In this document: piece by piece, positions 1-64,000 of the stretch | Layout of the letters: each line of letters opens with the position of its first letter | Position numbering within the stretch: the first letter of the stretch is position 1 | From: an uncultured cyanobacterium | GTDB taxonomy: Bacteria > Cyanobacteriota > Cyanobacteriia > Cyanobacteriales > Nostocaceae | DNA length: 64,000 nt | Reading direction: 5' to 3' | NCBI GenBank assembly: GCA_963706595.1 | Contig: OY970166.1 | Span: 3,648,001-3,712,000, forward strand | Translations under genes and position numbers: made by a program | The notes under the pieces: generated by a model | What the model saw: only the letters and a program-made list of their open reading frames with translations | Database searches by the model: none | What the model was told of the DNA's origin: nothing

Positions 1-98
1 TTGTGGACTTACACCGTGGTCACATTGCGGTGGAAAGTGAAGTTGGTGTCAGTACAACATTTACTATCATGCTACCAGCAGTCAAATCAAATTTCTGA
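1..98 (+). CDS. 3' end of a sensor histidine kinase (HATPase_c C-terminus), partial at window edge
   Basis: Frame from nt 3 reads VDLHRGHIAVESEVGVSTTFTIMLPAVKSNF*, a typical HATPase tail; lies directly upstream of a response regulator. Confidence 0.8.
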   Translation, partial: VDLHRGHIAVESEVGVSTTFTIMLPAVKSNF

Positions 99-152
99 GT
101 TCAGCAAAGTCTTTGTTAATTGTTTCTTGCCCAAAATTTTAGGGATAAAAAA

Positions 153-971
153 ATGCTCCAAGAATCGAAAACAATACTGATAATTGAAGATCATGCTACT
201 ACTCGCAATCTTTATGTTGCTGGTCTTGAGGCTGAAGGTTTTACCGTCATAAGTGCAGAAAATGGTCGCGTTGGTATTGAAAAAGCACAAACCTATTTAC
301 CTGATTTGGTGGTTTGCGATATTGTCATGCCGGATATGGATGGTTATGGCGTTCTCCATCAGATGCGCCAAGATCCTCTAACTGCGATTATTCCCTTCAT
401 TTTTCTCACAGGTAGTGACCATCAGACAGATGTTCGTAAAGGCATGGAGTTGGGCGCAGACGATTATCTGACTAAACCTTCTACTTTAGAGCAATTACTC
501 AAGGCGATCGCGATCCGATTAGAAAAACAATCTCTTTTGCATCGCTGGTATGCGGCTAAATCTCATCAAATGCCAGAATCAGTACCCGCAAATACAACTC
601 CATCTGTCACCTCTGAGTCCATCTTTCCCGCCAGTCGCCATCTCAAAGAAGTTTTCGACTACATTGAAGCTAATTATCATCGAGGAATTACTTTATCTAA
701 TGTGGCTGAGGCTGTTGGTTATTCATCAGCTTACTTAACAAGTAGAGTCAGGGATAAAACAGGTCACACTGTTAATGGTTGGATTGTCAAGCGCCGCATG
801 GCCGCAGCCTGTCTCTTATTGAGGGATAGTGACCAGACAATAGAGCAGATTGCTACAGCCCTGGGCTATCAAAATGCTTGTCATTTCTCTCGCCAGTTTC
901 GCCAACATCACGGCATACCTCCCAAAACTTGGAGAAAAAACAATGAACTTTCTCAAGTTCTTAGCCATTAG
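153..971 (+). CDS. Response regulator, REC + AraC-type HTH
   Basis: IIEDH...DLVVCDIVMPDMDG...ADDYLTKP receiver and C-terminal GYQNACHFSRQFRQHHGIPP AraC motif; ATG 153 preferred over TTG 120. Confidence 0.9.
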   Translation: MLQESKTILIIEDHATTRNLYVAGLEAEGFTVISAENGRVGIEKAQTYLPDLVVCDIVMPDMDGYGVLHQMRQDPLTAIIPFIFLTGSDHQTDVRKGMELGADDYLTKPSTLEQLLKAIAIRLEKQSLLHRWYAAKSHQMPESVPANTTPSVTSESIFPASRHLKEVFDYIEANYHRGITLSNVAEAVGYSSAYLTSRVRDKTGHTVNGWIVKRRMAAACLLLRDSDQTIEQIATALGYQNACHFSRQFRQHHGIPPKTWRKNNELSQVLSH

Positions 972-1009
972 AAGCCGCAACATGAAAACTATGCACCTTT
1001 AGGTCGAGG

Positions 1010-1330
1010 TTAACTGTTTTTGGGCTTTGTCAATTGCTGCACCACTAATTGGATTGCCAAAGCTAACAAACCAATTGCAACTATACCAAATATTCCAGTT
1101 CCCAAAGCAACTACACCGACGACTAAAGTCCGCACAGCAGCACCAATGTTTACAGCTATGGGGTTATCTGAATGGATAGGTTTAGCCGCAAAAGTTGTGG
1201 CGATGGATATCATTAGCGAATACATCGCATATCCTAATCCTCCAGCAAATATTGCGCCCGTTATACAACGCAATGGAGTTGGCGGAACCGGATTTTGCGC
1301 TTCTGCTTCTGTTACGTTTGAATCACTCAT
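1010..1330 (-). CDS. DUF3082-like membrane protein
   Basis: Two hydrophobic segments; PTPLRC...AVRTLVVG motif of this cyanobacterial family. Confidence 0.75.
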   Translation of the reverse strand: MSDSNVTEAEAQNPVPPTPLRCITGAIFAGGLGYAMYSLMISIATTFAAKPIHSDNPIAVNIGAAVRTLVVGVVALGTGIFGIVAIGLLALAIQLVVQQLTKPKNS

Positions 1331-1402
1331 ATCTTCTTAGTGTCTTAGGATCTTGGTGGTTAATACTAATGGTTTAAGGAAATTCGTGTGCCGAAAACCC
1401 TT

Positions 1403-1431
1403 GTAGAGACGTTCCATGGAACGTCTCTACA
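1403..1431. repeat. REP-like palindrome GTAGAGACG...CGTCTCTAC (relatives at ~50453-50484 and ~50713-50741)
   Basis: tgtagagacgttccatggaacgtctctaca is a perfect palindrome; same arms recur twice near 50.5 kb. Confidence 0.75.
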
Positions 1432-1499
1432 CTCCTTAACCAAAAAGTATTGTCTTGGTAGTAGGTTTCGACTTCGCTCAACCCAAGGAAAAAACTTCC

Positions 1500-2453
1500 T
1501 TAAACTGATGATGCCACCTGAATGCCATCTGTAATTGTCCGCGTTACAAACAATTCTAAATCTTCATCAGGAATTGCGGCTCTCATTTGTAGTTTAACTG
1601 CTTGTGCTTGTTCTTCAGACTCCACTAGGGCAAACACTGTGGGACCAGAACCAGACATCATGGTTCCTAAAACCCCTGCTTGAGTGGCAAATAATTCTCG
1701 CAGTTGTAAAACTTGAGGATAAGCTGGTAAGACGACACGTTCTAAATCATTGTGCAGTTTTTGGGCAATTTCTCCGGCATCTTGATTCAGGATAGCTTTA
1801 ACTATTGCTCCAGAATGAACTGCGGCCGCACGCGCTGCTAAATTTTCTGTATCTTTGAGATAAGAACTGCCAAATTCTTGGCGATAGGTTTTGTACGCCC
1901 AAGCTGTGGAAACTTCCAGACTGCGATATTTTGCCAATACGAGATATATAGTATCCAAACTTGGTAAAGGGGAAAGTTGCTCACCTCTACCTGTCGCAAT
2001 CACTGTGCCACCAGCGACACAAAAGGGGACATCTGAACCCAGAGTAGCACCCAATTCTTCTAATTCGGGTTTTGTTAGTCCCAGGTTCCATAATAAATCT
2101 ATCCCCACCAAGACAGCTGCGGCATTTGTCGAACCTCCCGCCAACCCAGCCGCTACGGGAATATGCTTATTAATCGTAATTTCCACACCCCCGTATTTAG
2201 CCAAGGCTTCGGGAAATTTCGCCGCCATGAGTGCTGCGGCTCGGTATGCTAAATTACTTTTGTCTGTGGGTACTTGTGGGTGCTTGCAGTTGACGTGAAT
2301 CGTGTCAGTGCTGAGAGATTGCACATTAATTTCGTCTGCAAGATCGATAGTTTGGAGTATCATCGCTAACTCGTGATAACCATCGGGACGGTCAGTGATG
2401 ATTTCCAGATATAAGTTAATTTTAGCAGGAGCAATTAGATTGTATGAACGCAT
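1500..2453 (-). CDS. ispE: 4-diphosphocytidyl-2C-methyl-D-erythritol kinase
   Basis: APAKINLYL, GYHEL, PVAAGLAGGS, MSGSGPTVF motifs. Confidence 0.97.
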   Translation of the reverse strand: MRSYNLIAPAKINLYLEIITDRPDGYHELAMILQTIDLADEINVQSLSTDTIHVNCKHPQVPTDKSNLAYRAAALMAAKFPEALAKYGGVEITINKHIPVAAGLAGGSTNAAAVLVGIDLLWNLGLTKPELEELGATLGSDVPFCVAGGTVIATGRGEQLSPLPSLDTIYLVLAKYRSLEVSTAWAYKTYRQEFGSSYLKDTENLAARAAAVHSGAIVKAILNQDAGEIAQKLHNDLERVVLPAYPQVLQLRELFATQAGVLGTMMSGSGPTVFALVESEEQAQAVKLQMRAAIPDEDLELFVTRTITDGIQVASSV

Positions 2454-2454
2454 A

Positions 2455-2545
2455 TCAGTTATCAGTTATCAGTTATCAGTTATCAGGGGTCAGTTATTGG
2501 GAATCAGTTATCAGTCTGTTTACTGTTCACTGTTCACTGTTAACT
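2455..2545. repeat. STRR heptamer array (TCAGTTA)n / (ACTGTTC)n
   Basis: Tandem tcagtta units; the actgttc units supply the last codons of rsmA. Confidence 0.85.
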
Positions 2546-3344
2546 GATTTACTAATGTTACCCATTGCTGAACGCTGAGGTCTTCGGCTCGAACTTGGGG
2601 ATTTATTTCTAATTGTTCCAGTAATTGGGTCAGGCGATCGCGTTCAACTAGAGATTGCAAATTATTTCTTAACATTTTACGTTTCGCCCCAAATCCCAGT
2701 TTGACCAAAGTCTCAAATTTGCGGGGGTTCAGTGCTGGTGTTGAAATCTGCCGGGGACGCAACCGCACAACGGCTGAATCTACCTTTGGTGGTGGGTAAA
2801 ATGCACCTGCGGGAACTGTGCAAATAAATTCACAATCAGCTAAATACTGGACACGCACACTCAACGCGCCGAAAGTTCGGGAACCAGGATTAGCATATAA
2901 CCTATCGGCTACTTCCTTCTGCACTAATAGCACGATAGAGTCAAACGGTTCGGGGTTAGGGTTGGCGATAGTCCCTAGCAACTTCTCTATAATTGGTCCT
3001 GTGATGTTGTAGGGAATATTGGCTACTACTTTGTTTTGCTTTTGAAAGTTGGGAAAGGCTGCTAACGGCGATGCTAAATCTAAGGTGAGGAAATCCCCTT
3101 GCAATAGTAAGAAGTTATCTTTTTTACCCAGTTCCTTGGCTAACTGTTTGCATAAATCAAAGTCTATTTCCACTGCTACGAGCGATCGCACCAAAGGAAG
3201 TAAACGCCGAGTTAGAATACCCGTACCCGGACCAATTTCCAGCACGCGATCGCTCTCGTGACATTCTGCTGCTTTAATAATTGCATCCAGTGCCTTTTCA
3301 CTTTTGAGCCAATGTTGAGCAAAAGACTTGCGCGGTCTAATCAT
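2520..3344 (-). CDS. rsmA: 16S rRNA m6,2A dimethyltransferase
   Basis: RKSFAQHWL, VLEIGPGTG, VANIPYNIT, FYPPPKVDSAV. Confidence 0.97.
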   Translation of the reverse strand: MIRPRKSFAQHWLKSEKALDAIIKAAECHESDRVLEIGPGTGILTRRLLPLVRSLVAVEIDFDLCKQLAKELGKKDNFLLLQGDFLTLDLASPLAAFPNFQKQNKVVANIPYNITGPIIEKLLGTIANPNPEPFDSIVLLVQKEVADRLYANPGSRTFGALSVRVQYLADCEFICTVPAGAFYPPPKVDSAVVRLRPRQISTPALNPRKFETLVKLGFGAKRKMLRNNLQSLVERDRLTQLLEQLEINPQVRAEDLSVQQWVTLVNQLTVNSEQ

Positions 3345-3542
3345 TAATTTTCCTGAATATATCTAATTTTAAGGTTTTTTATTTAGAAGTTCCTAATCAG
3401 ATTGACTGAATATCTTGTGGAATCGGCATACTTCGACAAGCTCAGTACAAGTCTTGCCCGTCCTCATTATGCAAGTTACTGGCATGATATATGATACCAA
3501 GTCCGGTTGAATACGAAACGCGGAACCCCACCAACCCATCTA

Positions 3543-3617
3543 TTATCTCCCCTCCTCGCTTGCGGGGAGGGGTTGGGGGTGGGGTTCCATGATTGTGGTA
3601 ATCGTAACTAATTAACT
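3543..3617 (+). repeat. ~73-bp dispersed repeat, copy 1 (copy 2 at 7485-7557)
   Basis: ttatctcccctcctcgcttgcggggagggg...gattgtggtaatcgtaa-taattaact present twice in direct orientation. Confidence 0.85.
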
Positions 3618-3702
3618 GCACATGAGATGTGAATCAAAGTTTATAGCGTTTTAGATGTATTTATGCGAAAATACCCGGTAAATACCAGCATTTTCTTGCA
3701 TC

Positions 3703-4089
3703 ATGTCATATACACCTTCAGACAGCATTTGGATTGTTACCGATGACACTCCCCAAATTTCCACTCCTAACGGTACGAAAGGCGGAACTAACAATACAAG
3801 AGGCTGGGGCGAAGAACTTCCAAAGGATACCAGCAAAGGGGTAGGAGAAGCCGTTAAGGTTAGCACTGAAAAATTAGAGCAAGAAATGACCCACTTTCTG
3901 CAAGTGGTGGGGCGCTTATTTAACCGTGCTGAACAACAAGCTAAAGTTAACTCTGGGATGCAGTTAGATGAAATTGAGTTATCGGTGGAAATTAGCGGCG
4001 AAGGTGAAGTTAAATTAATTGGCAACGGTGCAAAAGCTGGAGGAAAAGGAGCAATTAAGCTGACATTTAAACGGCAAGAATCAAAATGA
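3703..4089 (+). CDS. Small Pepco/Trypco-like (peptidase co-occurring) protein
   Basis: C-terminal MQLDEIELSVEISGEGEVKLIG..KAGGKGAIKLTFKR resembles Pepco/Trypco domains; stop lies 1 nt before the caspase ATG. Confidence 0.7.
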   Translation: MSYTPSDSIWIVTDDTPQISTPNGTKGGTNNTRGWGEELPKDTSKGVGEAVKVSTEKLEQEMTHFLQVVGRLFNRAEQQAKVNSGMQLDEIELSVEISGEGEVKLIGNGAKAGGKGAIKLTFKRQESK

Positions 4090-4090
4090 G

Positions 4091-6169
4091 ATGGTAAAAA
4101 ATTGGGCGATCGCCATCGGCGTTAACCAGTATGATTATTTGCAACCGCTAAATTATGCCAAGCGGGATGCACAGTTAATCCAGCAGTATCTCCAAAATCA
4201 GGCGGGGTTTGAGCAGATATATTTTTTCTCAGATGATTCCCCTGATATTGACGGAAAATCTACTCGCCCAAACCGTGCTAACCTATTGCGAGTTTTGCGG
4301 CAAAGATTTGAACATCCGTTCATGAGTGCGGGTGATAACTTTTGGTTTTTCTTTAGTGGTCATGGCATCAGACACGCTGGACGTGATTATCTCATGCCTT
4401 GCGATGGCGACCCAGAAGATATTGAAAATACAGCAATTGCCATTAATTATGTTACTGAACGCCTGCGTCGCTGTGGTGCTGATAATGTGGTTTTGATTCT
4501 AGATGCCTGTCGTAGCTTGGCTACTCGTGGCGGGGAAGGTATTGGGCGACAAGCGGCTGAGGAAGCACGTCAACAAGGAGTTATTAGCATATTTTCCTGT
4601 AGTCCCCAGGAGTATTCTTATGAAATTGAGGCATTACAACAAGGTGCTTTTACCACAGCGTTACTAGAAGGGTTAGGAATTCAAGGTAAATGTGCCACTG
4701 TTGAAAGGTTGAACCAGTATTTAAATTCTCGTGTGCCGGAAATTGTTCATCAATATAAAAACGGCAAACAAACGCCTTATGTGATTGCCGAGCCTGTAAA
4801 TAAATCTCACCTGATTCTTGTACCCCAATATGCAACCTTAGCCGATATCGCCACACTCAAAAATGATGCTTATCAGGCAGAAGTAAACAGCAATTTTGAA
4901 CTAGCAGAACAATTATGGATGCGGGTGTTAGCTGCGGCTTCAGGGCAGGATACAGATGCAATCAAGGCTATTCAAAGAATTGCACGGTTGCCAAATAATA
5001 CTGAAGGGTTGCGAACAAATTCGGAATCTGGCAATCAAAAGAGTAGCAACAGCACAAACAGCCCTAATGACTCTAAATCGGTAGAGACTCCAAAACCATC
5101 TAAGGAAATTCTAAATAAACCTGCCAGTAAACCGATTCCAATTCCTCCTCAAAAGCAAAATTCACCAGTTCCGAAAACTCCTGATAATAGAGAGCCGAGA
5201 ATTAAAACACCCACGACTCCCAGACAGTCCACAAATTCTTCACCACAACCACCAATAATAACTAACTGGTCACGGCGGAACGTGATTAAAAGCGTTGGGT
5301 TTGCAGGTGCTGGTTTGGGTTTAGTAATTTTAGTACCGCGCCTCTGGCAATCTAATTCACAAACGGTAGATAATTCACAAGTTGTAACTGTAGATAGAAC
5401 GGGGAAAATCATAGACCGCCGTAATGTTGAAGCGAAATCTTCCATTGAAGACTTAGGGAATGGTGTCACCTTAGAAATGATGCAGATACCAAAGGGAACT
5501 TTTACAATGGGTTCACCAGCAGGGGAAGCAGAACGACTTGACGATGAAAGTCCCCAGCGTGATGTAAATGTTCCTGAGTTCTTGATGGGTAAATATCCAG
5601 TTACCCAGGCACAGTATCAAGCAATTCTGGGGACAAATCCTGCTCATTTTAAAGGTGGAAAAAGACCTGTAGAAACAGTAAGTTGGGATAATGCAGTAGA
5701 GTTTTGTGAAAAATTGAGCCAGAAGACAGGAAAAATTTATAGGCTACCCAGCGAAGCCGAATGGGAATATGCTTGTCGTGCGGGAACAACTACACCCTTT
5801 TATTTTGGTGAATCGATAACCACAGATTTAGTTAACTACAACGGTAACTATCCCTACGCCTCAGCCCCAAAAGGTGAATATCGTGAACAAACAACAGATG
5901 TAGGAAAATTTCCGCCAAACTCTTTCGGTTTGCACGATATGCATGGTAGTATATGGGAATGGTGTCAAGATACATATAATAGTAACTACCAAGGTACGCC
6001 CAAAGACGGTAGTCCGTGGTTAGATGGTAGTGATAAAAACATCAAGCTGATGCGTGGCGGTTCTTGGAGCTACGATGCTAGGACTTGCCGTTCTGCTGTT
6101 CGCTATGGAGTTACCCGCGCGAATCTGAGCAACCATGCTGGTTTTCGTGTTGTTGCGGTGGTTGCGTGA
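4091..6169 (+). CDS. Caspase-like peptidase (C14) + Pro/Ser linker + TM + FGE-sulfatase/CLec domain; DGR target protein
   Basis: Catalytic FSGHG and LDACR; hydrophobic GFAGAGLGLVILV; FTMGSP, RLPSEAEWEYACRAG, RGGSW...GFRVV FGE motifs; 3' end matches a downstream TR. Confidence 0.93.
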   Translation: MVKNWAIAIGVNQYDYLQPLNYAKRDAQLIQQYLQNQAGFEQIYFFSDDSPDIDGKSTRPNRANLLRVLRQRFEHPFMSAGDNFWFFFSGHGIRHAGRDYLMPCDGDPEDIENTAIAINYVTERLRRCGADNVVLILDACRSLATRGGEGIGRQAAEEARQQGVISIFSCSPQEYSYEIEALQQGAFTTALLEGLGIQGKCATVERLNQYLNSRVPEIVHQYKNGKQTPYVIAEPVNKSHLILVPQYATLADIATLKNDAYQAEVNSNFELAEQLWMRVLAAASGQDTDAIKAIQRIARLPNNTEGLRTNSESGNQKSSNSTNSPNDSKSVETPKPSKEILNKPASKPIPIPPQKQNSPVPKTPDNREPRIKTPTTPRQSTNSSPQPPIITNWSRRNVIKSVGFAGAGLGLVILVPRLWQSNSQTVDNSQVVTVDRTGKIIDRRNVEAKSSIEDLGNGVTLEMMQIPKGTFTMGSPAGEAERLDDESPQRDVNVPEFLMGKYPVTQAQYQAILGTNPAHFKGGKRPVETVSWDNAVEFCEKLSQKTGKIYRLPSEAEWEYACRAGTTTPFYFGESITTDLVNYNGNYPYASAPKGEYREQTTDVGKFPPNSFGLHDMHGSIWEWCQDTYNSNYQGTPKDGSPWLDGSDKNIKLMRGGSWSYDARTCRSAVRYGVTRANLSNHAGFRVVAVVA

Positions 6170-6170
6170 G
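6045..6170 (+). repeat. DGR variable repeat (VR)
   Basis: Ungapped 126-bp match to 6340-6465, with 14 of 18 mismatches at TR adenines. Confidence 0.93.
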
Positions 6171-6223
6171 GACACTTTGCTCTTTAGCCCTCTGCACCTC
6201 TTATTCTTTTCACTTCTTTCCCT

Positions 6224-6235
6224 CGCCGTTAGGCG
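6224..6235 (+). other. Short GC hairpin downstream of VR (candidate retrohoming cis-element)
   Basis: cgcc-gtta-ggcg after a pyrimidine-rich tract, about 55 nt past the stop codon. Confidence 0.45.
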
Positions 6236-6259
6236 GAAAAAAGTTTTTTATCAAATATC

Positions 6260-6288
6260 TTGATACAAAATCTCTTTTACACTAGATT
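6260..6288 (+). promoter_or_regulatory. Candidate sigma70 promoter for the TR RNA
   Basis: TTGATA-N17-TAGATT about 50 nt upstream of TR. Confidence 0.5.
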
Positions 6289-6291
6289 TAA

Positions 6292-6615
6292 TCAAATTTC
6301 TCATTGAGTTGAGAATTTGAGGATGGGATAGGCACTTTTAGCTGCTGCGTGGAGGTTCTTGGAACAACAATGCTAGGAATTGCCGTTATGCTGTTCGCAA
6401 TAGGAATACACGCGCGAATCAGAACAACAATGTTGGTTTTCGTGTTGTCGCGGTGGTTGCGTGAGCGCTCCCAAAGGTCAGAGCTGATAAGTGGGAATTT
6501 ATCGGGCGTACAATCGGGAGTCCAGACCTGTCCCAGCGAGGAAGGCGACGACCTACGAATATAAAACTGAGTCGGATAGCTTGGTAGGTTGCAAAACCGA
6601 AGACTTGTCCGACCC
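6292..6615 (+). ncRNA. Putative DGR RNA (5' hairpin + TR + structured spacer)
   Basis: Inverted repeat 6292-6320; stem with GGGA loop 6484-6505; stem 6571-6613 enclosing GGTT-GCAA-AACC. Confidence 0.6.
6340..6465 (+). repeat. DGR template repeat (TR)
   Basis: In the VR frame reads [40 protein letters not shown]; 10 AAC/AAT codons. Confidence 0.93.
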
Positions 6616-6722
6616 AACCAAATCTTTTCTAATTAAAGAAGAAAGCACTAGCGTTAGCTGTTAAATTTGTTAACTATTTAAAACGTTTTATCTTAACAAA
6701 ACTTAATTATCACAGTTACCAG

Positions 6723-6760
6723 ATCCCCGACTTCTTTGAGAAGTCGGGGATTTATTTATT
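6723..6760 (+). terminator. 13-bp hairpin + T-rich tail (terminator or REP-like)
   Basis: atccccgacttct-ttg-agaagtcggggat then ttatttatt. Confidence 0.6.
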
Positions 6761-6965
6761 AAGTTCATAAGTAAAGTTTATTGTATTTTGAACGCAGCAT
6801 TTTCTATGGGCTGTTAGTCTTTTATTATGTGAGCAGTTAAGCAATTCTTGTCTGTCTAAGCATTTATGCCAAGTTCATCATGATTGATTAACTCTTCAGG
6901 AATCTCTCACAAATCTATATTCACTAAATACACAAATTTCCCAAGTCTTAATTACTAGCACTGTT

Positions 6966-7286
6966 ATGACTCATTACTCTCTTGATTGGATTGAAGCCTG
7001 GTGTCAAGAAAACGGCTGGACAGAATTATTTGTCGAGCGGCGCAACAACTATTGGGCTTTTCCTCCTGGATGCGTAATGCCTGAACCAATTCCCCATCAC
7101 GTCCTCAACTTAATTAAGGCTGAAAAGGGTTTCACTGTTGAGGAAAGAGTCTGGTCAGCATCAGCAGTAATTAGCACAATTGTAGCTATAATTTCTACAT
7201 TTGTATTTAAGTGTCCCATGCCATTAGTTTTTGCCTTCGCTTTTAACGCTGTGACTGTAGCTCAACTTGAAATTGAAGATGCATAG
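6966..7286 (+). CDS. Conserved hypothetical membrane protein
   Basis: WIEAWCQENGWTELF..WAFPPG..MPEPIP motif plus C-terminal hydrophobic segment. Confidence 0.75.
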   Translation: MTHYSLDWIEAWCQENGWTELFVERRNNYWAFPPGCVMPEPIPHHVLNLIKAEKGFTVEERVWSASAVISTIVAIISTFVFKCPMPLVFAFAFNAVTVAQLEIEDA

Positions 7287-7484
7287 CCGCAAGCCACAAG
7301 GCGGAAGTCAAAAGTTTACCCTGAGCGAAGTCGAAGGGTCAAAAGTTTTGAGTGTAGTTTTTAAGTCTTGGCGATTAGAATATTGCTACCGCAACGCCAA
7401 GGGCGAACGCATCTACACAAACGAAGTCCGCCTGCGCGGACTAAGAGAATGCTTGAAAAGTTTTGCCTGTGCAAGCCTATATCT

Positions 7485-7557
7485 TTATCTCCCCTCCTCG
7501 CTTGCGGGGAGGGGCTGGGGTGGGGTGGTAGATTGTGGTAATCGTAAATAATTAACT
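7485..7557 (+). repeat. ~73-bp dispersed repeat, copy 2
   Basis: Direct copy of 3543-3617. Confidence 0.85.
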
Positions 7558-9473
7558 TATACTTCTTTCAAATAGTAATTAAACCGTTTCCGGAGTTTTT
7601 CCACACTCATATCTTGAGTCCAGTATTCCACTAGCGCATGACCAAATGCCCAGGCGTTGCGGTCAGGTGCAGCAGAGTTTTCTAGTAGCAATGGCCAGAG
7701 AGATAGCAAATCAAAGTTGAGAGGATTAACTTTACCTGTATGCAATAGGGAAAACAGATCATAGGCCATTTGCAGTTTACCAATTACAATCGGTAACTGT
7801 TCCACAGGGATTTGCTCTGCTAGGAGATACGCCAGAGTGGGAGAACCAGTTGATACTGTGGCGATGAACTGAAGCACAGGACTTTTCAACAGAGCAGTTA
7901 GTCCTTGAGTGGTCGCCATTTGGAAGGTGTAATGGTCGATGATTTTGGCAGATGCGGCAGTACGAGCTTCTAAGTTACGCAAAAAGCGGGCTAATCGCAG
8001 TTGTTTAGCTGGGGCGATCGCATCTACAATTTGCAGAGATAGTGTTTCTACACCCCAGGCGGCTCGACCTGTTTTGATATCACTGGTAACAATTGGTAAT
8101 ACTAGATTACAGAAGTTATCCAACAGTTGGGCGCGGTATTCGGTAGCGTTGCGAATAGCAATTTCTTTGGGACGATTTCCCGATTCCCAATTGTATGGCG
8201 GTTCCCACTCGCGGATAGGACGAAGACGATCTACTTGGGTAATCACGGCGATGGTTGGTAAATCTGCAACTTCCGCCCGCATATCTTGGAGAAAATCTAC
8301 ATCCATTTGTAGGGCGGGATCAAGAGCCGGGGTAACTAACAGTAGTAAATCTGCGTTTGTAGCATAATCAAGCACCAAATTTCGCAAATCACCACCGTTC
8401 ACCTGTTCATAACCTGGGGAATCCCACAGCGTTAAACTTTCCCCGGTGGAACTTTGCCAATGATAATTTTGAATCTGATCAGTGCTGGGTAAAACATCCA
8501 CCTCTGCGAGATCAGCCTGAAATAGAGTATTAATCAAGCTGCTTTTTCCCGAACCTGTGCGCCCGACAATGAGAATATTTACAGGTTTTTGGGCAACTTC
8601 CTCGGCTGGTTCGGCTTTAGTTAAAATTTCTCGCAGGTTTTGAGTCTTAGCTGTGGGTAGAGTTGGTGTAGAAATACTGGCTTCTGCAACTGGTAATTTG
8701 CTACCACTGTAAAGTGCGATCGCCTGACGGCATAAATTCCGCAGGGCATTTTCCCGCAGTAGTTGACCTAAATTTACTAATAACTGCTGAGTTGCTTGGT
8801 TAGTATAACCCTTAGTAGCTTGCTTGGCCACTGCGACTACAGGATTAAATAGCCACTGCGCCCAATTCCATGCTTGCCAAACTTTCCGAGCCGATGGCTC
8901 AATTTTGCGATAGACTTCATAAGCTTGATAGGCTTGTCCAACGGTAATCTGATTTAGTGCTGGTGATAACTTCTGCATCCACTGATCTAAGTCATCCATC
9001 GTTCCCCGAATTAACCCGTAAGCCTGGGGTATATAAATATTCAACAGGGGATATTGAACTTGAGGATAATATATATGCGCGATCGCTGTGACTAAATCCT
9101 GGCATCTTGTCCAAAAAGTTTGCCAATCTTCCCAAATCAGGCGATCGCTTTCTGCTGCTTTGAGAATTTGTTGCAGTGCGATTTCTGCCTGTTTGATATT
9201 GTCGCTTTGGGCTGGTAGTCCTACTGGCTGATCTGCCGCAGATTCTAACTCTTCTGTGACTTCTGCCAAAGCAGCTTCTACCATATTGATTTGAGGTTTA
9301 GTCCATCTCACCAGCAGCCAGCGCCAGCCCACAAATACCAGGGTAAATATACCCCAAATCCAACTAATACCCCAGGTATGAATTTGCATCCCTGCACAGA
9401 TGAGCAAAAAAGTAATAATTAGTGCAATAGGTAATGCTAATACTACCCATTGCCACAGTTTTAATCGCAGCAT
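7557..9473 (-). CDS. Membrane-anchored P-loop GTPase (Era/YeeP-like)
   Basis: Two N-terminal TMs; GRTGSGKSS, DSPG, TQVD; ATG 9473 preferred. Confidence 0.85.
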   Translation of the reverse strand: MLRLKLWQWVVLALPIALIITFLLICAGMQIHTWGISWIWGIFTLVFVGWRWLLVRWTKPQINMVEAALAEVTEELESAADQPVGLPAQSDNIKQAEIALQQILKAAESDRLIWEDWQTFWTRCQDLVTAIAHIYYPQVQYPLLNIYIPQAYGLIRGTMDDLDQWMQKLSPALNQITVGQAYQAYEVYRKIEPSARKVWQAWNWAQWLFNPVVAVAKQATKGYTNQATQQLLVNLGQLLRENALRNLCRQAIALYSGSKLPVAEASISTPTLPTAKTQNLREILTKAEPAEEVAQKPVNILIVGRTGSGKSSLINTLFQADLAEVDVLPSTDQIQNYHWQSSTGESLTLWDSPGYEQVNGGDLRNLVLDYATNADLLLLVTPALDPALQMDVDFLQDMRAEVADLPTIAVITQVDRLRPIREWEPPYNWESGNRPKEIAIRNATEYRAQLLDNFCNLVLPIVTSDIKTGRAAWGVETLSLQIVDAIAPAKQLRLARFLRNLEARTAASAKIIDHYTFQMATTQGLTALLKSPVLQFIATVSTGSPTLAYLLAEQIPVEQLPIVIGKLQMAYDLFSLLHTGKVNPLNFDLLSLWPLLLENSAAPDRNAWAFGHALVEYWTQDMSVEKLRKRFNYYLKEV

Positions 9474-9949
9474 TTTTTGGTGGTCCGCCCTAATTTTTGA
9501 CACTCCCTACATCTATACTAAATTTATCCTAAAAAACTTCTATGGAAAGTGAAACTCTAATCAAGACTCGGTTATCGTTTATCTGCTGCGACAATTCGAG
9601 CAAGATACCTTAAACAACATATCGGTAAAAGTAATGTTGCGGTTGCTGAAATATATATTCTACGATCTTCAGGTAGAAGGGAATCTTTCGTTTCTAAATC
9701 ACAAAAATTAATTACCTTATAAGCGGGAGCATCGGCCGATGAACCGATGGATACATCCCACACACTACCAGACTCATCAAATCCACAATCGTCGAAAATA
9801 GTAACTTTTGCTCGTATTGGCGTTCGCTCTTATTCTCGAAAAGCAGATTCATCCACGTAGTGTTAAAAAAAATCCGGGTTAATGCGGGTAGTTACTCCCT
9901 TTACGCAAAACTTTTTGAGATGGTTGACTCGATTATTAAATTAAAAAAT

Positions 9950-10276
9950 ATGATCTCCTCCGATGCTAGTTTAGAAACTAAATCACCTGACAATACAGTG
10001 CCGAAGTTTAACGTTAATGTCGAGTTTCAAATAGCAAAACTATGGCATCAGAAAGGCAAAATTGATCGGGCGATCGCTGGCTATCGCAAGGTGTTAGCGG
10101 TCAATCCCATGCACTGGTCATCCTTGCTGGCCTTAGATGAATTGTTAACGATCAAAGGAGAAGATCAAACAGCGATCGCCCTATATCGTCAAGCAATTCA
10201 AAACCTTGCAGTAATCGAATCGGACCAACCAACTCGGAAAAAAGCTTCCCGACGGATCAGCATCGTTCCAATGTGA
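9950..10276 (+). pseudogene. Truncated TPR protein
   Basis: TPR-like AKLWHQKGKIDRAIAGYRKVLAVNP; after about 10200 it runs into the antisense of the GT2 gene. Confidence 0.6.
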
Positions 10277-10710
10277 TAACCAGGCATGATCTCTCTGGGG
10301 ATCTGAATTTTCCGTCTAACTGTTTCATCTAAGTCAGGGCTGTAGAATTGGCGAACCTGTCCTAAAACCATATCTAAGTTCGGATTTGCGGCCAAAGCAG
10401 ACACTTGACGCGCTAGTTTATCCCCCATCCACCGATCATCCGAATCGAGAAAGGCTAAGAAATCTCCTGTTGCTAATTTAATTCCCTGATTTCGAGCTAC
10501 CGCCGCGCCTTGATTTGTTTGATAGTGATAGCGAACCAAGGGAAAACTACGGGCGATTGCTCCCCCACCGTCTGTAGAACCATCATCAACAACAATCACT
10601 TCATCCGGGGTAACGGATTGGGTGAAGATACTTTCCAGCGTCTCGACTAAATAGGCTTCCCGGTTAAAAATCGGAACTATCACACTGATTTTAGGACGGA
10701 CATTGTTCAT
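10198..10710 (-). pseudogene. GT2 glycosyltransferase, probably C-terminally truncated
   Basis: ISVIVPIFN, VVDDGSTD, FLDSDD; ends just after FFRVGW, where the paralogue at 14959-15714 continues about 80 aa. Confidence 0.7.
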
Positions 10711-10773
10711 TTGTTTGTCAATACTTCTTCGGTGGTATATTGGTATGATACAAGTTAAAAATTCAGCTTAATA

Positions 10774-11883
10774 GTGTCTAGTCATATTGTTAAAAATCTC
10801 TATCCTGAAACAGAATTGATTTTATCTTGCGCTCGCACTCACATATCCGATGGTCTAGCGGAGCAAATCCAGTATCAAATCCAACAGGATATAGACTGGA
10901 ATTACTTGTTATCAATGGCAGAAAAGCATCGCGTTATACCTTTGCTATACCACAGTCTTAAGGTTGTCAGCCCCCAGAAAATTCCCACGGAAATTAGCAC
11001 TAATTTAAGAATGCGCTTTTTGGGAAATACGCGAACGAATTTAATATTGACCAATGAAATGCTGCGTTTGTTAGATATTTTTGCCACAAATAATATTAAT
11101 GTTATTCCCTACAAAGGCACAATTTTATCTGCTTGTTTTTATGGTAAAACATCCTTCAGGCAGGTATGGGACATTGATATTCTCGTCGATGAAACAGATG
11201 TTTCCAAAAGTAGAGAATTATTACTATCGGAAGAATATATAATTAAAACTGGTTATGATCGAGAACAGACTTTTTACCATCCTCAGAAAAAAATAGAAGT
11301 AGATTTACACTGGGGTTTGACTCCCTATTATTTCCCGGTCAACCTAGAGTTTAAAAAACTATGGTCAAGAACAAAATCCTATCCACTTTCAGGTGTTGAG
11401 GTGAAAAGTTTCTGCCCAGAAGATTTATTGATTATCCTCTGTCTTCAAGTAGCTAAAGACTGTTGGGAAAGACGGCAACATCTGGAGCAGTTAGCTAAAG
11501 TTTGTGATATTGCAGAGTTGTTGAGAAGTTGCCCAGAATTAGACTGGTTAGATGTGATTAATGAGGCTCGTGGGCGAGGTTTAGAAAGAATACTGCACTT
11601 TGGTTTATATCTTGCCAAAACCCTTCTAGAAGCTGATATACCTGAGATTATTTGGATTGAAGTTCAAGGTGATAATTATGCGATTTCTTTAGCTTATCAA
11701 GTTTGCTCTCAATTATTTGGAGAAATCGATAATACTGTTACTAACCCTAATGATAATTCTATTTTCAATCTAAAATTTAGACTCAAACAATTAGTCTTTT
11801 ATTTGCAGATGAGAGAACGTCCTCAAGACTGGGTGAAGCATTTTCTAGTAATTGCAGGACTTACGCACAGAAGTTATCTGTGA
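10774..11883 (+). CDS. Uncharacterised nucleotidyltransferase family protein (NTP_transf_5-like)
   Basis: IDWNYLLSMAEKHRV, PYKG, RQVWDIDILV, EVDLHW, CDIAELL. Confidence 0.85.
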   Translation: MSSHIVKNLYPETELILSCARTHISDGLAEQIQYQIQQDIDWNYLLSMAEKHRVIPLLYHSLKVVSPQKIPTEISTNLRMRFLGNTRTNLILTNEMLRLLDIFATNNINVIPYKGTILSACFYGKTSFRQVWDIDILVDETDVSKSRELLLSEEYIIKTGYDREQTFYHPQKKIEVDLHWGLTPYYFPVNLEFKKLWSRTKSYPLSGVEVKSFCPEDLLIILCLQVAKDCWERRQHLEQLAKVCDIAELLRSCPELDWLDVINEARGRGLERILHFGLYLAKTLLEADIPEIIWIEVQGDNYAISLAYQVCSQLFGEIDNTVTNPNDNSIFNLKFRLKQLVFYLQMRERPQDWVKHFLVIAGLTHRSYL

Positions 11884-12151
11884 GGATAAAGTGTAGGGGT
11901 GTAAGGGTTTTACTCTTGTACATTTTTAACTTTTCATCTTCTGCCTTGTCATAACGACAATTTTTAACAACGACCTACTTAAATAAAGATTTTCAGGTTC
12001 AGAAAATAAAAGATGCAAGAAAAAAGGTAAAATAAGTAAAAATCCTTAAATCAAGGTGCATCAAGACGTACAAAAAAAAGCGACAAGATATGTTGTATTA
12101 CACCGAAGATACCCTCTATCAAATGTTAAGTAATATTTCGCCAGTGGTATC

Positions 12152-13318
12152 ATGATTTTCTGGAAAAAAAGGTCAATTTTACTCATTTCGACTTTCATAC
12201 TCCTTGGTATCAGTTTAGCTTACTTGGGCAAAGGATTTTATATGCTAGCTTTTGCTGGCAGTCAGGAGGGTGCGGGAGATTTGTTAGAACGCTGGAAAGA
12301 GCAACAGTATATTTATTTAAACACTTATCCTTATTACATGGACAGCGCAGATATCGATCCGCGATTAGGGAAAGTTATTTCGGGAGGATATCCGCCTTGG
12401 GCTTTTTTCACGGGATTTTTCATATTTCCTAATATTTCTTGGACATTAACGTGTTTCTATCAAGTTTTCTTAAATATCTTATCTCTTGGTATTTTGAGTC
12501 GATTCGCCTATCAAATAGGCTTACCGTTCGGCCAAATTTCCGCTTATTTTTTCGTTGCGTCTTGTCTAGCAATTAGTAGTCATTCTACTACGCTCGGTCT
12601 TGGTCAGTATGGCATTATCATTAATGCGTTCCTGATTAGTGTTTACTATTGTGTTCAAACGAGGAAAAATATTCTTGCTGGTATCTTCATGGGAATAGCT
12701 CTAGCCAAACCGAATATTTCTGCACCTTATATCTTAAGTCTCATTATCCATCGTCGGCTCAAACCAGTATTTATCGCTTTTGCTTATATTATTTCTGCGA
12801 CCTTTTATATCGCTTGGTTGACAAAGCTAGATTTTGTTAATGTCTTTTCCCGGTTTTTAAAGCAAATTAAATATGTAGCTGATGATGGCTTTTCAGGCAT
12901 TAATATTCTGATCAATTTGGGAATTAATCAAGAGATTGCTATTTTATTATTAATTGCGATCACAACGGGTGTAAGTATTGTGGTTTTCCAAAAACTACGA
13001 CATACCTCCCTGTTAACACTTTTCGCATCCGCATCCGTCATCGGTCGAGTATTCATCTATCATCGTGTCTATGATGATTTAATGTTAGTTTTTTTGCTAT
13101 TAGCTTTATTACAACTCGCTTTCCAAGTTCCCAATCGGTATAATATCGGTAGCGTTTTCTTGCTTGGGTTAACTCTATGGATTCCTGCGAGTCTGCAAAA
13201 TCTCATTCCTTATTGGTCTAGTTTTCAACTGTTGGTTTGGCTAAGTTTGCTATTCTACTTATTAAGTAATTCATTAACTAATAAAAGTGGAGAATCTCAG
13301 AGCAAGAGTCCATTTTAA
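12152..13318 (+). CDS. Polytopic membrane glycosyltransferase (GT87/DUF2029-like)
   Basis: GYPPW, LGQY, LAKP, YHRVYD motifs; about 10 TM segments. Confidence 0.75.
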   Translation: MIFWKKRSILLISTFILLGISLAYLGKGFYMLAFAGSQEGAGDLLERWKEQQYIYLNTYPYYMDSADIDPRLGKVISGGYPPWAFFTGFFIFPNISWTLTCFYQVFLNILSLGILSRFAYQIGLPFGQISAYFFVASCLAISSHSTTLGLGQYGIIINAFLISVYYCVQTRKNILAGIFMGIALAKPNISAPYILSLIIHRRLKPVFIAFAYIISATFYIAWLTKLDFVNVFSRFLKQIKYVADDGFSGINILINLGINQEIAILLLIAITTGVSIVVFQKLRHTSLLTLFASASVIGRVFIYHRVYDDLMLVFLLLALLQLAFQVPNRYNIGSVFLLGLTLWIPASLQNLIPYWSSFQLLVWLSLLFYLLSNSLTNKSGESQSKSPF

Positions 13319-13434
13319 CAGCAGTTACTAACCATTATATAAAACCTACTCAAATCTACTTTGAGCAGGGAGAAAATGTAACTGAATACTGCTGTCACTT
13401 GCAACTCGCTCCAATCAACGGGTTAAATTAGGGA

Positions 13435-13725
13435 TTCTTCTTTCTTTTATATGACGCAAGTGCCAATACCGCCGTCATTGAATGTATTGCTAGGGCAACT
13501 CCTTTGTTAGTCAACCCTTTATCGGCGATTGTGGAATATTTAGGAGAAAATTACCCCCTGTACTTCAATACCCTAGAGGAAGCGGCAGAAAAAGCGATGG
13601 ATCTAGAACTCCTTCGTCAAGCTACTGAATATTTAAAACACTGTGAAACCCGACAGAAACTATCTGCGGAGTATTTCCTACAAAGTTTCCAAAACAGTGA
13701 AGTATACCAACGCATCAAGCTATAG
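13435..13725 (+). pseudogene. C-terminal fragment of a TPR/glycosyltransferase-associated protein
   Basis: Frame reads FFLLYDASANTAVIECIARATPLLVNPLSAIVEYLGENYPLYF... with no N-terminal part or ATG. Confidence 0.6.
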
Positions 13726-13783
13726 TGCGTGTGATAAAAGATTCAAGATTTGATGGAATAGAAATAGTCAGCAGGATGGGAAT

Positions 13784-14946
13784 ATGGAAACAACCAAGGA
13801 GTCCTTGTCTCAAGCGGTTGAGCAACAGATGAAACTCGCCCAAGTATGGCAAAACAGAGGAAAAATTACCCATGCGATCGCCAATTACGAAAAAGCGATT
13901 CAACTGCAACCAGATTATCTACCCCCTTATCTCCACCTCGTGCAATTACTTGTGCAAACGGGACAGACACAACAAGCCATAGATACTTACCGGCAAGGAA
14001 TAGAAACAGCGATCGCCAAAGTTTGGTTTCCGCCCCATCAAGCCAGGGAAGAGTATCGAAAAGCACTCAAACAACGGCAAGAAATCGGCCAAGCACCAAG
14101 AGTTTTACTTTATACTAATTGTCCTGGAACTTATGGAGCAGAACAAATCAGTCACGCGCTCATGCTTCGACTTGTGAACTCAGGGTATGAAGTAATCTGC
14201 GTTCAAAGTCAAGCGGATCATCATTTGATTCAAGCTAGACAAGCTCTGGGTATCGAACATATCTGGCTGAAAGATGACGCATATCAATTTGGTTATACCG
14301 TCGGCAATGCTTTGGAAGTAGCGGAAATCAATATCTTGGTATTCCCTGGGATGGGGTGGTGATCTTCACGGCTGCAAGGATGTATCCAGTTAAAGGGTAT
14401 CAACATCAGGTGGAGGCGATTAAACAACTCCGACATCTGCCAATTTGGTCACGGCTTTATTTTGTTTGGGCTGGTTCTGGAGCTTTACCAGTGCAACTGC
14501 AAGCAGATTTAGAAGCACTAGGAGTTGGTGAGCAGGTAAAATTCCTGGGAGAGCGAGCAGATATTCCAGATTTACTAGCGGCGGCAGATATTTTTTTATT
14601 GCCCTCTCACGTTGAAGGAATGCCCTTAGCAATTATGGAGGCGATGGCCAAAGGTTTGCCCGTCGTTGCCTCGGCTATCAGTGGCATTCCAGAGGAATTG
14701 GGAGATACTGGCAAACTGCTATCAGATCCAACTATCAATGCGCCAGCGACGGTACAAGAGATTGTGGAGATAATTCAGAAATGGGTTTTGGATAGCGATG
14801 TGCGTCTGCTGGCAGGACATAACTGCCAACAAAGAGCGATGGAGATGTTTCGAGAGGAAAGAATGCTAGATAGCTACGAAAAGGTAATTCAAGGGACTAT
14901 CTATCAAGAACTTTACCGAAAAACGAGCCAAAGCCCCTGGCTTTAG
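13784..14946 (+). pseudogene. TPR + GT4 glycosyltransferase split by frameshift or internal deletion
   Basis: ORF1 has TPR + LYTNCPGTYGAEQ; ORF2 has GT4 C-domain (KGYQ, ADIFLLPSHVEGMPLAIMEAMA); frame changes near 14340. Confidence 0.7.
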
Positions 14947-14958
14947 ACATGGGGAGTG

Positions 14959-15714
14959 TCAATCTGGTGGCTGACCGCAGTAGCTCATCCAGGAGATGGC
15001 GGGAGTATGTTTTTCTTTCCCCCTCGCCCGCATACGATCAATATGACGTTTGTATATCTTGAGCATTCCGTGATGTATCAGACCTTTTTGTTCTAAGGTC
15101 ATATTGCGATCGTGTTTTCGGTAATACAACATGACTCTAGGGATAACCAATTTATGAATATTGTTTTCCCAAGCGCGGATAAACCAATCCGTATCTTCGT
15201 TATCGTGTAGTTTGGGGTCAAATAAACCCACTTGATCAAATACCGCACGACGGTAGAGGGCGCTTCCCAAATTAATAAACTGATAGGGTTTAAAAATGGG
15301 TTGGAACTGATAAGAATTATTATCCAGAGAACCTGTTTCCATTTGCATTCGCTGGATCAATCCCTGAACAATTCCTACTTCGGGATGAGCTACTAAATAA
15401 TCGGCAAATTCGGTTAAAATTCCCTCTTCCCATAAATCATCAACATCGAGAAAGGCGATCGCTTCTCCCCGTGCGTTTTCAATCCCAAGATTGCGAGCAG
15501 CGGAAGGTCCTTGATTGGTTTGATAGATGTAGTGAATTGTATCCTGAAATTCAGCAGCGATTTCGGCAGTGCGATCAGTAGAACCATCATCGACAACAAT
15601 AATTTCCAAGGGCTGATATTTTTGCCCTTGAATATTCTCAATTGCCTGAATTAAAAATCTCTCTCCGTTATAAACCGGAAGAATAACACTGATAGATAAA
15701 TTCTCTCGTTCCAT
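14959..15714 (-). CDS. GT2 glycosyltransferase
   Basis: SVILPVYN, VVDDGSTD, FLDVDD, EDTDW. Confidence 0.9.
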   Translation of the reverse strand: MERENLSISVILPVYNGERFLIQAIENIQGQKYQPLEIIVVDDGSTDRTAEIAAEFQDTIHYIYQTNQGPSAARNLGIENARGEAIAFLDVDDLWEEGILTEFADYLVAHPEVGIVQGLIQRMQMETGSLDNNSYQFQPIFKPYQFINLGSALYRRAVFDQVGLFDPKLHDNEDTDWFIRAWENNIHKLVIPRVMLYYRKHDRNMTLEQKGLIHHGMLKIYKRHIDRMRARGKEKHTPAISWMSYCGQPPD

Positions 15715-15791
15715 AGTATGATAAAAATATATATCCTAACTATTCTGTCTATAATAATATTAGACAAATTACCGATTTTTAAGTTTTTAAT

Positions 15792-16634
15792 TTAATCTTC
15801 AAAGAATATCGCCCAAGGGGTATTTGCAAATTTTTCTTTTAACTCAAAATAATTAGATATAGATTGAGAAAGAGGTAGGTAAGATTGTTTGACTGTAGCA
15901 GGTTTTAAATGCTCATATTCCAATTCGAGAAATTCTTGAACTCGTTTTCTTTCCCGCTCGCAATCTTCAGATAATTCTTCATAAAAAACATCTATTTTTT
16001 GATGTTTATTAAAGAATAAATCGTGTTTATTCATATTCGCTTGCGTGCCATTAAAATACTCAACACATTCTTCATAAGTTAGTGAAACTGTAACCTGCTT
16101 GGGTTCTTCGGTGATACTATCTTGATTGTTTAAGATCCATTGATCGGTTAGAAAAGCCTTTTTTAAGGACAGCAATGTTCTCAGCATATTTTTTCTTTTA
16201 AGATGAATAATTTTTATATCCTGTTGGTTTTGCAAGCAACGCCATACAGATTTTCTGTAACCTTCTCTAGCATGATAATAAAAAATTTTAAATCCTACTG
16301 CTGAAACCGATGAAGCATATTCTTTAAAAACTTCTGTTGCTAGAAATTTTTGAGGATTTTTGTTCCTCATAGCTACCAAGTGACTAGATCGAGAATCTTG
16401 CCCGTATTCGGGTCTATCCCATCCGATAGCATCAGCATCTCTGAATAATTCTCCATAAGTAATTACTTGACTGTGTGAATTTAGTAAACCGAGTAGCAAA
16501 TTCGATCCTGACCTTCCCTGTGAAACGACAACGAATTTACAATGTTGTAACCGGGTACTAAATACTTCTAAATCTCTTAATAAACTAGTTAAAAACTGAC
16601 ATCTACTTTTTATTTTTTTAAGTATTTCTCTCAT
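15792..16634 (-). CDS. Sulfotransferase (Stf0-like)
   Basis: QGRSGSNLL PAPS-binding loop, GFKIFYYH, IHLKRKN..SL, YEEL. Confidence 0.85.
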   Translation of the reverse strand: MREILKKIKSRCQFLTSLLRDLEVFSTRLQHCKFVVVSQGRSGSNLLLGLLNSHSQVITYGELFRDADAIGWDRPEYGQDSRSSHLVAMRNKNPQKFLATEVFKEYASSVSAVGFKIFYYHAREGYRKSVWRCLQNQQDIKIIHLKRKNMLRTLLSLKKAFLTDQWILNNQDSITEEPKQVTVSLTYEECVEYFNGTQANMNKHDLFFNKHQKIDVFYEELSEDCERERKRVQEFLELEYEHLKPATVKQSYLPLSQSISNYFELKEKFANTPWAIFFED

Positions 16635-16651
16635 TTTTTTTCATCTCCTAA

Positions 16652-17812
16652 TTACTCTAAAAACTCTAAAATTACTCGTGGGATCTGAGTAATATCAGTG
16701 CCTAATTCCAAGGTGTAACAGGGGATTTTTTTCACCAAGCTAGACATCATTTCTAGCGTACTTTGTCCAGTGCCAGAAAGCTGGAATAGGGTACTAGGAG
16801 CGAGAGATTTAAGGGCGTGGATGGGCGTGGATTTACGCAATCTTGTATTTGGTTCTTCGGTAATTTTCGGAATTAAAATCGCTTTAAGAGGAAAGCCCAT
16901 TACAATCTTTTCAGGAAAGTTTTCTTTGAGAAAGATCAGAGCTTTTTCTTCATCTAGGCGATCGCTATTACTGACCAAAGGTGCTAATTCTGGAAACCGC
17001 TCTAGATCCTTAGCTCCCTTGAGTTTGGCGGTATTATACAGACTGTAAACATAAGGAACGGGATCGGTGGACACCAGACAGTAATCATCGCTGGCATAAG
17101 TTAGATCGGATTTTAGGCAGGCCAGAGCCGAGGTAGATTTCCCCGATCCGCCTTTTGCCGTTAGCAAAACGCCTCCATCGCTTGTTCCCACGGCTGCGGC
17201 GTGAACGTACTGGCGGTTTTGGCTGCTTGTCCACCAATTGAGGAGGGTTTGTAAAGGAGAACCCCGCTCCCAATAGGGCAGTCCATCTGCGTCTGCCAGC
17301 CAGTATAAACCGATATTTCGCTTGCTGTCTAGGGAGCTGAAAATATTTGGACCGATGTTGTAGCGGGCTTGGAAGCGATCGCTACACAACGGCTTGACAT
17401 TCTGGCGGGGATCTAAATACTCGTGCCAGTACCAGTGGAATACATTGAGGAAAGCCGGCATTAATCCGGGTAATCGAGTTTTGGTCGAGACATTATCCCA
17501 AACGCAGATTGTCAGAGAGGGCTGTTCGGTGGGTAGGACTTCCAGATGGGAAATGGCACGGGTGAGCGCGTCAGCCATATTCTGGGTTGCAAAGATCAAG
17601 CAGATGGTATAGCCGCCGATACTGAAGAAACGATCAATCGTTCCCGTTGCTTCCGTAACCCGATGAAACCAACTGTGCAACGTATCGAAAAAGGACAGGC
17701 GATCGCTTTCCGTGAAGTGCTGTAAAACTTTCTGCTGCTCCAAGTGCCACGCGAATGGCTCGACATCAACATAGCGGAACATCCAGTCTAAAGTATCCCG
17801 ATCCATCTGCAT
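16652..17812 (-). CDS. HPr kinase-related P-loop kinase
   Basis: VHAAAV, Walker A AKGGSGKST, YASDD. Confidence 0.8.
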   Translation of the reverse strand: MQMDRDTLDWMFRYVDVEPFAWHLEQQKVLQHFTESDRLSFFDTLHSWFHRVTEATGTIDRFFSIGGYTICLIFATQNMADALTRAISHLEVLPTEQPSLTICVWDNVSTKTRLPGLMPAFLNVFHWYWHEYLDPRQNVKPLCSDRFQARYNIGPNIFSSLDSKRNIGLYWLADADGLPYWERGSPLQTLLNWWTSSQNRQYVHAAAVGTSDGGVLLTAKGGSGKSTSALACLKSDLTYASDDYCLVSTDPVPYVYSLYNTAKLKGAKDLERFPELAPLVSNSDRLDEEKALIFLKENFPEKIVMGFPLKAILIPKITEEPNTRLRKSTPIHALKSLAPSTLFQLSGTGQSTLEMMSSLVKKIPCYTLELGTDITQIPRVILEFLE

Positions 17813-17825
17813 CCTCTTTTTAAGT

Positions 17826-18569
17826 TTAAGTTTTTTTAACTAACGCTAAATACTGTTCAACAACGGTCGTAGGTTCGCCCTCAGACTGAATCCGTCCCCG
17901 ATTTAGCCAGATTGTGCGATCGCATAGTTCTGCAATCTGATCGGTATTGTGGGAAATCAGCACCACCGCGCAACCGTTGGTTTTCATTTGGGTAATACGC
18001 TCAATACATTTCAATTGAAAAGCCTTGTCTCCGACTGACAGGTATTCGTCCACCAGCAGGATCTCTGGGTGCGTGTGAACAGCGATCGCAAACGCTAGAC
18101 GCATCCTCATTCCCGTACTATAGGTGCGAACTGGCTGGTCAATAAATTCCGATAGTTCGGCGAATGCAATGATCGCATCAAATTGCTGTCGCACCTCACG
18201 TTCTAACAATCCTGCCACGACCGCGTTCACAAATACATTATCCCGTCCGGTTAGATCGGGATGAAACCCCGCGCCGAGATCAAGGAGCGCCCCCACGCGG
18301 CCGTTAAGTATTACCTTTCCTTCCTCTGGTCGCCCAACTTTTCCCAGCAACCGCAACAGTGTAGATTTGCCCGCACCGTTGCGGCCGATTACTCCCAGCA
18401 TTTCCCCGCAACTGACTTGAAAACTCACCTCTCGCAAAGCCCAGAAGTAATCGCGGGCTTTCATTCCCCGTCCGCCGGTAAGTACTGCTTCCATGATGGT
18501 GCGGGGTTTCCCTGGAGTGTAGCACTGAAATCGCTTGCCTAAATTCCTCACAGTAATGGCTGTTTCCAT
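17826..18569 (-). CDS. Polysaccharide ABC exporter ATPase (Wzt-like)
   Basis: GRNGAGKST, GFHPDLTGRDN, YSTGMRMRLAFA, LLVDE. Confidence 0.92.
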   Translation of the reverse strand: METAITVRNLGKRFQCYTPGKPRTIMEAVLTGGRGMKARDYFWALREVSFQVSCGEMLGVIGRNGAGKSTLLRLLGKVGRPEEGKVILNGRVGALLDLGAGFHPDLTGRDNVFVNAVVAGLLEREVRQQFDAIIAFAELSEFIDQPVRTYSTGMRMRLAFAIAVHTHPEILLVDEYLSVGDKAFQLKCIERITQMKTNGCAVVLISHNTDQIAELCDRTIWLNRGRIQSEGEPTTVVEQYLALVKKT

Positions 18570-19373
18570 CTATATTTTCTCCACAAAGCGATCGCTCTGG
18601 GCGATAAAGTAGCCCCGTCCGATCACAAATAGCCCTAGCGCCCCGACTCCAATACCCAGGAGCGGCAACCAATTAGGTTGAGCATCTTGCAGCAGGACTG
18701 CACGATAGGCGGATACGAGATGGGACATGGGATTGAGCCAGTACCAGAATTGATAGCGATCAGGAATCACACTGATATCGTAAAAGATCGGGGTCGCATA
18801 AAACAGAAGTTGCAACAGTACGCCGACAGTGTATTTCGTGTCGTAGAAGGAGACGCTAGTTGCTGCCAGAATATAGGACAGTCCGGCGGTGAATCCCAAT
18901 TGCAGAAGCATTAAAACAGGTAACTGCCAAATGTCTGATTGCAGCGTTACCCCATCTATGAGCAGGAAGAGGAGCAAAACGGGCAAGGCCAACACAAAAT
19001 GAATCATGTGAACGAGGATCGTCACAATCGGTAGGATGATACTGGGAAACCCCGGCTGACGGATTAATGTTGCATTAGCGTTAATTACTCCGGTTGCTTC
19101 GGTTAACGAAGCCTGAAACCAAGTCCAGACCATCAACCCACAGAACACTGACGAAGCGTAGTGGGGAATACTCAGTTTTAGCACCGAGCGAAAGACCGTG
19201 GCGAACACCAGTAGTTGTGACAAGGGGTTCAACAGTGTCCAAGCGATACCGAGAACTGATCGCTTGTACCGAACTTTCAGTTCCCGTCCGACCAATTGAT
19301 AGATAAGATCGCGCAGATGTAAAACCTCTCGCCGGGAAAGTTGAGGAAACAAACCTCTGTGGACTACCTTCAT
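18570..19373 (-). CDS. Polysaccharide ABC exporter permease (Wzm-like)
   Basis: RELKVRYKRSVLGIAWTLLNP, FYATPIFY, LNPM; ATG 19373 overlaps the upstream stop (ATGA), so the longer ORF start is rejected. Confidence 0.92.
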   Translation of the reverse strand: MKVVHRGLFPQLSRREVLHLRDLIYQLVGRELKVRYKRSVLGIAWTLLNPLSQLLVFATVFRSVLKLSIPHYASSVFCGLMVWTWFQASLTEATGVINANATLIRQPGFPSIILPIVTILVHMIHFVLALPVLLLFLLIDGVTLQSDIWQLPVLMLLQLGFTAGLSYILAATSVSFYDTKYTVGVLLQLLFYATPIFYDISVIPDRYQFWYWLNPMSHLVSAYRAVLLQDAQPNWLPLLGIGVGALGLFVIGRGYFIAQSDRFVEKI

Positions 19374-20428
19374 CGCTGGAAGTCCCCCACCAATAGCTGT
19401 TTCCATTGCTGGCGTAGTCGTAATAACTGAGCTTTGAGGAGGAGTAATTTGCGATCGCTTGCTAAGTTGTATTCCAATAGCTCGTAGTAGGATATCGCCA
19501 TCCTGTTCAAACTCGGTAGCACCCAAGTCGGTGGGGATAAATTCAGGACTTCTTGCAGTTCGCTTAATAAATACCGCAGGGGCAAAACTATTTCGTAATG
19601 TTGCGCTCGCGTTACCAACTTTACCCAACGAGCTTCTTCCGAAAGAGAATTGACGAGGGCAGCAGCATCCGCAAGCCAATAAATTGGCCTCTGTGCTTGT
19701 CGGTTGTTTTGGAGACTGAGGTGTAATAGCTGATCAATCGGATTGAGGACGAGTGTGGGAAAGTTACTGATCTCAGTAGCAATGGCATCCATCCATAGCC
19801 GCTCATCTGTGTATGACTGCGGTTCAGCTTGAAAAAGATGATTGTGTAAATAGAGGGGGACAGAGAGCGTGGTTTTCGGTGATGTAGTTTGCCATAACGT
19901 TAGGGGGGTCTTGCCAAAGCGTTCGCCTGGTTGCGGTCTATAGGAATTCGACCAACCTAGTCGTTGTAGGCTATCGAGTACCGCTAGAGTTTGGCTACAG
20001 GGTACGAACAGATCAAGCCGATCAATGGGACGATGACCATAATCCGGGTAAATGGTAGACATCAGTGCCATTTCTCCCAGCATCAGAGAACGTATACCCT
20101 CCGCCTGTAATGCTTGTAAAACTTCAACAAAAGACTGTGCTAATAATTGATTGACGTACCAAGTGCGACGGTATACCCCTTTTAGACGATTAATGTGGGG
20201 ATCTTCCACACCATGCCTCACAAGGTTAGGATAGAGCATACTTAAGAGATGGTGCGATTCGGGATCAAGAGTTTCGATATCTACCGAGTTCCGCCACTGC
20301 TGCCATGCTTCTAGGGCGGGCTGTTCTCGTAAAATCGCCGCTTTTAATAGCGATCTATGCATTTTTGATGGGGGAGATTGGGAAGGACTGCTTGCGTGGG
20401 AAACTGTCTTGGCGGGCGCAATGGTCAT
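19370..20428 (-). CDS. Nucleotidyltransferase family protein (NTP_transf_5-like)
   Basis: LKGVYRRTWYVNQ, RPIDRLDLFV, DQLLH, WLADA. Confidence 0.8.
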   Translation of the reverse strand: MTIAPAKTVSHASSPSQSPPSKMHRSLLKAAILREQPALEAWQQWRNSVDIETLDPESHHLLSMLYPNLVRHGVEDPHINRLKGVYRRTWYVNQLLAQSFVEVLQALQAEGIRSLMLGEMALMSTIYPDYGHRPIDRLDLFVPCSQTLAVLDSLQRLGWSNSYRPQPGERFGKTPLTLWQTTSPKTTLSVPLYLHNHLFQAEPQSYTDERLWMDAIATEISNFPTLVLNPIDQLLHLSLQNNRQAQRPIYWLADAAALVNSLSEEARWVKLVTRAQHYEIVLPLRYLLSELQEVLNLSPPTWVLPSLNRMAISYYELLEYNLASDRKLLLLKAQLLRLRQQWKQLLVGDFQR

Positions 20429-20956
20429 CAGCTTATCGATAAATTGCTAAACAGGAAACTAAGGAGCAGGATTAGGTTTTATATCTCTAGGCAGATGTTT
20501 CAATCGCCATCAAGGCTACGGCAGATGATGTACACATTACTACCTGTGGTTGGTTTTGGCAATCAAGAAAGCAACGCCGAAGGTTTTTAAGTTGCTGGCG
20601 AGGCTGAACCGACGCAATATTTTGCAGACCTCATTTTACACAATCTTTATAAAAAATTTATTCCTAAAGATAGATACATAACTGTATTCTTGTATGGGCA
20701 GATACAGGTCTGCATTAAAGTTTATTTTTGCGTAGATAAATTAGTGCAATATGATTGAAAATTTTCAAGTTCCAGAACTGTTAATTGCGATTCTCACTTT
20801 TTACTATGATAGTAGGAGATTCCAGGCTTACTAGATTGCCGAATTATTAATATCAAACAGTTGATAATAGAATCATTCTGGTACTTTAGACAAAAGTGAT
20901 ATCTAGGAAGGACTACCCCTACAGATAATTATATTATGGATCACTAATGAATAATT

Positions 20957-22315
20957 TCATTTAAAACCCTTTGGTGACTTCTTTTGTCTCTTACCTTTGG
21001 GCTTAAATTTGTTAACTTCTGCGATGGCTTCTTGAAATAAATTATGCAGATGTATAGGCACACTGGCAATTTCTGGTAAATCTGGCTCTATAGGTTTATC
21101 GAATTCCTGCAAAAGTAAATCCAAGTTATTTGCCAGATTAAACTCTGGACGTTGTAGGAAATCTTGCAACAACTTTTCTAGTTGAATTGGATACTTTTGC
21201 GCTAAACGATGCCAAATAAAAGCATTAATACTTTTGTCTTCCAGGTAGTGGCGAATTAGTTTTTCATTACCTTCAACATTTTGCCCATCCTCATCCGAGA
21301 GAATTGCTTGCATCCTACTATAGGTTGGTAAAAACATTTGTCCCCAACGAGGATGAGAAAGAGCCGTAACTTGTTCTGCTTTTCTAAGTTCGGCAGGTAA
21401 ATCAACCTTTGGCATGACCATTTTAGTCTTGCCGGTACTCTTGTTATCTTTAAAAATTTGAGAAACTACATTGGAGTCTGCACCAACTTCTTTAGCGGCC
21501 GTTTGTATTTCTTCTTCGCTAAGGCCAGCTTCTGCTGCCATTTCCGCAAGAGATTTGGAAGAATCAATTCCTGCTTCAGCCAAACGTTTTTCAGTAATTA
21601 ACTCTTGAAATTCAGCGATTTTTTTATTTAGTTGGTATCCCGGTAATGTAATTTCATCACTGCCGAAAAAGTCTATAAACTGCTGATGATATTGCTCTAC
21701 TGATTGCCAAGCTTCCTCTAACAAGTCAGGAGCATCGCTATAAAGATTATTTTTATAGTTTTCTTTGAAATTACCAATTGCTACAGCGAGTTTTGGTTTA
21801 CCCAATTTACCCATGATTGTGTAGGGGCTAGAAAACATCCAGTAGCTATTGTCAACGGGAAAAATATGAGTTAGTAATATTTCTCCTACTTTCAAACGAG
21901 ATAATTTCTCTAAAGTTTGAGTATCGCTGGGCTTGACAATATAGTGTTTATCTGTAAGCCAGTTGGTAAACTCAAAGCCATCGGGTAGAAGATTCGTTAT
22001 GGCAAATAAGCCAATAAAACTACGATGCCAGTTTTTTAGTAAATTGTGATCCCCGGAGGCGGGGCTTTGCCCATCGCTCTCTGATAAATCTTCACAGTTT
22101 TCGATAAACAATTCTAATGGTGACTTATCACCAACTTTTCCTTCTACAAGAAAGCTATCAATGATTAAGTCTTGCTGACTACTATCTCCACTACCTTGGC
22201 GCAAATGTTCTGCTGCATAAGTTTCTAGCGCTTCTGCTAGTTCTCCTTCTGCATCTAGGACAAAATCGACTAAGGCTTGTTTTAATTCATGCGATCGTTC
22301 TAATATGGCATCCAC
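20957..22315 (-). CDS. Conserved hypothetical protein
   Basis: 452-aa ORF, GKLGKPKLAVAIGNFK motif; carries an in-frame 24-nt HIP1 insertion. Confidence 0.8.
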   Translation of the reverse strand: MDAILERSHELKQALVDFVLDAEGELAEALETYAAEHLRQGSGDSSQQDLIIDSFLVEGKVGDKSPLELFIENCEDLSESDGQSPASGDHNLLKNWHRSFIGLFAITNLLPDGFEFTNWLTDKHYIVKPSDTQTLEKLSRLKVGEILLTHIFPVDNSYWMFSSPYTIMGKLGKPKLAVAIGNFKENYKNNLYSDAPDLLEEAWQSVEQYHQQFIDFFGSDEITLPGYQLNKKIAEFQELITEKRLAEAGIDSSKSLAEMAAEAGLSEEEIQTAAKEVGADSNVVSQIFKDNKSTGKTKMVMPKVDLPAELRKAEQVTALSHPRWGQMFLPTYSRMQAILSDEDGQNVEGNEKLIRHYLEDKSINAFIWHRLAQKYPIQLEKLLQDFLQRPEFNLANNLDLLLQEFDKPIEPDLPEIASVPIHLHNLFQEAIAEVNKFKPKGKRQKKSPKGFK

Positions 22316-22440
22316 TAGTATATTTTTCGGTGCAACAGTTGCAGTTTACAGCTTTTAAGAGAGTTTTAGCATCTAACGATCGCTAGATTTTATAATTAGG
22401 AAATAAGCCCAATGAAATAAATAAACCAAGAGAGAAAAAT

Positions 22441-22471
22441 AAAAGCCCCTTCCATGATAGAAGAGGCTTTT
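22441..22471 (-). terminator. rrn operon terminator
   Basis: aaaagcccct...agaggctttt hairpin just past 5S. Confidence 0.75.
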
Positions 22472-22486
22472 ATGTTTGAAAGATAA

Positions 22487-22605
22487 ACCTGGCATCGAGC
22501 TATTTTTGCAGAGGGCTACCCCAAAACTATCGTCGCCGCAGCAGCATTTCACCTCTGAGTTCGGGAAGGGATCAGTGTGGTTCCACCGCGCAATAAACAC
22601 CAGGA
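22487..22605 (-). rRNA. rrf: 5S rRNA
   Basis: Reverse complement TCCTGGTG...CCGAACTCAGAGGTGAAA...GCCAGG. Confidence 0.95.
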
Positions 22606-22681
22606 AAAAATGGTGGGTCAGAGACCCTGAAGGCTGCACAGTAACGCGAAATAATGAGCAATTCACACAAGCAATGATCTG

Positions 22682-25509
<2,828 letters not shown>

Positions 25510-25828
25510 ACTTTTTCATTGGTGTTCTTTCTGCAAACTTTTTTTCGTTCTGTTTACTTCGTTCTTTGCACCGATTTTACTCAGCACTCAGTCAAGAAGC
25601 AATCAGGACTCTAATTCGTCTGCCTGCTTTTTTTCGCGTTACTATGCAGTTTTCAAGGTTCTGGCTGGATTATTACCCAGCAGTTCGATTGTTCTATCAA
25701 TCAATTGCTGAATCTTACCCGATCTATTATTTTATCATACTGTGCTAATGACCACAAAAATTATTATATCTATTTTTTGTCTTGTCTGACAATCAACGAT
25801 ATGATTTTTTTGCGATTTTTACACAAGG

Positions 25829-25901
25829 TGGAGATTAGCGGACTCGAACCGCTGACATCCTGCTTGCAAAGCAGGCGCTCTACCAACTGAGCTAAACCCC
25901 C
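25829..25901 (-). tRNA. tRNA-Ala(UGC)
   Basis: GGGGGTTTAGCTCAGTTGGTAGAGCGCCTGCTTTGCAAGCAGG... in the ITS. Confidence 0.96.
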
Positions 25902-25984
25902 ATCAGTCAGTTATCAGGTATCAGTTACCAGTTATCAGCTTTTTACTGATTACTGATTACTGTTGACTGTTAACTGATTTCAGG

Positions 25985-26058
<74 letters not shown>

Positions 26059-26180
26059 ATTATCCGAACCAAATCTATAGTTTGAAAGCTTCAACAAATA
26101 TTCGCGACCGACCTAGGAATGACCAACTCAGTATCTAATTGCAATTTGCTTTCGATGTTTGAGTGGATTCGGTCTCCCTA

Positions 26181-27666
<1,486 letters not shown>

Positions 27667-27842
27667 TTTGGTTTGTTTGTTTTAGCTCTTTCTTGACTAC
27701 TGTTTTTTAACTTTAGTCTCGTTATTTTATTGACTTGACGCGCAATATCTGCTGTATAATTGCTTTCAAACTATAATATTTTCAAGGTTCGGTGTGACTT
27801 CAAAACGCCGCTCTTTGGCGCTCGTCTCTCAGGCACTTATCT

Positions 27843-27871
27843 AATATAACGAGCGCTCCTATCTTTGTCAA
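27843..27871 (-). promoter_or_regulatory. rrn promoter
   Basis: TTGACA-N17-TATATT on the minus strand; boxA-like GAACCTTGAAAA near 27779-27790 and 25650-25661. Confidence 0.75.
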
Positions 27872-27981
27872 CTGTTTTTTCAATTTATTTTGAATCTATT
27901 TTTTTGTGCCTCTGAAAGCCTTATGGGGTAGGGATTTTAGGATATAGTATTCTTGGAAATTAAAAAGATAGTAATTAAATC

Positions 27982-28848
27982 GTGAGCAAATTTGGTGTTT
28001 TGCCGCCTTGGGTAGTTCTAGATCCTTTACTGCGTGGCTGGTTGCTGGAAGATATTGGTCGGGGCGATCGCACTACAAATAGCCTATTATCGGAAGATGT
28101 GACAGCAGGAACAGCTAAATGGGTGGCTAAAGCACCAGGGATAATTGCTGGCTTACCAGTTGCAGCTAGGGTGTTTGAGCTTTTAAATGAGAAAGTTAGT
28201 TTTGAGGTTGTTGTGGCTGACGGTACAAGATGTGAGCCGGGACAGGTAATAGCAGAAATTCATGGTTCTCTCGATGCGTTGCTGATGGGGGAACGGGTGG
28301 CGCTGAATTTGGCTATGGGTTTGAGTGGAATTTCTACGCTCACACATATATATGTAGAGCAAATAGCGGATTTACCTGCTCAGTTGGTGGATACGCGCAA
28401 GACTACGCCAGGGCTGAGACTGTTGGAGAAGTACGCGACGGCTGTAGGTGGGGCGATGAATCACCGGATGGGTTTGGATGATGCGGTGATGATTAAGGAT
28501 AATCATATTGCGGCGGCTGGGGGTATTGCAGAAGCTATTACCCGGATTCGTTCTCGGATTCCTTTTCCTCTGACTATTGAGGTGGAGACGGAAAGTTTGG
28601 AGCAGGTGAAAGCAGCTTTAGAGCATAAAGCGGATATTATTATGTTGGATAATATGCCTGTGGATATGATGCGTCAGGCTGTGGAGTTGATTCGTGAGCA
28701 GGATGGTAGGGTGAAGATTGAGGCTTCGGGAAATGTGACTTTGGAGACGATTCGCGCTGTGGCTGAGACTGGTGTTGACTATATATCTAGTAGTGCGCCG
28801 ATTACTCAGTCGAAGTGGTTGGATTTGAGTATGAGGATTATGGTTTAA
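27982..28848 (+). CDS. nadC: Quinolinate phosphoribosyltransferase
   Basis: EDIGRGD, DTRKTTPGLR, HRMGLDD, IKDNH, MLDN. Confidence 0.96.
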   Translation: MSKFGVLPPWVVLDPLLRGWLLEDIGRGDRTTNSLLSEDVTAGTAKWVAKAPGIIAGLPVAARVFELLNEKVSFEVVVADGTRCEPGQVIAEIHGSLDALLMGERVALNLAMGLSGISTLTHIYVEQIADLPAQLVDTRKTTPGLRLLEKYATAVGGAMNHRMGLDDAVMIKDNHIAAAGGIAEAITRIRSRIPFPLTIEVETESLEQVKAALEHKADIIMLDNMPVDMMRQAVELIREQDGRVKIEASGNVTLETIRAVAETGVDYISSSAPITQSKWLDLSMRIMV

Positions 28849-29155
28849 AGTTTAGGCTCATCATCTCACTGGAAAATTGGGATCATTGGCGAGCAAGATT
28901 TATTTCACGCAGAGGCGCAGAGGCGCAGAAAAAATGAGGATTTAGAGGGTGAAGTCTCAAAATTCCGTTTATTGGTGCGGAAAGTCTATGATTGTATGTC
29001 TACGCACCAGATTTTCAGTTGTCACTTATCATAGAAGTATAAAAACTTGTTAAACTTCTCTGTAATTAGGCTGATGCCTTAAATTTTAATCATGAATTAA
29101 AGTGTAAATTAGCCTGTAAATATAACACATTTTTTTGACGCTGGAGGAAAAATAT

Positions 29156-29332
29156 ATGTCTATTAAAGATACTTCTAAATCAGTTGGTTCAGGGATTGCT
29201 ATCTCGTCATCAAAAATAGCTTTGAACGCATTCGAGAGTTATGTTGAGGATAAGCTGAATGAAAAGACGGAGAAAAAGGAGTCTAAAAATTTAAATAATA
29301 AGGTTGATGTCAATGCACCCAAATCCTTCTGA
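29156..29332 (+). CDS. Small hypothetical protein (58 aa)
   Basis: GGAGG Shine-Dalgarno about 8 nt upstream of ATG; overlaps the start of the next gene. Confidence 0.45.
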   Translation: MSIKDTSKSVGSGIAISSSKIALNAFESYVEDKLNEKTEKKESKNLNNKVDVNAPKSF

Positions 29333-29472
29333 AATTCTCCGATTATTTTCTCATTTACAGGATCGTTTATATCATGGTGATACTGTAAAAAAAGCAATCA
29401 CTCAAATTTGTAATTATACCAGAGACACAAGTATTATTAATACGTGTCAAGTCATAGCTGAACTTCTAGAAA

Positions 29473-31056
29473 GGGACTTCCAAATAATAAATTACCCAAA
29501 AAACTTAAGAGAAAATGTTTTTTGGAGAATGATAATCATTGCTAGGGGAAGAGAAAGTGCTTGCCGTCGGCAAGCACTTTCTCTGAAAAAATCAGCATGA
29601 AAAATATCTACACTCTAAGGGCTGTAGGGTGCAGTGAAAATCAATTTATCAAAGTAATAATTTAACTATTCCTTGACCAACATTAAGTTGGCGCGCAACA
29701 GATATCAATAAACCACTTACCTAAATTCGGGAAGTGTTCAGAGTTAGAATTGGTGAGTCGCTCGATTTGTTTCTCAATTTCTGACATAGCTTGTTTAGTA
29801 AGCTTAACTCCGTTTTCGTAAGTTCGAGTTACTAATTTAACAAGAGGATGCTTACCTTTCCATGTCATATTTTGAGCAAAATTTAACGCCGTTTCTACTT
29901 CATCCAAAATACTACCATTCCAATAGTTCTCTAGGACTGCCCAAGTTCTTTCAATTGGATTGTACTTACTATGATAGGGTGGATAATAAGCTAAACGTAT
30001 GTTTAACTGATATTCCTGAGCAAACTCAATTATACGTTTCATGAACTGGGTACGTCGAGAACTGTTCTCTCCACCGTTATCTTGATTAAGAATAAGTGTT
30101 TTAATTAGAGGAAATCGCTTACTCTGTGTTTTCCAAAAGTCTACTAATACATCAACAATAAAATCACTCGTTACTTTGGATTCGGTAAAATATAAAAATA
30201 GCTCATCTAGTTCTGGAAGGAATATCCCATAAGGAGTCACAGTTGTTTTCGGATGATAATCATGGTCTTCAGTTTCAGTTGGAGTCCTGTTTTTACCACC
30301 TCGGTCAAAAGCGCCAATATTGACACGAGCTTTGGCATCAAGACTTAAACGTAAAATGCTCTTGTCATTCAAAGCCGATTGATTAACTATTGCTAATTGC
30401 TCAAAAATTGCATCCGTTTCGGGGATTTTTTTTGAGGAAGTACTTTTGCTACCCGTTTAAGTCGATAACCTAAATAATTCAATTTGATGCGAATTGTTTC
30501 TGATGTGGGTAATTCTTCATCACTATAACTAAATTTCTCTATCAACAGCTTTCTTACTTGACTTGCTGTGAGGCGTGTATATAGTCTTTGGCTTTTAAAA
30601 CTTGGGTCAGTTTGGCTTTGGGAATCAACTAATTTTTTGATATCCTCTAAAAGGTTTGGTAAATGTTCTTCTGCTTTGTAACGCCCTTTCGCCGAATAAT
30701 TATCGATACAGGTCATCCCACTAGTTAATTCTTTAATACCTTTGCGAATAGTTTTTCTATCCCATCCTAATTCTTTTTGAGCTAGTAGTTGTCCTCCGTA
30801 GCCTAAAGACATCACAGTTTGCGCTTGGAAACGCCGTCTGGCTGCACCTTTCAATTGAGTTGCTGTTTCTTTAAGCAAACTTGAGAGCGAATCAGTTAAT
30901 TCAATTGACACTCTTAGCTCCTCGAAAAATTGTACCTAACATCATTGAATTTACTACAAAAAGGGAAGTCAGGGCTACCGAACGGTAGCCCTGACTTCTC
31001 CCCTCTACAATGATTATCATTATTAGTAGTTGGGGATTTTATTCCTTGGAAGTCCC
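29473..31056 (-). mobile_element. ISAzo13-family insertion sequence (1584 bp)
   Basis: Imperfect ~26-bp TIRs starting GGGACTTCCAA, flanking AAA duplication, transposase inside. Confidence 0.92.
29683..30911 (-). CDS. ISAzo13-family DDE transposase, two ORFs joined by a -1 shift at an A8 run
   Basis: SLDAKA, DNGGEN, YPPYHSKYNPIER; PQKK|IPETDAIFEQL restored by one extra A at 30426-30433. Confidence 0.88.
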
Positions 31057-31978
31057 AAATAGAATTTGAAATAAAGTTTGAACAGGTTGATATTAATCGG
31101 CATTTTCAAGCAGTTCAAAAATTGCAAAAGCATCAGAGTTGGGTATTAGAAACATATCAAGAAATTCAAAAAAAAGTAGGTGATTATAACCGGAGATGGT
31201 CTGAACCTTTATTAAAAATAATAGATCCTCAGTTAGCCAGACTGTCACAGCTAATTATACTTCTGGACAGAGAACCTGATATTTGTGACAATAATGGAAA
31301 TGTTATCCGTCCTAATGATTTGGTTGTGTACCCTTGTAAAGATGAGAAAGATAGGTCTTATGAACACTACGGTGTAGTAAGAGCAACTCCAAATGGTTAT
31401 AGGGTTGCACATTTTTTTACAGGTGAGACAGTGAAACCAGAAGGTAAAATTGTCAGTGTGGGAATTGGATATGTCCATTTTGCTCCCCACACACCTCATT
31501 GGCTTTTTAAAGAACGTCCTGAAAAAGAGCATCCTGAAAAAGTTTCCGATATCCAAATTGAAGAGCGTATTCAGAAGTCAAAAGAAAAAATCCTCACTGC
31601 TAAAGATCCTCTCTGGAATATATTGCGCTATAACTGTGAACATTGGGCTAGAGAAATAGTCTATGGTGAACCATCATCTACACAAGCTATACGTTGAAGT
31701 GAGAAATCCAGAATATTAGACTCACATAGACGATTGTTTTATTTCATTATCTTCAGTATTAACTCTCAAATTAGGTCACTTTTGGGCTATGTTACACTAA
31801 ACTCCTCTGGTGTATGTGATTTTTTTCGTACACTAAGGCGGGCAGGATGCCCACCCCACAAGAGTTTTAGTATTAATAGCTGTATGTAACTAGATTTTAA
31901 AGCTAAAATAATTGAGCCTTTGAGAATATCTCACTATTAGGCAGGCTATAGCCTTGCACAAAAAGATAACATTTATAT

Positions 31979-33745
31979 ATGAACGCTACACAAGAACAAC
32001 TAAAATTTAAACTTGAGCAGGCTTTGGTGGCTGCTTTTGGCGATGAGTACGCCGGAGTAGATCCGATTTTGGTGACTGCGAGTAATCCTAAATTTGGTGA
32101 TTATCAGGCGAATGTGGCTTTATCGCTGAGTAAAAGGTTGGGACAGCAACCAAGGGCGATCGCCTCTGCTATTGTTGAGAAATTAGATGTATCTGATTTT
32201 TGTGAAACGCCAGAGATAGCTGGGCCTGGTTTTATCAATCTTAAACTCAAAATTTCATATTTAGAAGCACAACTCAACGCTATTCAGGCAGATTCTCGGC
32301 TAGGAGTTCCCAAGACGGAAGCGCCAAAACAAGAAATTGTGGATTTCTCTAGTCCGAATATTGCTAAAGAAATGCACGTGGGACATTTGCGTTCTACGAT
32401 TATCGGTGATTCTATAGCCCGGATTTTGGAATTTCAAGGACATGATGTTTTACGGTTAAATCATGTTGGTGATTGGGGTACGCAGTTTGGAATGTTAATT
32501 ACCTACTTGCGGGAAGTTTACCCAGAAGCTTTAACCACTGCTAATGCTTTAGATATTGGAGATTTAGTCAGTTTCTACCGCAAAGCTAAACAGCGCTTTG
32601 ATGAAGATGAGACTTTTCAAGAAACTGCGCGACTGGAAGTAGTGAGATTACAAGCAGGTGCTGAAGATACGCTTCATGCTTGGAAACTTTTATGCGAACA
32701 GTCTCGGCGCGAGTTTCAGATAATTTATGACTTGCTAGATGTGCAAGTAATTGAACGCGGAGAATCTTTCTATAATCCCCAACTTCCTTCAGTGGTGGAA
32801 GATTTGGCAAAATCTGGGTTACTGGTGGAGAATCAAGGCGCTCAGGTGGTTTTCCTGGAAGGTTTTACCAACCGGGAAGGCGAACCTATGCCTTTGATTG
32901 TGCAGAAATCGGATGGTGGTTATAACTACGCGACGACAGATTTAGCAGCTTTGCGTTATCGGGTTCAGCAAGATGAAGCTAAACGGATAATTTATGTAAC
33001 GGATTCTGGACAAAGTAACCATTTTTCTCAATTTTTCCAAGTCGCACGCAAGGCGGGATGGGTTCCTGATGATGTGGAACTGGTTCATGTTCCTTTTGGT
33101 TTGGTATTAGGGGAAGATGGGAAAAAATTTAAAACTCGTTCTGGTGATACTGTCAGGTTGCGGGATTTATTAGATGAGGCTGTGATTCGCGCCCGTGCAG
33201 ATTTAGAAGCTAGATTAAAGGAAGAAGAACGAGAAGAAACTGAAGAATTTATTAGTGAAGTTGCTGAAATAGTTGGTATCAGTGCGGTTAAATATGCTGA
33301 TTTAAGTCAGAATCGTACCAGTGATTATATTTTCAGCTACGATAAAATGCTGGATCTGAAGGGGAATACTGCTCCCTATATGTTGTATGCTTATGCACGG
33401 ATTCAGGGAATTAGCCGCAAGGGTGGAATTAATTTTGCTGAGTTGGGTGAGAATGTGAAGGTGCTTTTACAGCATGAGACGGAGTTGGCTTTGGCTAAGT
33501 ATTTACTGCAATTGGATGGGGTGATTAGTAGTGTTGAGCAAGAGTTGCTACCTAATCGTTTATGTGAATATTTGTATGAGTTGAGTAAGAAGTTTAATCA
33601 GTTTTATGATCGGAATCAGGGGGTACGGGTGCTTGAGGCTGAGGAACCTTTGCGGACTTCTCGTTTGGTTTTGTGTGATTTGACTGCTAGAACTTTGCGG
33701 TTGGGTTTGGATTTGCTGGGGATTCGGGTTTTGGAGAGGATGTAG
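31979..33745 (+). CDS. argS: Arginyl-tRNA synthetase
   Basis: [33 protein letters not shown]. Confidence 0.98.
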
Positions 33746-33877
33746 GAGGAGAAGATTTTAACGCAAAGGGACGCGGAGGTAACGCAGAGGTACGCGGAGA
33801 GTTTTTGGCTGGGTTTCGATGGGGGTGACGTTTCCTTTTATTATGGGTAGTAATACTAATCTGAATGTGCGATCGCT

Positions 33878-34159
33878 ATGACTGATAAGGAAATTAAACA
33901 GTTAATGGAGAGTAATGCTAAGACTGTTCAGGCGATGTTGGATGAAATTGCTGATGCTCGTCAGGAACGTCAAGAATTGCGGGAGGGTATGGTACAACTC
34001 CAGAATGCTGTGGCAAAGTTGACTAATATACAGGAGTCTATCGCTAATTTGTTGGTTTCTTTGGATGGCGATCGCCCCACTATTTTGAAGAAACTCACGG
34101 CTATTGAGTGTAAGCTGGATCAGTTATTGCCAGAAGAATTAACAGATGAAGCTGAATAA
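33878..34159 (+). CDS. Hypothetical coiled-coil protein
   Basis: 93-aa heptad-rich ORF starting MTDKEIKQLMESNAK. Confidence 0.65.
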   Translation: MTDKEIKQLMESNAKTVQAMLDEIADARQERQELREGMVQLQNAVAKLTNIQESIANLLVSLDGDRPTILKKLTAIECKLDQLLPEELTDEAE

Positions 34160-34192
34160 TGTAACCTCACACGAGTTGGTGAGGCTATCTGC

Positions 34193-34555
34193 TTAATTTT
34201 CAATTAAAACGGTGACAGATGCTACTGCTATCAACATTTCATCATTTTTGTCGTTGAGTGAGGCGATCGCTCTTCCTTGTACTACCATTCCCCCGGATTC
34301 TACGGTTAAGCTTTTACGCCCAAAGGGTAGTACAGCTAGGACTTCTTCTTCTCTGACTTGTTCGGGATAAGGAACGGCGATTTGAACTTCTACAATCATT
34401 TCATTGGGATCGTTCAAACCTGCGACTTCCCAAACACCGGGTAAGGCGTTGTGTGCGATCGCATTACGCACGGCTCTTGCTGCTGCTACGGTGGGTTCTT
34501 GTCCGTGCTGATCTATTCCCATACCCATCTCAATAATTAAGCGTTTACGCGCCAC
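34193..34555 (-). CDS. Lin0512-family protein
   Basis: IEMGMGIDQHGQ..AAARAVRNAI, LPFG. Confidence 0.85.
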   Translation of the reverse strand: MARKRLIIEMGMGIDQHGQEPTVAAARAVRNAIAHNALPGVWEVAGLNDPNEMIVEVQIAVPYPEQVREEEVLAVLPFGRKSLTVESGGMVVQGRAIASLNDKNDEMLIAVASVTVLIEN

Positions 34556-34765
34556 AGCTACCTCCTAAAGATATTTCATTTCTCACTCTATCGGTCAACA
34601 TTTTATCTATTTTGCCGTTATTTATGTGACAATCTTAGGAGGAATAATTAAATTTAAAGCAAAATATTCACCTAAATAGGCTGCTGCGCTAAAATAGGGG
34701 CATTGGGGTAAAAATCTCTGCGAATAGTTTCAAGAAATGAACAATTTTTACCCAATTCAGTCACA

Positions 34766-35104
34766 ATGTCTCAAGAGCATAACGAATCAATCCAAATTCA
34801 GCAAATAGCTAGTCTGAAACCAAAACATTTTGCTGATTTAATTAGAGCCGCTCAGTTAATTTTTGACCCGGCTGCGGGACTTACAATTAGACAGGTAGAA
34901 GTTAACTGGCAAGATTTTGGCATTCCGAAAGATGTAGAACACAATCTCAAAGACCTGGGTTTGCACTATCAATATGCTTCTCCTCATATTCCTGGCGATG
35001 TTATTTGGAGTCAATTAACTCCTGAAACTAGAGTTTGGTTTCTGAATAATAAAGATGATTTGTGGCGGTTTGAGGAGGCTTTTCCGGCGCTAGATGAGGA
35101 CTAA
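34766..35104 (+). CDS. Conserved hypothetical protein
   Basis: 112-aa ORF with normal codon use. Confidence 0.7.
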   Translation: MSQEHNESIQIQQIASLKPKHFADLIRAAQLIFDPAAGLTIRQVEVNWQDFGIPKDVEHNLKDLGLHYQYASPHIPGDVIWSQLTPETRVWFLNNKDDLWRFEEAFPALDED

Positions 35105-35178
35105 CGCCGCTACGCGGAAATCAAAAGTCAAGCGACAGTTTAAGAGGTTGTTTGAAAAGTCAAATTTATTACAGCCCT

Positions 35179-35294
35179 GGCGACTAGAAGTTGCGGCTAT
35201 ACAAACTAAACCCGCCTGCGCGGGTTAAAAATCCCACTTTTTGATTAGTCCACGCAGGTGGACTTGGCCTGTGTAGTAGCGAATTATATTCGCC
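35179..35294. repeat. Palindromic MITE-like repeat (relatives at 58479-58593 and ~7370-7445)
   Basis: ggcgactagaagt..aaacccgcctgcgcgggtt..agtccacgcaggtggactt..cgcc. Confidence 0.75.
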
Positions 35295-35403
35295 CAAAAC
35301 TTTTCTGTGGTGGCGTGATCGAGTTCAAATAGTGCATTAATTTGGATGGAATTAAACGCTGATAAACGCTGATAAACGCCGATAAATTGTTTTTATTGAT
35401 GCA

Positions 35404-37080
35404 CTAGGTTAGTCTGATCACGCCAAGAATTAAATTATAAATTTCGCAGTTTAACTCATTAGCTTTTTGGCTAAAGCGGTGATTTTCGCGGTAGTCTACT
35501 GGACAATCAATGACAGCAGGTACATCTTGGGCGAGGGCTTCTTTAAGTATGGGGATGAAGTCTGTCGCCGATTCAACTCTGTAACCTTTTAAACCCATGC
35601 TTTCGGCTAATTTGACAAAATCAGGATTACCAAAATGGACAAAAGATGAATTACCTTTGCCAAATTGATTTTCTTGTTTCCACTCAATTAACCCATAGCC
35701 ACCATCGTTAAATATTAAGGTGACAAAGGGAGTACCAACTCGCAAGGCTGTTTCTAATTCCTGACAATTCATCATAAAGCCGCCGTCGCCAGTTACTGCT
35801 ACAACTTTGCGGTTAGGAGAAACCAGTTTTGCGGCTAAAGCACCAGGAATCGCAATCCCCATTGCTGCAAAACCATTAGAAATTAAGCAAGTATTTGGAC
35901 TATGGCAATGATAATGTCTGGCAATCCACATTTTATGTGCGCCAACATCAGAAATTACAATATCATCTGGTCCCATTACTTGCCGTAAGTCATAAATTAA
36001 TTTTTGCGGTTTAATGGGAAAACCATCATCATGAGCATACTCTTCGTAATCAGCACGAATATTTTCCCGCAAGCTGATAGCATAGGGATTGGGTTTACTC
36101 TGTCTATCTGCTAATTTTAAAATTTCATTCAGGGAATCGGAAATATCCCCCAATACTTCGACATTAGGAATATAACTGCTGTCAATTTCTGCCGAATTTG
36201 CTGCAATATGAATAATGGGAATATTGCCTTCTGGATTCCATTTTTTCGGGGAAAATTCGATTAAATCATAGCCAATAGCAATTACCAAATCTGTATGATC
36301 AAAACCACAGGTAATGAAATCTCTTTGCTGTAATCCCACTGACCATAAAGCCAAGGGATGAGTATAAGGAATTACGCCTTTACCCATGAATGTATTCACC
36401 ACAGGCATATTCATTTGGGTGGCAAATTGCGTAACTGCATCACTGGCATGAGCGCGAATTGCTCCATTACCTACTAAGATAATGGGGTTAACTGCTTGAG
36501 AAATTGCCGCGGCGGCTGCACGAATACAAGCAAAGGAAGCATAGCTTTTTTCGATGTTATCTTTTCGCAATGGCTTACCTTCTACAGGCATAGCAGCAAT
36601 ATTTTCTGGCAAATCGATGTGAACTGCACCGGGTTTTTCAGTTTGCGATCGCTTGAATGCTTTGCGGACTACTTCTGGTGTAATACTAGGTCTAACAATC
36701 TGTTTATTCCACTTAGTAACTGGGGCAAACATTGCCACCAAATCCAAATATTGATGGGATTCGATGTGCATTCTATCTGTTCCCACTTGACCTGTAATTG
36801 CTACTAATGGCGCACCATCTAGGTTAGCATCTGCTACTCCAGTCATTAAGTTTGTCGCCCCAGGTCCAAGAGTAGAAAGACAGACTCCAGCTTTTCCAGT
36901 CAAACGTCCGTAGACATCCGCCATGAATGCTGCGCCCTGTTCATGACGCGTAGTAATAAATTTAATGGAAGAATGTTTTAGTGCTTCTAAAACGTGTAGG
37001 TTTTCTTCACCAGGAAGACCAAAAACATATTGTACCCCTTCATTTTCCAGACACTGCACCAACAATTCAGCTGTATTCAT
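35404..37080 (-). CDS. TPP enzyme of the acetolactate synthase family; likely 2-oxoglutarate decarboxylase
   Basis: RHEQGAAFMAD, GDGGFMMN TPP motif; adjacent to SSADH as in the cyanobacterial TCA bypass. Confidence 0.85.
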   Translation of the reverse strand: MNTAELLVQCLENEGVQYVFGLPGEENLHVLEALKHSSIKFITTRHEQGAAFMADVYGRLTGKAGVCLSTLGPGATNLMTGVADANLDGAPLVAITGQVGTDRMHIESHQYLDLVAMFAPVTKWNKQIVRPSITPEVVRKAFKRSQTEKPGAVHIDLPENIAAMPVEGKPLRKDNIEKSYASFACIRAAAAAISQAVNPIILVGNGAIRAHASDAVTQFATQMNMPVVNTFMGKGVIPYTHPLALWSVGLQQRDFITCGFDHTDLVIAIGYDLIEFSPKKWNPEGNIPIIHIAANSAEIDSSYIPNVEVLGDISDSLNEILKLADRQSKPNPYAISLRENIRADYEEYAHDDGFPIKPQKLIYDLRQVMGPDDIVISDVGAHKMWIARHYHCHSPNTCLISNGFAAMGIAIPGALAAKLVSPNRKVVAVTGDGGFMMNCQELETALRVGTPFVTLIFNDGGYGLIEWKQENQFGKGNSSFVHFGNPDFVKLAESMGLKGYRVESATDFIPILKEALAQDVPAVIDCPVDYRENHRFSQKANELNCEIYNLILGVIRLT

Positions 37081-37199
37081 TTGATTTCCTCACTGGTTAT
37101 AAATTAAGACGGGAGTGGGGATTGGTTGGTCAGGGCGGGTTTACTAATATCGTCGTTGATATTAAATGATATCTATGAACCCGCCCCTACTGGGTATTG

Positions 37200-38567
37200 T
37201 CACTGCACCCACACGGTTTTAAGATTGACAAATTCATGTATACCTTGAATACTCAATTCTCTGCCGTATCCAGAACGCTTGATGCCACCAAAGGGTAAGC
37301 GGGGGTCGGATTTAACCATGCTGTTGATAAATACAGCACCTGCTTCGATTTCGGCAATCAGGCGATCGCGTTCTTGGTCGTTAGTTGTCCAAGCACTTGC
37401 ACCCAAGCCAAAAGGTGTAGCATTAGCTAATTGAATCGCGGCGTTAATATCTGGTACACGGAATAATAATGCCACTGGACCAAAGAATTCTTCCTGTGCG
37501 ATCGCACTATCTAGAGGAATATCTGTAATAATCGTCGGCGGGTAAAAGTTGCCGGGACGATCTGCGAAAGGATGTCCACCAGTGAGGACTTTACCGCCAC
37601 TTTTAACGGCTGTTTGTACTTGTTGATGTAAATCTTGGAGAAGATCAGGGGTTGCTAGTCGGCCTAAATCAGTATCTGGTTGCATGGGATCGCCAACTTT
37701 CAGCGCCTGAAATTTATCTAAAAGTAGCTTTTCAAATTCAGGTGCGATCGCCTCTGCAATAATAAACCGTTTCGCTGCTATACATGATTGCCCATTATTC
37801 AACATCCTGGCGGAAGTAGCTGTAGCAACTGCGGTCTCTAAATCAGCGCTTTCTAAAACAATAAACGGGTCACTACCTCCCAATTCCAAAACAGTTTTTT
37901 TAATTTGTTTCCCAGCAACAGAGGCGAGGGATGCACCCGCGGGTTCGCTTCCAGTTAAGGTAGCAGCTTTTACCCGGTCATCAGCCATGATATCGGCAAC
38001 TTTAGCCGCACCGATTAATAGTGTTTGAAAAGCGCCTTCAGGAAAACCAGCCCGGTGAATAATATCTGCAATTGCCAAAGCGCACTGCGGCACATTAGAA
38101 GCGTGTTTAAGTAAGCCGACGTTGCCCGCCATCAGCGTTGGTGCGGCAAAACGAAAGACTTGCCAGAAGGGGAAATTCCACGGCATTACAGCCAAAATTA
38201 CGCCCATAGGATGATAGCGCACAAAGCTTTGGCTGGCATCGGTTTTGATTGTCACATCAGCGAGAAAACTCGGTGCGTGTTCGGCGTAATAGTTACAAAC
38301 CAGGGCGCATTTTTCGACTTCTGCGACCGCGGCTTTATAGGTCTTGCCCATTTCCAGGGTCATGATTTTAGCAAAATCGGCTTTTTCTTGCTGTAAAATT
38401 ATTGCAGCTTTTTCTAGCCATTGCGATCGCGCAGAAAAACTCGTCTTACGGTACTGTTCAAAAGTCTGACCAGCCAAATCCAGTTTAGAGGCAATCTCTG
38501 CATCCTTGAGTGGCTCAAAGATTTTGATCGTCTCCCCAGTGGCGGGATTAATGGTGGCGATAGCCAT
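37200..38567 (-). CDS. gabD: Succinate-semialdehyde dehydrogenase
   Basis: MAIATINPATGE, PWNFP, LELGGSD, GQSC, EEFFGP. Confidence 0.9.
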   Translation of the reverse strand: MAIATINPATGETIKIFEPLKDAEIASKLDLAGQTFEQYRKTSFSARSQWLEKAAIILQQEKADFAKIMTLEMGKTYKAAVAEVEKCALVCNYYAEHAPSFLADVTIKTDASQSFVRYHPMGVILAVMPWNFPFWQVFRFAAPTLMAGNVGLLKHASNVPQCALAIADIIHRAGFPEGAFQTLLIGAAKVADIMADDRVKAATLTGSEPAGASLASVAGKQIKKTVLELGGSDPFIVLESADLETAVATATSARMLNNGQSCIAAKRFIIAEAIAPEFEKLLLDKFQALKVGDPMQPDTDLGRLATPDLLQDLHQQVQTAVKSGGKVLTGGHPFADRPGNFYPPTIITDIPLDSAIAQEEFFGPVALLFRVPDINAAIQLANATPFGLGASAWTTNDQERDRLIAEIEAGAVFINSMVKSDPRLPFGGIKRSGYGRELSIQGIHEFVNLKTVWVQ

Positions 38568-39381
38568 TGCCTGACCTCCCGTTAAAATAGCTTGAGGTAG
38601 CTTCCTAGTGTTACACAGATTAATTGCGGAAGCTATACCCAAATTTTAGTCTTTTGCTGAAGTTAAATATTTTTTTACTTAAAAACTGCAATTATTTTTA
38701 TATTTAAATATACTTGGTTTCTCAGTAAATTTTACGTAATTCAATACATTAAAAAACGGCATCTTGGTCTCTCTGGCTTCTCTGGAAAAGGGATAAAACC
38801 TAAAACGCTGTCTTTTCAATAAATCATCATTGATTAATCCCTTAGCACTGGTGAGAGGAGAAACTGTTTTGTCAGAAAAAATTAATAATAACTACTTTAG
38901 GACTCACCCACAAAACCCCTCAAACTCTTATTCCTCAGTGTACTGTGTGCCTCTGTGGTATGCGCTACGCAAACGCTTTAGCGATACGTTTTTTCTAAAT
39001 ATTTCTGGGGCGCAGGTGATTACGCCCTTGAGAATTAAAATATTGAACTTCACCCCCAGCCCCTCTCCTTGGTGAGAAGAGGGGAAACTTTGAGGAGTTA
39101 AATAATCTTAGCGGAACGTAAACCAAACAGTAGACCTACGGCTACGCCCATGAAAATTGCCAAAAAGGCGATATAAGCTATGACTCCAAACATTTCTCTT
39201 TCTCCACAATACTTAACTAATCTATTGAATCACGGGGAATGGGCAATGGGGAATGGGGCTTTGAGCATGGGAGTAGAAAAATATTGCTTCATCTCCCTGA
39301 TTTTTCCCATATTCTTCATCACCCGTAACTCCCCACATTGCGATAGAATACAGCCCACGGGCGCTTATTTGGGTTTAGGCA

Positions 39382-40473
39382 ATGACTTCTGTAATTAATG
39401 TAAATCTACCGCAGCAGTCTTATGAGATTGCGATCGCACCTTCAAGCTTAGACCAATTGGGTCAAAAAATGGCTAGTTTGAATCTAGGCAAAAAGGTTTT
39501 AGTTGTTTCTAATCCCAGTATTTTTAAGCATTACAGCGAAGCAGCGATAGAATCTCTGATATCGGCTGGTTTTGAAGTAGCTAGTTACAACCTCCCACCA
39601 GGGGAACGCTACAAAACCCTCAACTCTATTCAAAAACTCTACGATATTGCTTTAGAAAACCGCCTAGAACGTTCTTCTACAATGGTGGCCTTGGGGGGAG
39701 GCGTAATTGGTGATATGACAGGCTTTGCTGCCGCCACTTGGCTACGAGGCATTAATGTCGTGCAAGTACCTACCACTCTGTTAGCAATGGTAGATTCGGC
39801 AATTGGTGGCAAAACTGGTGTCAATCATCCCCAGGGCAAAAATTTAATTGGGGCTTTTCATCAGCCACGTTTAGTATTAATTAGCCCAGAAACTCTGAAA
39901 ACTCTGCCTATGCGTGAATTCCGCGCCGGAATGGCAGAGGTGATTAAATACGGTGTGATTTGGGATGCTGAATTATTTGCCGAGATGGAAGCAAGTAAAC
40001 ATCTCAATCAACTCCGCTATATAAAACCAGAATTTATAGAATACATATTAACCCGTTCTTGTCAAGCTAAAGCCGATGTCGTGGGGAAAGATGAAAAAGA
40101 AGGCGGACTACGGGCGATTCTCAATTATGGCCACACCATTGGTCACGCCGTAGAAAGCTTAACAGGTTATCGTTTACTCAAGCATGGGGAAGCCGTGGCT
40201 ATTGGCATGGTAGCAGCCGGACAGATTGCGGTGGAACTAGGAATGTGGCAACAGGAAGAAACAGAACGGCAAAATGACCTCATTCAAAAAGCGGGTTTAC
40301 CAACTCAGCTACCACAAGGTATAGATATTGAAGCAATTATTGATGCGTTGCAATTAGATAAGAAAGTCAAAGCAGGTAAAGTCAGGTTTGTTTTACCGAC
40401 ACAAATAGGTGCAGTGACAGTTACCGATGAAGTGCCAACTGAGACTATCCGGCGGGTATTACAGAAAATGTAA
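39382..40473 (+). CDS. aroB: 3-dehydroquinate synthase
   Basis: [36 protein letters not shown]. Confidence 0.97.
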
Positions 40474-40500
40474 TTCGTAATTCACTTTTATTAATTTGAA

Positions 40501-41283
40501 TTACTTAATCTTTTGCCCGACAATAATCAATGAATAGGAACCATCTACATCTTCAACTGTTGGATAAGCAATCAGATAAGAGAGGTGACGAATAATTTCT
40601 GGGAAACTTAAGTAGGAATATTCTCCTAATCGTTGTTGAATTGAGCGATTTCGTAAAAGCTGAGTTTCCCGCTTAAATAAAATGTTTGACCAAGCTTGAC
40701 CAACTCGATAGTTCACTTTCAAACCATTGAATTCAAGTAAGCGAGAAAGGGATTGATAGCTAAAAAACTGTTTATGACAAGAATTTGTGGGTAAGCCGGC
40801 ATCGTCGCGAGGTTCGTATAAAACATTAGGAACCGAGCAAATTAGAAATCCTCCCGGTGACAAAAGTTGAGAAAATTGCTCTAACACACTGCTAGGATTA
40901 ATTAAATGTTCCAATGTTTCAAAACTGACGATAGCATCAATAGTTGGGTGAGTTTTATCGGCTAATAAACCAGATTGATCTAAATTATGTTGAATCAATC
41001 TAGTTTGAGAATTATTACACTGCTGTGCTGCTTGTTTTAGCAGTTCTGAATTTCCATCTACACCGATTACTAAATCAGCAACTCTTTCTAGTTCGTGTAT
41101 TCCATAGCCCACCCCACAAGCAATGTCAGCAATGCAGGTAAGATGAAATTGACGGAGGTAATCGGCGGCAAATAAATAACGTCCTAAATGCTCAATTTTA
41201 ACCCATAAATTCTTGTCTGTTTGATCAAATGGATTTATACAATCTTCTCCAAAATCGAGGTTAGTGTTGATTTTTTCTGGCAA
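40501..41283 (-). CDS. Class I SAM-dependent methyltransferase
   Basis: EHLGRY, DIACGVGYG, SFETLEH, PGGFLICSVPN. Confidence 0.85.
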   Translation of the reverse strand: MPEKINTNLDFGEDCINPFDQTDKNLWVKIEHLGRYLFAADYLRQFHLTCIADIACGVGYGIHELERVADLVIGVDGNSELLKQAAQQCNNSQTRLIQHNLDQSGLLADKTHPTIDAIVSFETLEHLINPSSVLEQFSQLLSPGGFLICSVPNVLYEPRDDAGLPTNSCHKQFFSYQSLSRLLEFNGLKVNYRVGQAWSNILFKRETQLLRNRSIQQRLGEYSYLSFPEIIRHLSYLIAYPTVEDVDGSYSLIIVGQKIK

Positions 41284-41671
41284 AATGTTTTCTTTGATTT
41301 GAACATCAATGATAGCAATTCAGATAAGTAAAAATGTGATTAATGAGCTATCACGTTAATCAGTTTTTCTGGAACATTCTGCGCGAACGGTTTCGTAAAA
41401 GCATCATCATAGGCAAAGATTTGACGCAATTTCGGTTCAGCTTCTAATTGGTACTCAGATTCAGTTAAAGTTCGCATAGAATAAATTTGATCACAGTTGT
41501 TCAAATTTTCTAGTACAGGACAATGTAAATAGCACAACTATTTACATTTCCATCTTACCTTTTATTTACGCAAAAACTTTTCAAACCCTGATTCTTCTGT
41601 GCTTAATGTGGTTCATTTTTATCGGACTTATGCGTAAATTACGTATATTTTGCAACATTTAAAATACGCGT

Positions 41672-42154
41672 TTAGAAAGTAGGACTGTGTTCTGAATCCC
41701 AACATTTGTCTTCATTCCAAATTCGATCAGTTCGTTCGCATTCAAATTGATTATTAATCCAAGGAATCGACGTAGGGTAGGGCGACGAGGTGGGTACGGA
41801 AGAAATTGAGGACAATACTAGTGTAAAGAGAGCAAGACTAGAAACTATAAATATAATTAAAAGTCCTAATAATAATAAGATATTAATAGGGTTACGCAAA
41901 GGATACATACCTTTTTTATAATGCAAACACTGTTTTGAACGACGTTCTTTACCTGCTAATACAACCATATAAAACTTTGATCTGAAAATGGGCAATGAAA
42001 CTCTTATGCTTAAAAAATGACGATTGTGACTATGAGATTCACAAGCAGTTTTTAGGGCTTGTATTTGCTCATGAGTTAAGGTTTTTTTAACTTCCGGAGA
42101 TATTTTATGATAAAATTGCTCAAAGCTAGGATGAAAACACTGTGAGTTTTTCAT
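41672..42154 (-). CDS. Hypothetical membrane protein
   Basis: IRVSLP..FYMVVLAGKERR, one TM, C-terminal Cys/Trp motif. Confidence 0.7.
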   Translation of the reverse strand: MKNSQCFHPSFEQFYHKISPEVKKTLTHEQIQALKTACESHSHNRHFLSIRVSLPIFRSKFYMVVLAGKERRSKQCLHYKKGMYPLRNPINILLLLGLLIIFIVSSLALFTLVLSSISSVPTSSPYPTSIPWINNQFECERTDRIWNEDKCWDSEHSPTF

Positions 42155-42487
42155 GTGGACAGTAATTCATTATTATTTAAAAAATGTGTTGGTAAATTCA
42201 CCCCATAAAACAATATTTGTTTTGCAAGTAATTAGCTATTTAATATTAGCATTAAACTAGATTTTTATTTATATTAATAGTGTAAAGTTGATGAAAACTT
42301 AGTATCAATTTGATGAAATTTGTTCTTTAAATTCCAGCAATAACCATTAGTGAGTGAGTCTTTTTGATAATCAAAAACTGTAACTCCTATCTTTAGTCCA
42401 CTAATTTGTTAAAAAATGCCCGCTAAAAAAACTATTATTTCCTAAATTTTGCAGTACAACCCAAACCTTTTGGAGAAGTTGCAAGAC

Positions 42488-42600
42488 GCTAGTACCGCAA
42501 GGCGGAAGTCAAAAGTCAAAAGTCAAAAGTCAAAAAGCTTATAAAATGGGCTTTTCATGGATTTTGAATGGTCTGTTTATTTACACCGACTTGTACTAGC
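42488..42600. repeat. MITE-like element with GCTAGTAC termini and internal (AGTCAAA)n
   Basis: gctagtac...gtactagc; partial relatives at ~7295 and ~35110. Confidence 0.65.
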
Positions 42601-42650
42601 TAACGAACTAAGGATTCACAAACTAGTTTACAAATAAGTTACACACCCCG

Positions 42651-43571
42651 TTACAGTCGATTTTCCATGCCGGCATTACCTTGCAACCCGCCTGTATGTA
42701 CTAGTAACAGGCGATCGCCCTTTTGAAAAAATTTAGATTGTATTAAATCCATTACACCATAAAACATCTTTACAGTATATACGTAATCCAGAGATAAATC
42801 GTGTTTCTCACTACATTGCTTGCTGAATATTAGCAGCTTATCAGTAACCTTTGCATAACCACCAAAGTGATAATCACACATTAATTCCCACGGTGCTAGA
42901 TAGTTACTTGGTGCAGGTAGCCCAGAGTCCAGATAATTCTTCAGCAAATTGGCGATTTCCTGGGCGAGGAATTCCCCCCTTTTCAGCACGGGAAAACCAA
43001 TTACTCGTTTTCTGGGATTGAGCGAAAGTGCAATACCAGCTAGTGTCGTACCTGTACCACAAGCCAAGCAGATAGTATCAAATTTCTCTGCATCGCCAAC
43101 TATTTCTGTACAGCCGCGCACGCCATTCAAATTGCTACCACCTTCAGGAATGATGAACACGTCACCGAAACGTTGTCTTAAGTCTTCGTGTAATTCTTGT
43201 GTGTGCTTTTGTCGGTAAGCCTCGCGATTGAGATAGACAAGCTGCATTCCTTGCTGTACAGCAAAACTCAGTGTGGGGTTGAGTGGTAATCTTTCTTCTC
43301 CACGAATCACCCCAATGGTGCGGAAGCCGAAGAGATTGCCGGCGGCGGCTGTAGCAAAGATATGATTAGAATAAGCTCCCCCAAAGGTCAGCAGAGTTGT
43401 CAAATTTTGCTGCTTGGCTGACAAAAGGTTATATTTTAGCTTAAACCACTTGTTACCGTTAACTAGCGGGTGCATAGAATCGAGGCGTAGCACAGACAAT
43501 TCCACACCAGCGCGGTGGGAAATCTCGTTTTCTATGTGCTGGGTAAAAGGCGGAAGAAAGGGTGAATACAT
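42651..43571 (-). CDS. ACC deaminase / D-cysteine desulfhydrase family PLP enzyme
   Basis: GNKWFKL, FGGAYSNH, GTGTT, HTGGLQG. Confidence 0.9.
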   Translation of the reverse strand: MYSPFLPPFTQHIENEISHRAGVELSVLRLDSMHPLVNGNKWFKLKYNLLSAKQQNLTTLLTFGGAYSNHIFATAAAGNLFGFRTIGVIRGEERLPLNPTLSFAVQQGMQLVYLNREAYRQKHTQELHEDLRQRFGDVFIIPEGGSNLNGVRGCTEIVGDAEKFDTICLACGTGTTLAGIALSLNPRKRVIGFPVLKRGEFLAQEIANLLKNYLDSGLPAPSNYLAPWELMCDYHFGGYAKVTDKLLIFSKQCSEKHDLSLDYVYTVKMFYGVMDLIQSKFFQKGDRLLLVHTGGLQGNAGMENRL

Positions 43572-43789
43572 AGGGGAAAAATTTACGCACCAGGCGCACC
43601 AGGCGCAGAGGAGAGATAGTTTTATTCTCTAGTCTTGCTTGATTGCCAGCTAAGAAATAGGCTGAGAATATATAGCAGTTTCATGGAGATGAAGTTCGGA
43701 TTTATCTGGGTTCATCTGTGGTTCATTATTCTTTGTACTACACTCACTTGCAAACTGGTGTAGATATTTGCCAAATAATCTCAATGTCT

Positions 43790-44341
43790 ATGGCTAAAGT
43801 TTTTGACTTTATTACTGAAGAACTGCAAAACTTCATTACTAACCAACACATTTTTTTTGTTGGTTCTGCACCCCTGAGTGCTACAGGTCACGTTAATCTT
43901 TCTCCCAAGGGGTTGGAGTGTTTTCGCATCCTTTCGGCTCATCAAGTCGCTTACCTGGATCTTACAGGTAGCGGCAACGAAGTTTCAGCCCATTTGCAAG
44001 AAAATAGGCGCATCACTTTGATGTTCTGTGCCTTCGAGGAACCGCCGTGTATTCTGCGCCTCTACGGTCAGGGATACACAATTCTACCAAATTCGCCAGA
44101 CTGGGAAACTTTGTACTGTTTATTTCCGCAGATCCCAGGAACTCGTCAAATTATTGTAGCTGATATTGAGCGCGTGCAAACTTCCTGTGGTTTGGGTGTA
44201 CCACTTTATGAATATCAAGGTCAGAGGCAATCTTTAGTTAACTGGGCAAGTAAAAAAGGTGAACAGGGAATCCAAGAATATCAACAGCAAAAAAATATTG
44301 TCAGTATTGATGGTTTATCAACTCCATTGAGTAAAAATTGA
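43790..44341 (+). CDS. Pyridoxamine 5'-phosphate oxidase family protein
   Basis: GHVNLSPKG, LDLTGSGNE, QTSCG. Confidence 0.88.
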   Translation: MAKVFDFITEELQNFITNQHIFFVGSAPLSATGHVNLSPKGLECFRILSAHQVAYLDLTGSGNEVSAHLQENRRITLMFCAFEEPPCILRLYGQGYTILPNSPDWETLYCLFPQIPGTRQIIVADIERVQTSCGLGVPLYEYQGQRQSLVNWASKKGEQGIQEYQQQKNIVSIDGLSTPLSKN

Positions 44342-44397
44342 GAACATCTGCAATCTTTTCATTACCATCAACATCTAAAATTAATTGGGATAAATTC

Positions 44398-45567
44398 ATG
44401 AAAAATTCGATTAAGCTCCCCCAAAAATTAATGCTATTGGGTTCAGGTGAACTCGGCAAAGAATTTGTGATTGCTGCTCAACGTCTGGGTAATTATGTGA
44501 TTGCCGTTGACCGCTATGCTAATGCTCCAGCGATGCAGGTTGCTGATTGTTCTGAAGTGATTTCGATGCTGAGTGCTGATGAATTAGAAGCTGTTGTCCA
44601 AAAACATCAGCCTGATTTTATCATCCCAGAAATTGAAGCGATTAGAACAGAAAAGTTACTAGAATTTGAACAACGTGGGATTACAGTTATTCCCACGGCG
44701 GCTGCAACTAACTATACGATGAATCGTGATCGAATTAGGGAATTAGCATCTCAAGAATTAGGGATTAGAACTGCTAGATATGGTTATGCTTCTACTCTAG
44801 AAGAATTGCTTGCTGCTTCTGAGCAAATTGGTTTTCCCAATGTTGTTAAACCTGTAATGTCTTCTTCTGGTAAAGGTCAATCTGTTGTCCAGGTTAAGGG
44901 TGAAGTTGAGGAGGCTTGGAATTATGCGATCGCTAACTCTAGAGGTGATAGTCAAAAAGTAATTGTTGAGGAATTTATTCACTTTGAAATTGAGATAACT
45001 TTGCTGACCATTAAACAGTGGAATGCACCAACTATTTTCTGTTCTCCTATTGGTCATCGTCAAAAAAGAGGCGATTATCAAGAGTCTTGGCAACCAGCAG
45101 GTATTGCTGAAGATAAAATATTAGAAGCTCAAGCCATAGCAACAAAAGTTACTGATGCTTTGGGGGGAGCCGGAATATTTGGGGTAGAGTTTTTTATCAC
45201 TAAGGATGAAGTAATTTTTTCGGAACTTTCTCCCCGACCCCATGATACAGGAATGGTAACATTAATCTCGCAAAATTTGAATGAATTTGAATTACATTTA
45301 CGCGCTATTTTAGGTTTACCAATTCCGCATATAGAACAGTTAGGTGCTTCAGCTAGTGCAGTGATTTTAGCTGATAAAAAATCTGATAATGTGGCTTTTA
45401 CAGGTGTGGCTGAGGCTTTGTCTGTTCCGGATGTAGATATCAAACTATTTGGCAAACCTAGCGCTCATCTTTATCGACGGATGGGGGTGGCTTTGGCTAA
45501 GGGTGATCAGATTTCGGAGGCGCGGGAGAAGGCTAAACGGGCAGCTAATCAGGTGAAGATGATTTAA
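44398..45567 (+). CDS. purT: Formate-dependent phosphoribosylglycinamide formyltransferase
   Basis: LLGSGELGKE, KPVMSSSGKGQS, ELSPRPHDTG. Confidence 0.97.
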   Translation: MKNSIKLPQKLMLLGSGELGKEFVIAAQRLGNYVIAVDRYANAPAMQVADCSEVISMLSADELEAVVQKHQPDFIIPEIEAIRTEKLLEFEQRGITVIPTAAATNYTMNRDRIRELASQELGIRTARYGYASTLEELLAASEQIGFPNVVKPVMSSSGKGQSVVQVKGEVEEAWNYAIANSRGDSQKVIVEEFIHFEIEITLLTIKQWNAPTIFCSPIGHRQKRGDYQESWQPAGIAEDKILEAQAIATKVTDALGGAGIFGVEFFITKDEVIFSELSPRPHDTGMVTLISQNLNEFELHLRAILGLPIPHIEQLGASASAVILADKKSDNVAFTGVAEALSVPDVDIKLFGKPSAHLYRRMGVALAKGDQISEAREKAKRAANQVKMI

Positions 45568-45828
45568 TTTTTCAACGCAAAAGAACGCTGAGGAAATCGC
45601 CAAGGGGCGTGGAGGGTTTGGTTTTATGGTTAAAAGTTATGTGGCTTGGCTATGAGATTTACTCAGCTTATTAATTTTCTGGAAAATGTATGTTCCCAAT
45701 TGAGGTAATAATAAAGGGAACTTTTAACTGGAATTGGCAGGTCTTTTTTCTCAAGCCCTGATTAATTAATTGCTTCGATGTGCTGAAATCAGCTTTAAAC
45801 ATAGCCTAAATCACAGAATTTTTATCCC

Positions 45829-46947
45829 ATGCTTACAGCCAAATTTATTTTCCCATTAACAGCTATTCTCGCCTCTACTCTCATGTCCTGTGCATCTGTA
45901 ACAGAGTCTGAATTATCAAAACCTAACTCTGGTAATACTGAAACTTCTGCACAAAGGTTAAAACCTGATAGCCCATCGATTGTTTCTGTTTCTGATCAGA
46001 GTAACCCTAAGTCAGAAACTATTTTGAAGGAGGTGATTAGCCGTCAGAAAAGTTTACAGGTTTGCAATTTTAATTTTGATGCGGAGGCTGCACTGGAATT
46101 TTCGCAAGTCTATACTAATGACAAGGGTCAGCATTTAGTACAACTGCTTTGTTATATGGCTGCTTATCAAGGCGCATTCACTTTTCTACAAGTAGATACC
46201 TCCCAGCCGGAACTCAAAATTGAGCCTCTAGAATTAGAAATTGCGGGATTCCCTGATTTTGATCCCAAGACGAATATTCTGTCTAACGCTTATAAATTAA
46301 TTGGTGCAGGTACTTGTATCGAAGAAACTCAATACTATTGGAATGGTGACGGACTTAGGTTAATTAGTTCTCAGCTAATAGATCAAGTTCCTAATGGTTG
46401 TGAAGAATTAGGCGCGCGATCGCCTTCTGATCAACAGCTGATCACTACTAAGAGTGTTGGAGTGGCTAAACTTGGCATGACTTTAGGAGAACTTAAGCAA
46501 ATATTAGGCAAAGAAGCAACCTTTGAACCAACTCTTCTGGGGGTTGATTTAGGGGAAGGAATTAAAGTCAGTCAGGATGGAAACGTGCAGTATTCGCTGG
46601 GTTTCGCAGAGGGACAACAGCCCATCACAAATAACTCTAAAATTACCATGATCACGGTTGAAAATCCTAACTACAGAACAACTGCTGGGGTAGGGCCAGG
46701 AACACCTCTTAAAGAAGCCGTTGCAGCCTACGGACAAGCAACCTTAGCTTACAACTTGAATAATGAATCAAGAGAGTATATTAAATTTGCGCGGGGACTG
46801 GGTGCAGATGCAGGAGTATGGATAAGATCGAATCAGTGGACAGTTACAGATTTTGCTGGGATCTATCCTAATACTCAAGAATTCAACGAAACCCAAAAGT
46901 ACCATGATCATGCGGCTATTGCTTCAATTACCATTATTGACAGATAG
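45829..46947 (+). CDS. Lipoprotein, DUF1176-like N-terminal domain
   Basis: Lipobox LMSC; LCYMAAYQG motif. Confidence 0.7.
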   Translation: MLTAKFIFPLTAILASTLMSCASVTESELSKPNSGNTETSAQRLKPDSPSIVSVSDQSNPKSETILKEVISRQKSLQVCNFNFDAEAALEFSQVYTNDKGQHLVQLLCYMAAYQGAFTFLQVDTSQPELKIEPLELEIAGFPDFDPKTNILSNAYKLIGAGTCIEETQYYWNGDGLRLISSQLIDQVPNGCEELGARSPSDQQLITTKSVGVAKLGMTLGELKQILGKEATFEPTLLGVDLGEGIKVSQDGNVQYSLGFAEGQQPITNNSKITMITVENPNYRTTAGVGPGTPLKEAVAAYGQATLAYNLNNESREYIKFARGLGADAGVWIRSNQWTVTDFAGIYPNTQEFNETQKYHDHAAIASITIIDR

Positions 46948-46951
46948 AAAG

Positions 46952-48460
46952 TCACAACCCTAAATCTACAGCTATACGATGGGCGCAAGCAAAACCCGAA
47001 AATGCTACTGCGTTTAATCCCTGTCCCGGAAAGGTACTGTCCCCCACACAATAAAGTCCGGGAATGGCTGTGCGATTAAATGGCATACTTAATAATCCCT
47101 TTAACTTGCGCCGAGGAATTGGACCATAAGTACCATCTTCACGCCCTAAAAAGCGTTGATGTGTGCGGGGTGTCCCTACTTCTAAATAATCTAAGCCAGC
47201 ATCTAAACCCGGAAAAATCTGTTCTAGTCGGTCAATAATTTGCCAAGCTGCGGCTTCTTTCTGCGCTTCATACTGGCTGGGAGACAATCCTTGCCAATCA
47301 TCAATCCAGTGGGGTGTAAAGGCATGAATGATCTGATATCCCTCTGGTGCTAAATCTGGATCAAGCAATGTGGGAATGGAAACGAAAAGTGTGCCTGCTG
47401 CGGCTGTCATTTGCTGCCAATCTTCCAGAATTATATGATGGCATTCTGTCCCTTTAGGCAATACTGCTGCTGCTACTCCTATATGGAAACTCAGAAAGCT
47501 GGGTGACTTTTGATAGTTTTGTTGCCATTTACTTTCATTATCTGGCATTGTCTCTACAGGTAATAATTTTGTAAAAGTATCCCAACGTGTGGCATTAGAA
47601 ACTATGCGTTTACCAAAATAAACTTTACCATTAGCTAACTGCACACCGACGGCTTTTCCCTGTTCGATGATGATTTTGGTGACTCTGGCTTGGTACTCAA
47701 TCTTACCTCCAGCATTTTCTAAGCCTTCCACCAGTTTTTGGGCAATTTGTCCTACCCCGCCTTTAGGATAGTTAACTCCGCCATAGTGCCGATCAGAAAA
47801 GACCATCCCGGCATTAATCATCGGTGTCATGTCAGCGCTGACTACTGACCAGCAATAACATTCTATGTCAATAAATTTCAATAATTCCGGGTCTTTGATA
47901 TAGTGTCGGGCTACATCGCCGACATTTTGAGGGAGGTATTTGACTAAACCAAGACAGGCGAGAGGATGCTGCAAAAATGTCCGTAGCAAATACCGAGGTT
48001 CTTCTAGTGACAGCAAATCCATGCTGTTGAGGCAATTAAACACCTGCCAACACTCGTGATAAAAGCGACGAATACCTTTCTCTTCATGAGGAAAATAAGC
48101 AATAAGATTTTGCAAAAATTTATCATAAGCTCGCTCAACTTTTAAGTCTAATTGGTTGGGCAAGTGATAGTGAATCTGTACAGGATCAATAATTGTTTCT
48201 TGGCTGACGTTCACAGCGTCTAGAGCGCGGGTAAGTAAGTTGGTTGTACCTTTTTCGCCAAATCCAAAAATCATTGATGCTCCAACGTCAAATCGATAAC
48301 CCTGGCGTTCAAAATAGCCGGAACTACCTCCGGGAATTAAATAGCTTTCCAGTACCAGCACCTGAGCGCCTTTGGCTGTTAACTGGGTTGCTGTCACTAA
48401 ACCGCCAATTCCGGAGCCAATGACAATCACATCAAGTACAGGATTTAGGGATGGAGACAT
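46952..48460 (-). CDS. crtH: Carotenoid isomerase
   Basis: GSGIGG FAD motif, [27 protein letters not shown]. Confidence 0.93.
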
Positions 48461-48712
48461 AGGGGCAGATGCTCAATAAAATTCACTAATTTAGTATATT
48501 ATATAACTCTGTATTTGGAATAAATATACGTAATTTATGGTTTATTTTTCTAGCGGCATTGATATATATAGCAACCGACAAGGCAGTTAAGACATAAACG
48601 GAGAATCAAACTTAGACACCATCCGGGTTTTAACCCACTCCCTACTCCCCACTCCCTACTCCCTACTCCCCAGCTTAATTGTGATGTGACGATTCAGTTT
48701 TAGAGTGGGGAA

Positions 48713-48784
48713 ATAAAAAGAGGGACAAGCCTGCTGCTGCTGGCTAATCCCGTCTGCCGATCCTTAAAGAGAGGAGAACACTAA
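48713..48784 (-). ncRNA. isaR1: IsaR1-like iron-stress sRNA
   Basis: Minus strand AGTGTTCTCCTCTCTTTAAGGATCGGCAGACGGGATTAGCC...GGCTTGTCCCTCTTTTT; divergent from upp; own promoter and terminator. Confidence 0.8.
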
Positions 48785-48788
48785 TAGA

Positions 48789-48820
48789 AATATAACCTTG
48801 AATGAGAATATATGTCAACT
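48789..48820 (-). promoter_or_regulatory. sRNA promoter with an AT-rich Fur-like site
   Basis: TTGACA-N18-TATATT overlapping TTGACATATATTCTCATT. Confidence 0.6.
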
Positions 48821-48942
48821 AGTAATGCTAAATTTTTTCAATAATTTTCATGGTGATGATTTCATCTGTCGGCGGTAGGCAAAGAAGGAGTATTATGAGG
48901 TTTCAGTTCTGATCTAATCAATAAAGTTGCCCAATTCCGGCT

Positions 48943-49593
48943 ATGACACCACAACTGCGTGTTTATGTTCCACCCCATCCTCTGATCAAGCACTGGCTGG
49001 CAGTCGCCCGTGATGCTGGCACACCTTCAGTATTATTTCGTAGTGCGATCACTGAGTTGGGCAGATGGCTGACTTACGAAGCGGCCAGAGAGTGGCTACC
49101 AACTCTGGAAACAACGGTGCAGAGTCCTTTGGCTTCCTGTCCAGCGACTGTGATTAACCCAGAAGTACCTGTGGCGGTTGTACCGATTCTCCGGGCGGGG
49201 CTAGGGTTACTGGAAGGGGCGCAGTCTTTGTTGCCTTTGGCTTCAATTTACCATTTGGGCTTAGTCCGTAATGAAGAAACTCTGGAACCTTCTTGTTATT
49301 TGAATAAGTTACCCGAAAAATTTGACCCCCAAACCAGAGTTTTAATTACTGATCCGATGTTAGCAACGGGTGGGTCAATTATGTTTGCTATGGCAGAATT
49401 AATACAACGGGGTGTTGATCCAAGTTTGACACGTATCGTTTCTGTAGTGGCTGCACCGCCAGCTTTACAAAAACTCAATGCTGCATATCCTGGTTTAAAT
49501 GTTTACACGGCGACTATTGATGAAATAGTCAATGATCAAGGATATATTCTACCGGGTTTGGGCGATGCAGGCGATCGCATTTTTGGTACATAA
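48943..49593 (+). CDS. upp: Uracil phosphoribosyltransferase
   Basis: PILRAG, DPMLATGGS, PGLGDAGDR. Confidence 0.97.
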   Translation: MTPQLRVYVPPHPLIKHWLAVARDAGTPSVLFRSAITELGRWLTYEAAREWLPTLETTVQSPLASCPATVINPEVPVAVVPILRAGLGLLEGAQSLLPLASIYHLGLVRNEETLEPSCYLNKLPEKFDPQTRVLITDPMLATGGSIMFAMAELIQRGVDPSLTRIVSVVAAPPALQKLNAAYPGLNVYTATIDEIVNDQGYILPGLGDAGDRIFGT

Positions 49594-49668
49594 GCTAGTA
49601 TGCAGCTAGGGAAGGAAAATAGCTGAACTATATATAAAAGTTGCAAGATTTCTTCAAGGCGGTAATGT

Positions 49669-50019
49669 ATGAGTCAACGTGATGGTTTTGCTAGTGGTTT
49701 TTTAGCAGGGACGATTTTTGGTAGTATAGTTGGTGGTATTGTCGGGGCTGTGATTGTTTCTCGACAGAATGAGGAATTGACAGCAGAAGCAGCCGAACTT
49801 ACTAATGGCCAAACGGGGACGAAAAAAGTATCTCCAAAACGCCGACAGATGTTCGCTTCAGAAAATGACGCTATGGAAATTGAAACGGCCAGGCGATCGC
49901 TCGAAGATAAAATTGCCCAGCTTAATGCCACAATTGATGAAGTCAGACAGGAACTGGGAAATGTCAACGGCAGTTCCAGCCAGTCAGTGAATGACCGCTC
50001 CCTCACCCAAGATTCTTGA
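49669..50019 (+). CDS. Conserved hypothetical protein (N-terminal TM + coiled coil)
   Basis: GFLAGTIFGSIVGG; ARRSLEDKIAQLNATID. Confidence 0.8.
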   Translation: MSQRDGFASGFLAGTIFGSIVGGIVGAVIVSRQNEELTAEAAELTNGQTGTKKVSPKRRQMFASENDAMEIETARRSLEDKIAQLNATIDEVRQELGNVNGSSSQSVNDRSLTQDS

Positions 50020-50145
50020 GGTGATTTATATTGAGCCAAGGTGCTAATAGTAGTTAATGCGGCAAACCGCACACTTCGTGGCATGGACTCAACTAAAATC
50101 AATAATAAGACCGTTTTTGACACTTAGCAGGAAACCAACTTATCC

Positions 50146-50424
50146 ATGTATTTACTGTTTACAACTTTAGCTACCTTCGTTCAGTTCTACAGCTACTTGC
50201 TAATTGCGCGAGTTTTGTTAACTTGGTTCCCCACCATCAACTGGTATAATCAGCCATTTGCGGCTTTGGGGCAGATAACCAATCCTTACCTCAATCTTTT
50301 CCGCTCAATCATTCCCCCATTGGGTGGTATGGATTTGTCTCCTATTTTAGCCTTTCTAGCACTGAGTTTAATAGGTGGCTTACTGAGAAGCCTAACTGCT
50401 CTTTCTTTTGGACAGGCTTTTTAG
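50146..50424 (+). CDS. YggT/YlmG family membrane protein
   Basis: LLTWFP, PYLNLFRSIIPPLGGMDLSP. Confidence 0.92.
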   Translation: MYLLFTTLATFVQFYSYLLIARVLLTWFPTINWYNQPFAALGQITNPYLNLFRSIIPPLGGMDLSPILAFLALSLIGGLLRSLTALSFGQAF

Positions 50425-50494
50425 TTATTAGTTTAACTCAGTATAGGCTTTAGTAGAGACGTTTAAGTGAAAATCGTCTCTACATTGCTTTCTA

Positions 50495-50660
<166 letters not shown>

Positions 50661-50771
50661 AGTGGATTTCAAAGAAATGAGTGAGAAGTGGATTTCAAAG
50701 AAATTGCTAACCTGTAGAGACGTTTTATCCAACATCTCTACACTGTGGTCTAATTAACCCAAAAATTCTGT

Positions 50772-50824
50772 AATTACGAATTACGAATTACAAATTACGA
50801 ATTACGAATTACGAATTACGAATT
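50772..50824. repeat. STRR array (AATTACG)n
   Basis: About 7 tandem units. Confidence 0.9.
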
Positions 50825-51332
50825 ATTTCCGGACTTTGCCGCTAAAACCTGCTGCTTTAAACTGTTTCAACTGTAAAGGTTCCGGTTGGTTTGCAGCTAC
50901 AGTAATTCTTAATTCAAAATCACTCACGCCTGGCGGAATTTCGGCAATAGAACCCAGACGGGTGCGGTTTTGCATGACAGGGTTATTGTTGGCATCATAG
51001 ATGCGTCCAAAGATATCTGCGTCATAAACCGTTTTGTAAGTGCCATTTTCTGCCTTACCTGTCACCATAAAACAATTAGCGGCGGCGCTACCACTACTAA
51101 TTACAGATCCTTCTGCCAATTCTGGGGGACAGCCTTTATAGGCAACATCAAATAATTTTATCTGTGTCAGGGCTATTACCTCTGGAGTATACACCCAGGA
51201 CATAACTGTGAGCAAGCAGGAAATAAAGACGACAGTCACTAGTTTCGCATACTGAGTGATGATGCGGGAATATTTTTGCATAACTAAAGTTGGCGAATTT
51301 ACTAAAAATGCTATGTTGTAACGATTTTTCAT
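50823..51332 (-). CDS. Hypothetical exported protein
   Basis: Signal-like hydrophobic segment; VYDADIFGRIYDA motif; true start may be downstream. Confidence 0.7.
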   Translation of the reverse strand: MKNRYNIAFLVNSPTLVMQKYSRIITQYAKLVTVVFISCLLTVMSWVYTPEVIALTQIKLFDVAYKGCPPELAEGSVISSGSAAANCFMVTGKAENGTYKTVYDADIFGRIYDANNNPVMQNRTRLGSIAEIPPGVSDFELRITVAANQPEPLQLKQFKAAGFSGKVRK

Positions 51333-51423
51333 ATCTAACTGAATTTAATATCTGGGAGGTTGGAGACTTGATTAAAACTATTGTAATAATTATAAAAATA
51401 AACCCCTCAGTGGCGATCAACTT

Positions 51424-52035
51424 ATGACACCAGATGAGATTGAAACAGCCTTGCAAGCAGCCTTTAATAGTTGTAACGCAGCTAGCTGTCCTCTCACTGA
51501 TATGCAGAAGCAGATATTACTGCGAGTAATTGAGCAAATTCAGGAAGACTCTAACTCGAAGATATCAGATGTAGCCAACCCCTTAGATGAGCTTGACTCT
51601 GAGGAATTGTCAGCGTTTTTAAAGTTTGTCAAAACCAATGAACAACAGAACCGCACTTGGAAGGTGCAATTACTCAATGATTGGTTACATGATCACGATT
51701 CTGGGAATGTCCAATTTATTCGCGATCGCTATGGTTTACCGTGGCTCAATCGTGTAGAATCATATCATTTTGATAAGTATTCTTATATTGAGGATGCACT
51801 GAAGCTGAGAGTTGGCGATCGCATTGAAATCTCTAATGGATTATGGGAATGGGTACAAGAGGACGGCCCTTGTAAGCGTCAATGGTTTCTCTGTATCGTA
51901 CTACAAATTGATCAAGTTCATGATAGCGATGGTTTACCGACTAATTGTGTAGTTCGTTTATACAACGGTTCTGAGTACGAAATTTCAGGTATCTATCAAT
52001 GGAATCGCTATAATTGGCGATGGCCGCCAAAATAA
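51424..52035 (+). CDS. Conserved hypothetical protein
   Basis: 203 aa; LWEWVQEDGPC, WNRYNWRW. Confidence 0.75.
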   Translation: MTPDEIETALQAAFNSCNAASCPLTDMQKQILLRVIEQIQEDSNSKISDVANPLDELDSEELSAFLKFVKTNEQQNRTWKVQLLNDWLHDHDSGNVQFIRDRYGLPWLNRVESYHFDKYSYIEDALKLRVGDRIEISNGLWEWVQEDGPCKRQWFLCIVLQIDQVHDSDGLPTNCVVRLYNGSEYEISGIYQWNRYNWRWPPK

Positions 52036-52145
52036 GCGGAAAAGGTACAGGGTGCAGATATGACTGCAAAGATTTATCCAAAATTGCCTTTGGTAATGAT
52101 TCATGCTCGACAATTAAGGAGGTACAACCAAAAGTAACTCCGCAA

Positions 52146-55100
52146 ATGTCACAATCAGACCCAGGGATTCCAGGATTACAAGGGAACTTTGAGGAAATTC
52201 TCAATAGCGCGATCGCTACGGCTATTGTCAGTCTTCGCGTCTTCCCAAACTGCGATTGGGTGTGTGATTACCAGTCTCCTGGCTGTGAAGCTATTTTTGG
52301 CTATACTGCACAGGAAATTATGACTAATCAAAATTTGTGGATGTTGGGAATACATCCCGAAGATCGAGAAACGGTGATTATGCCACTATATGAAGATGTC
52401 TTTGCTGGGCGCACCACCAGCGTAGAATACCGATTTAATCATCAAGATGGTTCTCAGCGATGGATATCAGCTACCTATACCTCCCGCTACGTTGAAGATG
52501 CACAATGCTGGATTGTCACGGGGACTAATTTTGACATCAGCGAACGGAAACGGATAGAAGAATCACTCCGCCAAAGTGAAGCCAGATTTCAACACTTAGC
52601 AACTAACTTACCGGGAAATATTTACACTCTGGTTCAGTCTCCAGATGGTCGTATTTACTTTGAGTATATAAATTCCAACGTTGAAAAAATTCATGAAGTC
52701 ACCTCTGAGCAAGTCCTAGAGAATGCTATGCTCTGTATCGGTGCTATACATCCTGATGATCTTCCAGGCTATAACGACGCAGTTAGCCAAAGTTACCAGA
52801 ACTTAGAACCATTTACTCATGAATGGCGAATTATCACTCCTTCGGGAAAACTTAAATGGTTGCATGGTAATTCCATGCCAGAGCGGCGCAATAATGGGGA
52901 TGTAGCTTGGTATGGTTTAGTACAAGATGTGAGCGAACAGCAAGCTGCGCTACGCGATCGCCAGCGCATCGAATCAGCACTGCGACAAAGCGAAGAACGC
53001 TATCGGGCTATTTTCGATCTCACCTTTCAATTTGTGGGGCTACTGACACCTGATGGTATAATCTTAGAAGCCAATCAGACAGCGCTCAATTTTGCTGGAT
53101 TGCAACATTCGGATGTAGTGAATCGACCATTTTGGGAAGCCCGATGGTGGAAAATTTCTCTAGCAAGTCAGGAACAGTTAAAAACTGCGATCGCACAAGC
53201 TGCTGCGGGTGAATTCGTCCGTTATCAGGTCGATGTCTTGGGGGTGGGAGACAACATCGCCACCATTGACTTTTCCCTCAAACCGATTAAAGATGAAACA
53301 GGTCAAGTTGTGCAGTTAATTGCCGAAGGGCGGGACATTACCGAACTCAAACGTGCTGAATTAGAACTTATTCGTAGCCGAGATTTCAAAGAAGCTATCT
53401 TTAACAAATCTAGTGATGCTTTGTTTCTCGTGGATGTAGAAACATACTTAACCACTGACTGTAATGATCGCGCCGTAGAACTGTTTGAAGCTACAAACAA
53501 GGCTGAACTGATTGGGTTTGATGGACAAACTCTACAAAAAGAACCATTCACCCCTGAAGTTGTGGCCGCCATCGTCGAACAAATTAACGACAAAGGATTT
53601 TGGAGTCAAGAAATTGAATATTGTACCAAGCAAGGTAATTTCTTTTGGGGAAACTTAGCAGTTAAAGAAATTAAAGTTGCTGGTGAAATTATACATTTAG
53701 TCAGAGTGACAGATATTAGTGAACGCAAACAAGCAGAACTAGGATTACAAGAACGAGAAGCAATGTTGCGAGGAATAGGGGATAACCTGCACAATGGCTT
53801 GCTGTATCAGGCGATCCGCGAACTGGATGGTAGCTTTGGTTTTTCTTATCTGAGTGCTGGGGTAGAAAAACTGATCGAAGTCTCAGCCGCAGATGTAATC
53901 AAAGATCCCTGTTTGCTGTTTCGCCAATTTTTTCAACCTGACTGTCTCCACCTACACACAGCTATTGAGCAATCTTACTGTAATCTTTCTGTATTAGATA
54001 TCCATATACGAATTCACACCCCCAGTGGGAAGATGAAATGGTTGCATTTTCGTTCTCGCCCACGTCAGATGCATAATGGTCGGGTGGCTTGGGATGGATT
54101 GGCGATAGATATCACAAACCTGAAAAATTATCAAGATCGGCTGGAAGAATCACAGCACGTCGCTCGTCTTGGTAACTGGGAGTATGATTTGGCTACAAGC
54201 GAAATTAGCCATTCAAAAGAACTTTTTAAGGTTTACGGCCGAGATTCAGCACAAATCGAGCCGAACTATCAAGAACATTTAAAATTTTACCACCCCGAAG
54301 ATGCCGCCAAACTCAACCAAGCTGTAGAACGAGCGATCGCCACTGGTCAGTCCTACAAATTAACTCTGCGTTTGCTGGCACAGGATGACTCCTATCGCTA
54401 TGTTGAAGCCATTGGCAAAGTTGGATTCAATCACAAAGGGCAGGTAATTCGTCTTTATGGAACCCTGCAAGACATTACCGAACAGCAGATTGCACAGCGC
54501 GATCGCCAACTTGCAGAAGCCGCCTTAGCTAAAAGTGAAGAACAACTGCGACTGACTTTGGAATTTACCTATATCGGTACTTGGGACTGGAATATTCCCA
54601 CTAATGAAGTTACTTGGAACAAAAACCATTATCACTTATTAGGGTTAGAGCCACAAACAACACTAGAAACATATCAAACCTGGCGAGATGCTATTCATCC
54701 AGAAGATGTGGAACGAGTTGAACAGGCTATATTCAATGCACTGGCAGAACATACCAACTATGACGCAGAGTATCGTGTAATTCATCCCGATGGGACTATT
54801 CACTGGTTGTGCGATCGCGGGCGCGGGATTTATAACGAAGCTGGTGATCCCATCCGAATGCTTGGTATGCTCATGGATATCAGCGATCGCAAACGTGCTG
54901 AACAGATGTTAGAACTGCAAGCAGTCATTACTCGCAACATGGCAGAAGGCATTTGTTTAGTTAGAGCCACCGATGGAGTCATCGTTTATGCTAACCCTAA
55001 ATTTGAGCAGATGTTTGGTTATGAGTCTGGGGAATTAACATATCAGCACGTGTCAATTGTCAACTATGAAGATGAACATCATACGGCTGAAGATGTTAAT

Positions 55101-55913
55101 CAGGCAATTAGGGCTACCGTCATCCAAAATGGTGAGGCAACTTATCAAGTCCAAAATGTCAAGAAAGATGGTACACCGTTTTGGTGTCGTGCAACCACGT
55201 CGATTTTTGGACATCCTGAGTATGGCAAAGTTCTTGTTGCTATTCACCAAGACATCAACGAGCAAAAACAAGCCGATGAAAAAATTAAAGCATCTTTAAA
55301 AGAAAAAGAAGTATTACTTCAAGAGATTCACCATCGTGTTAAAAATAATCTAGGAATTGTCAACGGTCTACTGCAAATGCAGTGCAGACGTATACCAGAT
55401 TCTCAGGACAGGGTAATCTTAAGAGATAGTCAAAACCGAATTGCTTCCATTGCCTTAGTGCATGAAAAACTATATGGTTCTGAAGAACTTGCCGATATTG
55501 ATTTCGCTCAATATATTCCCGATTTAACAACTCATTTATTTGATTCCTATAATGTCAGTTCCAACCGGATTAAATTGAATATTCAAGTTGATCATGCTAG
55601 TTTGGATATCGAAACTGCAATTCCTTGTGGTTTGATTATTAATGAATTAGTGTCTAATTCTTTAAAATATGCTTTTCCTGGTGATCGTTCAGGGGAAATT
55701 TGGGTTAAGTTTTGTCGAGGATCTGAAAGAAATTTAATCCTGATTCTGGGCGATAATGGTGTGGGCTTACCAAATGATTTCCATCAAAAAAGGAAAGAAA
55801 CATTAGGAATTACTTTAGTTAAGGGGTTAGTTCAACAGATCGGGGGAATTCTTAATATTAAATCTCAGCAGGGAACAGAGTTTAAAATCACTTTTAGTAA
55901 CAACTGCACATAA
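52146..55913 (+). CDS. Multi-PAS sensor histidine kinase (HisKA_2 type)
   Basis: About 8 PAS/PAC repeats (IHPED, DISERK); EIHHRVKNNL; NELVSNSLKYAF; start uncertain (ORF open from 52014). Confidence 0.92.
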   Translation: MSQSDPGIPGLQGNFEEILNSAIATAIVSLRVFPNCDWVCDYQSPGCEAIFGYTAQEIMTNQNLWMLGIHPEDRETVIMPLYEDVFAGRTTSVEYRFNHQDGSQRWISATYTSRYVEDAQCWIVTGTNFDISERKRIEESLRQSEARFQHLATNLPGNIYTLVQSPDGRIYFEYINSNVEKIHEVTSEQVLENAMLCIGAIHPDDLPGYNDAVSQSYQNLEPFTHEWRIITPSGKLKWLHGNSMPERRNNGDVAWYGLVQDVSEQQAALRDRQRIESALRQSEERYRAIFDLTFQFVGLLTPDGIILEANQTALNFAGLQHSDVVNRPFWEARWWKISLASQEQLKTAIAQAAAGEFVRYQVDVLGVGDNIATIDFSLKPIKDETGQVVQLIAEGRDITELKRAELELIRSRDFKEAIFNKSSDALFLVDVETYLTTDCNDRAVELFEATNKAELIGFDGQTLQKEPFTPEVVAAIVEQINDKGFWSQEIEYCTKQGNFFWGNLAVKEIKVAGEIIHLVRVTDISERKQAELGLQEREAMLRGIGDNLHNGLLYQAIRELDGSFGFSYLSAGVEKLIEVSAADVIKDPCLLFRQFFQPDCLHLHTAIEQSYCNLSVLDIHIRIHTPSGKMKWLHFRSRPRQMHNGRVAWDGLAIDITNLKNYQDRLEESQHVARLGNWEYDLATSEISHSKELFKVYGRDSAQIEPNYQEHLKFYHPEDAAKLNQAVERAIATGQSYKLTLRLLAQDDSYRYVEAIGKVGFNHKGQVIRLYGTLQDITEQQIAQRDRQLAEAALAKSEEQLRLTLEFTYIGTWDWNIPTNEVTWNKNHYHLLGLEPQTTLETYQTWRDAIHPEDVERVEQAIFNALAEHTNYDAEYRVIHPDGTIHWLCDRGRGIYNEAGDPIRMLGMLMDISDRKRAEQMLELQAVITRNMAEGICLVRATDGVIVYANPKFEQMFGYESGELTYQHVSIVNYEDEHHTAEDVNQAIRATVIQNGEATYQVQNVKKDGTPFWCRATTSIFGHPEYGKVLVAIHQDINEQKQADEKIKASLKEKEVLLQEIHHRVKNNLGIVNGLLQMQCRRIPDSQDRVILRDSQNRIASIALVHEKLYGSEELADIDFAQYIPDLTTHLFDSYNVSSNRIKLNIQVDHASLDIETAIPCGLIINELVSNSLKYAFPGDRSGEIWVKFCRGSERNLILILGDNGVGLPNDFHQKRKETLGITLVKGLVQQIGGILNIKSQQGTEFKITFSNNCT

Positions 55914-55915
55914 CC

Positions 55916-57499
55916 ATGGTCAACATCCAACACCATAGCCAAACTATAAAAACCGTTAAAATTCTTGTTGTTGAAGATGAATTTATCCTGGCTATCAACT
56001 TACAAGAAACTTTAGAATCCCTGGGATACACTGTTGTAGATATCACAGATTCCGCAGTATCTGCAATTACCAAAGCCAAAGAATTACGCCCAAACTTGAT
56101 TCTGATGGATATCCGTCTGCGAGGAAAACAGGATGGCATCCAGGCGGCAGAGCAAATATGGAACACTCAACAAATTCCTGTAATTTACGTTACTGGACAC
56201 TCTGATAGAATAACTGTAGAACGAGCAACCTTAACATCACCTTTTGGGTATATTCTCAAACCCATTAAAGAGCAAGAACTTTATGTTGCTATTCAAACAG
56301 CACTCAACCGCTATGAACGCGAGCAGTTTTTAAGTTCTGTCCTCCGGGGGATGGGGGATGGGGTAATTGTGGTTGATCCTCAACGGCGGATTAAATACAT
56401 GAATCAAGTGGCTGAAACACTCACACAGTGGCCATGGAATCAAGCTAAAGAACATTTATTAACTGAAGTTGTCCAACTGATTGATGAACAAACTCAGCTA
56501 CCCGCAGAAAATCCGATCATCTTTGCCCTCGAACAAGAAACTACTATTTATCTAGACAGTCTTGTACTACTGGTTGCTAAAGATGGCAGAACTATTCCCA
56601 TAACTCATAGTGCTACACCTTTAAGAGACAATAACGGTGTAATTACAGGTGCTGTTTTAGTCTTTCGAGATGACACCCAACGCAAACTCACCGCAGAACG
56701 TAATCTTGCCGATGAAAGTGCCAGACAACTAGGAATTCAACTGCTAGAAATGCAAAAATTAACCCAGTTGAAAGAAGATTTTTTGGCAACCACATCTCAT
56801 GAAATGCGAACGCCATTATCAAATATCAAAATGGCCATCTGTATGTTAGAACATATTCTGGATCAACAAGGAGTTTTGCAGTCAACAGCGCCTGCTGCAT
56901 CTTGGTCGATCAACCGTTATTTAAATATTATCCGTGAGCAATGTGAGCAAGAGCTAGACTTAGTTGACGATTTGCTATATATGCAGATAATTGATGCAGA
57001 GTTTTATTCCTTGGAATTAACTTCTATTCAGATTCAAAATTGGCTACCTCACGTTATTGAAACTTTCCAAAAACGTTCTGATAGTAGCCAACAGAATTTA
57101 CAGGTTAGCGTTGCCCCAGATTTACCACCTGTGCTTTCAGATATGTCTATTCTGAACAAGATTGTATCAGAGTTACTCAACAATGCTTGTAAATATACTC
57201 CTGTTCAGGAAGAAATTATCATAAATTCCCAACTCGTGACTAATACAGATGCTGAAATTCCTTTGTTTGAAATTATAGTCAGCAATTCTGGGATCACAAT
57301 TCCCCTAGAAGAACAATCTCGGATTTTTGAAGCATTTTACCGCATTCCTCAAAGCGATCGCTGGCAATACGGCGGCACAGGATTGGGTTTAGCATTGGTG
57401 AAAAAGTTAGTGCAGTATCTCCAAGGTACAATTACTGTCACCAGCACTCAAGGCTGGACAAGTTTCACAGTTCAATTACCTTTGAAACTATCAACCTAA
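55916..57499 (+). CDS. Hybrid REC-PAS-histidine kinase
   Basis: VVEDE..LMDI receiver, PAS, SHEMRTPL, GTGLGLA. Confidence 0.92.
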   Translation: MVNIQHHSQTIKTVKILVVEDEFILAINLQETLESLGYTVVDITDSAVSAITKAKELRPNLILMDIRLRGKQDGIQAAEQIWNTQQIPVIYVTGHSDRITVERATLTSPFGYILKPIKEQELYVAIQTALNRYEREQFLSSVLRGMGDGVIVVDPQRRIKYMNQVAETLTQWPWNQAKEHLLTEVVQLIDEQTQLPAENPIIFALEQETTIYLDSLVLLVAKDGRTIPITHSATPLRDNNGVITGAVLVFRDDTQRKLTAERNLADESARQLGIQLLEMQKLTQLKEDFLATTSHEMRTPLSNIKMAICMLEHILDQQGVLQSTAPAASWSINRYLNIIREQCEQELDLVDDLLYMQIIDAEFYSLELTSIQIQNWLPHVIETFQKRSDSSQQNLQVSVAPDLPPVLSDMSILNKIVSELLNNACKYTPVQEEIIINSQLVTNTDAEIPLFEIIVSNSGITIPLEEQSRIFEAFYRIPQSDRWQYGGTGLGLALVKKLVQYLQGTITVTSTQGWTSFTVQLPLKLST

Positions 57500-57532
57500 A
57501 TTCCCTACTCCCCACTCCCTACTCCCCACTCC

Positions 57533-58414
57533 CTACTCCCCACTCCCCAGATGATCTCGCAATGCTTCACGCATCACCTCTATCGGTAGAGTTTCCCTTT
57601 GTAACCAGATTTTTAATGCGGCTACACCTTGCTGAACGAGCATTTCTAAGCCATTGATAGCGATCGCACCTTGCTTTTGGGCTTGTTGCAGAAATTGTGT
57701 AGCGTTAGGAGTATATATTAAATCATAGGCGATCGCACCTGGGGATAATTTCTGCATATCTTCCACACTCACAGGCGAATCATCAATGTGAGGATACATA
57801 CCTACAGGGGTGGTATTTACTAGCAAGTTAGCTTGGGGAATCAGTTGTGCTAAATCATCCCATAGATGAATTTGTAATTTTGCAGCTATCGGTGTATTTT
57901 CCCAACTATTACGAAACTCTAGTAATCTCTGCATATTACGCCCCACAACATGAATTTGGGACAAACCTAGCTGCTGACAACCTGCAACAACTGCCCTAGC
58001 TGCGCCACCATGTCCTAAAATTACCGCTACCTTTTGACTCCAGTCCTGCTGATATGTTGTCTGCAAGGGAGCAATAAAACCTTCTATATCCGTATTTGTG
58101 CCTACCCATTGATTATTCTGGCGGCTCACGGTATTGACTGCGCCGATACTCTGTGCTATTGGGGTAATTTCTGATAATAATGGCATAATTGCCTGTTTAT
58201 GCGGAATAGTGACACTAAAACCCACAACATTTATAGCTGCGAAGCCTGCGATCGCCACCTCTAAATTCTCTGGTTTAATCGGAAAAGGTAGATAAATATA
58301 ATCTAATCCTAATTGAGCCAAAGCCGCATTATGCATCACTGGCGATAGCGAATGTTCTACTGGATGCCCAATTACGCCCAAAAGTTGAGTTTTACCTGTA
58401 ATTAATTTAGTCAT
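57533..58414 (-). CDS. aroE: Shikimate dehydrogenase
   Basis: HSLSPVMHN, VTIPHK, GAVNT, NTTPVGM. Confidence 0.96.
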   Translation of the reverse strand: MTKLITGKTQLLGVIGHPVEHSLSPVMHNAALAQLGLDYIYLPFPIKPENLEVAIAGFAAINVVGFSVTIPHKQAIMPLLSEITPIAQSIGAVNTVSRQNNQWVGTNTDIEGFIAPLQTTYQQDWSQKVAVILGHGGAARAVVAGCQQLGLSQIHVVGRNMQRLLEFRNSWENTPIAAKLQIHLWDDLAQLIPQANLLVNTTPVGMYPHIDDSPVSVEDMQKLSPGAIAYDLIYTPNATQFLQQAQKQGAIAINGLEMLVQQGVAALKIWLQRETLPIEVMREALRDHLGSGE

Positions 58415-58461
58415 TAGTCATTGGTCATTAGTCATTGGTCATTTGGTCACCAGATGTCCAT

Positions 58462-58614
58462 TCACATATCTTGCACCAGGCGACTGGAAGTCACGGCTAC
58501 ACAGGCGAAACCCGCCTACGCGGGTTGAAAACCTTAATTTTAGTTAGTCCGCGCAGGCGGACTTTGTTTGTATAGCCGCGACTTCCAGTCGCCAGGGCTA
58601 GGTGCAAGATGTGA
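58462..58614. repeat. Nested MITE-like element inside a (TCATTGG)n array
   Basis: Outer arms tcacatatcttgcacc / ggtgcaagatgtga enclose the ggcgactggaagtc...gacttccagtcgcc palindrome. Confidence 0.75.
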
Positions 58615-58694
58615 GTATTAGTCATTGGTCATTGGTCTTAACTGCAAGGGGATACAATTACAATTATTAGAGTCACTTAATATTTCTTTATATC

Positions 58695-59633
58695 ATGCAA
58701 GTAACCACAGCTAACGCCACAACTCCAATTCCTGGTCAATATTGGCAGTGGCGGGGTCATAATATCTACTACGTCCATGCGGGAGAAAAACAACCGCAAC
58801 GTCCACCCCTGCTGTTAGTGCATGGTTTTGGCGCATCCACAGACCACTGGCGCAAGAATATCACAGGACTGTGCCAAGATTTTGAAGTATTTGCCATCGA
58901 CCTTTTAGGATTTGGCCGTTCAGCAAAACCTAAATTACAATATGGCGGTGATTTGTGGCGTGACCAACTTTCTGAGTTTATCAGTGAAGTTATTGGTCAA
59001 AAAGCCGTCTTAGCTGGTAATTCTCTCGGTGGCTATGCTTGTTTGTGTGTCGCCGCACAGTGTCCCGATGCTGCGGCTGGTTTAGTCTTACTCAATAGTG
59101 CTGGACCCTTTAGCCAAAACCAATCTACCCCGGAACCAGAAGCTTTACAAGCACAAATTCAAACCCCCAAACAACCCTCGGCGTTACAAAAACTTTTGGG
59201 TGATTCTGTAAAGTGGATTTTTCAACAACCTGTCAGCCAATTTCTGTTATTTCAATATATGCGTCAACGTTGGGTAATTCGCCAAACCCTAGAAAAAGTT
59301 TATCTTGATAAAAGTGCCATTACAGAGCAATTAATCGTAGAAATCGCTCGACCGGCTGATGATCCTGGGGCTTTAGATGTATTTGTTTCCGTTTTCAGCA
59401 CTCCCCAAGGAGAAAAAGTTGATGTGTTGTTAAAGCAATTAACCTGTGCTGTGTTGTTATTATGGGGTGAAGCTGATCCTTGGATGAATGCCAGAGACCG
59501 TTCCCAAAAGTTTCGTCAATACTATCCTGAACTGACAGAACATTTTCTGCGTGCTGGTCATTGTCCTCATGATGAAGTCCCAGAACAAGTGAACCCACTT
59601 TTACGCGATTGGGTGTTATCAATTGCTCAATAA
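58695..59633 (+). CDS. Alpha/beta hydrolase
   Basis: HGFGAS, DLLGFGRS, GNSLGG, GHCPHDE. Confidence 0.92.
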   Translation: MQVTTANATTPIPGQYWQWRGHNIYYVHAGEKQPQRPPLLLVHGFGASTDHWRKNITGLCQDFEVFAIDLLGFGRSAKPKLQYGGDLWRDQLSEFISEVIGQKAVLAGNSLGGYACLCVAAQCPDAAAGLVLLNSAGPFSQNQSTPEPEALQAQIQTPKQPSALQKLLGDSVKWIFQQPVSQFLLFQYMRQRWVIRQTLEKVYLDKSAITEQLIVEIARPADDPGALDVFVSVFSTPQGEKVDVLLKQLTCAVLLLWGEADPWMNARDRSQKFRQYYPELTEHFLRAGHCPHDEVPEQVNPLLRDWVLSIAQ

Positions 59634-59661
59634 AATTTAATTGAAAAACCACTACAAAACC

Positions 59662-59692
59662 AAAAAACCTGGTACGGGTTGACCAGGTTTTT
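59662..59692. terminator. Bidirectional terminator
   Basis: aaaaaacctggt-acgggttg-accaggttttt. Confidence 0.75.
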
Positions 59693-60076
59693 ATAGGTTC
59701 ACGATTTTGCAATTGTTAAACTTGTTAATTATGGGAAAGTTCAAAACTAGGGTTTACAGAGCATCTCACAACACCAGCACTCTCACTCTTTCCGTTTCAG
59801 GATTTGGCTTTGACCAGAAAATTAGGTTTTTTGCCACTTGTTGATATGCTGATAATTGCTTGGGTTGATGACAGGGGACACTCGGTCATTCACCCATTGG
59901 GGTTTGGTTTTTTATTTTGCGTCCTACTATTTAAGTTATCACTAACTTTGTAATATTTGAGATGTAATTTACTAAAGTTGATGTTTTGTTTCAGTTTGTA
60001 ATCAAGTAAATAACCTCACCCCCAACCCCTCTCCTTAGTAAGGAGAGGGGAGAATTTAACGCAAGTCCAAGCCTGG

Positions 60077-60799
60077 CTAAATTTTAACTGTATTTGCGGA
60101 CTGGTTAAATAACAAATCCCGTGCTTTTTCGATATCAAGTTCTTGATGTTTGAATGCTTCTGCTTTGGCGTAAGCGCGAATAGTCGCCGGACGCGCCTGA
60201 ATTGTTTCAAACCACCGCTTTAAGTGGGGAAAATCCTCTAGCTTCTGGCTTTGGCTGTCATGGGGGACAATCCAAGGATAAGCGGCTATATCTGCTATGG
60301 AATAATCGCCAGCTACAAATTCTCTATCTGCTAGGCGCTTATTTAAGACTGCATATAAGCGTCCCGTTTCTTTGACATAGCGATTAATGGCGTAATCAAT
60401 TTTTTCGGGCGCATATTTGTTAAAGTGATGATTTTGCCCCGCCATTGGTCCTAAACCCCCCATTTGCCAGAATAACCACTGGAGGACTTCAACGCGATCG
60501 CCGGAGGCGGGGCTTTGCCCATCGCGCACATTTTCAGGAAGCAACTTTTTGGTTTTTTCGGCTAAATACAGCAAAATTGCCCCAGATTCAAACACGGAAA
60601 TCGCGCCATCCTGAGTAACAGGTTCATGGTCAACAATTGCTGGAATGCGATTATTAGGAGAAATCTTCAGAAATTCTGGACTAAATTGTTCTCCAGCCCC
60701 AATATTCACCGGAATAATTGTGTATGGTAGCCCAACTTCTTCCAGAAATATGGTAATTTTATGTCCATTGGGGGTTGTCCAATAGTAAAGTTCAATCAT
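60077..60799 (-). CDS. Glutathione S-transferase (YfcG/YghU-like)
   Basis: TPNGHK, SPNNRIPAI, FESGAIL, YSIADIA. Confidence 0.93.
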   Translation of the reverse strand: MIELYYWTTPNGHKITIFLEEVGLPYTIIPVNIGAGEQFSPEFLKISPNNRIPAIVDHEPVTQDGAISVFESGAILLYLAEKTKKLLPENVRDGQSPASGDRVEVLQWLFWQMGGLGPMAGQNHHFNKYAPEKIDYAINRYVKETGRLYAVLNKRLADREFVAGDYSIADIAAYPWIVPHDSQSQKLEDFPHLKRWFETIQARPATIRAYAKAEAFKHQELDIEKARDLLFNQSANTVKI

Positions 60800-60826
60800 C
60801 GGTTTATGAATTACGAATTAGTGAAT

Positions 60827-61489
60827 TTAACCTTGATATGAATTTCCTATTTTACCGAGAAACACGTTATCAGATAATGGCAAACGACCTGGGTTTAAGC
60901 GTGGTTCGGCTGCATAGCCTACAGGTACTAAAACAGCGATCGCCAAATCAGGATCATCTGCACCAATAATTTCCTTAACTTGTGACTCAATCCAGCCATT
61001 CATAAAGCAAGTGGACAACCCTAAACTTTCTGCGGCTAATACTAAATGGGTAGCAGCAATAATCGCATTTTTGATGGCATATTCCCGGCGTTTGTCTCCC
61101 AGCCCGGCTTGAAATTGGGGAATAGCGCTTTTAAAGTAGTTTACCGTACCTTCATTCCAAGCATTAGTGGCGATCGCCTGTTCATAAACTGGGGTCAAAT
61201 CTCCCTCTCCGGCGTTGGGATCGGCTGCAAAAACAAAAGTCACAGGCGCTTGAATAATTTGCTGTTGATTCCAGGCTGCTGCTGCTAATGCTGCCTTTTG
61301 CGCCTCATCTTGGACAAGCACAATTTGCCAGTCCTGGATATTGAAACTACTGGGTGCAGCTACAGTTAACTCTACCAGTTGCTTGAGCAATTCCGGGGCA
61401 ATGGGGTCTGTTTTAAAAGTTTTGATAGAACGACGCTGGATAATAGCGTTAGGTACATCTAAAGGTTTCATTTGGATGGTAGGATTCAC
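60827..61489 (-). CDS. Nitroreductase family protein
   Basis: RRSIK, APSSFNIQDW, AESLGLSTC. Confidence 0.92.
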   Translation of the reverse strand: MNPTIQMKPLDVPNAIIQRRSIKTFKTDPIAPELLKQLVELTVAAPSSFNIQDWQIVLVQDEAQKAALAAAAWNQQQIIQAPVTFVFAADPNAGEGDLTPVYEQAIATNAWNEGTVNYFKSAIPQFQAGLGDKRREYAIKNAIIAATHLVLAAESLGLSTCFMNGWIESQVKEIIGADDPDLAIAVLVPVGYAAEPRLNPGRLPLSDNVFLGKIGNSYQG

Positions 61490-61610
61490 GAGATTTTCCT
61501 GATAATTACGATATTAGCCTTCAATAGACTGACCTCTCGGTGTACACAGTCAACACTTATTCGTGTCCAGACACTGATAGATCCCGGCTATTGACATCAG
61601 TCTAAGGCTA

Positions 61611-61940
61611 TTATTGTTGAATGTGCTGCCCTAAAGTTTGAGCTAAGGTAGTTTTTAGTACTGCACCCACGACTATATCCACTTGTCGTCCCCCCTTAAA
61701 TACCATCAGCGTGGGAATGCTACGAATTCCGTAATGGCTAGCAACAGTGGGGTTTTGATCTGTGTTCAGTTTTACTACTTTGATCTGTCCTGCATATTCC
61801 CCCGCAACTTCATCTACAACTGGAGTCACCATCCGACAAGGACCACACCAAGGGGCCCAAAAGTCTACTAATACTGGAATTTCACTTTCCAAAACTTCTT
61901 GTTTAAATGTGGCTTCTGTGACATTCGTAACGGATGACAT
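61611..61940 (-). CDS. trxA: Thioredoxin (trxA2-like)
   Basis: WCGPC active site. Confidence 0.95.
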
Positions 61941-61957
61941 AATTGCCTCCAGATTTA

Positions 61958-61982
61958 ATTCAATTGTTCGATTTTATCGAAT
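61958..61982. promoter_or_regulatory. RexT-type operator
   Basis: ATTCA-N15-CGAAT, one mismatch to the ATTCG-N15-CGAAT motif, between divergent trxA and rexT. Confidence 0.65.
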
Positions 61983-62022
61983 AAACAAAATATACGGCAT
62001 TTGAAGAGAGAATGCAATGATA

Positions 62023-62361
62023 ATGAAATTCTTATATCATCCAGACCGAAAAAATATTACTTTAGCAGGAGTGCTGTATGCTTTGGGCGATCCCGTGCGG
62101 CTAGAGATTGTGCGGTTGCTGGCCACTCAGGGAGAGCAGTGTTGTGCGGGGTTTGATTTTGCGATCGCCAAGTCAACTATGTCAAATCATTTTAAAATTT
62201 TACGAGAGTCGGGAGTTGTGTTAACTCATAAAGAAGGCACACAACATATAAATAGGTTACGACAAGAAGATTTAGAGGCACTATTTCCAGGGTTACTGGA
62301 TGCGGTGTTAAAGTCAGCACAACCATTGTTGCTTTATCAACAGTCAGTAGTAAGCCAATAA
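62023..62361 (+). CDS. rexT: ArsR-family redox regulator RexT
   Basis: ALGDPVRLEI, vicinal C40-C41, STMSNHFKILRESG; divergent from trxA. Confidence 0.82.
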   Translation: MKFLYHPDRKNITLAGVLYALGDPVRLEIVRLLATQGEQCCAGFDFAIAKSTMSNHFKILRESGVVLTHKEGTQHINRLRQEDLEALFPGLLDAVLKSAQPLLLYQQSVVSQ

Positions 62362-62366
62362 AGTCT

Positions 62367-63989
62367 ATGACTCGAAAACCTATTCAACGACCATCAAAGC
62401 TCATTCGTTCATGGATTACCAAATTTTTAATTCCCGCCCTCTTCAGTTTGTTGTTAATAGTTACACCTGCTTTAGCCACAGAACAATCACCTGTTAGCAT
62501 TGATGGTCGCTTAGTATTTCAAGTCGGTAGAACTGAGGAATTTACAGCCAAAGAACGAGCAGATTGGATTAACTTGCGGCTGCGTCAGATTGTCTTATCT
62601 CAAGAACCAGTGGAGGTAGTAATTCAAGAACGTAACCAATCGCCAACAATTATTGTCAATCAACAATATCTGCTGACTGTAACTCAAGCAGATGTGGTGG
62701 ATAATAACACACCGCAAGCACAAGCACAAGCTTGGATTATGCAATTGGATACAGTATTACAGCAAGCTCAAAAAGAGCGCGGTGGTGACTTTATTCGTAA
62801 TGCGTTGCTGCTGAGTGCTGGCGTTTTGATCGTAGCATTTGCCTGTCACAATCTCTTAGGATGGCTATGGAAGCGTTCCCGACAAGAAGTTTTGCACCGC
62901 TTACCTCCATCTCCTGATGAAGCAGAAGTAGATTCTAGTTCATCCACAGCTTTGAATTTGTTATTTAATTTTACCCTGCTGGCGGCGCGGATGTGGGTTT
63001 GGGTGAGCGTAATTCTCTACATTACTAACTTATTACCTTTTAGTCGGATTTGGAGCTACCGTCTTGCTAATCAATTGATTCAAAGTTTAACATCTCCCAT
63101 ATTAACTTTAGGTCAAAGTCAATATTCAGTTATTTATTTGTTGGTCTTAATAGTGTTGTTATTGGGACTAATGATTTTAGCTGGTGCAGCCACAAACCTT
63201 TTGAGAACTCGAATTTTACAATTCACAGGAATAGATAGAGGCGCTCAAGAAGCTGTTGCAGTGATCACTAAATATACAATTATTATCGTGGGCGCAATTG
63301 TATTATTACAGGTCTGGGGACTAGATTTAAGTTCACTCACAATTCTGGCAAGTGCTTTGGGGGTGGGGATTGGTTTTGGCTTCCAAGATATCGCTAAAAA
63401 TTTCGGTAGTGGTGTAATTTTATTGTTTGAGCGCCCAATTCAGGTAGGCGATTTTGTCGAAGTTGGTGACATAGAAGGTACGGTAGAACGCATTGGTGGT
63501 CGTAGTACCCTATTACGAACTTTAGATCAAATTTCCATTATTGTTCCCAATTCCCGGTTTCTGGAAGATAAGGTGATTAATTGGAGCTATAAAAATCCGG
63601 TTTCACGGCTGCGAATTCCAGTTGGTGTTGCCTATGGTTCTAATATTAGTGCAGTCAAGAAGGCACTGTTAGAAGCAGTTCACGAGCAGTCTGGAATTTT
63701 GCTAATTCCTACCCCGACCATCTTATTCATTGGGTTTGGGGATAGTTCCCTGAATTTCGTCCTGCTGGTTTGGACTGCTAAACCTAGTGAACAATATTTA
63801 ATTAAAAGTAATTTGTACTTCCGAATTGAAGAACTTTTCAGGAAGCATCATATACAAATTCCATTTCCGCAGAGGGATTTACACATCCGTTCTGGAAATT
63901 TACCGCTAGAATTATCACCGGAGTTGGAAGCAACTCTGCGGGAATTATCTCAAAAACCTAGAAGTAGTAAAAAAGATCATAATCTATAA
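62367..63989 (+). CDS. MscS-family mechanosensitive channel
   Basis: GVGIGFGFQD, FERPIQVGD, IVPNS, VGVAYGS, IPFPQRD. Confidence 0.93.
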   Translation: MTRKPIQRPSKLIRSWITKFLIPALFSLLLIVTPALATEQSPVSIDGRLVFQVGRTEEFTAKERADWINLRLRQIVLSQEPVEVVIQERNQSPTIIVNQQYLLTVTQADVVDNNTPQAQAQAWIMQLDTVLQQAQKERGGDFIRNALLLSAGVLIVAFACHNLLGWLWKRSRQEVLHRLPPSPDEAEVDSSSSTALNLLFNFTLLAARMWVWVSVILYITNLLPFSRIWSYRLANQLIQSLTSPILTLGQSQYSVIYLLVLIVLLLGLMILAGAATNLLRTRILQFTGIDRGAQEAVAVITKYTIIIVGAIVLLQVWGLDLSSLTILASALGVGIGFGFQDIAKNFGSGVILLFERPIQVGDFVEVGDIEGTVERIGGRSTLLRTLDQISIIVPNSRFLEDKVINWSYKNPVSRLRIPVGVAYGSNISAVKKALLEAVHEQSGILLIPTPTILFIGFGDSSLNFVLLVWTAKPSEQYLIKSNLYFRIEELFRKHHIQIPFPQRDLHIRSGNLPLELSPELEATLRELSQKPRSSKKDHNL

Positions 63990-64000
63990 GAATCAATTTA

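Follow-up and report, generated by a model that had tools for sequence, protein, structure and literature searches.

What kind of system is encoded by two abutting genes, the first small and the second joining a caspase-like protease to a domain with a hypermutated tail? The question is raised by a locus near one end of a 64,000-nucleotide stretch (the window) of the genome of an uncultured Nostocaceae cyanobacterium, for which an earlier note had proposed a small partner protein and a membrane-anchored caspase with a hypervariable C-terminal sensor. Our answer is that this filamentous cyanobacterium probably carries a two-gene cell-suicide module, consisting of a small pore-forming toxin precursor and a protease that arms it. 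Every part of this module belongs to already described kinds; the features of the locus are collected in Table 1. Gene A encodes 128 aa and gene B 692 aa on the same strand and, as the note had it, a single base separates the two open reading frames.

Table 1. Features of the two-gene locus and its 3' flank, in window coordinates
Feature	Position	Strand	Basis
Gene A, Pepco gene, predicted latent pore-forming toxin precursor	3703..4089	+	Pfam PF24393, AlphaFold2 model
Gene B, orthocaspase / linker / RR-hydrophobic segment / FGE (C-type lectin fold) protein, 692 aa	4091..6169	+	ORF list, Pfam
Peptidase_C14 domain, aa 4-233	4100..4789	+	Pfam E 2.9e-27
Catalytic His91	4361-4363	+	SGHG motif, aa 89-92
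Catalytic Cys140	4508-4510	+	DACR motif, aa 138-141
Low-complexity Pro/Ser/Asn-rich linker, aa 301-392	4991..5266	+	composition, alignment A4 columns 301-400
WSRRNVIKSVGFAGAGLGLVILV, aa 393-415, candidate signal-anchor/transmembrane segment, twin-arginine-like start	5267..5335	+	hydropathy, charge, conservation
FGE-sulfatase / C-type lectin fold domain, aa 462-688, presumed ligand sensor	5474..6154	+	Pfam E 4.9e-51
DGR variable region (VR), last 41 codons and stop	6045..6170	+	86% identity to TR, adenine bias
Conserved segment downstream of VR, small GC hairpin then A6/T6 at ~6222-6250	6171..6290	+	
DGR template repeat (TR), non-coding, 10 AAY codons in VR frame, stop codon just upstream	6340..6465	+	
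Spacer-type RNA element after TR	6466..6625	+	two genome copies; conserved in relatives
Terminator-like hairpin, 15-bp stem and T-rich tail	6721..6753	+	pattern scan only

The small protein, previously called Pepco-like, is a true Pepco: it matches the whole PF24393 domain (profile positions 1-112 of 112) at E 4.1e-38 and 130.8 bits, above the curated cut-off of 27, while Trypco1 in Pfam reaches only E 0.072, below its own cut-off. The genome holds no other Pepco, and neither PADLOC nor NCBIfam offers a matching model. An AlphaFold2 model built from 99 sequences (pLDDT 74.6) places strands at residues 8-13, 49-54, 90-97, 103-105 and 117-123, disorder at 17-45, an amphipathic helix with a hydrophobic moment of up to 0.64 at 55-84, and a tail at 124-128; no hydrophobic segment is present (maximum Kyte-Doolittle 19-residue mean, KD19, 0.32). 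A Foldseek search of the PDB with this model returned nothing at E 0.001 or better, and when the Pepco alignment was run as a profile against PDB sequences, the best match (E 0.78) was at chance level; the predicted monomer is compatible with the published description of Pepco. In nearly all of 139 diverse relatives the core closes with KGAI.LKFKR and is followed by a variable tail, mostly of 1-8 residues, which here reads QESK; the last strand of the model stops at residue 123. Judged from the alignment, the KFKR and its variable tail look like a processing site and make a candidate cleavage site.

Peptidase C14 orthocaspases cleave after basic residues (Arg/Lys); gene B encodes a predicted member of this family. 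More than 1800 homologues share its two domains. It combines a C14 fold with the His/Cys dyad that the note had found intact: the SGHG and DACR motifs are invariant in 22 aligned homologues (alignment A4), and a motif regex recovers them in 78 of 80 related loci. The caspase domain also matches the PADLOC 'caspase' model (E 2.6e-18), and its best PDB relative is Metacaspase-9 (E 0.009). The long Pro/Ser/Asn linker is there as described, with 18 Pro, 15 Ser and 13 Asn among the 99 residues of aa 301-399, and varies in length and sequence among the relatives in alignment A4. The FGE/CLec domain was likewise correctly recognized, and its C-terminal tail is the DGR VR. The 'helical region' of the note is seen only in a low-confidence AlphaFold model: AlphaFold2 applied to the whole 692-aa protein (22 sequences) gave a mean pLDDT of 47, which is unusable. 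Predictions of a complex between Pepco and the caspase domain (aa 1-300) from alignments scored 0.00 in two runs without controls and are uninformative.

The pairing of the two genes is conserved. A same-strand Pepco gene lies 5' of the caspase gene in 74 of 80 related loci, with a gap of exactly 1 nt in 50 of these 74 pairs, which bears out both the suspected linkage of the small gene to caspases and the adjacency to a serine or cysteine protease gene that characterizes Pepco; of the six loci without Pepco, three retain a remnant of its 3' end. The neighbours here are ispE, rsmA, a 106-aa ORF without a family and, on the other strand, a dynamin-like GTPase gene. The same chromosomal site, beside ispE and rsmA, is occupied in two distant relatives, and the locus is not a mobile island. 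Direct repeats of 41 nt at 3543 and 7485 were considered as cassette borders and dropped as evidence of mobility because the same repeat is scattered through the genome, with over 200 matches. A search of Rfam over 3300-7600 returned nothing relevant. Among public sequencing runs, the best contains 0.17 of the sampled words and none reaches half.

The closest published counterpart is the Pepco-protease antiviral module SsPepco-SsAvs4 of Streptomyces subrutilus, in which a small Pepco is likewise encoded directly 5' of a sensor-fused protease (Evans et al., bioRxiv 10.1101/2025.11.14.688446). SsPepco forms 9-10-mer β-barrels that are cut by the neighbouring protease, and SsPepco truncated exactly at the cut site kills E. 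coli; in the available text, the Ser/Cys proteases linked to Pepco carry various sensors, FGE among them, and cysteine proteases, cyanobacteria and FGE sensors are all named for the family (bioRxiv 10.1101/2025.11.14.688446). The two Pepcos appear to share β-strands, an amphipathic helix and a conserved core that precedes a C-terminal tail. They differ in that the protease here is an orthocaspase and not the trypsin-like Avs4, and that the sensor here is a (formerly) DGR-diversified lectin domain behind a predicted membrane segment. The tails and putative cut sites differ too: the trypsin-like protease cuts SsPepco after isoleucine (Ile97, an Ile-Arg site) and removes a tail of ~20 residues (bioRxiv 10.1101/2025.11.14.688446), whereas 4-5 residues follow the Lys-Arg here.

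So short a tail could be taken to mean that Pepco is not the effector and serves as a caspase inhibitor, chaperone or adaptor, with the caspase killing via other substrates. We give this hardly any credence: in the studied system deletion of Pepco abolished toxicity and truncated Pepco alone was lethal (bioRxiv 10.1101/2025.11.14.688446), the strand-helix-hairpin layout with its amphipathic helix is preserved in gene A, and the invariant KFKR followed by a variable tail resembles a processing site. Of the three roles that the note had left side by side (substrate, inhibitor or adaptor), we retain the first and disfavour the other two, since Pepco has been described as the protease's substrate and as the toxin that kills the cell by forming pores (bioRxiv 10.1101/2025.11.14.688446).

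How the sensor is placed relative to the protease depends on the segment WSRRNVIKSVGFAGAGLGLVILV, the internal RR and hydrophobic stretch that the note had singled out. It is the sole part of the gene B product with a KD19 of at least 1.0, and its peak of 1.88 exceeds the usual threshold of 1.6. The 15 residues before the hydrophobic core include three K/R and no D/E, the 15 after it one of each. The Tat consensus consists of an S/T-R-R-x-F-L-K-type motif, a moderately hydrophobic stretch and then a basic residue; by eye, the succession of S-R-R-N-V-I-K, SVGFAGAGLGLVILV and P-R resembles it, at an internal and not an N-terminal position. Among relatives, the segment follows the consensus SRR[RK]VIQ.VGFAGAGLGL.I.VPR and is strongly conserved, unlike the rest of the linker. 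Hydropathy and charge fit a single N-in/C-out span; the caspase, like Pepco, would then be on the cytoplasmic side, with the FGE domain beyond the membrane.

The segment might instead not span the membrane, both domains being cytoplasmic and the sensor acting like that of segment-less relatives. The hydrophobic core, which spans only ~15 residues and is Gly- and Ala-rich, would suit this reading, as would the AlphaFold model, which has no confident helix at the segment (pLDDT below 50), and the 26 of 60 complete relatives whose caspase and FGE domains are the same but which have no such segment. Conservation of the segment within a free-running linker, the RR and positive charges on its N side and the hydropathy peak above threshold make a cytoplasmic sensor unlikely here. 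The single span remains the preferred topology for this protein, and the note's term 'membrane-anchored' fits the gene B product without extending to the family, in which 34 of 60 relatives have the segment. On a caspase tree of 61 sequences its presence changes 10 times, at least 6 of these changes being forced by well-supported branches: the segment has been swapped in and out repeatedly. Since it is missing in so many relatives and has been gained and lost so often, the module does not depend on having its sensor exported.

The tail of the sensor bears the marks of mutagenic retrohoming. VR and TR form a direct repeat, the TR being offset by 295 nt in the 3' direction, detected as 6032-6170 and 6327-6465; they differ at 18 of 126 nt, and 14 of these 18 differences coincide with an adenine of the TR, a base that occupies just 29 of its 126 positions (binomial p 1.4e-6). 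The locus thus combines a 3' VR in a C-type-lectin/FGE gene with a near-identical non-coding TR, and the VR columns are hypervariable among the 22 homologues of alignment A4. The four non-adenine mismatches lie at VR positions 6050, 6109, 6138 and 6154. They bring the adenine share to 78%, just below the 80% rule of Vallota-Eastman et al. (PMC7517822); among the VR/TR pairs of relatives, this share ranges from 100% down to 36%, and differences are confined to adenines in 7 of 25. Other TRs in the genome were considered as the true donor of the VR and rejected, being 74% or less identical to it against 86% for the local TR.

The sequences that follow the VR and TR recur at related loci. The segment at 6171..6290 is 84% identical to the post-VR segment of a second cassette at 4.45 Mb and partly alignable to an RT-linked post-VR segment; it may be a target-recognition or terminator element. 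The spacer-type element has only two copies in the genome, which are 96% identical (the two TRs are 81% identical); it lies 3' of the gene B homologue in 46 of 60 complete related loci, and its GAGTCCAGACCTGT core is common to the post-TR sequence of a relative's RT-linked cassette. The hairpin at 6721..6753 is a possible 3' end of the TR-spacer RNA; it carries little weight because 6 such sites were found against 4.3 expected. The cassette at 4.45 Mb has a like layout of VR, ~190-nt conserved spacer, TR and spacer RNA element, and it too has no RT or Avd nearby. Its target is different: a 1023-aa FGE protein encoded behind an AAA ATPase; neither a Pepco nor a caspase belongs to that cassette.

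The enzymes are encoded far away, and one of them is damaged. At 4.62 Mb the genome encodes both Avd (NCBIfam 133 bits, cut-off 80) and an RT that has the DGR-type motifs; within 7 kb of the 80 related loci neither gene was found, whereas a control recovered both in 11 of 11 RT loci. The RT, the genome's sole DGR-type RT, is an open frame of 304 aa, compared with 336-399 aa for full-length matches in related genomes: its homology to a 92%-identical relative, in which the TR follows the RT, ends at about codon 298, so that ~50 C-terminal residues and the RT's own TR have been lost. The genome therefore holds Avd together with a 3'-truncated RT and not an intact pair of enzymes. Given this truncation and the four non-adenine mismatches, the sensor is probably frozen here, and the note's 'hypervariable' sensor is so only in a historical sense.

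The same observations, the loss of the RT's 3' end and TR and the non-adenine mismatches, could indicate that the whole locus is a decaying relic, drifting toward loss and perhaps nonfunctional or unexpressed. Decay is indeed frequent at related loci, with Pepco remnants in 3, truncated caspases and, in 21 of 60 complete loci, a TR deletion that joins the VR directly to the spacer element; a second caspase-FGE paralogue in this genome, at 1.87 Mb, has a disrupted C-terminus. Such an end state is highly unlikely: both ORFs are full length, they keep every conserved residue as well as the KFKR terminus and the 1-nt spacing, and a frozen sensor can still function.

We favour, with moderate confidence, a Pepco-type two-gene protease-effector suicide module joined to a DGR-diversified lectin sensor. 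This explanation unites what the present analysis shows, namely which domains are present, that the gene pair is conserved, that VR/TR mismatches favour adenines and that the RT is truncated, with the literature on Pepco as a protease-armed pore toxin; topology, ligand, cleavage site and activation by proximity are what we infer. Pepco would be produced as a harmless cytoplasmic protein and, by homology, would pre-assemble into a β-barrel. The gene B product would be a single-pass membrane protein, with its orthocaspase in the cytoplasm and its FGE/C-type-lectin domain exported via the RR-hydrophobic signal-anchor. Binding of a ligand by the lectin domain, most likely a phage or other non-self component at the envelope, would bring caspase domains together and activate them; the caspase would then cut off the few C-terminal residues of Pepco, at the conserved K123-R124 or right beside it, and the armed barrel would permeabilise the membrane, leading to cell death that may protect the remaining filament. 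The ligand-binding tail of the lectin would have been written by mutagenic retrohoming from the local template RNA (TR and spacer) with an RT and Avd encoded elsewhere in the genome; with the RT gene truncated, the present VR sequence is most likely fixed. A bolder version is possible, though tentative: a true single-pass 'death receptor', in which an internal Tat-type signal-anchor exports an already folded, diversifiable lectin, ligand binding beyond the cytoplasm is relayed through the membrane to the orthocaspase, this arms pre-assembled Pepco by clipping 4-5 residues, and Nostoc-like lineages switch between periplasmic and cytoplasmic surveillance by swapping a linker cassette, for which the at least 6 well-supported switches among 61 sequences would be the trace.

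The same machinery could serve a non-immune purpose, as a switch by which the filament regulates cell death or differentiation in response to cues from the environment or from the organism itself, such as stress, nutrient limitation or kin signals. Cyanobacterial DGR targets, including orthocaspase-lectin proteins, have been read as signalling and homeostasis proteins (Vallota-Eastman et al., PMC7517822), a review has proposed transmembrane orthocaspases as 'extrinsic' programmed-cell-death receptors (PMC7475262), and the fixed place beside ispE and rsmA would suit such a switch. Even so, the trigger of the only tested Pepco-protease pair is phage portal proteins (bioRxiv 10.1101/2025.11.14.688446), a randomly rewritten sensor is better matched to non-self targets that change than to a physiological ligand that does not, and antigen sensing has been argued for by Doré et al. 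(PMC10907252). A non-immune role thus appears improbable, and defence is the reading we favour.

The idea is not new: Pepco-protease-FGE modules, DGR-diversified orthocaspase-lectins and receptor-like transmembrane orthocaspases have each been published. The targets of Vallota-Eastman et al. (2020; PMC7517822) also have an N-terminal orthocaspase, a C-terminal C-type-lectin/FGE domain and a 3' VR, and the 'remote' cyanobacterial ones similarly lie far from the RT; theirs borrow the TR of the RT cassette, whereas the target here has its own TR and spacer RNA gene, and the available text of that paper makes no mention of an upstream Pepco partner. Hypermutated FGE/CLec sensors that are coupled, as here, to peptidase effectors and small partner proteins (of Trypco type) have been described from multicellular bacteria (Kaur et al., 2020, PMC7159879; Doré et al., 2024, PMC10907252). 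By contrast with those systems, no vWA, MoxR-type AAA or STAND NTPase gene adjoins the Pepco-caspase pair; it does not have the make-up of the vWA-MoxR/STAND ternary systems of Kaur et al. and is therefore a minimal two-gene version, not a ternary or NLR-like system. The receptor-like proteins reviewed by Bhattacharjee and Mishra (2020; PMC7475262) resemble the gene B product, as we read its topology, in their cytoplasmic p20-type caspase, one transmembrane segment and a C-terminal domain predicted outside; they have mainly WD40-type outer domains and are discussed with caspase cascades, in place of a DGR lectin and a likely pore-toxin substrate.

None of these findings overturns current views. 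What they describe is a likely bacterial 'innate immunity' pathway in 3 kb, compact and genetically tractable, in which the sensor is programmable, a caspase transmits the signal and a pore-forming protein acts as executioner. Three points go beyond the literature found: the caspase-linked Pepco proteins end in an invariant KFKR with few residues to remove; an exchangeable linker would put the sensor outside or inside the cell; and such targets own a template RNA gene but rely on an enzyme encoded at another locus, so that several sensors would be frozen together when a single RT gene is lost.

The window occupies positions 3,648,001-3,712,000 of one 5.57-Mb contig, and homologue searches place the closest relatives of its genes in Nostoc/Anabaena-like cyanobacteria. 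ORF, Pfam, motif and hydropathy evidence recovers in place every element that the earlier note had listed for the gene pair. Gene A, separated from gene B by 1 nt, had been read as Pepco-like and proves to encode a full-length Pepco (PF24393, E 4.1e-38, 112/112 profile positions in Pfam; Trypco1 reaches only E 0.072), the sole Pepco gene of this genome. In gene B, the SGHG (89-92) and DACR (138-141) motifs of the caspase do not vary across 22 aligned homologues. The stretch between its two domains is probably helical ahead of a 90-residue Pro/Ser/Asn-rich linker, and nowhere in the protein but in the hydrophobic segment WSRRNVIKSVGFAGAGLGLVILV, whose positive charges lie on the N side, does the Kyte-Doolittle 19-residue mean (KD19) reach 1.0; it peaks there at 1.88. 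Structure prediction for full-length gene B was of poor quality.

Features of the Pepco-caspase locus and of related genes in the same genome (window positions unless stated)
Feature	Position	Strand	Evidence or remark
Gene A	3703-4089	+	128-aa ORF
Gene B	4091-6169	+	692-aa ORF
Peptidase_C14 domain	gene B aa 4-233	+	Pfam
FGE-sulfatase domain	gene B aa 462-688	+	Pfam
Hydrophobic segment WSRRNVIKSVGFAGAGLGLVILV	gene B aa 393-415, C-terminal to linker	+	hydropathy
Variable region (VR)	6045-6170, last 126 nt of gene B	+	direct repeat
Template repeat (TR)	6340-6465	+	copy of VR, 295 nt downstream
Spacer element, 160 nt	6466-6625, directly 3' of TR	+	genome comparison
106-aa ORF	6966-7286, downstream of template cassette		hydrophobic C-terminal half, no family match
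648-aa protein	7557-9503	-	N-terminal hydrophobic stretches and dynamin/MMR_HSR1-type GTPase domain; convergent with locus
Second caspase-FGE gene, 658 aa, more distant	genome 1,870,953-1,873,323 (L109 2954-5324)	-	homology
DGR-type reverse transcriptase (RT)	genome 4,623,929-4,624,840 (L015 7927-8841)	-	304-aa ORF

The pairing is conserved. Gene A has 462 close homologues and gene B more than 1800 caspase-FGE homologues (1833 at E <=0.001 among 8000 candidates scored). Scanning a single genome for each species gave 330 relatives of gene B; among the best 80 of these 330 loci, an HMM built from 120 homologues detects a Pepco gene upstream and on the same strand in 74. In 50 of these 74 loci exactly one nucleotide separates the two genes, and in another 12 the gap is 4-7 nt. 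The six loci without an upstream call comprise one contig end, three Pepco 3' remnants right before the caspase start, one with nothing and one caspase with a different N-terminal fusion. Caspases of the same clade that carry another C-terminal domain in place of FGE mostly keep Pepco. A lack of Pepco similarity or linkage, named beforehand as telling against the receptor reading, is thus the opposite of what these loci show. The second caspase-FGE gene of this genome, at 1.87 Mb, is preceded, again at 1 nt, by an unrelated 130-aa ORF, which has no match in Pfam, NCBIfam or PADLOC and may represent another protease-partner family, with EACC1 as a candidate; the VR end of this second gene looks disrupted, and no TR was found nearby.

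The pair adjoins ispE and rsmA (window 1500-3344), as it does in two distant relatives (L069 and L070; Heteroscytonema, Fischerella), and therefore occupies a fixed place in the chromosome, not a mobile island. Direct repeats (3543-3583 and 7485-7525, 93% identical) flank the whole locus; they are copies of a short repeat dispersed through the genome (more than 200 matches), which consists of a GC hairpin with a conserved tail. At 7420-7443, Rfam gives a match to CRISPR-DR28 below threshold (31.9 bits, the gathering score being 35); one GC hairpin is present there, without an array, and it probably belongs to a dispersed repeat. The 7-nt G-rich arrays (GGGGAGT and its complement) at 50482-50665, 48620-48673 and 57497-57564 are short tandem repeats typical of filamentous cyanobacteria. 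No link was found between the 648-aa GTPase protein and the Pepco-caspase module.

The Pepco of Streptomyces subrutilus forms heat- and detergent-stable 9-10-mer β-barrels, a neighbouring trypsin-like Avs4 cuts off its 2-kDa C-terminal tail after Ile97, Pepco ending exactly at Ile97 kills E. coli, and this toxicity requires an amphipathic helix; sensors on Pepco-linked serine/cysteine proteases include formylglycine-generating enzymes (10.1101/2025.11.14.688446). By analogy with this published case, the gene A product may be a pore toxin activated by proteolysis. Its AlphaFold model (99 sequences, pLDDT 74.6) begins with a strand and a disordered loop, continues with a second strand and a 30-residue helix whose hydrophobic moment reaches 0.64, and closes with three strands, the last ending at residue 123; fold and sequence searches against solved structures gave no match. 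Among 139 diverse relatives, taken from 707 matches at E <=0.001 among 1.8 billion representatives, nearly every Pepco core terminates in KGAI.LKFKR; the tail beyond it varies and mostly counts 1-8 residues, and a few tails have 14-28, with much Pro, Ser and Glu. The conserved Lys-Arg ahead of this tail looks like a processing site. Orthocaspases cut after basic residues, and Pepco would therefore likely be cut at or next to K123-R124, removing QESK or 1-2 residues more, whereas the cut in the S. subrutilus protein follows isoleucine.

Set against the twin-arginine signal consensus, the hydrophobic segment of gene B and its flanks (S-R-R-x-V-I-K before, Pro-Arg after) resemble such a signal; as a signal-anchor, this putative element would keep the caspase and Pepco cytoplasmic and the lectin domain outside. 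Of the 60 relatives with a complete FGE domain, 34 conserve the segment sequence but not the neighbouring linker, and 26 lack any hydrophobic segment (maximum KD19 1.10), the linkers of these 26 being shorter than 100 residues in 18 (about 60 in 16 of these) and at least 120 residues long in eight. To the eye, the long linkers in the alignment of gene B with 22 homologues look like coiled coils. On a maximum-likelihood tree of caspase domains (61 rows), presence of the segment changes 10 times, at least six of the changes being forced by well-supported branches, and some sister sequences disagree; because of these repeated changes the linker is best regarded as a cassette open to exchange, with both sides of the membrane seemingly served by the same sensor. 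The description "membrane-anchored" is thereby weakened as a defining trait of the family, but not as a reading of the gene B protein itself.

The tail of the lectin domain had been taken for the VR of a diversity-generating retroelement (DGR), and the mismatch pattern bears this out: 14 of the 18 VR/TR mismatches fall at TR adenines, which make up 29 of the 126 TR bases (binomial p 1.4e-6), and four lie elsewhere. The TR contains 10 AAY codons when read in the VR frame and has a stop ahead of it, and the protein columns encoded by the VR are hypervariable among gene B homologues. The two repeats are a DGR VR/TR pair. The spacer element has exactly one further copy in the genome, 3' of the TR in a second cassette at 4.45 Mb, and the two spacer copies are 96% identical vs 81% for the two TRs. 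The enzyme-less target there is a 1023-aa FGE protein with an AAA ATPase and a 217-aa ORF without family match upstream (L014 10206-11860), an arrangement resembling the MoxR-linked systems of Doré et al.

Five RVT_1 matches occur in the genome, one of them DGR-type; this RT, at 4.62 Mb, is preceded by a gene for the accessory protein Avd (NCBIfam DivGenRetAVD, 133 bits) and a TIR/SEFIR-FGE target, and neither TR nor spacer element was found at its locus. Among 41 family genomes, the window's own included, 21 have an RT match at E <=1e-20; the open frames of the full-length matches span 336-399 aa vs 304 aa here, and all alignments end at query residue 295-299. DNA homology to the closest relative (92% identical, 352 aa) stops at about codon 298, and in that relative a TR directly follows the RT, and then the spacer, both missing here; the RT of this genome has therefore lost about 50 C-terminal residues and its own template. 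A palindromic repeat lies at the break point. Since the RT is truncated and four mismatches lie away from adenines, the gene B sensor is likely no longer being rewritten in this genome: of the "hypervariable" sensor of the earlier note, the VR/TR pair stands, but its rewriting is likely over. The best-matching public sequencing run contained 0.17 of the words sampled from this stretch.

No RT or Avd was found by tblastn (E <=0.001) within 7 kb at any of the 80 related loci; the same queries found both at 11 of 11 RT loci. The window's layout, with VR, TR 178-203 nt past the stop codon and spacer element, recurs in 25 of the 60 complete loci, where adenines account for 100% of VR/TR mismatches in seven, at least 80% in 14 and less than 80% in 11. 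At 21 loci the spacer element lies 2 nt past the stop codon; the VR has fused to the 3' end of the TR, leaving a chimeric gene end and no template (e.g., L035 8880-9210, L058 8700-9030). Such loci occur also in complete genomes, and recombination of the VR with the TR accounts for the loss most simply. The spacer element was not found at 13 of the 60 loci and lies 1.7 kb away at one. Judging by these layouts, members of the caspase-FGE family go back and forth between a live and a frozen state; the copy in the window combines a live layout with a dead enzyme.

Beyond what is observed directly (domain identities, conserved pairing, VR/TR bias and RT truncation), we infer a topology, activation by proximity, a cleavage position in Pepco and a kind of ligand: once the lectin domain binds this ligand, caspase domains would be drawn together, the caspase would then cut off the Pepco tail, and the trimmed barrel would form a membrane pore and kill the cell, an abortive infection to the filament's benefit. 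A developmental or stress-death role is possible instead, and such roles have been proposed by others for cyanobacterial orthocaspases and DGR targets.

Each layer of this module is already in print: Pepco-protease-FGE modules (10.1101/2025.11.14.688446), DGR-diversified orthocaspase-lectin proteins and remote targets in cyanobacteria (PMC7517822), DGR-fed conflict systems with Trypco-type partners (PMC7159879, PMC10907252) and receptor-like transmembrane orthocaspases (PMC7475262). The larger DGR conflict systems have vWA/MoxR or STAND genes, unlike the window locus. A full-text literature search for "Pepco" with "diversity-generating" returned 10.1101/2025.11.14.688446 alone; this paper ties DGRs to EACC1, and its passage listing FGE for Pepco makes no mention of DGRs. 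Three details merit a bench test: caspase-linked Pepco ending in KFKR, a membrane linker open to exchange, and the sharing of a distant RT by target loci with template RNA of their own.

Follow-up and report, generated by a model that had tools for sequence, protein, structure and literature searches.

The window, as we term the whole stretch of DNA analysed here, comprises 64,000 nt from an uncultured Nostocaceae cyanobacterium (OY970166.1, GCA_963706595.1, positions 3,648,001 to 3,712,000; genome range C1:3648001-3712000). The features relevant to this report are as follows.

3703..4089, + strand: Pepco gene (128 aa; Pfam PF24393, E=4e-38), a putative latent pore-forming effector paired with a protease, a function taken from the available text of PMC12642450
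4091..6169, + strand: target gene (692 aa), caspase-like plus FGE-sulfatase/CLec by profile matches
6045..6170, + strand: variable repeat (VR), the last 41 codons of the target gene, by ungapped comparison
6171..6250, + strand: region just 3' of the VR holding a pyrimidine tract and a short GC hairpin (6224-6235), common to targets of other DGR loci
6260..6288, + strand: sigma-70-like promoter, candidate driver of a template RNA (-35 at 6260-6265, 17 nt, -10 at 6283-6288)
6297..6324, + strand: relic of an RT gene 3' end (~25 nt) forming a 6-bp hairpin (6298-6303/6310-6315), by RT 3'-end identity and pair conservation
6324..6332, + strand: leader strand pairing with spacer 6527-6535, by MFE and centroid fold and covariation across DGR RNAs
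6340..6465, + strand: template repeat (TR), with 29 adenines and 10 AAY codons, by ungapped comparison
6466..6622, + strand: spacer RNA (Sp), by fold, covariation and its position after the TR in RT-bearing DGRs

The target protein begins with a caspase-like C14 domain (aa 4-233; His motif aa 89-92, Cys motif aa 138-141), continues through a low-complexity linker and a hydrophobic segment (aa 398-416), and ends in an FGE-sulfatase/CLec domain (PF03781, aa 462-688) that matches the DGR variable protein TvpA (2y3c, E=2.8e-24) and carries the VR at the 3' end of its gene. Pepco lies just ahead of a protease-sensor fusion whose catalytic residues are intact. The Pepco-protease antiviral modules of PMC12642450 are arranged likewise, with Pepco immediately 5' of a protease fused to a sensor; the available text of that paper names FGE sensors and cyanobacteria among such modules and shows cleavage of Pepco by the protease, and death upon infection, for systems other than this one. 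The system tested there is a serine protease-Avs4 pair, whereas the module described here, known from its sequence, combines a caspase-like protease with a hypervariable CLec domain. By this analogy, the most likely role of the target is to act as sensor in an abortive defence module, in which ligand binding by the CLec domain would switch on the caspase and the caspase would cut Pepco into a pore. That the Pepco mechanism is established for a serine protease and not for a caspase counts against the defence reading here.

Ungapped comparison of the VR with the TR, which lies 295 bases further downstream, reveals 18 mismatches over 126 positions, and these fall on 14 of the 29 TR adenines vs 4 of the 97 other positions (Fisher p=1.0e-7); VR adenines are hit by only 2 of the mismatches, and the similarity ends at both repeat boundaries. 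The original prediction of an adenine-specific DGR pair is therefore borne out in its mismatch counts and, on recount, in the 10 in-frame AAY codons and A-free 3' part of the TR, while the short gap it placed at 170 bp measures 169 bases (6171-6339). Not every difference at an adenine need reflect homing. The adenines at 6353 and 6388 are private to this TR, and these two mismatches are probably TR drift because the VR holds the base found in 31 of 33 and 29 of 33 TRs of other cassettes (described below); without them the bias persists (12/27 adenines vs 6/99 other positions, p=7.5e-6). In all, the pair carries six non-homing differences, one of them inside the 3' invariant part.

As read from its sequence, the template RNA unit around the TR is complete, comprising a promoter-like site, the RT-3'-end hairpin, leader, TR and spacer together with leader:spacer and TR:spacer duplexes. 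The minimal target-plus-TR cassette proposed originally is thus supported as non-autonomous, but the unit is larger than was described, a full template RNA of about 330 nt (6296-6622, spacer included). The promoter matches the consensus at 9 of 12 positions and lies in a region conserved across the cassette lineage; with 2 such sites found vs 1.5 expected by chance, it is not significant alone, and promoter and terminator scans returned counts no higher than chance. In the relic, a TGA (6318-6320) stands in frame where the RT stop codon would lie; the relic resembles the same register of 14 RT 3' ends (summed identity 173 vs 104 in shuffles, p=0.0014) and preserves 6 of 6 hairpin pairs despite letter changes. 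Within Sp, residues 6467-6472 are predicted to pair with 6516-6521 in a template:primer-like duplex, followed by a predicted hairpin (6486-6503), the leader partner (6527-6535) and a 3' stem (about 6569-6615). Sp-type sequence also lies 3' of the TR in RT-bearing DGRs, and this copy shares 96% identity, over 154 nt, with the spacer found in the genome's second cassette. Both duplexes covary across DGR RNAs, the TR-end:Sp duplex being paired in 50 of 52 cases at two free positions (shuffles 41) and the leader:Sp duplex in 49 of 55 (shuffles 34); covariation restricted to the RT-less lineage, with 6-8 distinct rows, is not significant. The whole-RNA fold has z=-0.9, and an Rfam scan of 5800-7000 found no family at gathering score (RT-3, 13.7 bits vs a threshold of 40.5). 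The hairpin at 6721-6753 is part of a repeat dispersed in the genome, and we do not take it to be the terminator. Further upstream, the tract and GC hairpin at 6171..6250 are likely a cis homing element, a role we presume from a BPP-1 counterpart; the hairpin (z about -1.5 to -1.9) is weak by itself.

The closest structural parallel is the BPP-1 DGR RNA (Handa et al., bioRxiv 2023.10.23.563531; PDB 8ub7), in which, according to the available text, an upstream segment and the TR 3' end likewise pair with Sp, the two duplexes lie two bases apart, and 5' and 3' Sp stems are present; the leader:spacer pairing is the analogue of the BPP-1 'cPRT Stop' duplex. The upstream segment derives from the RT 3' end and a linker here and from avd in BPP-1, and the cassette pairing is predicted and covarying whereas that of BPP-1 is solved as a structure. 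Among the 22 sequencing runs listed, none contains the stretch (best share of words 0.10), and no reads from this strain or its population came to light; four runs at 82% likeness yield only contigs of relatives, none across the VR. One relative's 274-nt contig over 6306-6579 occurs in an RNA library, a faint hint at best, contigs being unable to show transcription.

Of the hallmarks of an autonomous DGR, the locus thus has the A-specific TR/VR pair, a VR at the end of a CLec domain and a structured RNA, and lacks RT and Avd: as originally claimed, neither RT (PF00078) nor Avd (PF22296) has a profile match within C1:3648001-3712000. The genome-wide search proposed with that claim finds a single DGR RT and a single Avd about 970 kb away, at a master locus at C1:4.62 Mb. 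The Avd (C1:4624841-4625197) is full length, but the 304-aa RT breaks off near residue 293 of 352, losing its last ~60 residues; its match to BPP-1 bRT (8ub7) stops at about residue 275 of 328, so that most of the thumb is gone, the part which in bRT touches the template:primer duplex and is itself encircled by Sp (available text of bioRxiv 2023.10.23.563531). The master locus also lacks its own TR and spacer, and its target's VR resembles the window TR over only 51 nt at 75%; the window target, with a TR of its own, is accordingly not a remote target using the master's TR. The genome's other RTs (two 557-aa, one 748-aa and one 1196-aa frames) were rejected as providers: they have no Avd, and they either share at most 27% identity with the DGR RT or are unmatched.

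One reading holds that the cassette is nonetheless active now, through this RT and Avd. The Avd is above the NF033474 cut-off, the RT frame is open and retains its SQ and YVDD motifs, and two cassettes offer template RNAs that could replace the one the master lost. We regard this as very improbable: besides the missing thumb, the RT tail was not found elsewhere in the genome, and six non-homing differences, including the one in the invariant part, have accumulated in the pair. Because the sole DGR RT lacks ~60 C-terminal residues and its own TR, the window cassette is probably frozen on its last VR variant.

A different picture emerges when the cassette is viewed as a lineage. In a sample of 301 genomes of the family (Nostocaceae), 34 cassettes from 31 genomes of several genera have this RT-less promoter/hairpin/leader junction in common, and none of the 34 adjoins an RT. 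Pepco and a caspase lie upstream in 25 of the 34, and the target C-terminus is normal in 32. Over the lineage, VR/TR mismatches fall on 447 of 832 adenines vs 116 of 2732 other positions, with 0-1 non-A change in 17 of the 34. Each VR, moreover, tracks its own TR. Against its own TR the window VR shows 3 non-A mismatches, against each of 32 TRs taken from other genomes at least 9 (median 14), and in columns where two TRs differ at non-A positions the VR base is that of its own TR in 9041 of 10078 cases and of the other in 670 (pairs not independent). Additionally, adenines 6410 and 6421 are private to the window TR (G in 32 of 33 and 33 of 33 others) and the VR has C and T there, the pattern expected if it was mutagenised from this very TR. 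Cassettes whose TRs are 0-2 positions apart have VRs that differ at 12-21 of 24-25 adenines and at 0-9 non-A positions, and two cassettes in one RT-bearing genome have VRs differing at 21 of 24 adenines and 0 of 81 other positions. The RNA parts are also better conserved than their surroundings: median identity to the genome's two cassettes is 0.84 and 0.91 for promoter/leader, 0.83 and 0.91 for TR, and 0.88 and 0.89 for spacer, whereas fourfold sites in the neighbouring FGE coding DNA, an imperfect neutral control because targets shuffle domains, reach 0.71 and 0.58. Since each VR tracks its own TR and the RNA parts outlast nearby synonymous sites, adenine-mutagenic homing appears to have continued after avd-RT was lost in cis, and mutagenesis after that deletion would require an RT acting in trans.

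These data bear on the view that each cassette is a plain remnant, namely a decaying full DGR from which avd-RT disappeared in cis not long ago; Nostoc all3226 has been interpreted in this way. The RT 3'-end relic accords with it, as do the products of collapse in which the gene is fused straight onto the spacer (16 of 80 loci), several eroded VR/TR pairs with 7-11 non-A changes, the drift in the window TR, and unrelated RT-less junctions in other genera, which imply that such deletions recur. A single junction common to 31 genomes of several genera is, however, incompatible with many recent deletions; TRs diverged after the deletion, and VRs tracked them with fresh adenine changes; and the RNA is conserved beyond fourfold sites, as opposed to the recent, lineage-specific loss and TR/spacer decay of a degenerate remnant. 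We consider this view quite unlikely, and the original suggestion of a remnant holds only insofar as the cassette arose by avd-RT deletion. The window copy itself shows some drift despite the lineage-level conservation. For 16 of the 34 cassettes, either the pair is eroded or at least one foreign TR matches, in more than two cases, with no more mismatches than the cassette's own TR. An ancestral order with avd-RT downstream of the spacer, followed by many losses, was rejected for this lineage because the RT relic lies upstream of the TR and no avd or RT trace follows the spacers in the flanks examined (first sets of loci); an order of that kind does exist elsewhere (G012 and L111).

Who would supply the RT is less straightforward. 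Cassette genomes hold an intact DGR RT no more often than the others (8/31 vs 59/270, p=0.65), 17 of the 31 have no match, and in a second, overlapping sample 18 of 23 genomes lack a match and only 2 hold an intact RT. Broken DGR RTs are enriched in cassette genomes (6/31 vs 14/270, p=0.010, kin not independent), and the point at which the same master locus is cut differs between this genome and two congeners. The near-complete genome G020 has a fresh-looking pair (1/80 non-A) yet no RVT_1 or Avd match, and VR/TR freshness is not significantly associated with RT presence (p=0.12-0.37). The absence of an RT from most cassette genomes counts against steady service in trans. It also fits a scheme whereby diversification takes place only in minority strains with a full DGR, finished cassettes reaching RT-less strains by horizontal transfer and recombination and lying inert there; identical TR cores in two genera, different targets and TR types at one chromosomal site in congeners, and a 41-nt repeat on either side of the block point the same way. 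Donors would still need trans homing, however, because no lineage cassette adjoins an RT; the fourfold sites beside the RNA have diverged much further than the RNA itself, unlike what a recent transfer of whole cassettes would leave; and the junction was found neither in phages nor on plasmids (plasmid matches, in 7 records, are TR-Sp of full DGRs or VR-like parts only), the spacer motif occurring in 0 viral contigs. On balance, this scheme seems unlikely.

The explanation we favour, and consider probable, is a non-autonomous (satellite) DGR cassette lineage that spread through the Nostocaceae and is served episodically in trans. An old deletion would have stripped a target-avd-RT-TR element of avd and almost the whole RT gene, sparing all RNA requirements; the cassette would transcribe its own template RNA, which RT and Avd from a full DGR elsewhere in the cell would bind and copy with adenine errors, and the cDNA would replace the VR, altering the C-terminal ligand-binding loops of the CLec domain. 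Service would come in episodes, since cassettes would be lost more slowly than full DGRs arrive and break; full DGRs of this clade are indeed present on Nostocales plasmids. The original proposal of an RT acting from elsewhere thus finds support at the level of the lineage, whose mutagenesis postdates RT loss, but fails today for this genome, whose one DGR RT is cut short.

Cyanobacterial chromosomal DGRs with FGE-sulfatase/CLec targets and the order target-avd-RT-TR are known (Vallota-Eastman 2020, PMC7517822, available text; Trichodesmium, PMC4143802; N. punctiforme, PMC12691664), and share with the cassette a CLec target with a 3' VR, an AAY-rich TR, the leader/spacer sequence family and caspase-fused targets. 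The window locus, however, has neither avd nor RT, and its TR is private to its own target, is of a type unlike the VR family of the master locus, and belongs to an RT-less junction common to several genera. In Trichodesmium IMS101 the RT is described as pseudogenised while TR RNA persists (PMC4143802). Nostoc PCC 7120 all3226, a dispersed CLec paralogue that shows TR-VR homology but has neither an RT gene nor an RT pseudogene close by, receives a single mention in the available text of PMC7517822, which interprets it as a remnant and there gives no RNA anatomy, lineage or post-loss homing. Homing at a distance, and components able to work in trans, are likewise known from remote (non-adjacent) DGR targets and from incomplete loci (Wu 2018, PMC5758913; Dore 2024, PMC10907252); as described in the available text, those remote targets use the master's TR, whereas the cassette has a complete template RNA and would borrow proteins only.

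Because DGR surveys begin from the RT gene, such target-plus-template cassettes are missed or dismissed as debris. Here about a tenth of the sampled family genomes (31/301) carry them as a single old lineage, located on a probable cell-death defence module. If service in trans is true, DGRs would divide naturally into autonomous and non-autonomous elements, one cell could diversify several sensors with different templates, hypermutation would acquire an on/off switch, and a natural minimal template-RNA unit of about 330 nt would be defined. More tentatively, and with less confidence than we attach to the satellite lineage itself, these Pepco-caspase-CLec genes may be standby immune sensors of the Nostocaceae, RT-less by design and each with its own template RNA, diversified anew only during the passage of a full DGR (sometimes on a plasmid) through the lineage and frozen once its RT breaks; the mutator would then be a transient shared resource and the cassette the stable selected unit, and RT-anchored surveys may have missed about as many loci of the family as they counted.

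The last 126 bases of a 692-aa open reading frame (ORF) at 4091-6169, the variable repeat (VR, 6045-6170), have an ungapped second copy 295 bases 3', the template repeat (TR, 6340-6465), and the likeness stops abruptly at either end. Eighteen mismatches separate the copies, 14 of them on TR adenines (14/29 A vs 4/97 non-A positions, p=1.0e-7), and the TR carries 10 in-frame AAY codons. The original prediction of an adenine-specific pair with this number of AAY codons is borne out, as is its claim that RT and Avd are absent, since family searches found neither within the 64-kb window. The locus is laid out as follows.

4091-6169: target ORF, encoding a caspase-like C14 domain followed by a hydrophobic segment and, at the C-terminus, an FGE-sulfatase/CLec domain
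3' of the target stop: pyrimidine tract and small GC hairpin (6224-6235)
6260-6288: sigma-70-like site, alone not above chance
3' of a stretch resembling RT gene ends: leader, TR and ~157-nt spacer, in this order

The repeats are a real diversity-generating retroelement (DGR) pair inside a complete template-RNA cassette, which is DGR-like in its working but is no autonomous DGR. A Pepco gene directly precedes the target ORF, the CLec part of which matches the DGR variable protein TvpA, and database relatives of the target protein come from Anabaena, Nostoc, Nodularia and kin, which places the host in the Nostocales; PMC12642450 shows that Pepco acts as a pore once activated by a protease, and it mentions FGE sensors by name. 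Judged from the sequence, the adenine mismatches at 6353 and 6388 are probably drift in the window's TR, because the VR keeps the base found in most other TRs; at 6410 and 6421, adenines private to this TR, the VR carries a base other than A or the common G, which fits mutagenesis from the window's own TR. A 41-nt GC-rich repeat (93% alike; 3543-3583 and 7485-7525) lies on both sides of the Pepco-target-TR block and might aid its exchange. Elsewhere in the window, an ORF run at 9860-16634 resembles, on a reading of translations only, glycosyltransferases, TPR-like proteins, a nucleotidyltransferase and a sulfotransferase, and heptamer tandem repeats (2441-2514, 48620-48673, 50495-50589 and 57497-57564) are presumably of the type typical for heterocystous cyanobacteria.

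By analogy with the BPP-1 DGR, the hairpin behind the VR is a likely cis homing element. The 28 bases 3' of the sigma-70-like site match the 3' ends of DGR RT genes in exactly the same register (identities summed over 14 RT ends come to 173, three non-fitting ends included, vs 104 in shuffles, p=0.0014), keeping a 6-bp hairpin despite changed letters and a TGA at the position of the RT stop. In the predicted fold (whole-RNA z=-0.9), leader bases 6324-6332 pair with 6527-6535, and the bases directly 3' of the TR (6467-6472) pair with 6516-6521. Both duplexes covary among distinct cyanobacterial DGR RNAs: compared with shuffles that ignore kinship, the TR-end duplex pairs in 50/52 rows at each of two free positions (shuffle means 41) and the leader duplex in 49/55 rows at its best position (shuffle mean 34). 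When the comparison is confined to the RT-less lineage, with only 6 and 8 distinct rows, covariation reaches no significance. The two duplexes are arranged like the template:primer and 'cPRT Stop' duplexes of BPP-1, and bioRxiv 2023.10.23.563531 predicts such duplexes for cyanobacterial DGRs too. VR/TR identity stops at 6465, immediately 5' of the duplex strand, which would fit a start of cDNA synthesis at this point.

The spacer motif occurs at at least 118 loci of the genome collection. Among the matches listed, 80 loci with long flanks were classified: RT or avd lies within 2.5 kb at 27 of them, another 23 are target-VR-TR-spacer cassettes without an RT (Nostoc, Brasilonema, Scytonema, Anabaena, Pelatocladus, Rhizonema and others), at 16 a gene runs directly into the spacer, and 14 are other, shares biased to the window's lineage because the motif was derived from the window. 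The window's junction recurs in 14 of 22 aligned RT-less loci among these matches; the remainder have unrelated junctions, pointing to several independent origins. Across 301 family genomes, a sample that overlaps the motif scan and is not summed with it, the shared junction marks 34 cassettes in 31 genomes, none with an RT beside it by coordinate comparison (0/34); 32/34 have a normal target end, and 25/34 have Pepco and caspase upstream within limited flanks.

Single loci vary further. At one chromosomal site in four congeners (L038:6226-7200, L044, L048, L056) an FGE gene is joined directly to the spacer, fusions that we read as products of recombination between VR and TR; the L038 gene terminates in template sequence without mutations. 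L049:6979-7293 holds the hairpin-leader-TR-spacer of the window's lineage with no target gene adjoining, and a full DGR lies on a different contig of that genome. The order is target-TR-spacer-avd-RT in L054 and L111, avd-RT is inverted relative to the TR in L146 and L158, and the TR of a full DGR (L042:6968-7373) is interrupted by a ~320-base insertion.

Relative to its own TR, the VR of the window has changes at 3/78 non-A core positions; relative to every one of 32 TRs from other genomes it has at least 9 (median 14). At nine columns diagnostic against the paralogous cassette of the same genome (G000), it agrees with its own TR at 7 and with the other TR at 0, and the VR of the paralogue agrees with its own TR at 9/9. 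Over all pairs, which are not independent, VRs follow their own TR 9041 times, the other 670 and neither 367, and VRs of cassettes with near-identical TRs differ at 12-21 of 24-25 adenines. Median identity across the lineage is 0.83-0.91 for promoter/leader, TR and spacer, vs 0.58-0.71 at fourfold sites of adjoining coding DNA. Ordinary VR-TR recombination is also present, as fusion products and, in two genomes, as VR-like sequence that has replaced the 5' end of the TR, but it would wipe out, not make, the pattern of VRs following TRs; in L234 and L235, TR 5' parts lack adenines and are identical to the VR, an apparent VR-to-TR conversion. Shared deletion, TR divergence and VRs tracking TRs with new adenine changes together require a mutagenic RT acting in trans. 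The remnant of a full DGR offered by the original prediction thus holds for the RT-like 3' end and the shared deletion, but not for what followed, as VRs kept tracking TRs afterwards.

The second cassette (C1:4.451 Mb) has a target, its own TR (mismatches at 13/25 A, 1/103 non-A) and a spacer 96% identical to the window's; these two spacers are the motif's only matches in G000. The sole DGR core, the master locus (C1:4.62 Mb), comprises a CLec target, full-length avd and a 304-codon RT, whose match to a 352-aa relative stops at residue 293. The DNA 3' of the cut sits behind the spacer in a congener, indicating that a single deletion removed RT tail, TR and spacer; the tail was not found elsewhere in G000, and alignment to bRT (8ub7) places most of the thumb in the lost part. 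The same locus is cut at other points in two congeners (103 and 128 residues), and the master target's VR belongs to a different family from both cassette TRs. Service by an RT elsewhere in the genome, as first proposed, therefore does not hold up for G000 at present: its only DGR RT is truncated and has lost its own TR and spacer. A caspase-FGE gene (C1:1872929-1870953, minus strand) has a VR resembling that of the master target, its frame runs off within the VR, apparently through an insertion of one base, and the genome retains no TR that matches it. Further FGE/CLec genes with VR-like ends (C1 near 0.646, 0.820, 3.872, 4.509-4.510 and 5.250 Mb) likewise have no close TR in G000; the sequence of the 3.872 Mb gene suggests a collapsed cassette, because its downstream DNA is shared with a spacer-less cassette of G002.

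In tallies made from a listing in which kin are not independent, full-length stop-free DGR RTs occur in 8/31 cassette genomes vs 59/270 others (p=0.65), broken ones in 6/31 vs 14/270 (p=0.010), and 17/31 cassette genomes have no match; in an overlapping set of genomes, 18/23 have none. A family probe of five RT-less genomes gave one near-complete genome without RVT_1 or Avd match and one genome with a broken avd. Several VR/TR pairs are eroded, and freshness shows no significant difference by RT status. On these results RT service cannot be steady; it is either episodic or confined to donors, with later spread of their cassettes. On cyanobacterial plasmids, six of nine matches are full DGRs of this clade, with target, avd and RT all present on the two inspected. 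By this route RT could be gained and lost, although both inspected plasmids are typed non-mobilizable. The index of sequencing runs contained no reads of this strain, and contigs from four runs originated from relatives.

PMC7517822 reports cyanobacterial DGRs whose CLec targets are remote, and one paralogue, all3226, which, like the window's cassette, has TR-VR homology with no RT nearby and was interpreted as a remnant; its Table S3 may list further RT-less pairs. PMC10907252 and PMC5758913 report trans action on targets using another locus's TR, and incomplete loci; for full cyanobacterial DGRs, PMC4143802, PMC3610870, PMC12691664, PMC6596454, PMC8867640 and PMC3521204 document strong expression of TR RNA, inactivated RTs and variation specific to A. 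No description of a conserved RT-less target-plus-template lineage was found in the literature covered, mostly main texts of openly available papers. On balance, we lean toward a non-autonomous lineage under selection, rewritten episodically by an RT in trans and frozen in G000: one shared deletion of avd-RT would have been followed by TR divergence, and VRs would have been re-mutated at adenines from their own TR by an RT whose trans service may have come only in episodes, leaving the cassette of this Nostocaceae genome presumably frozen.
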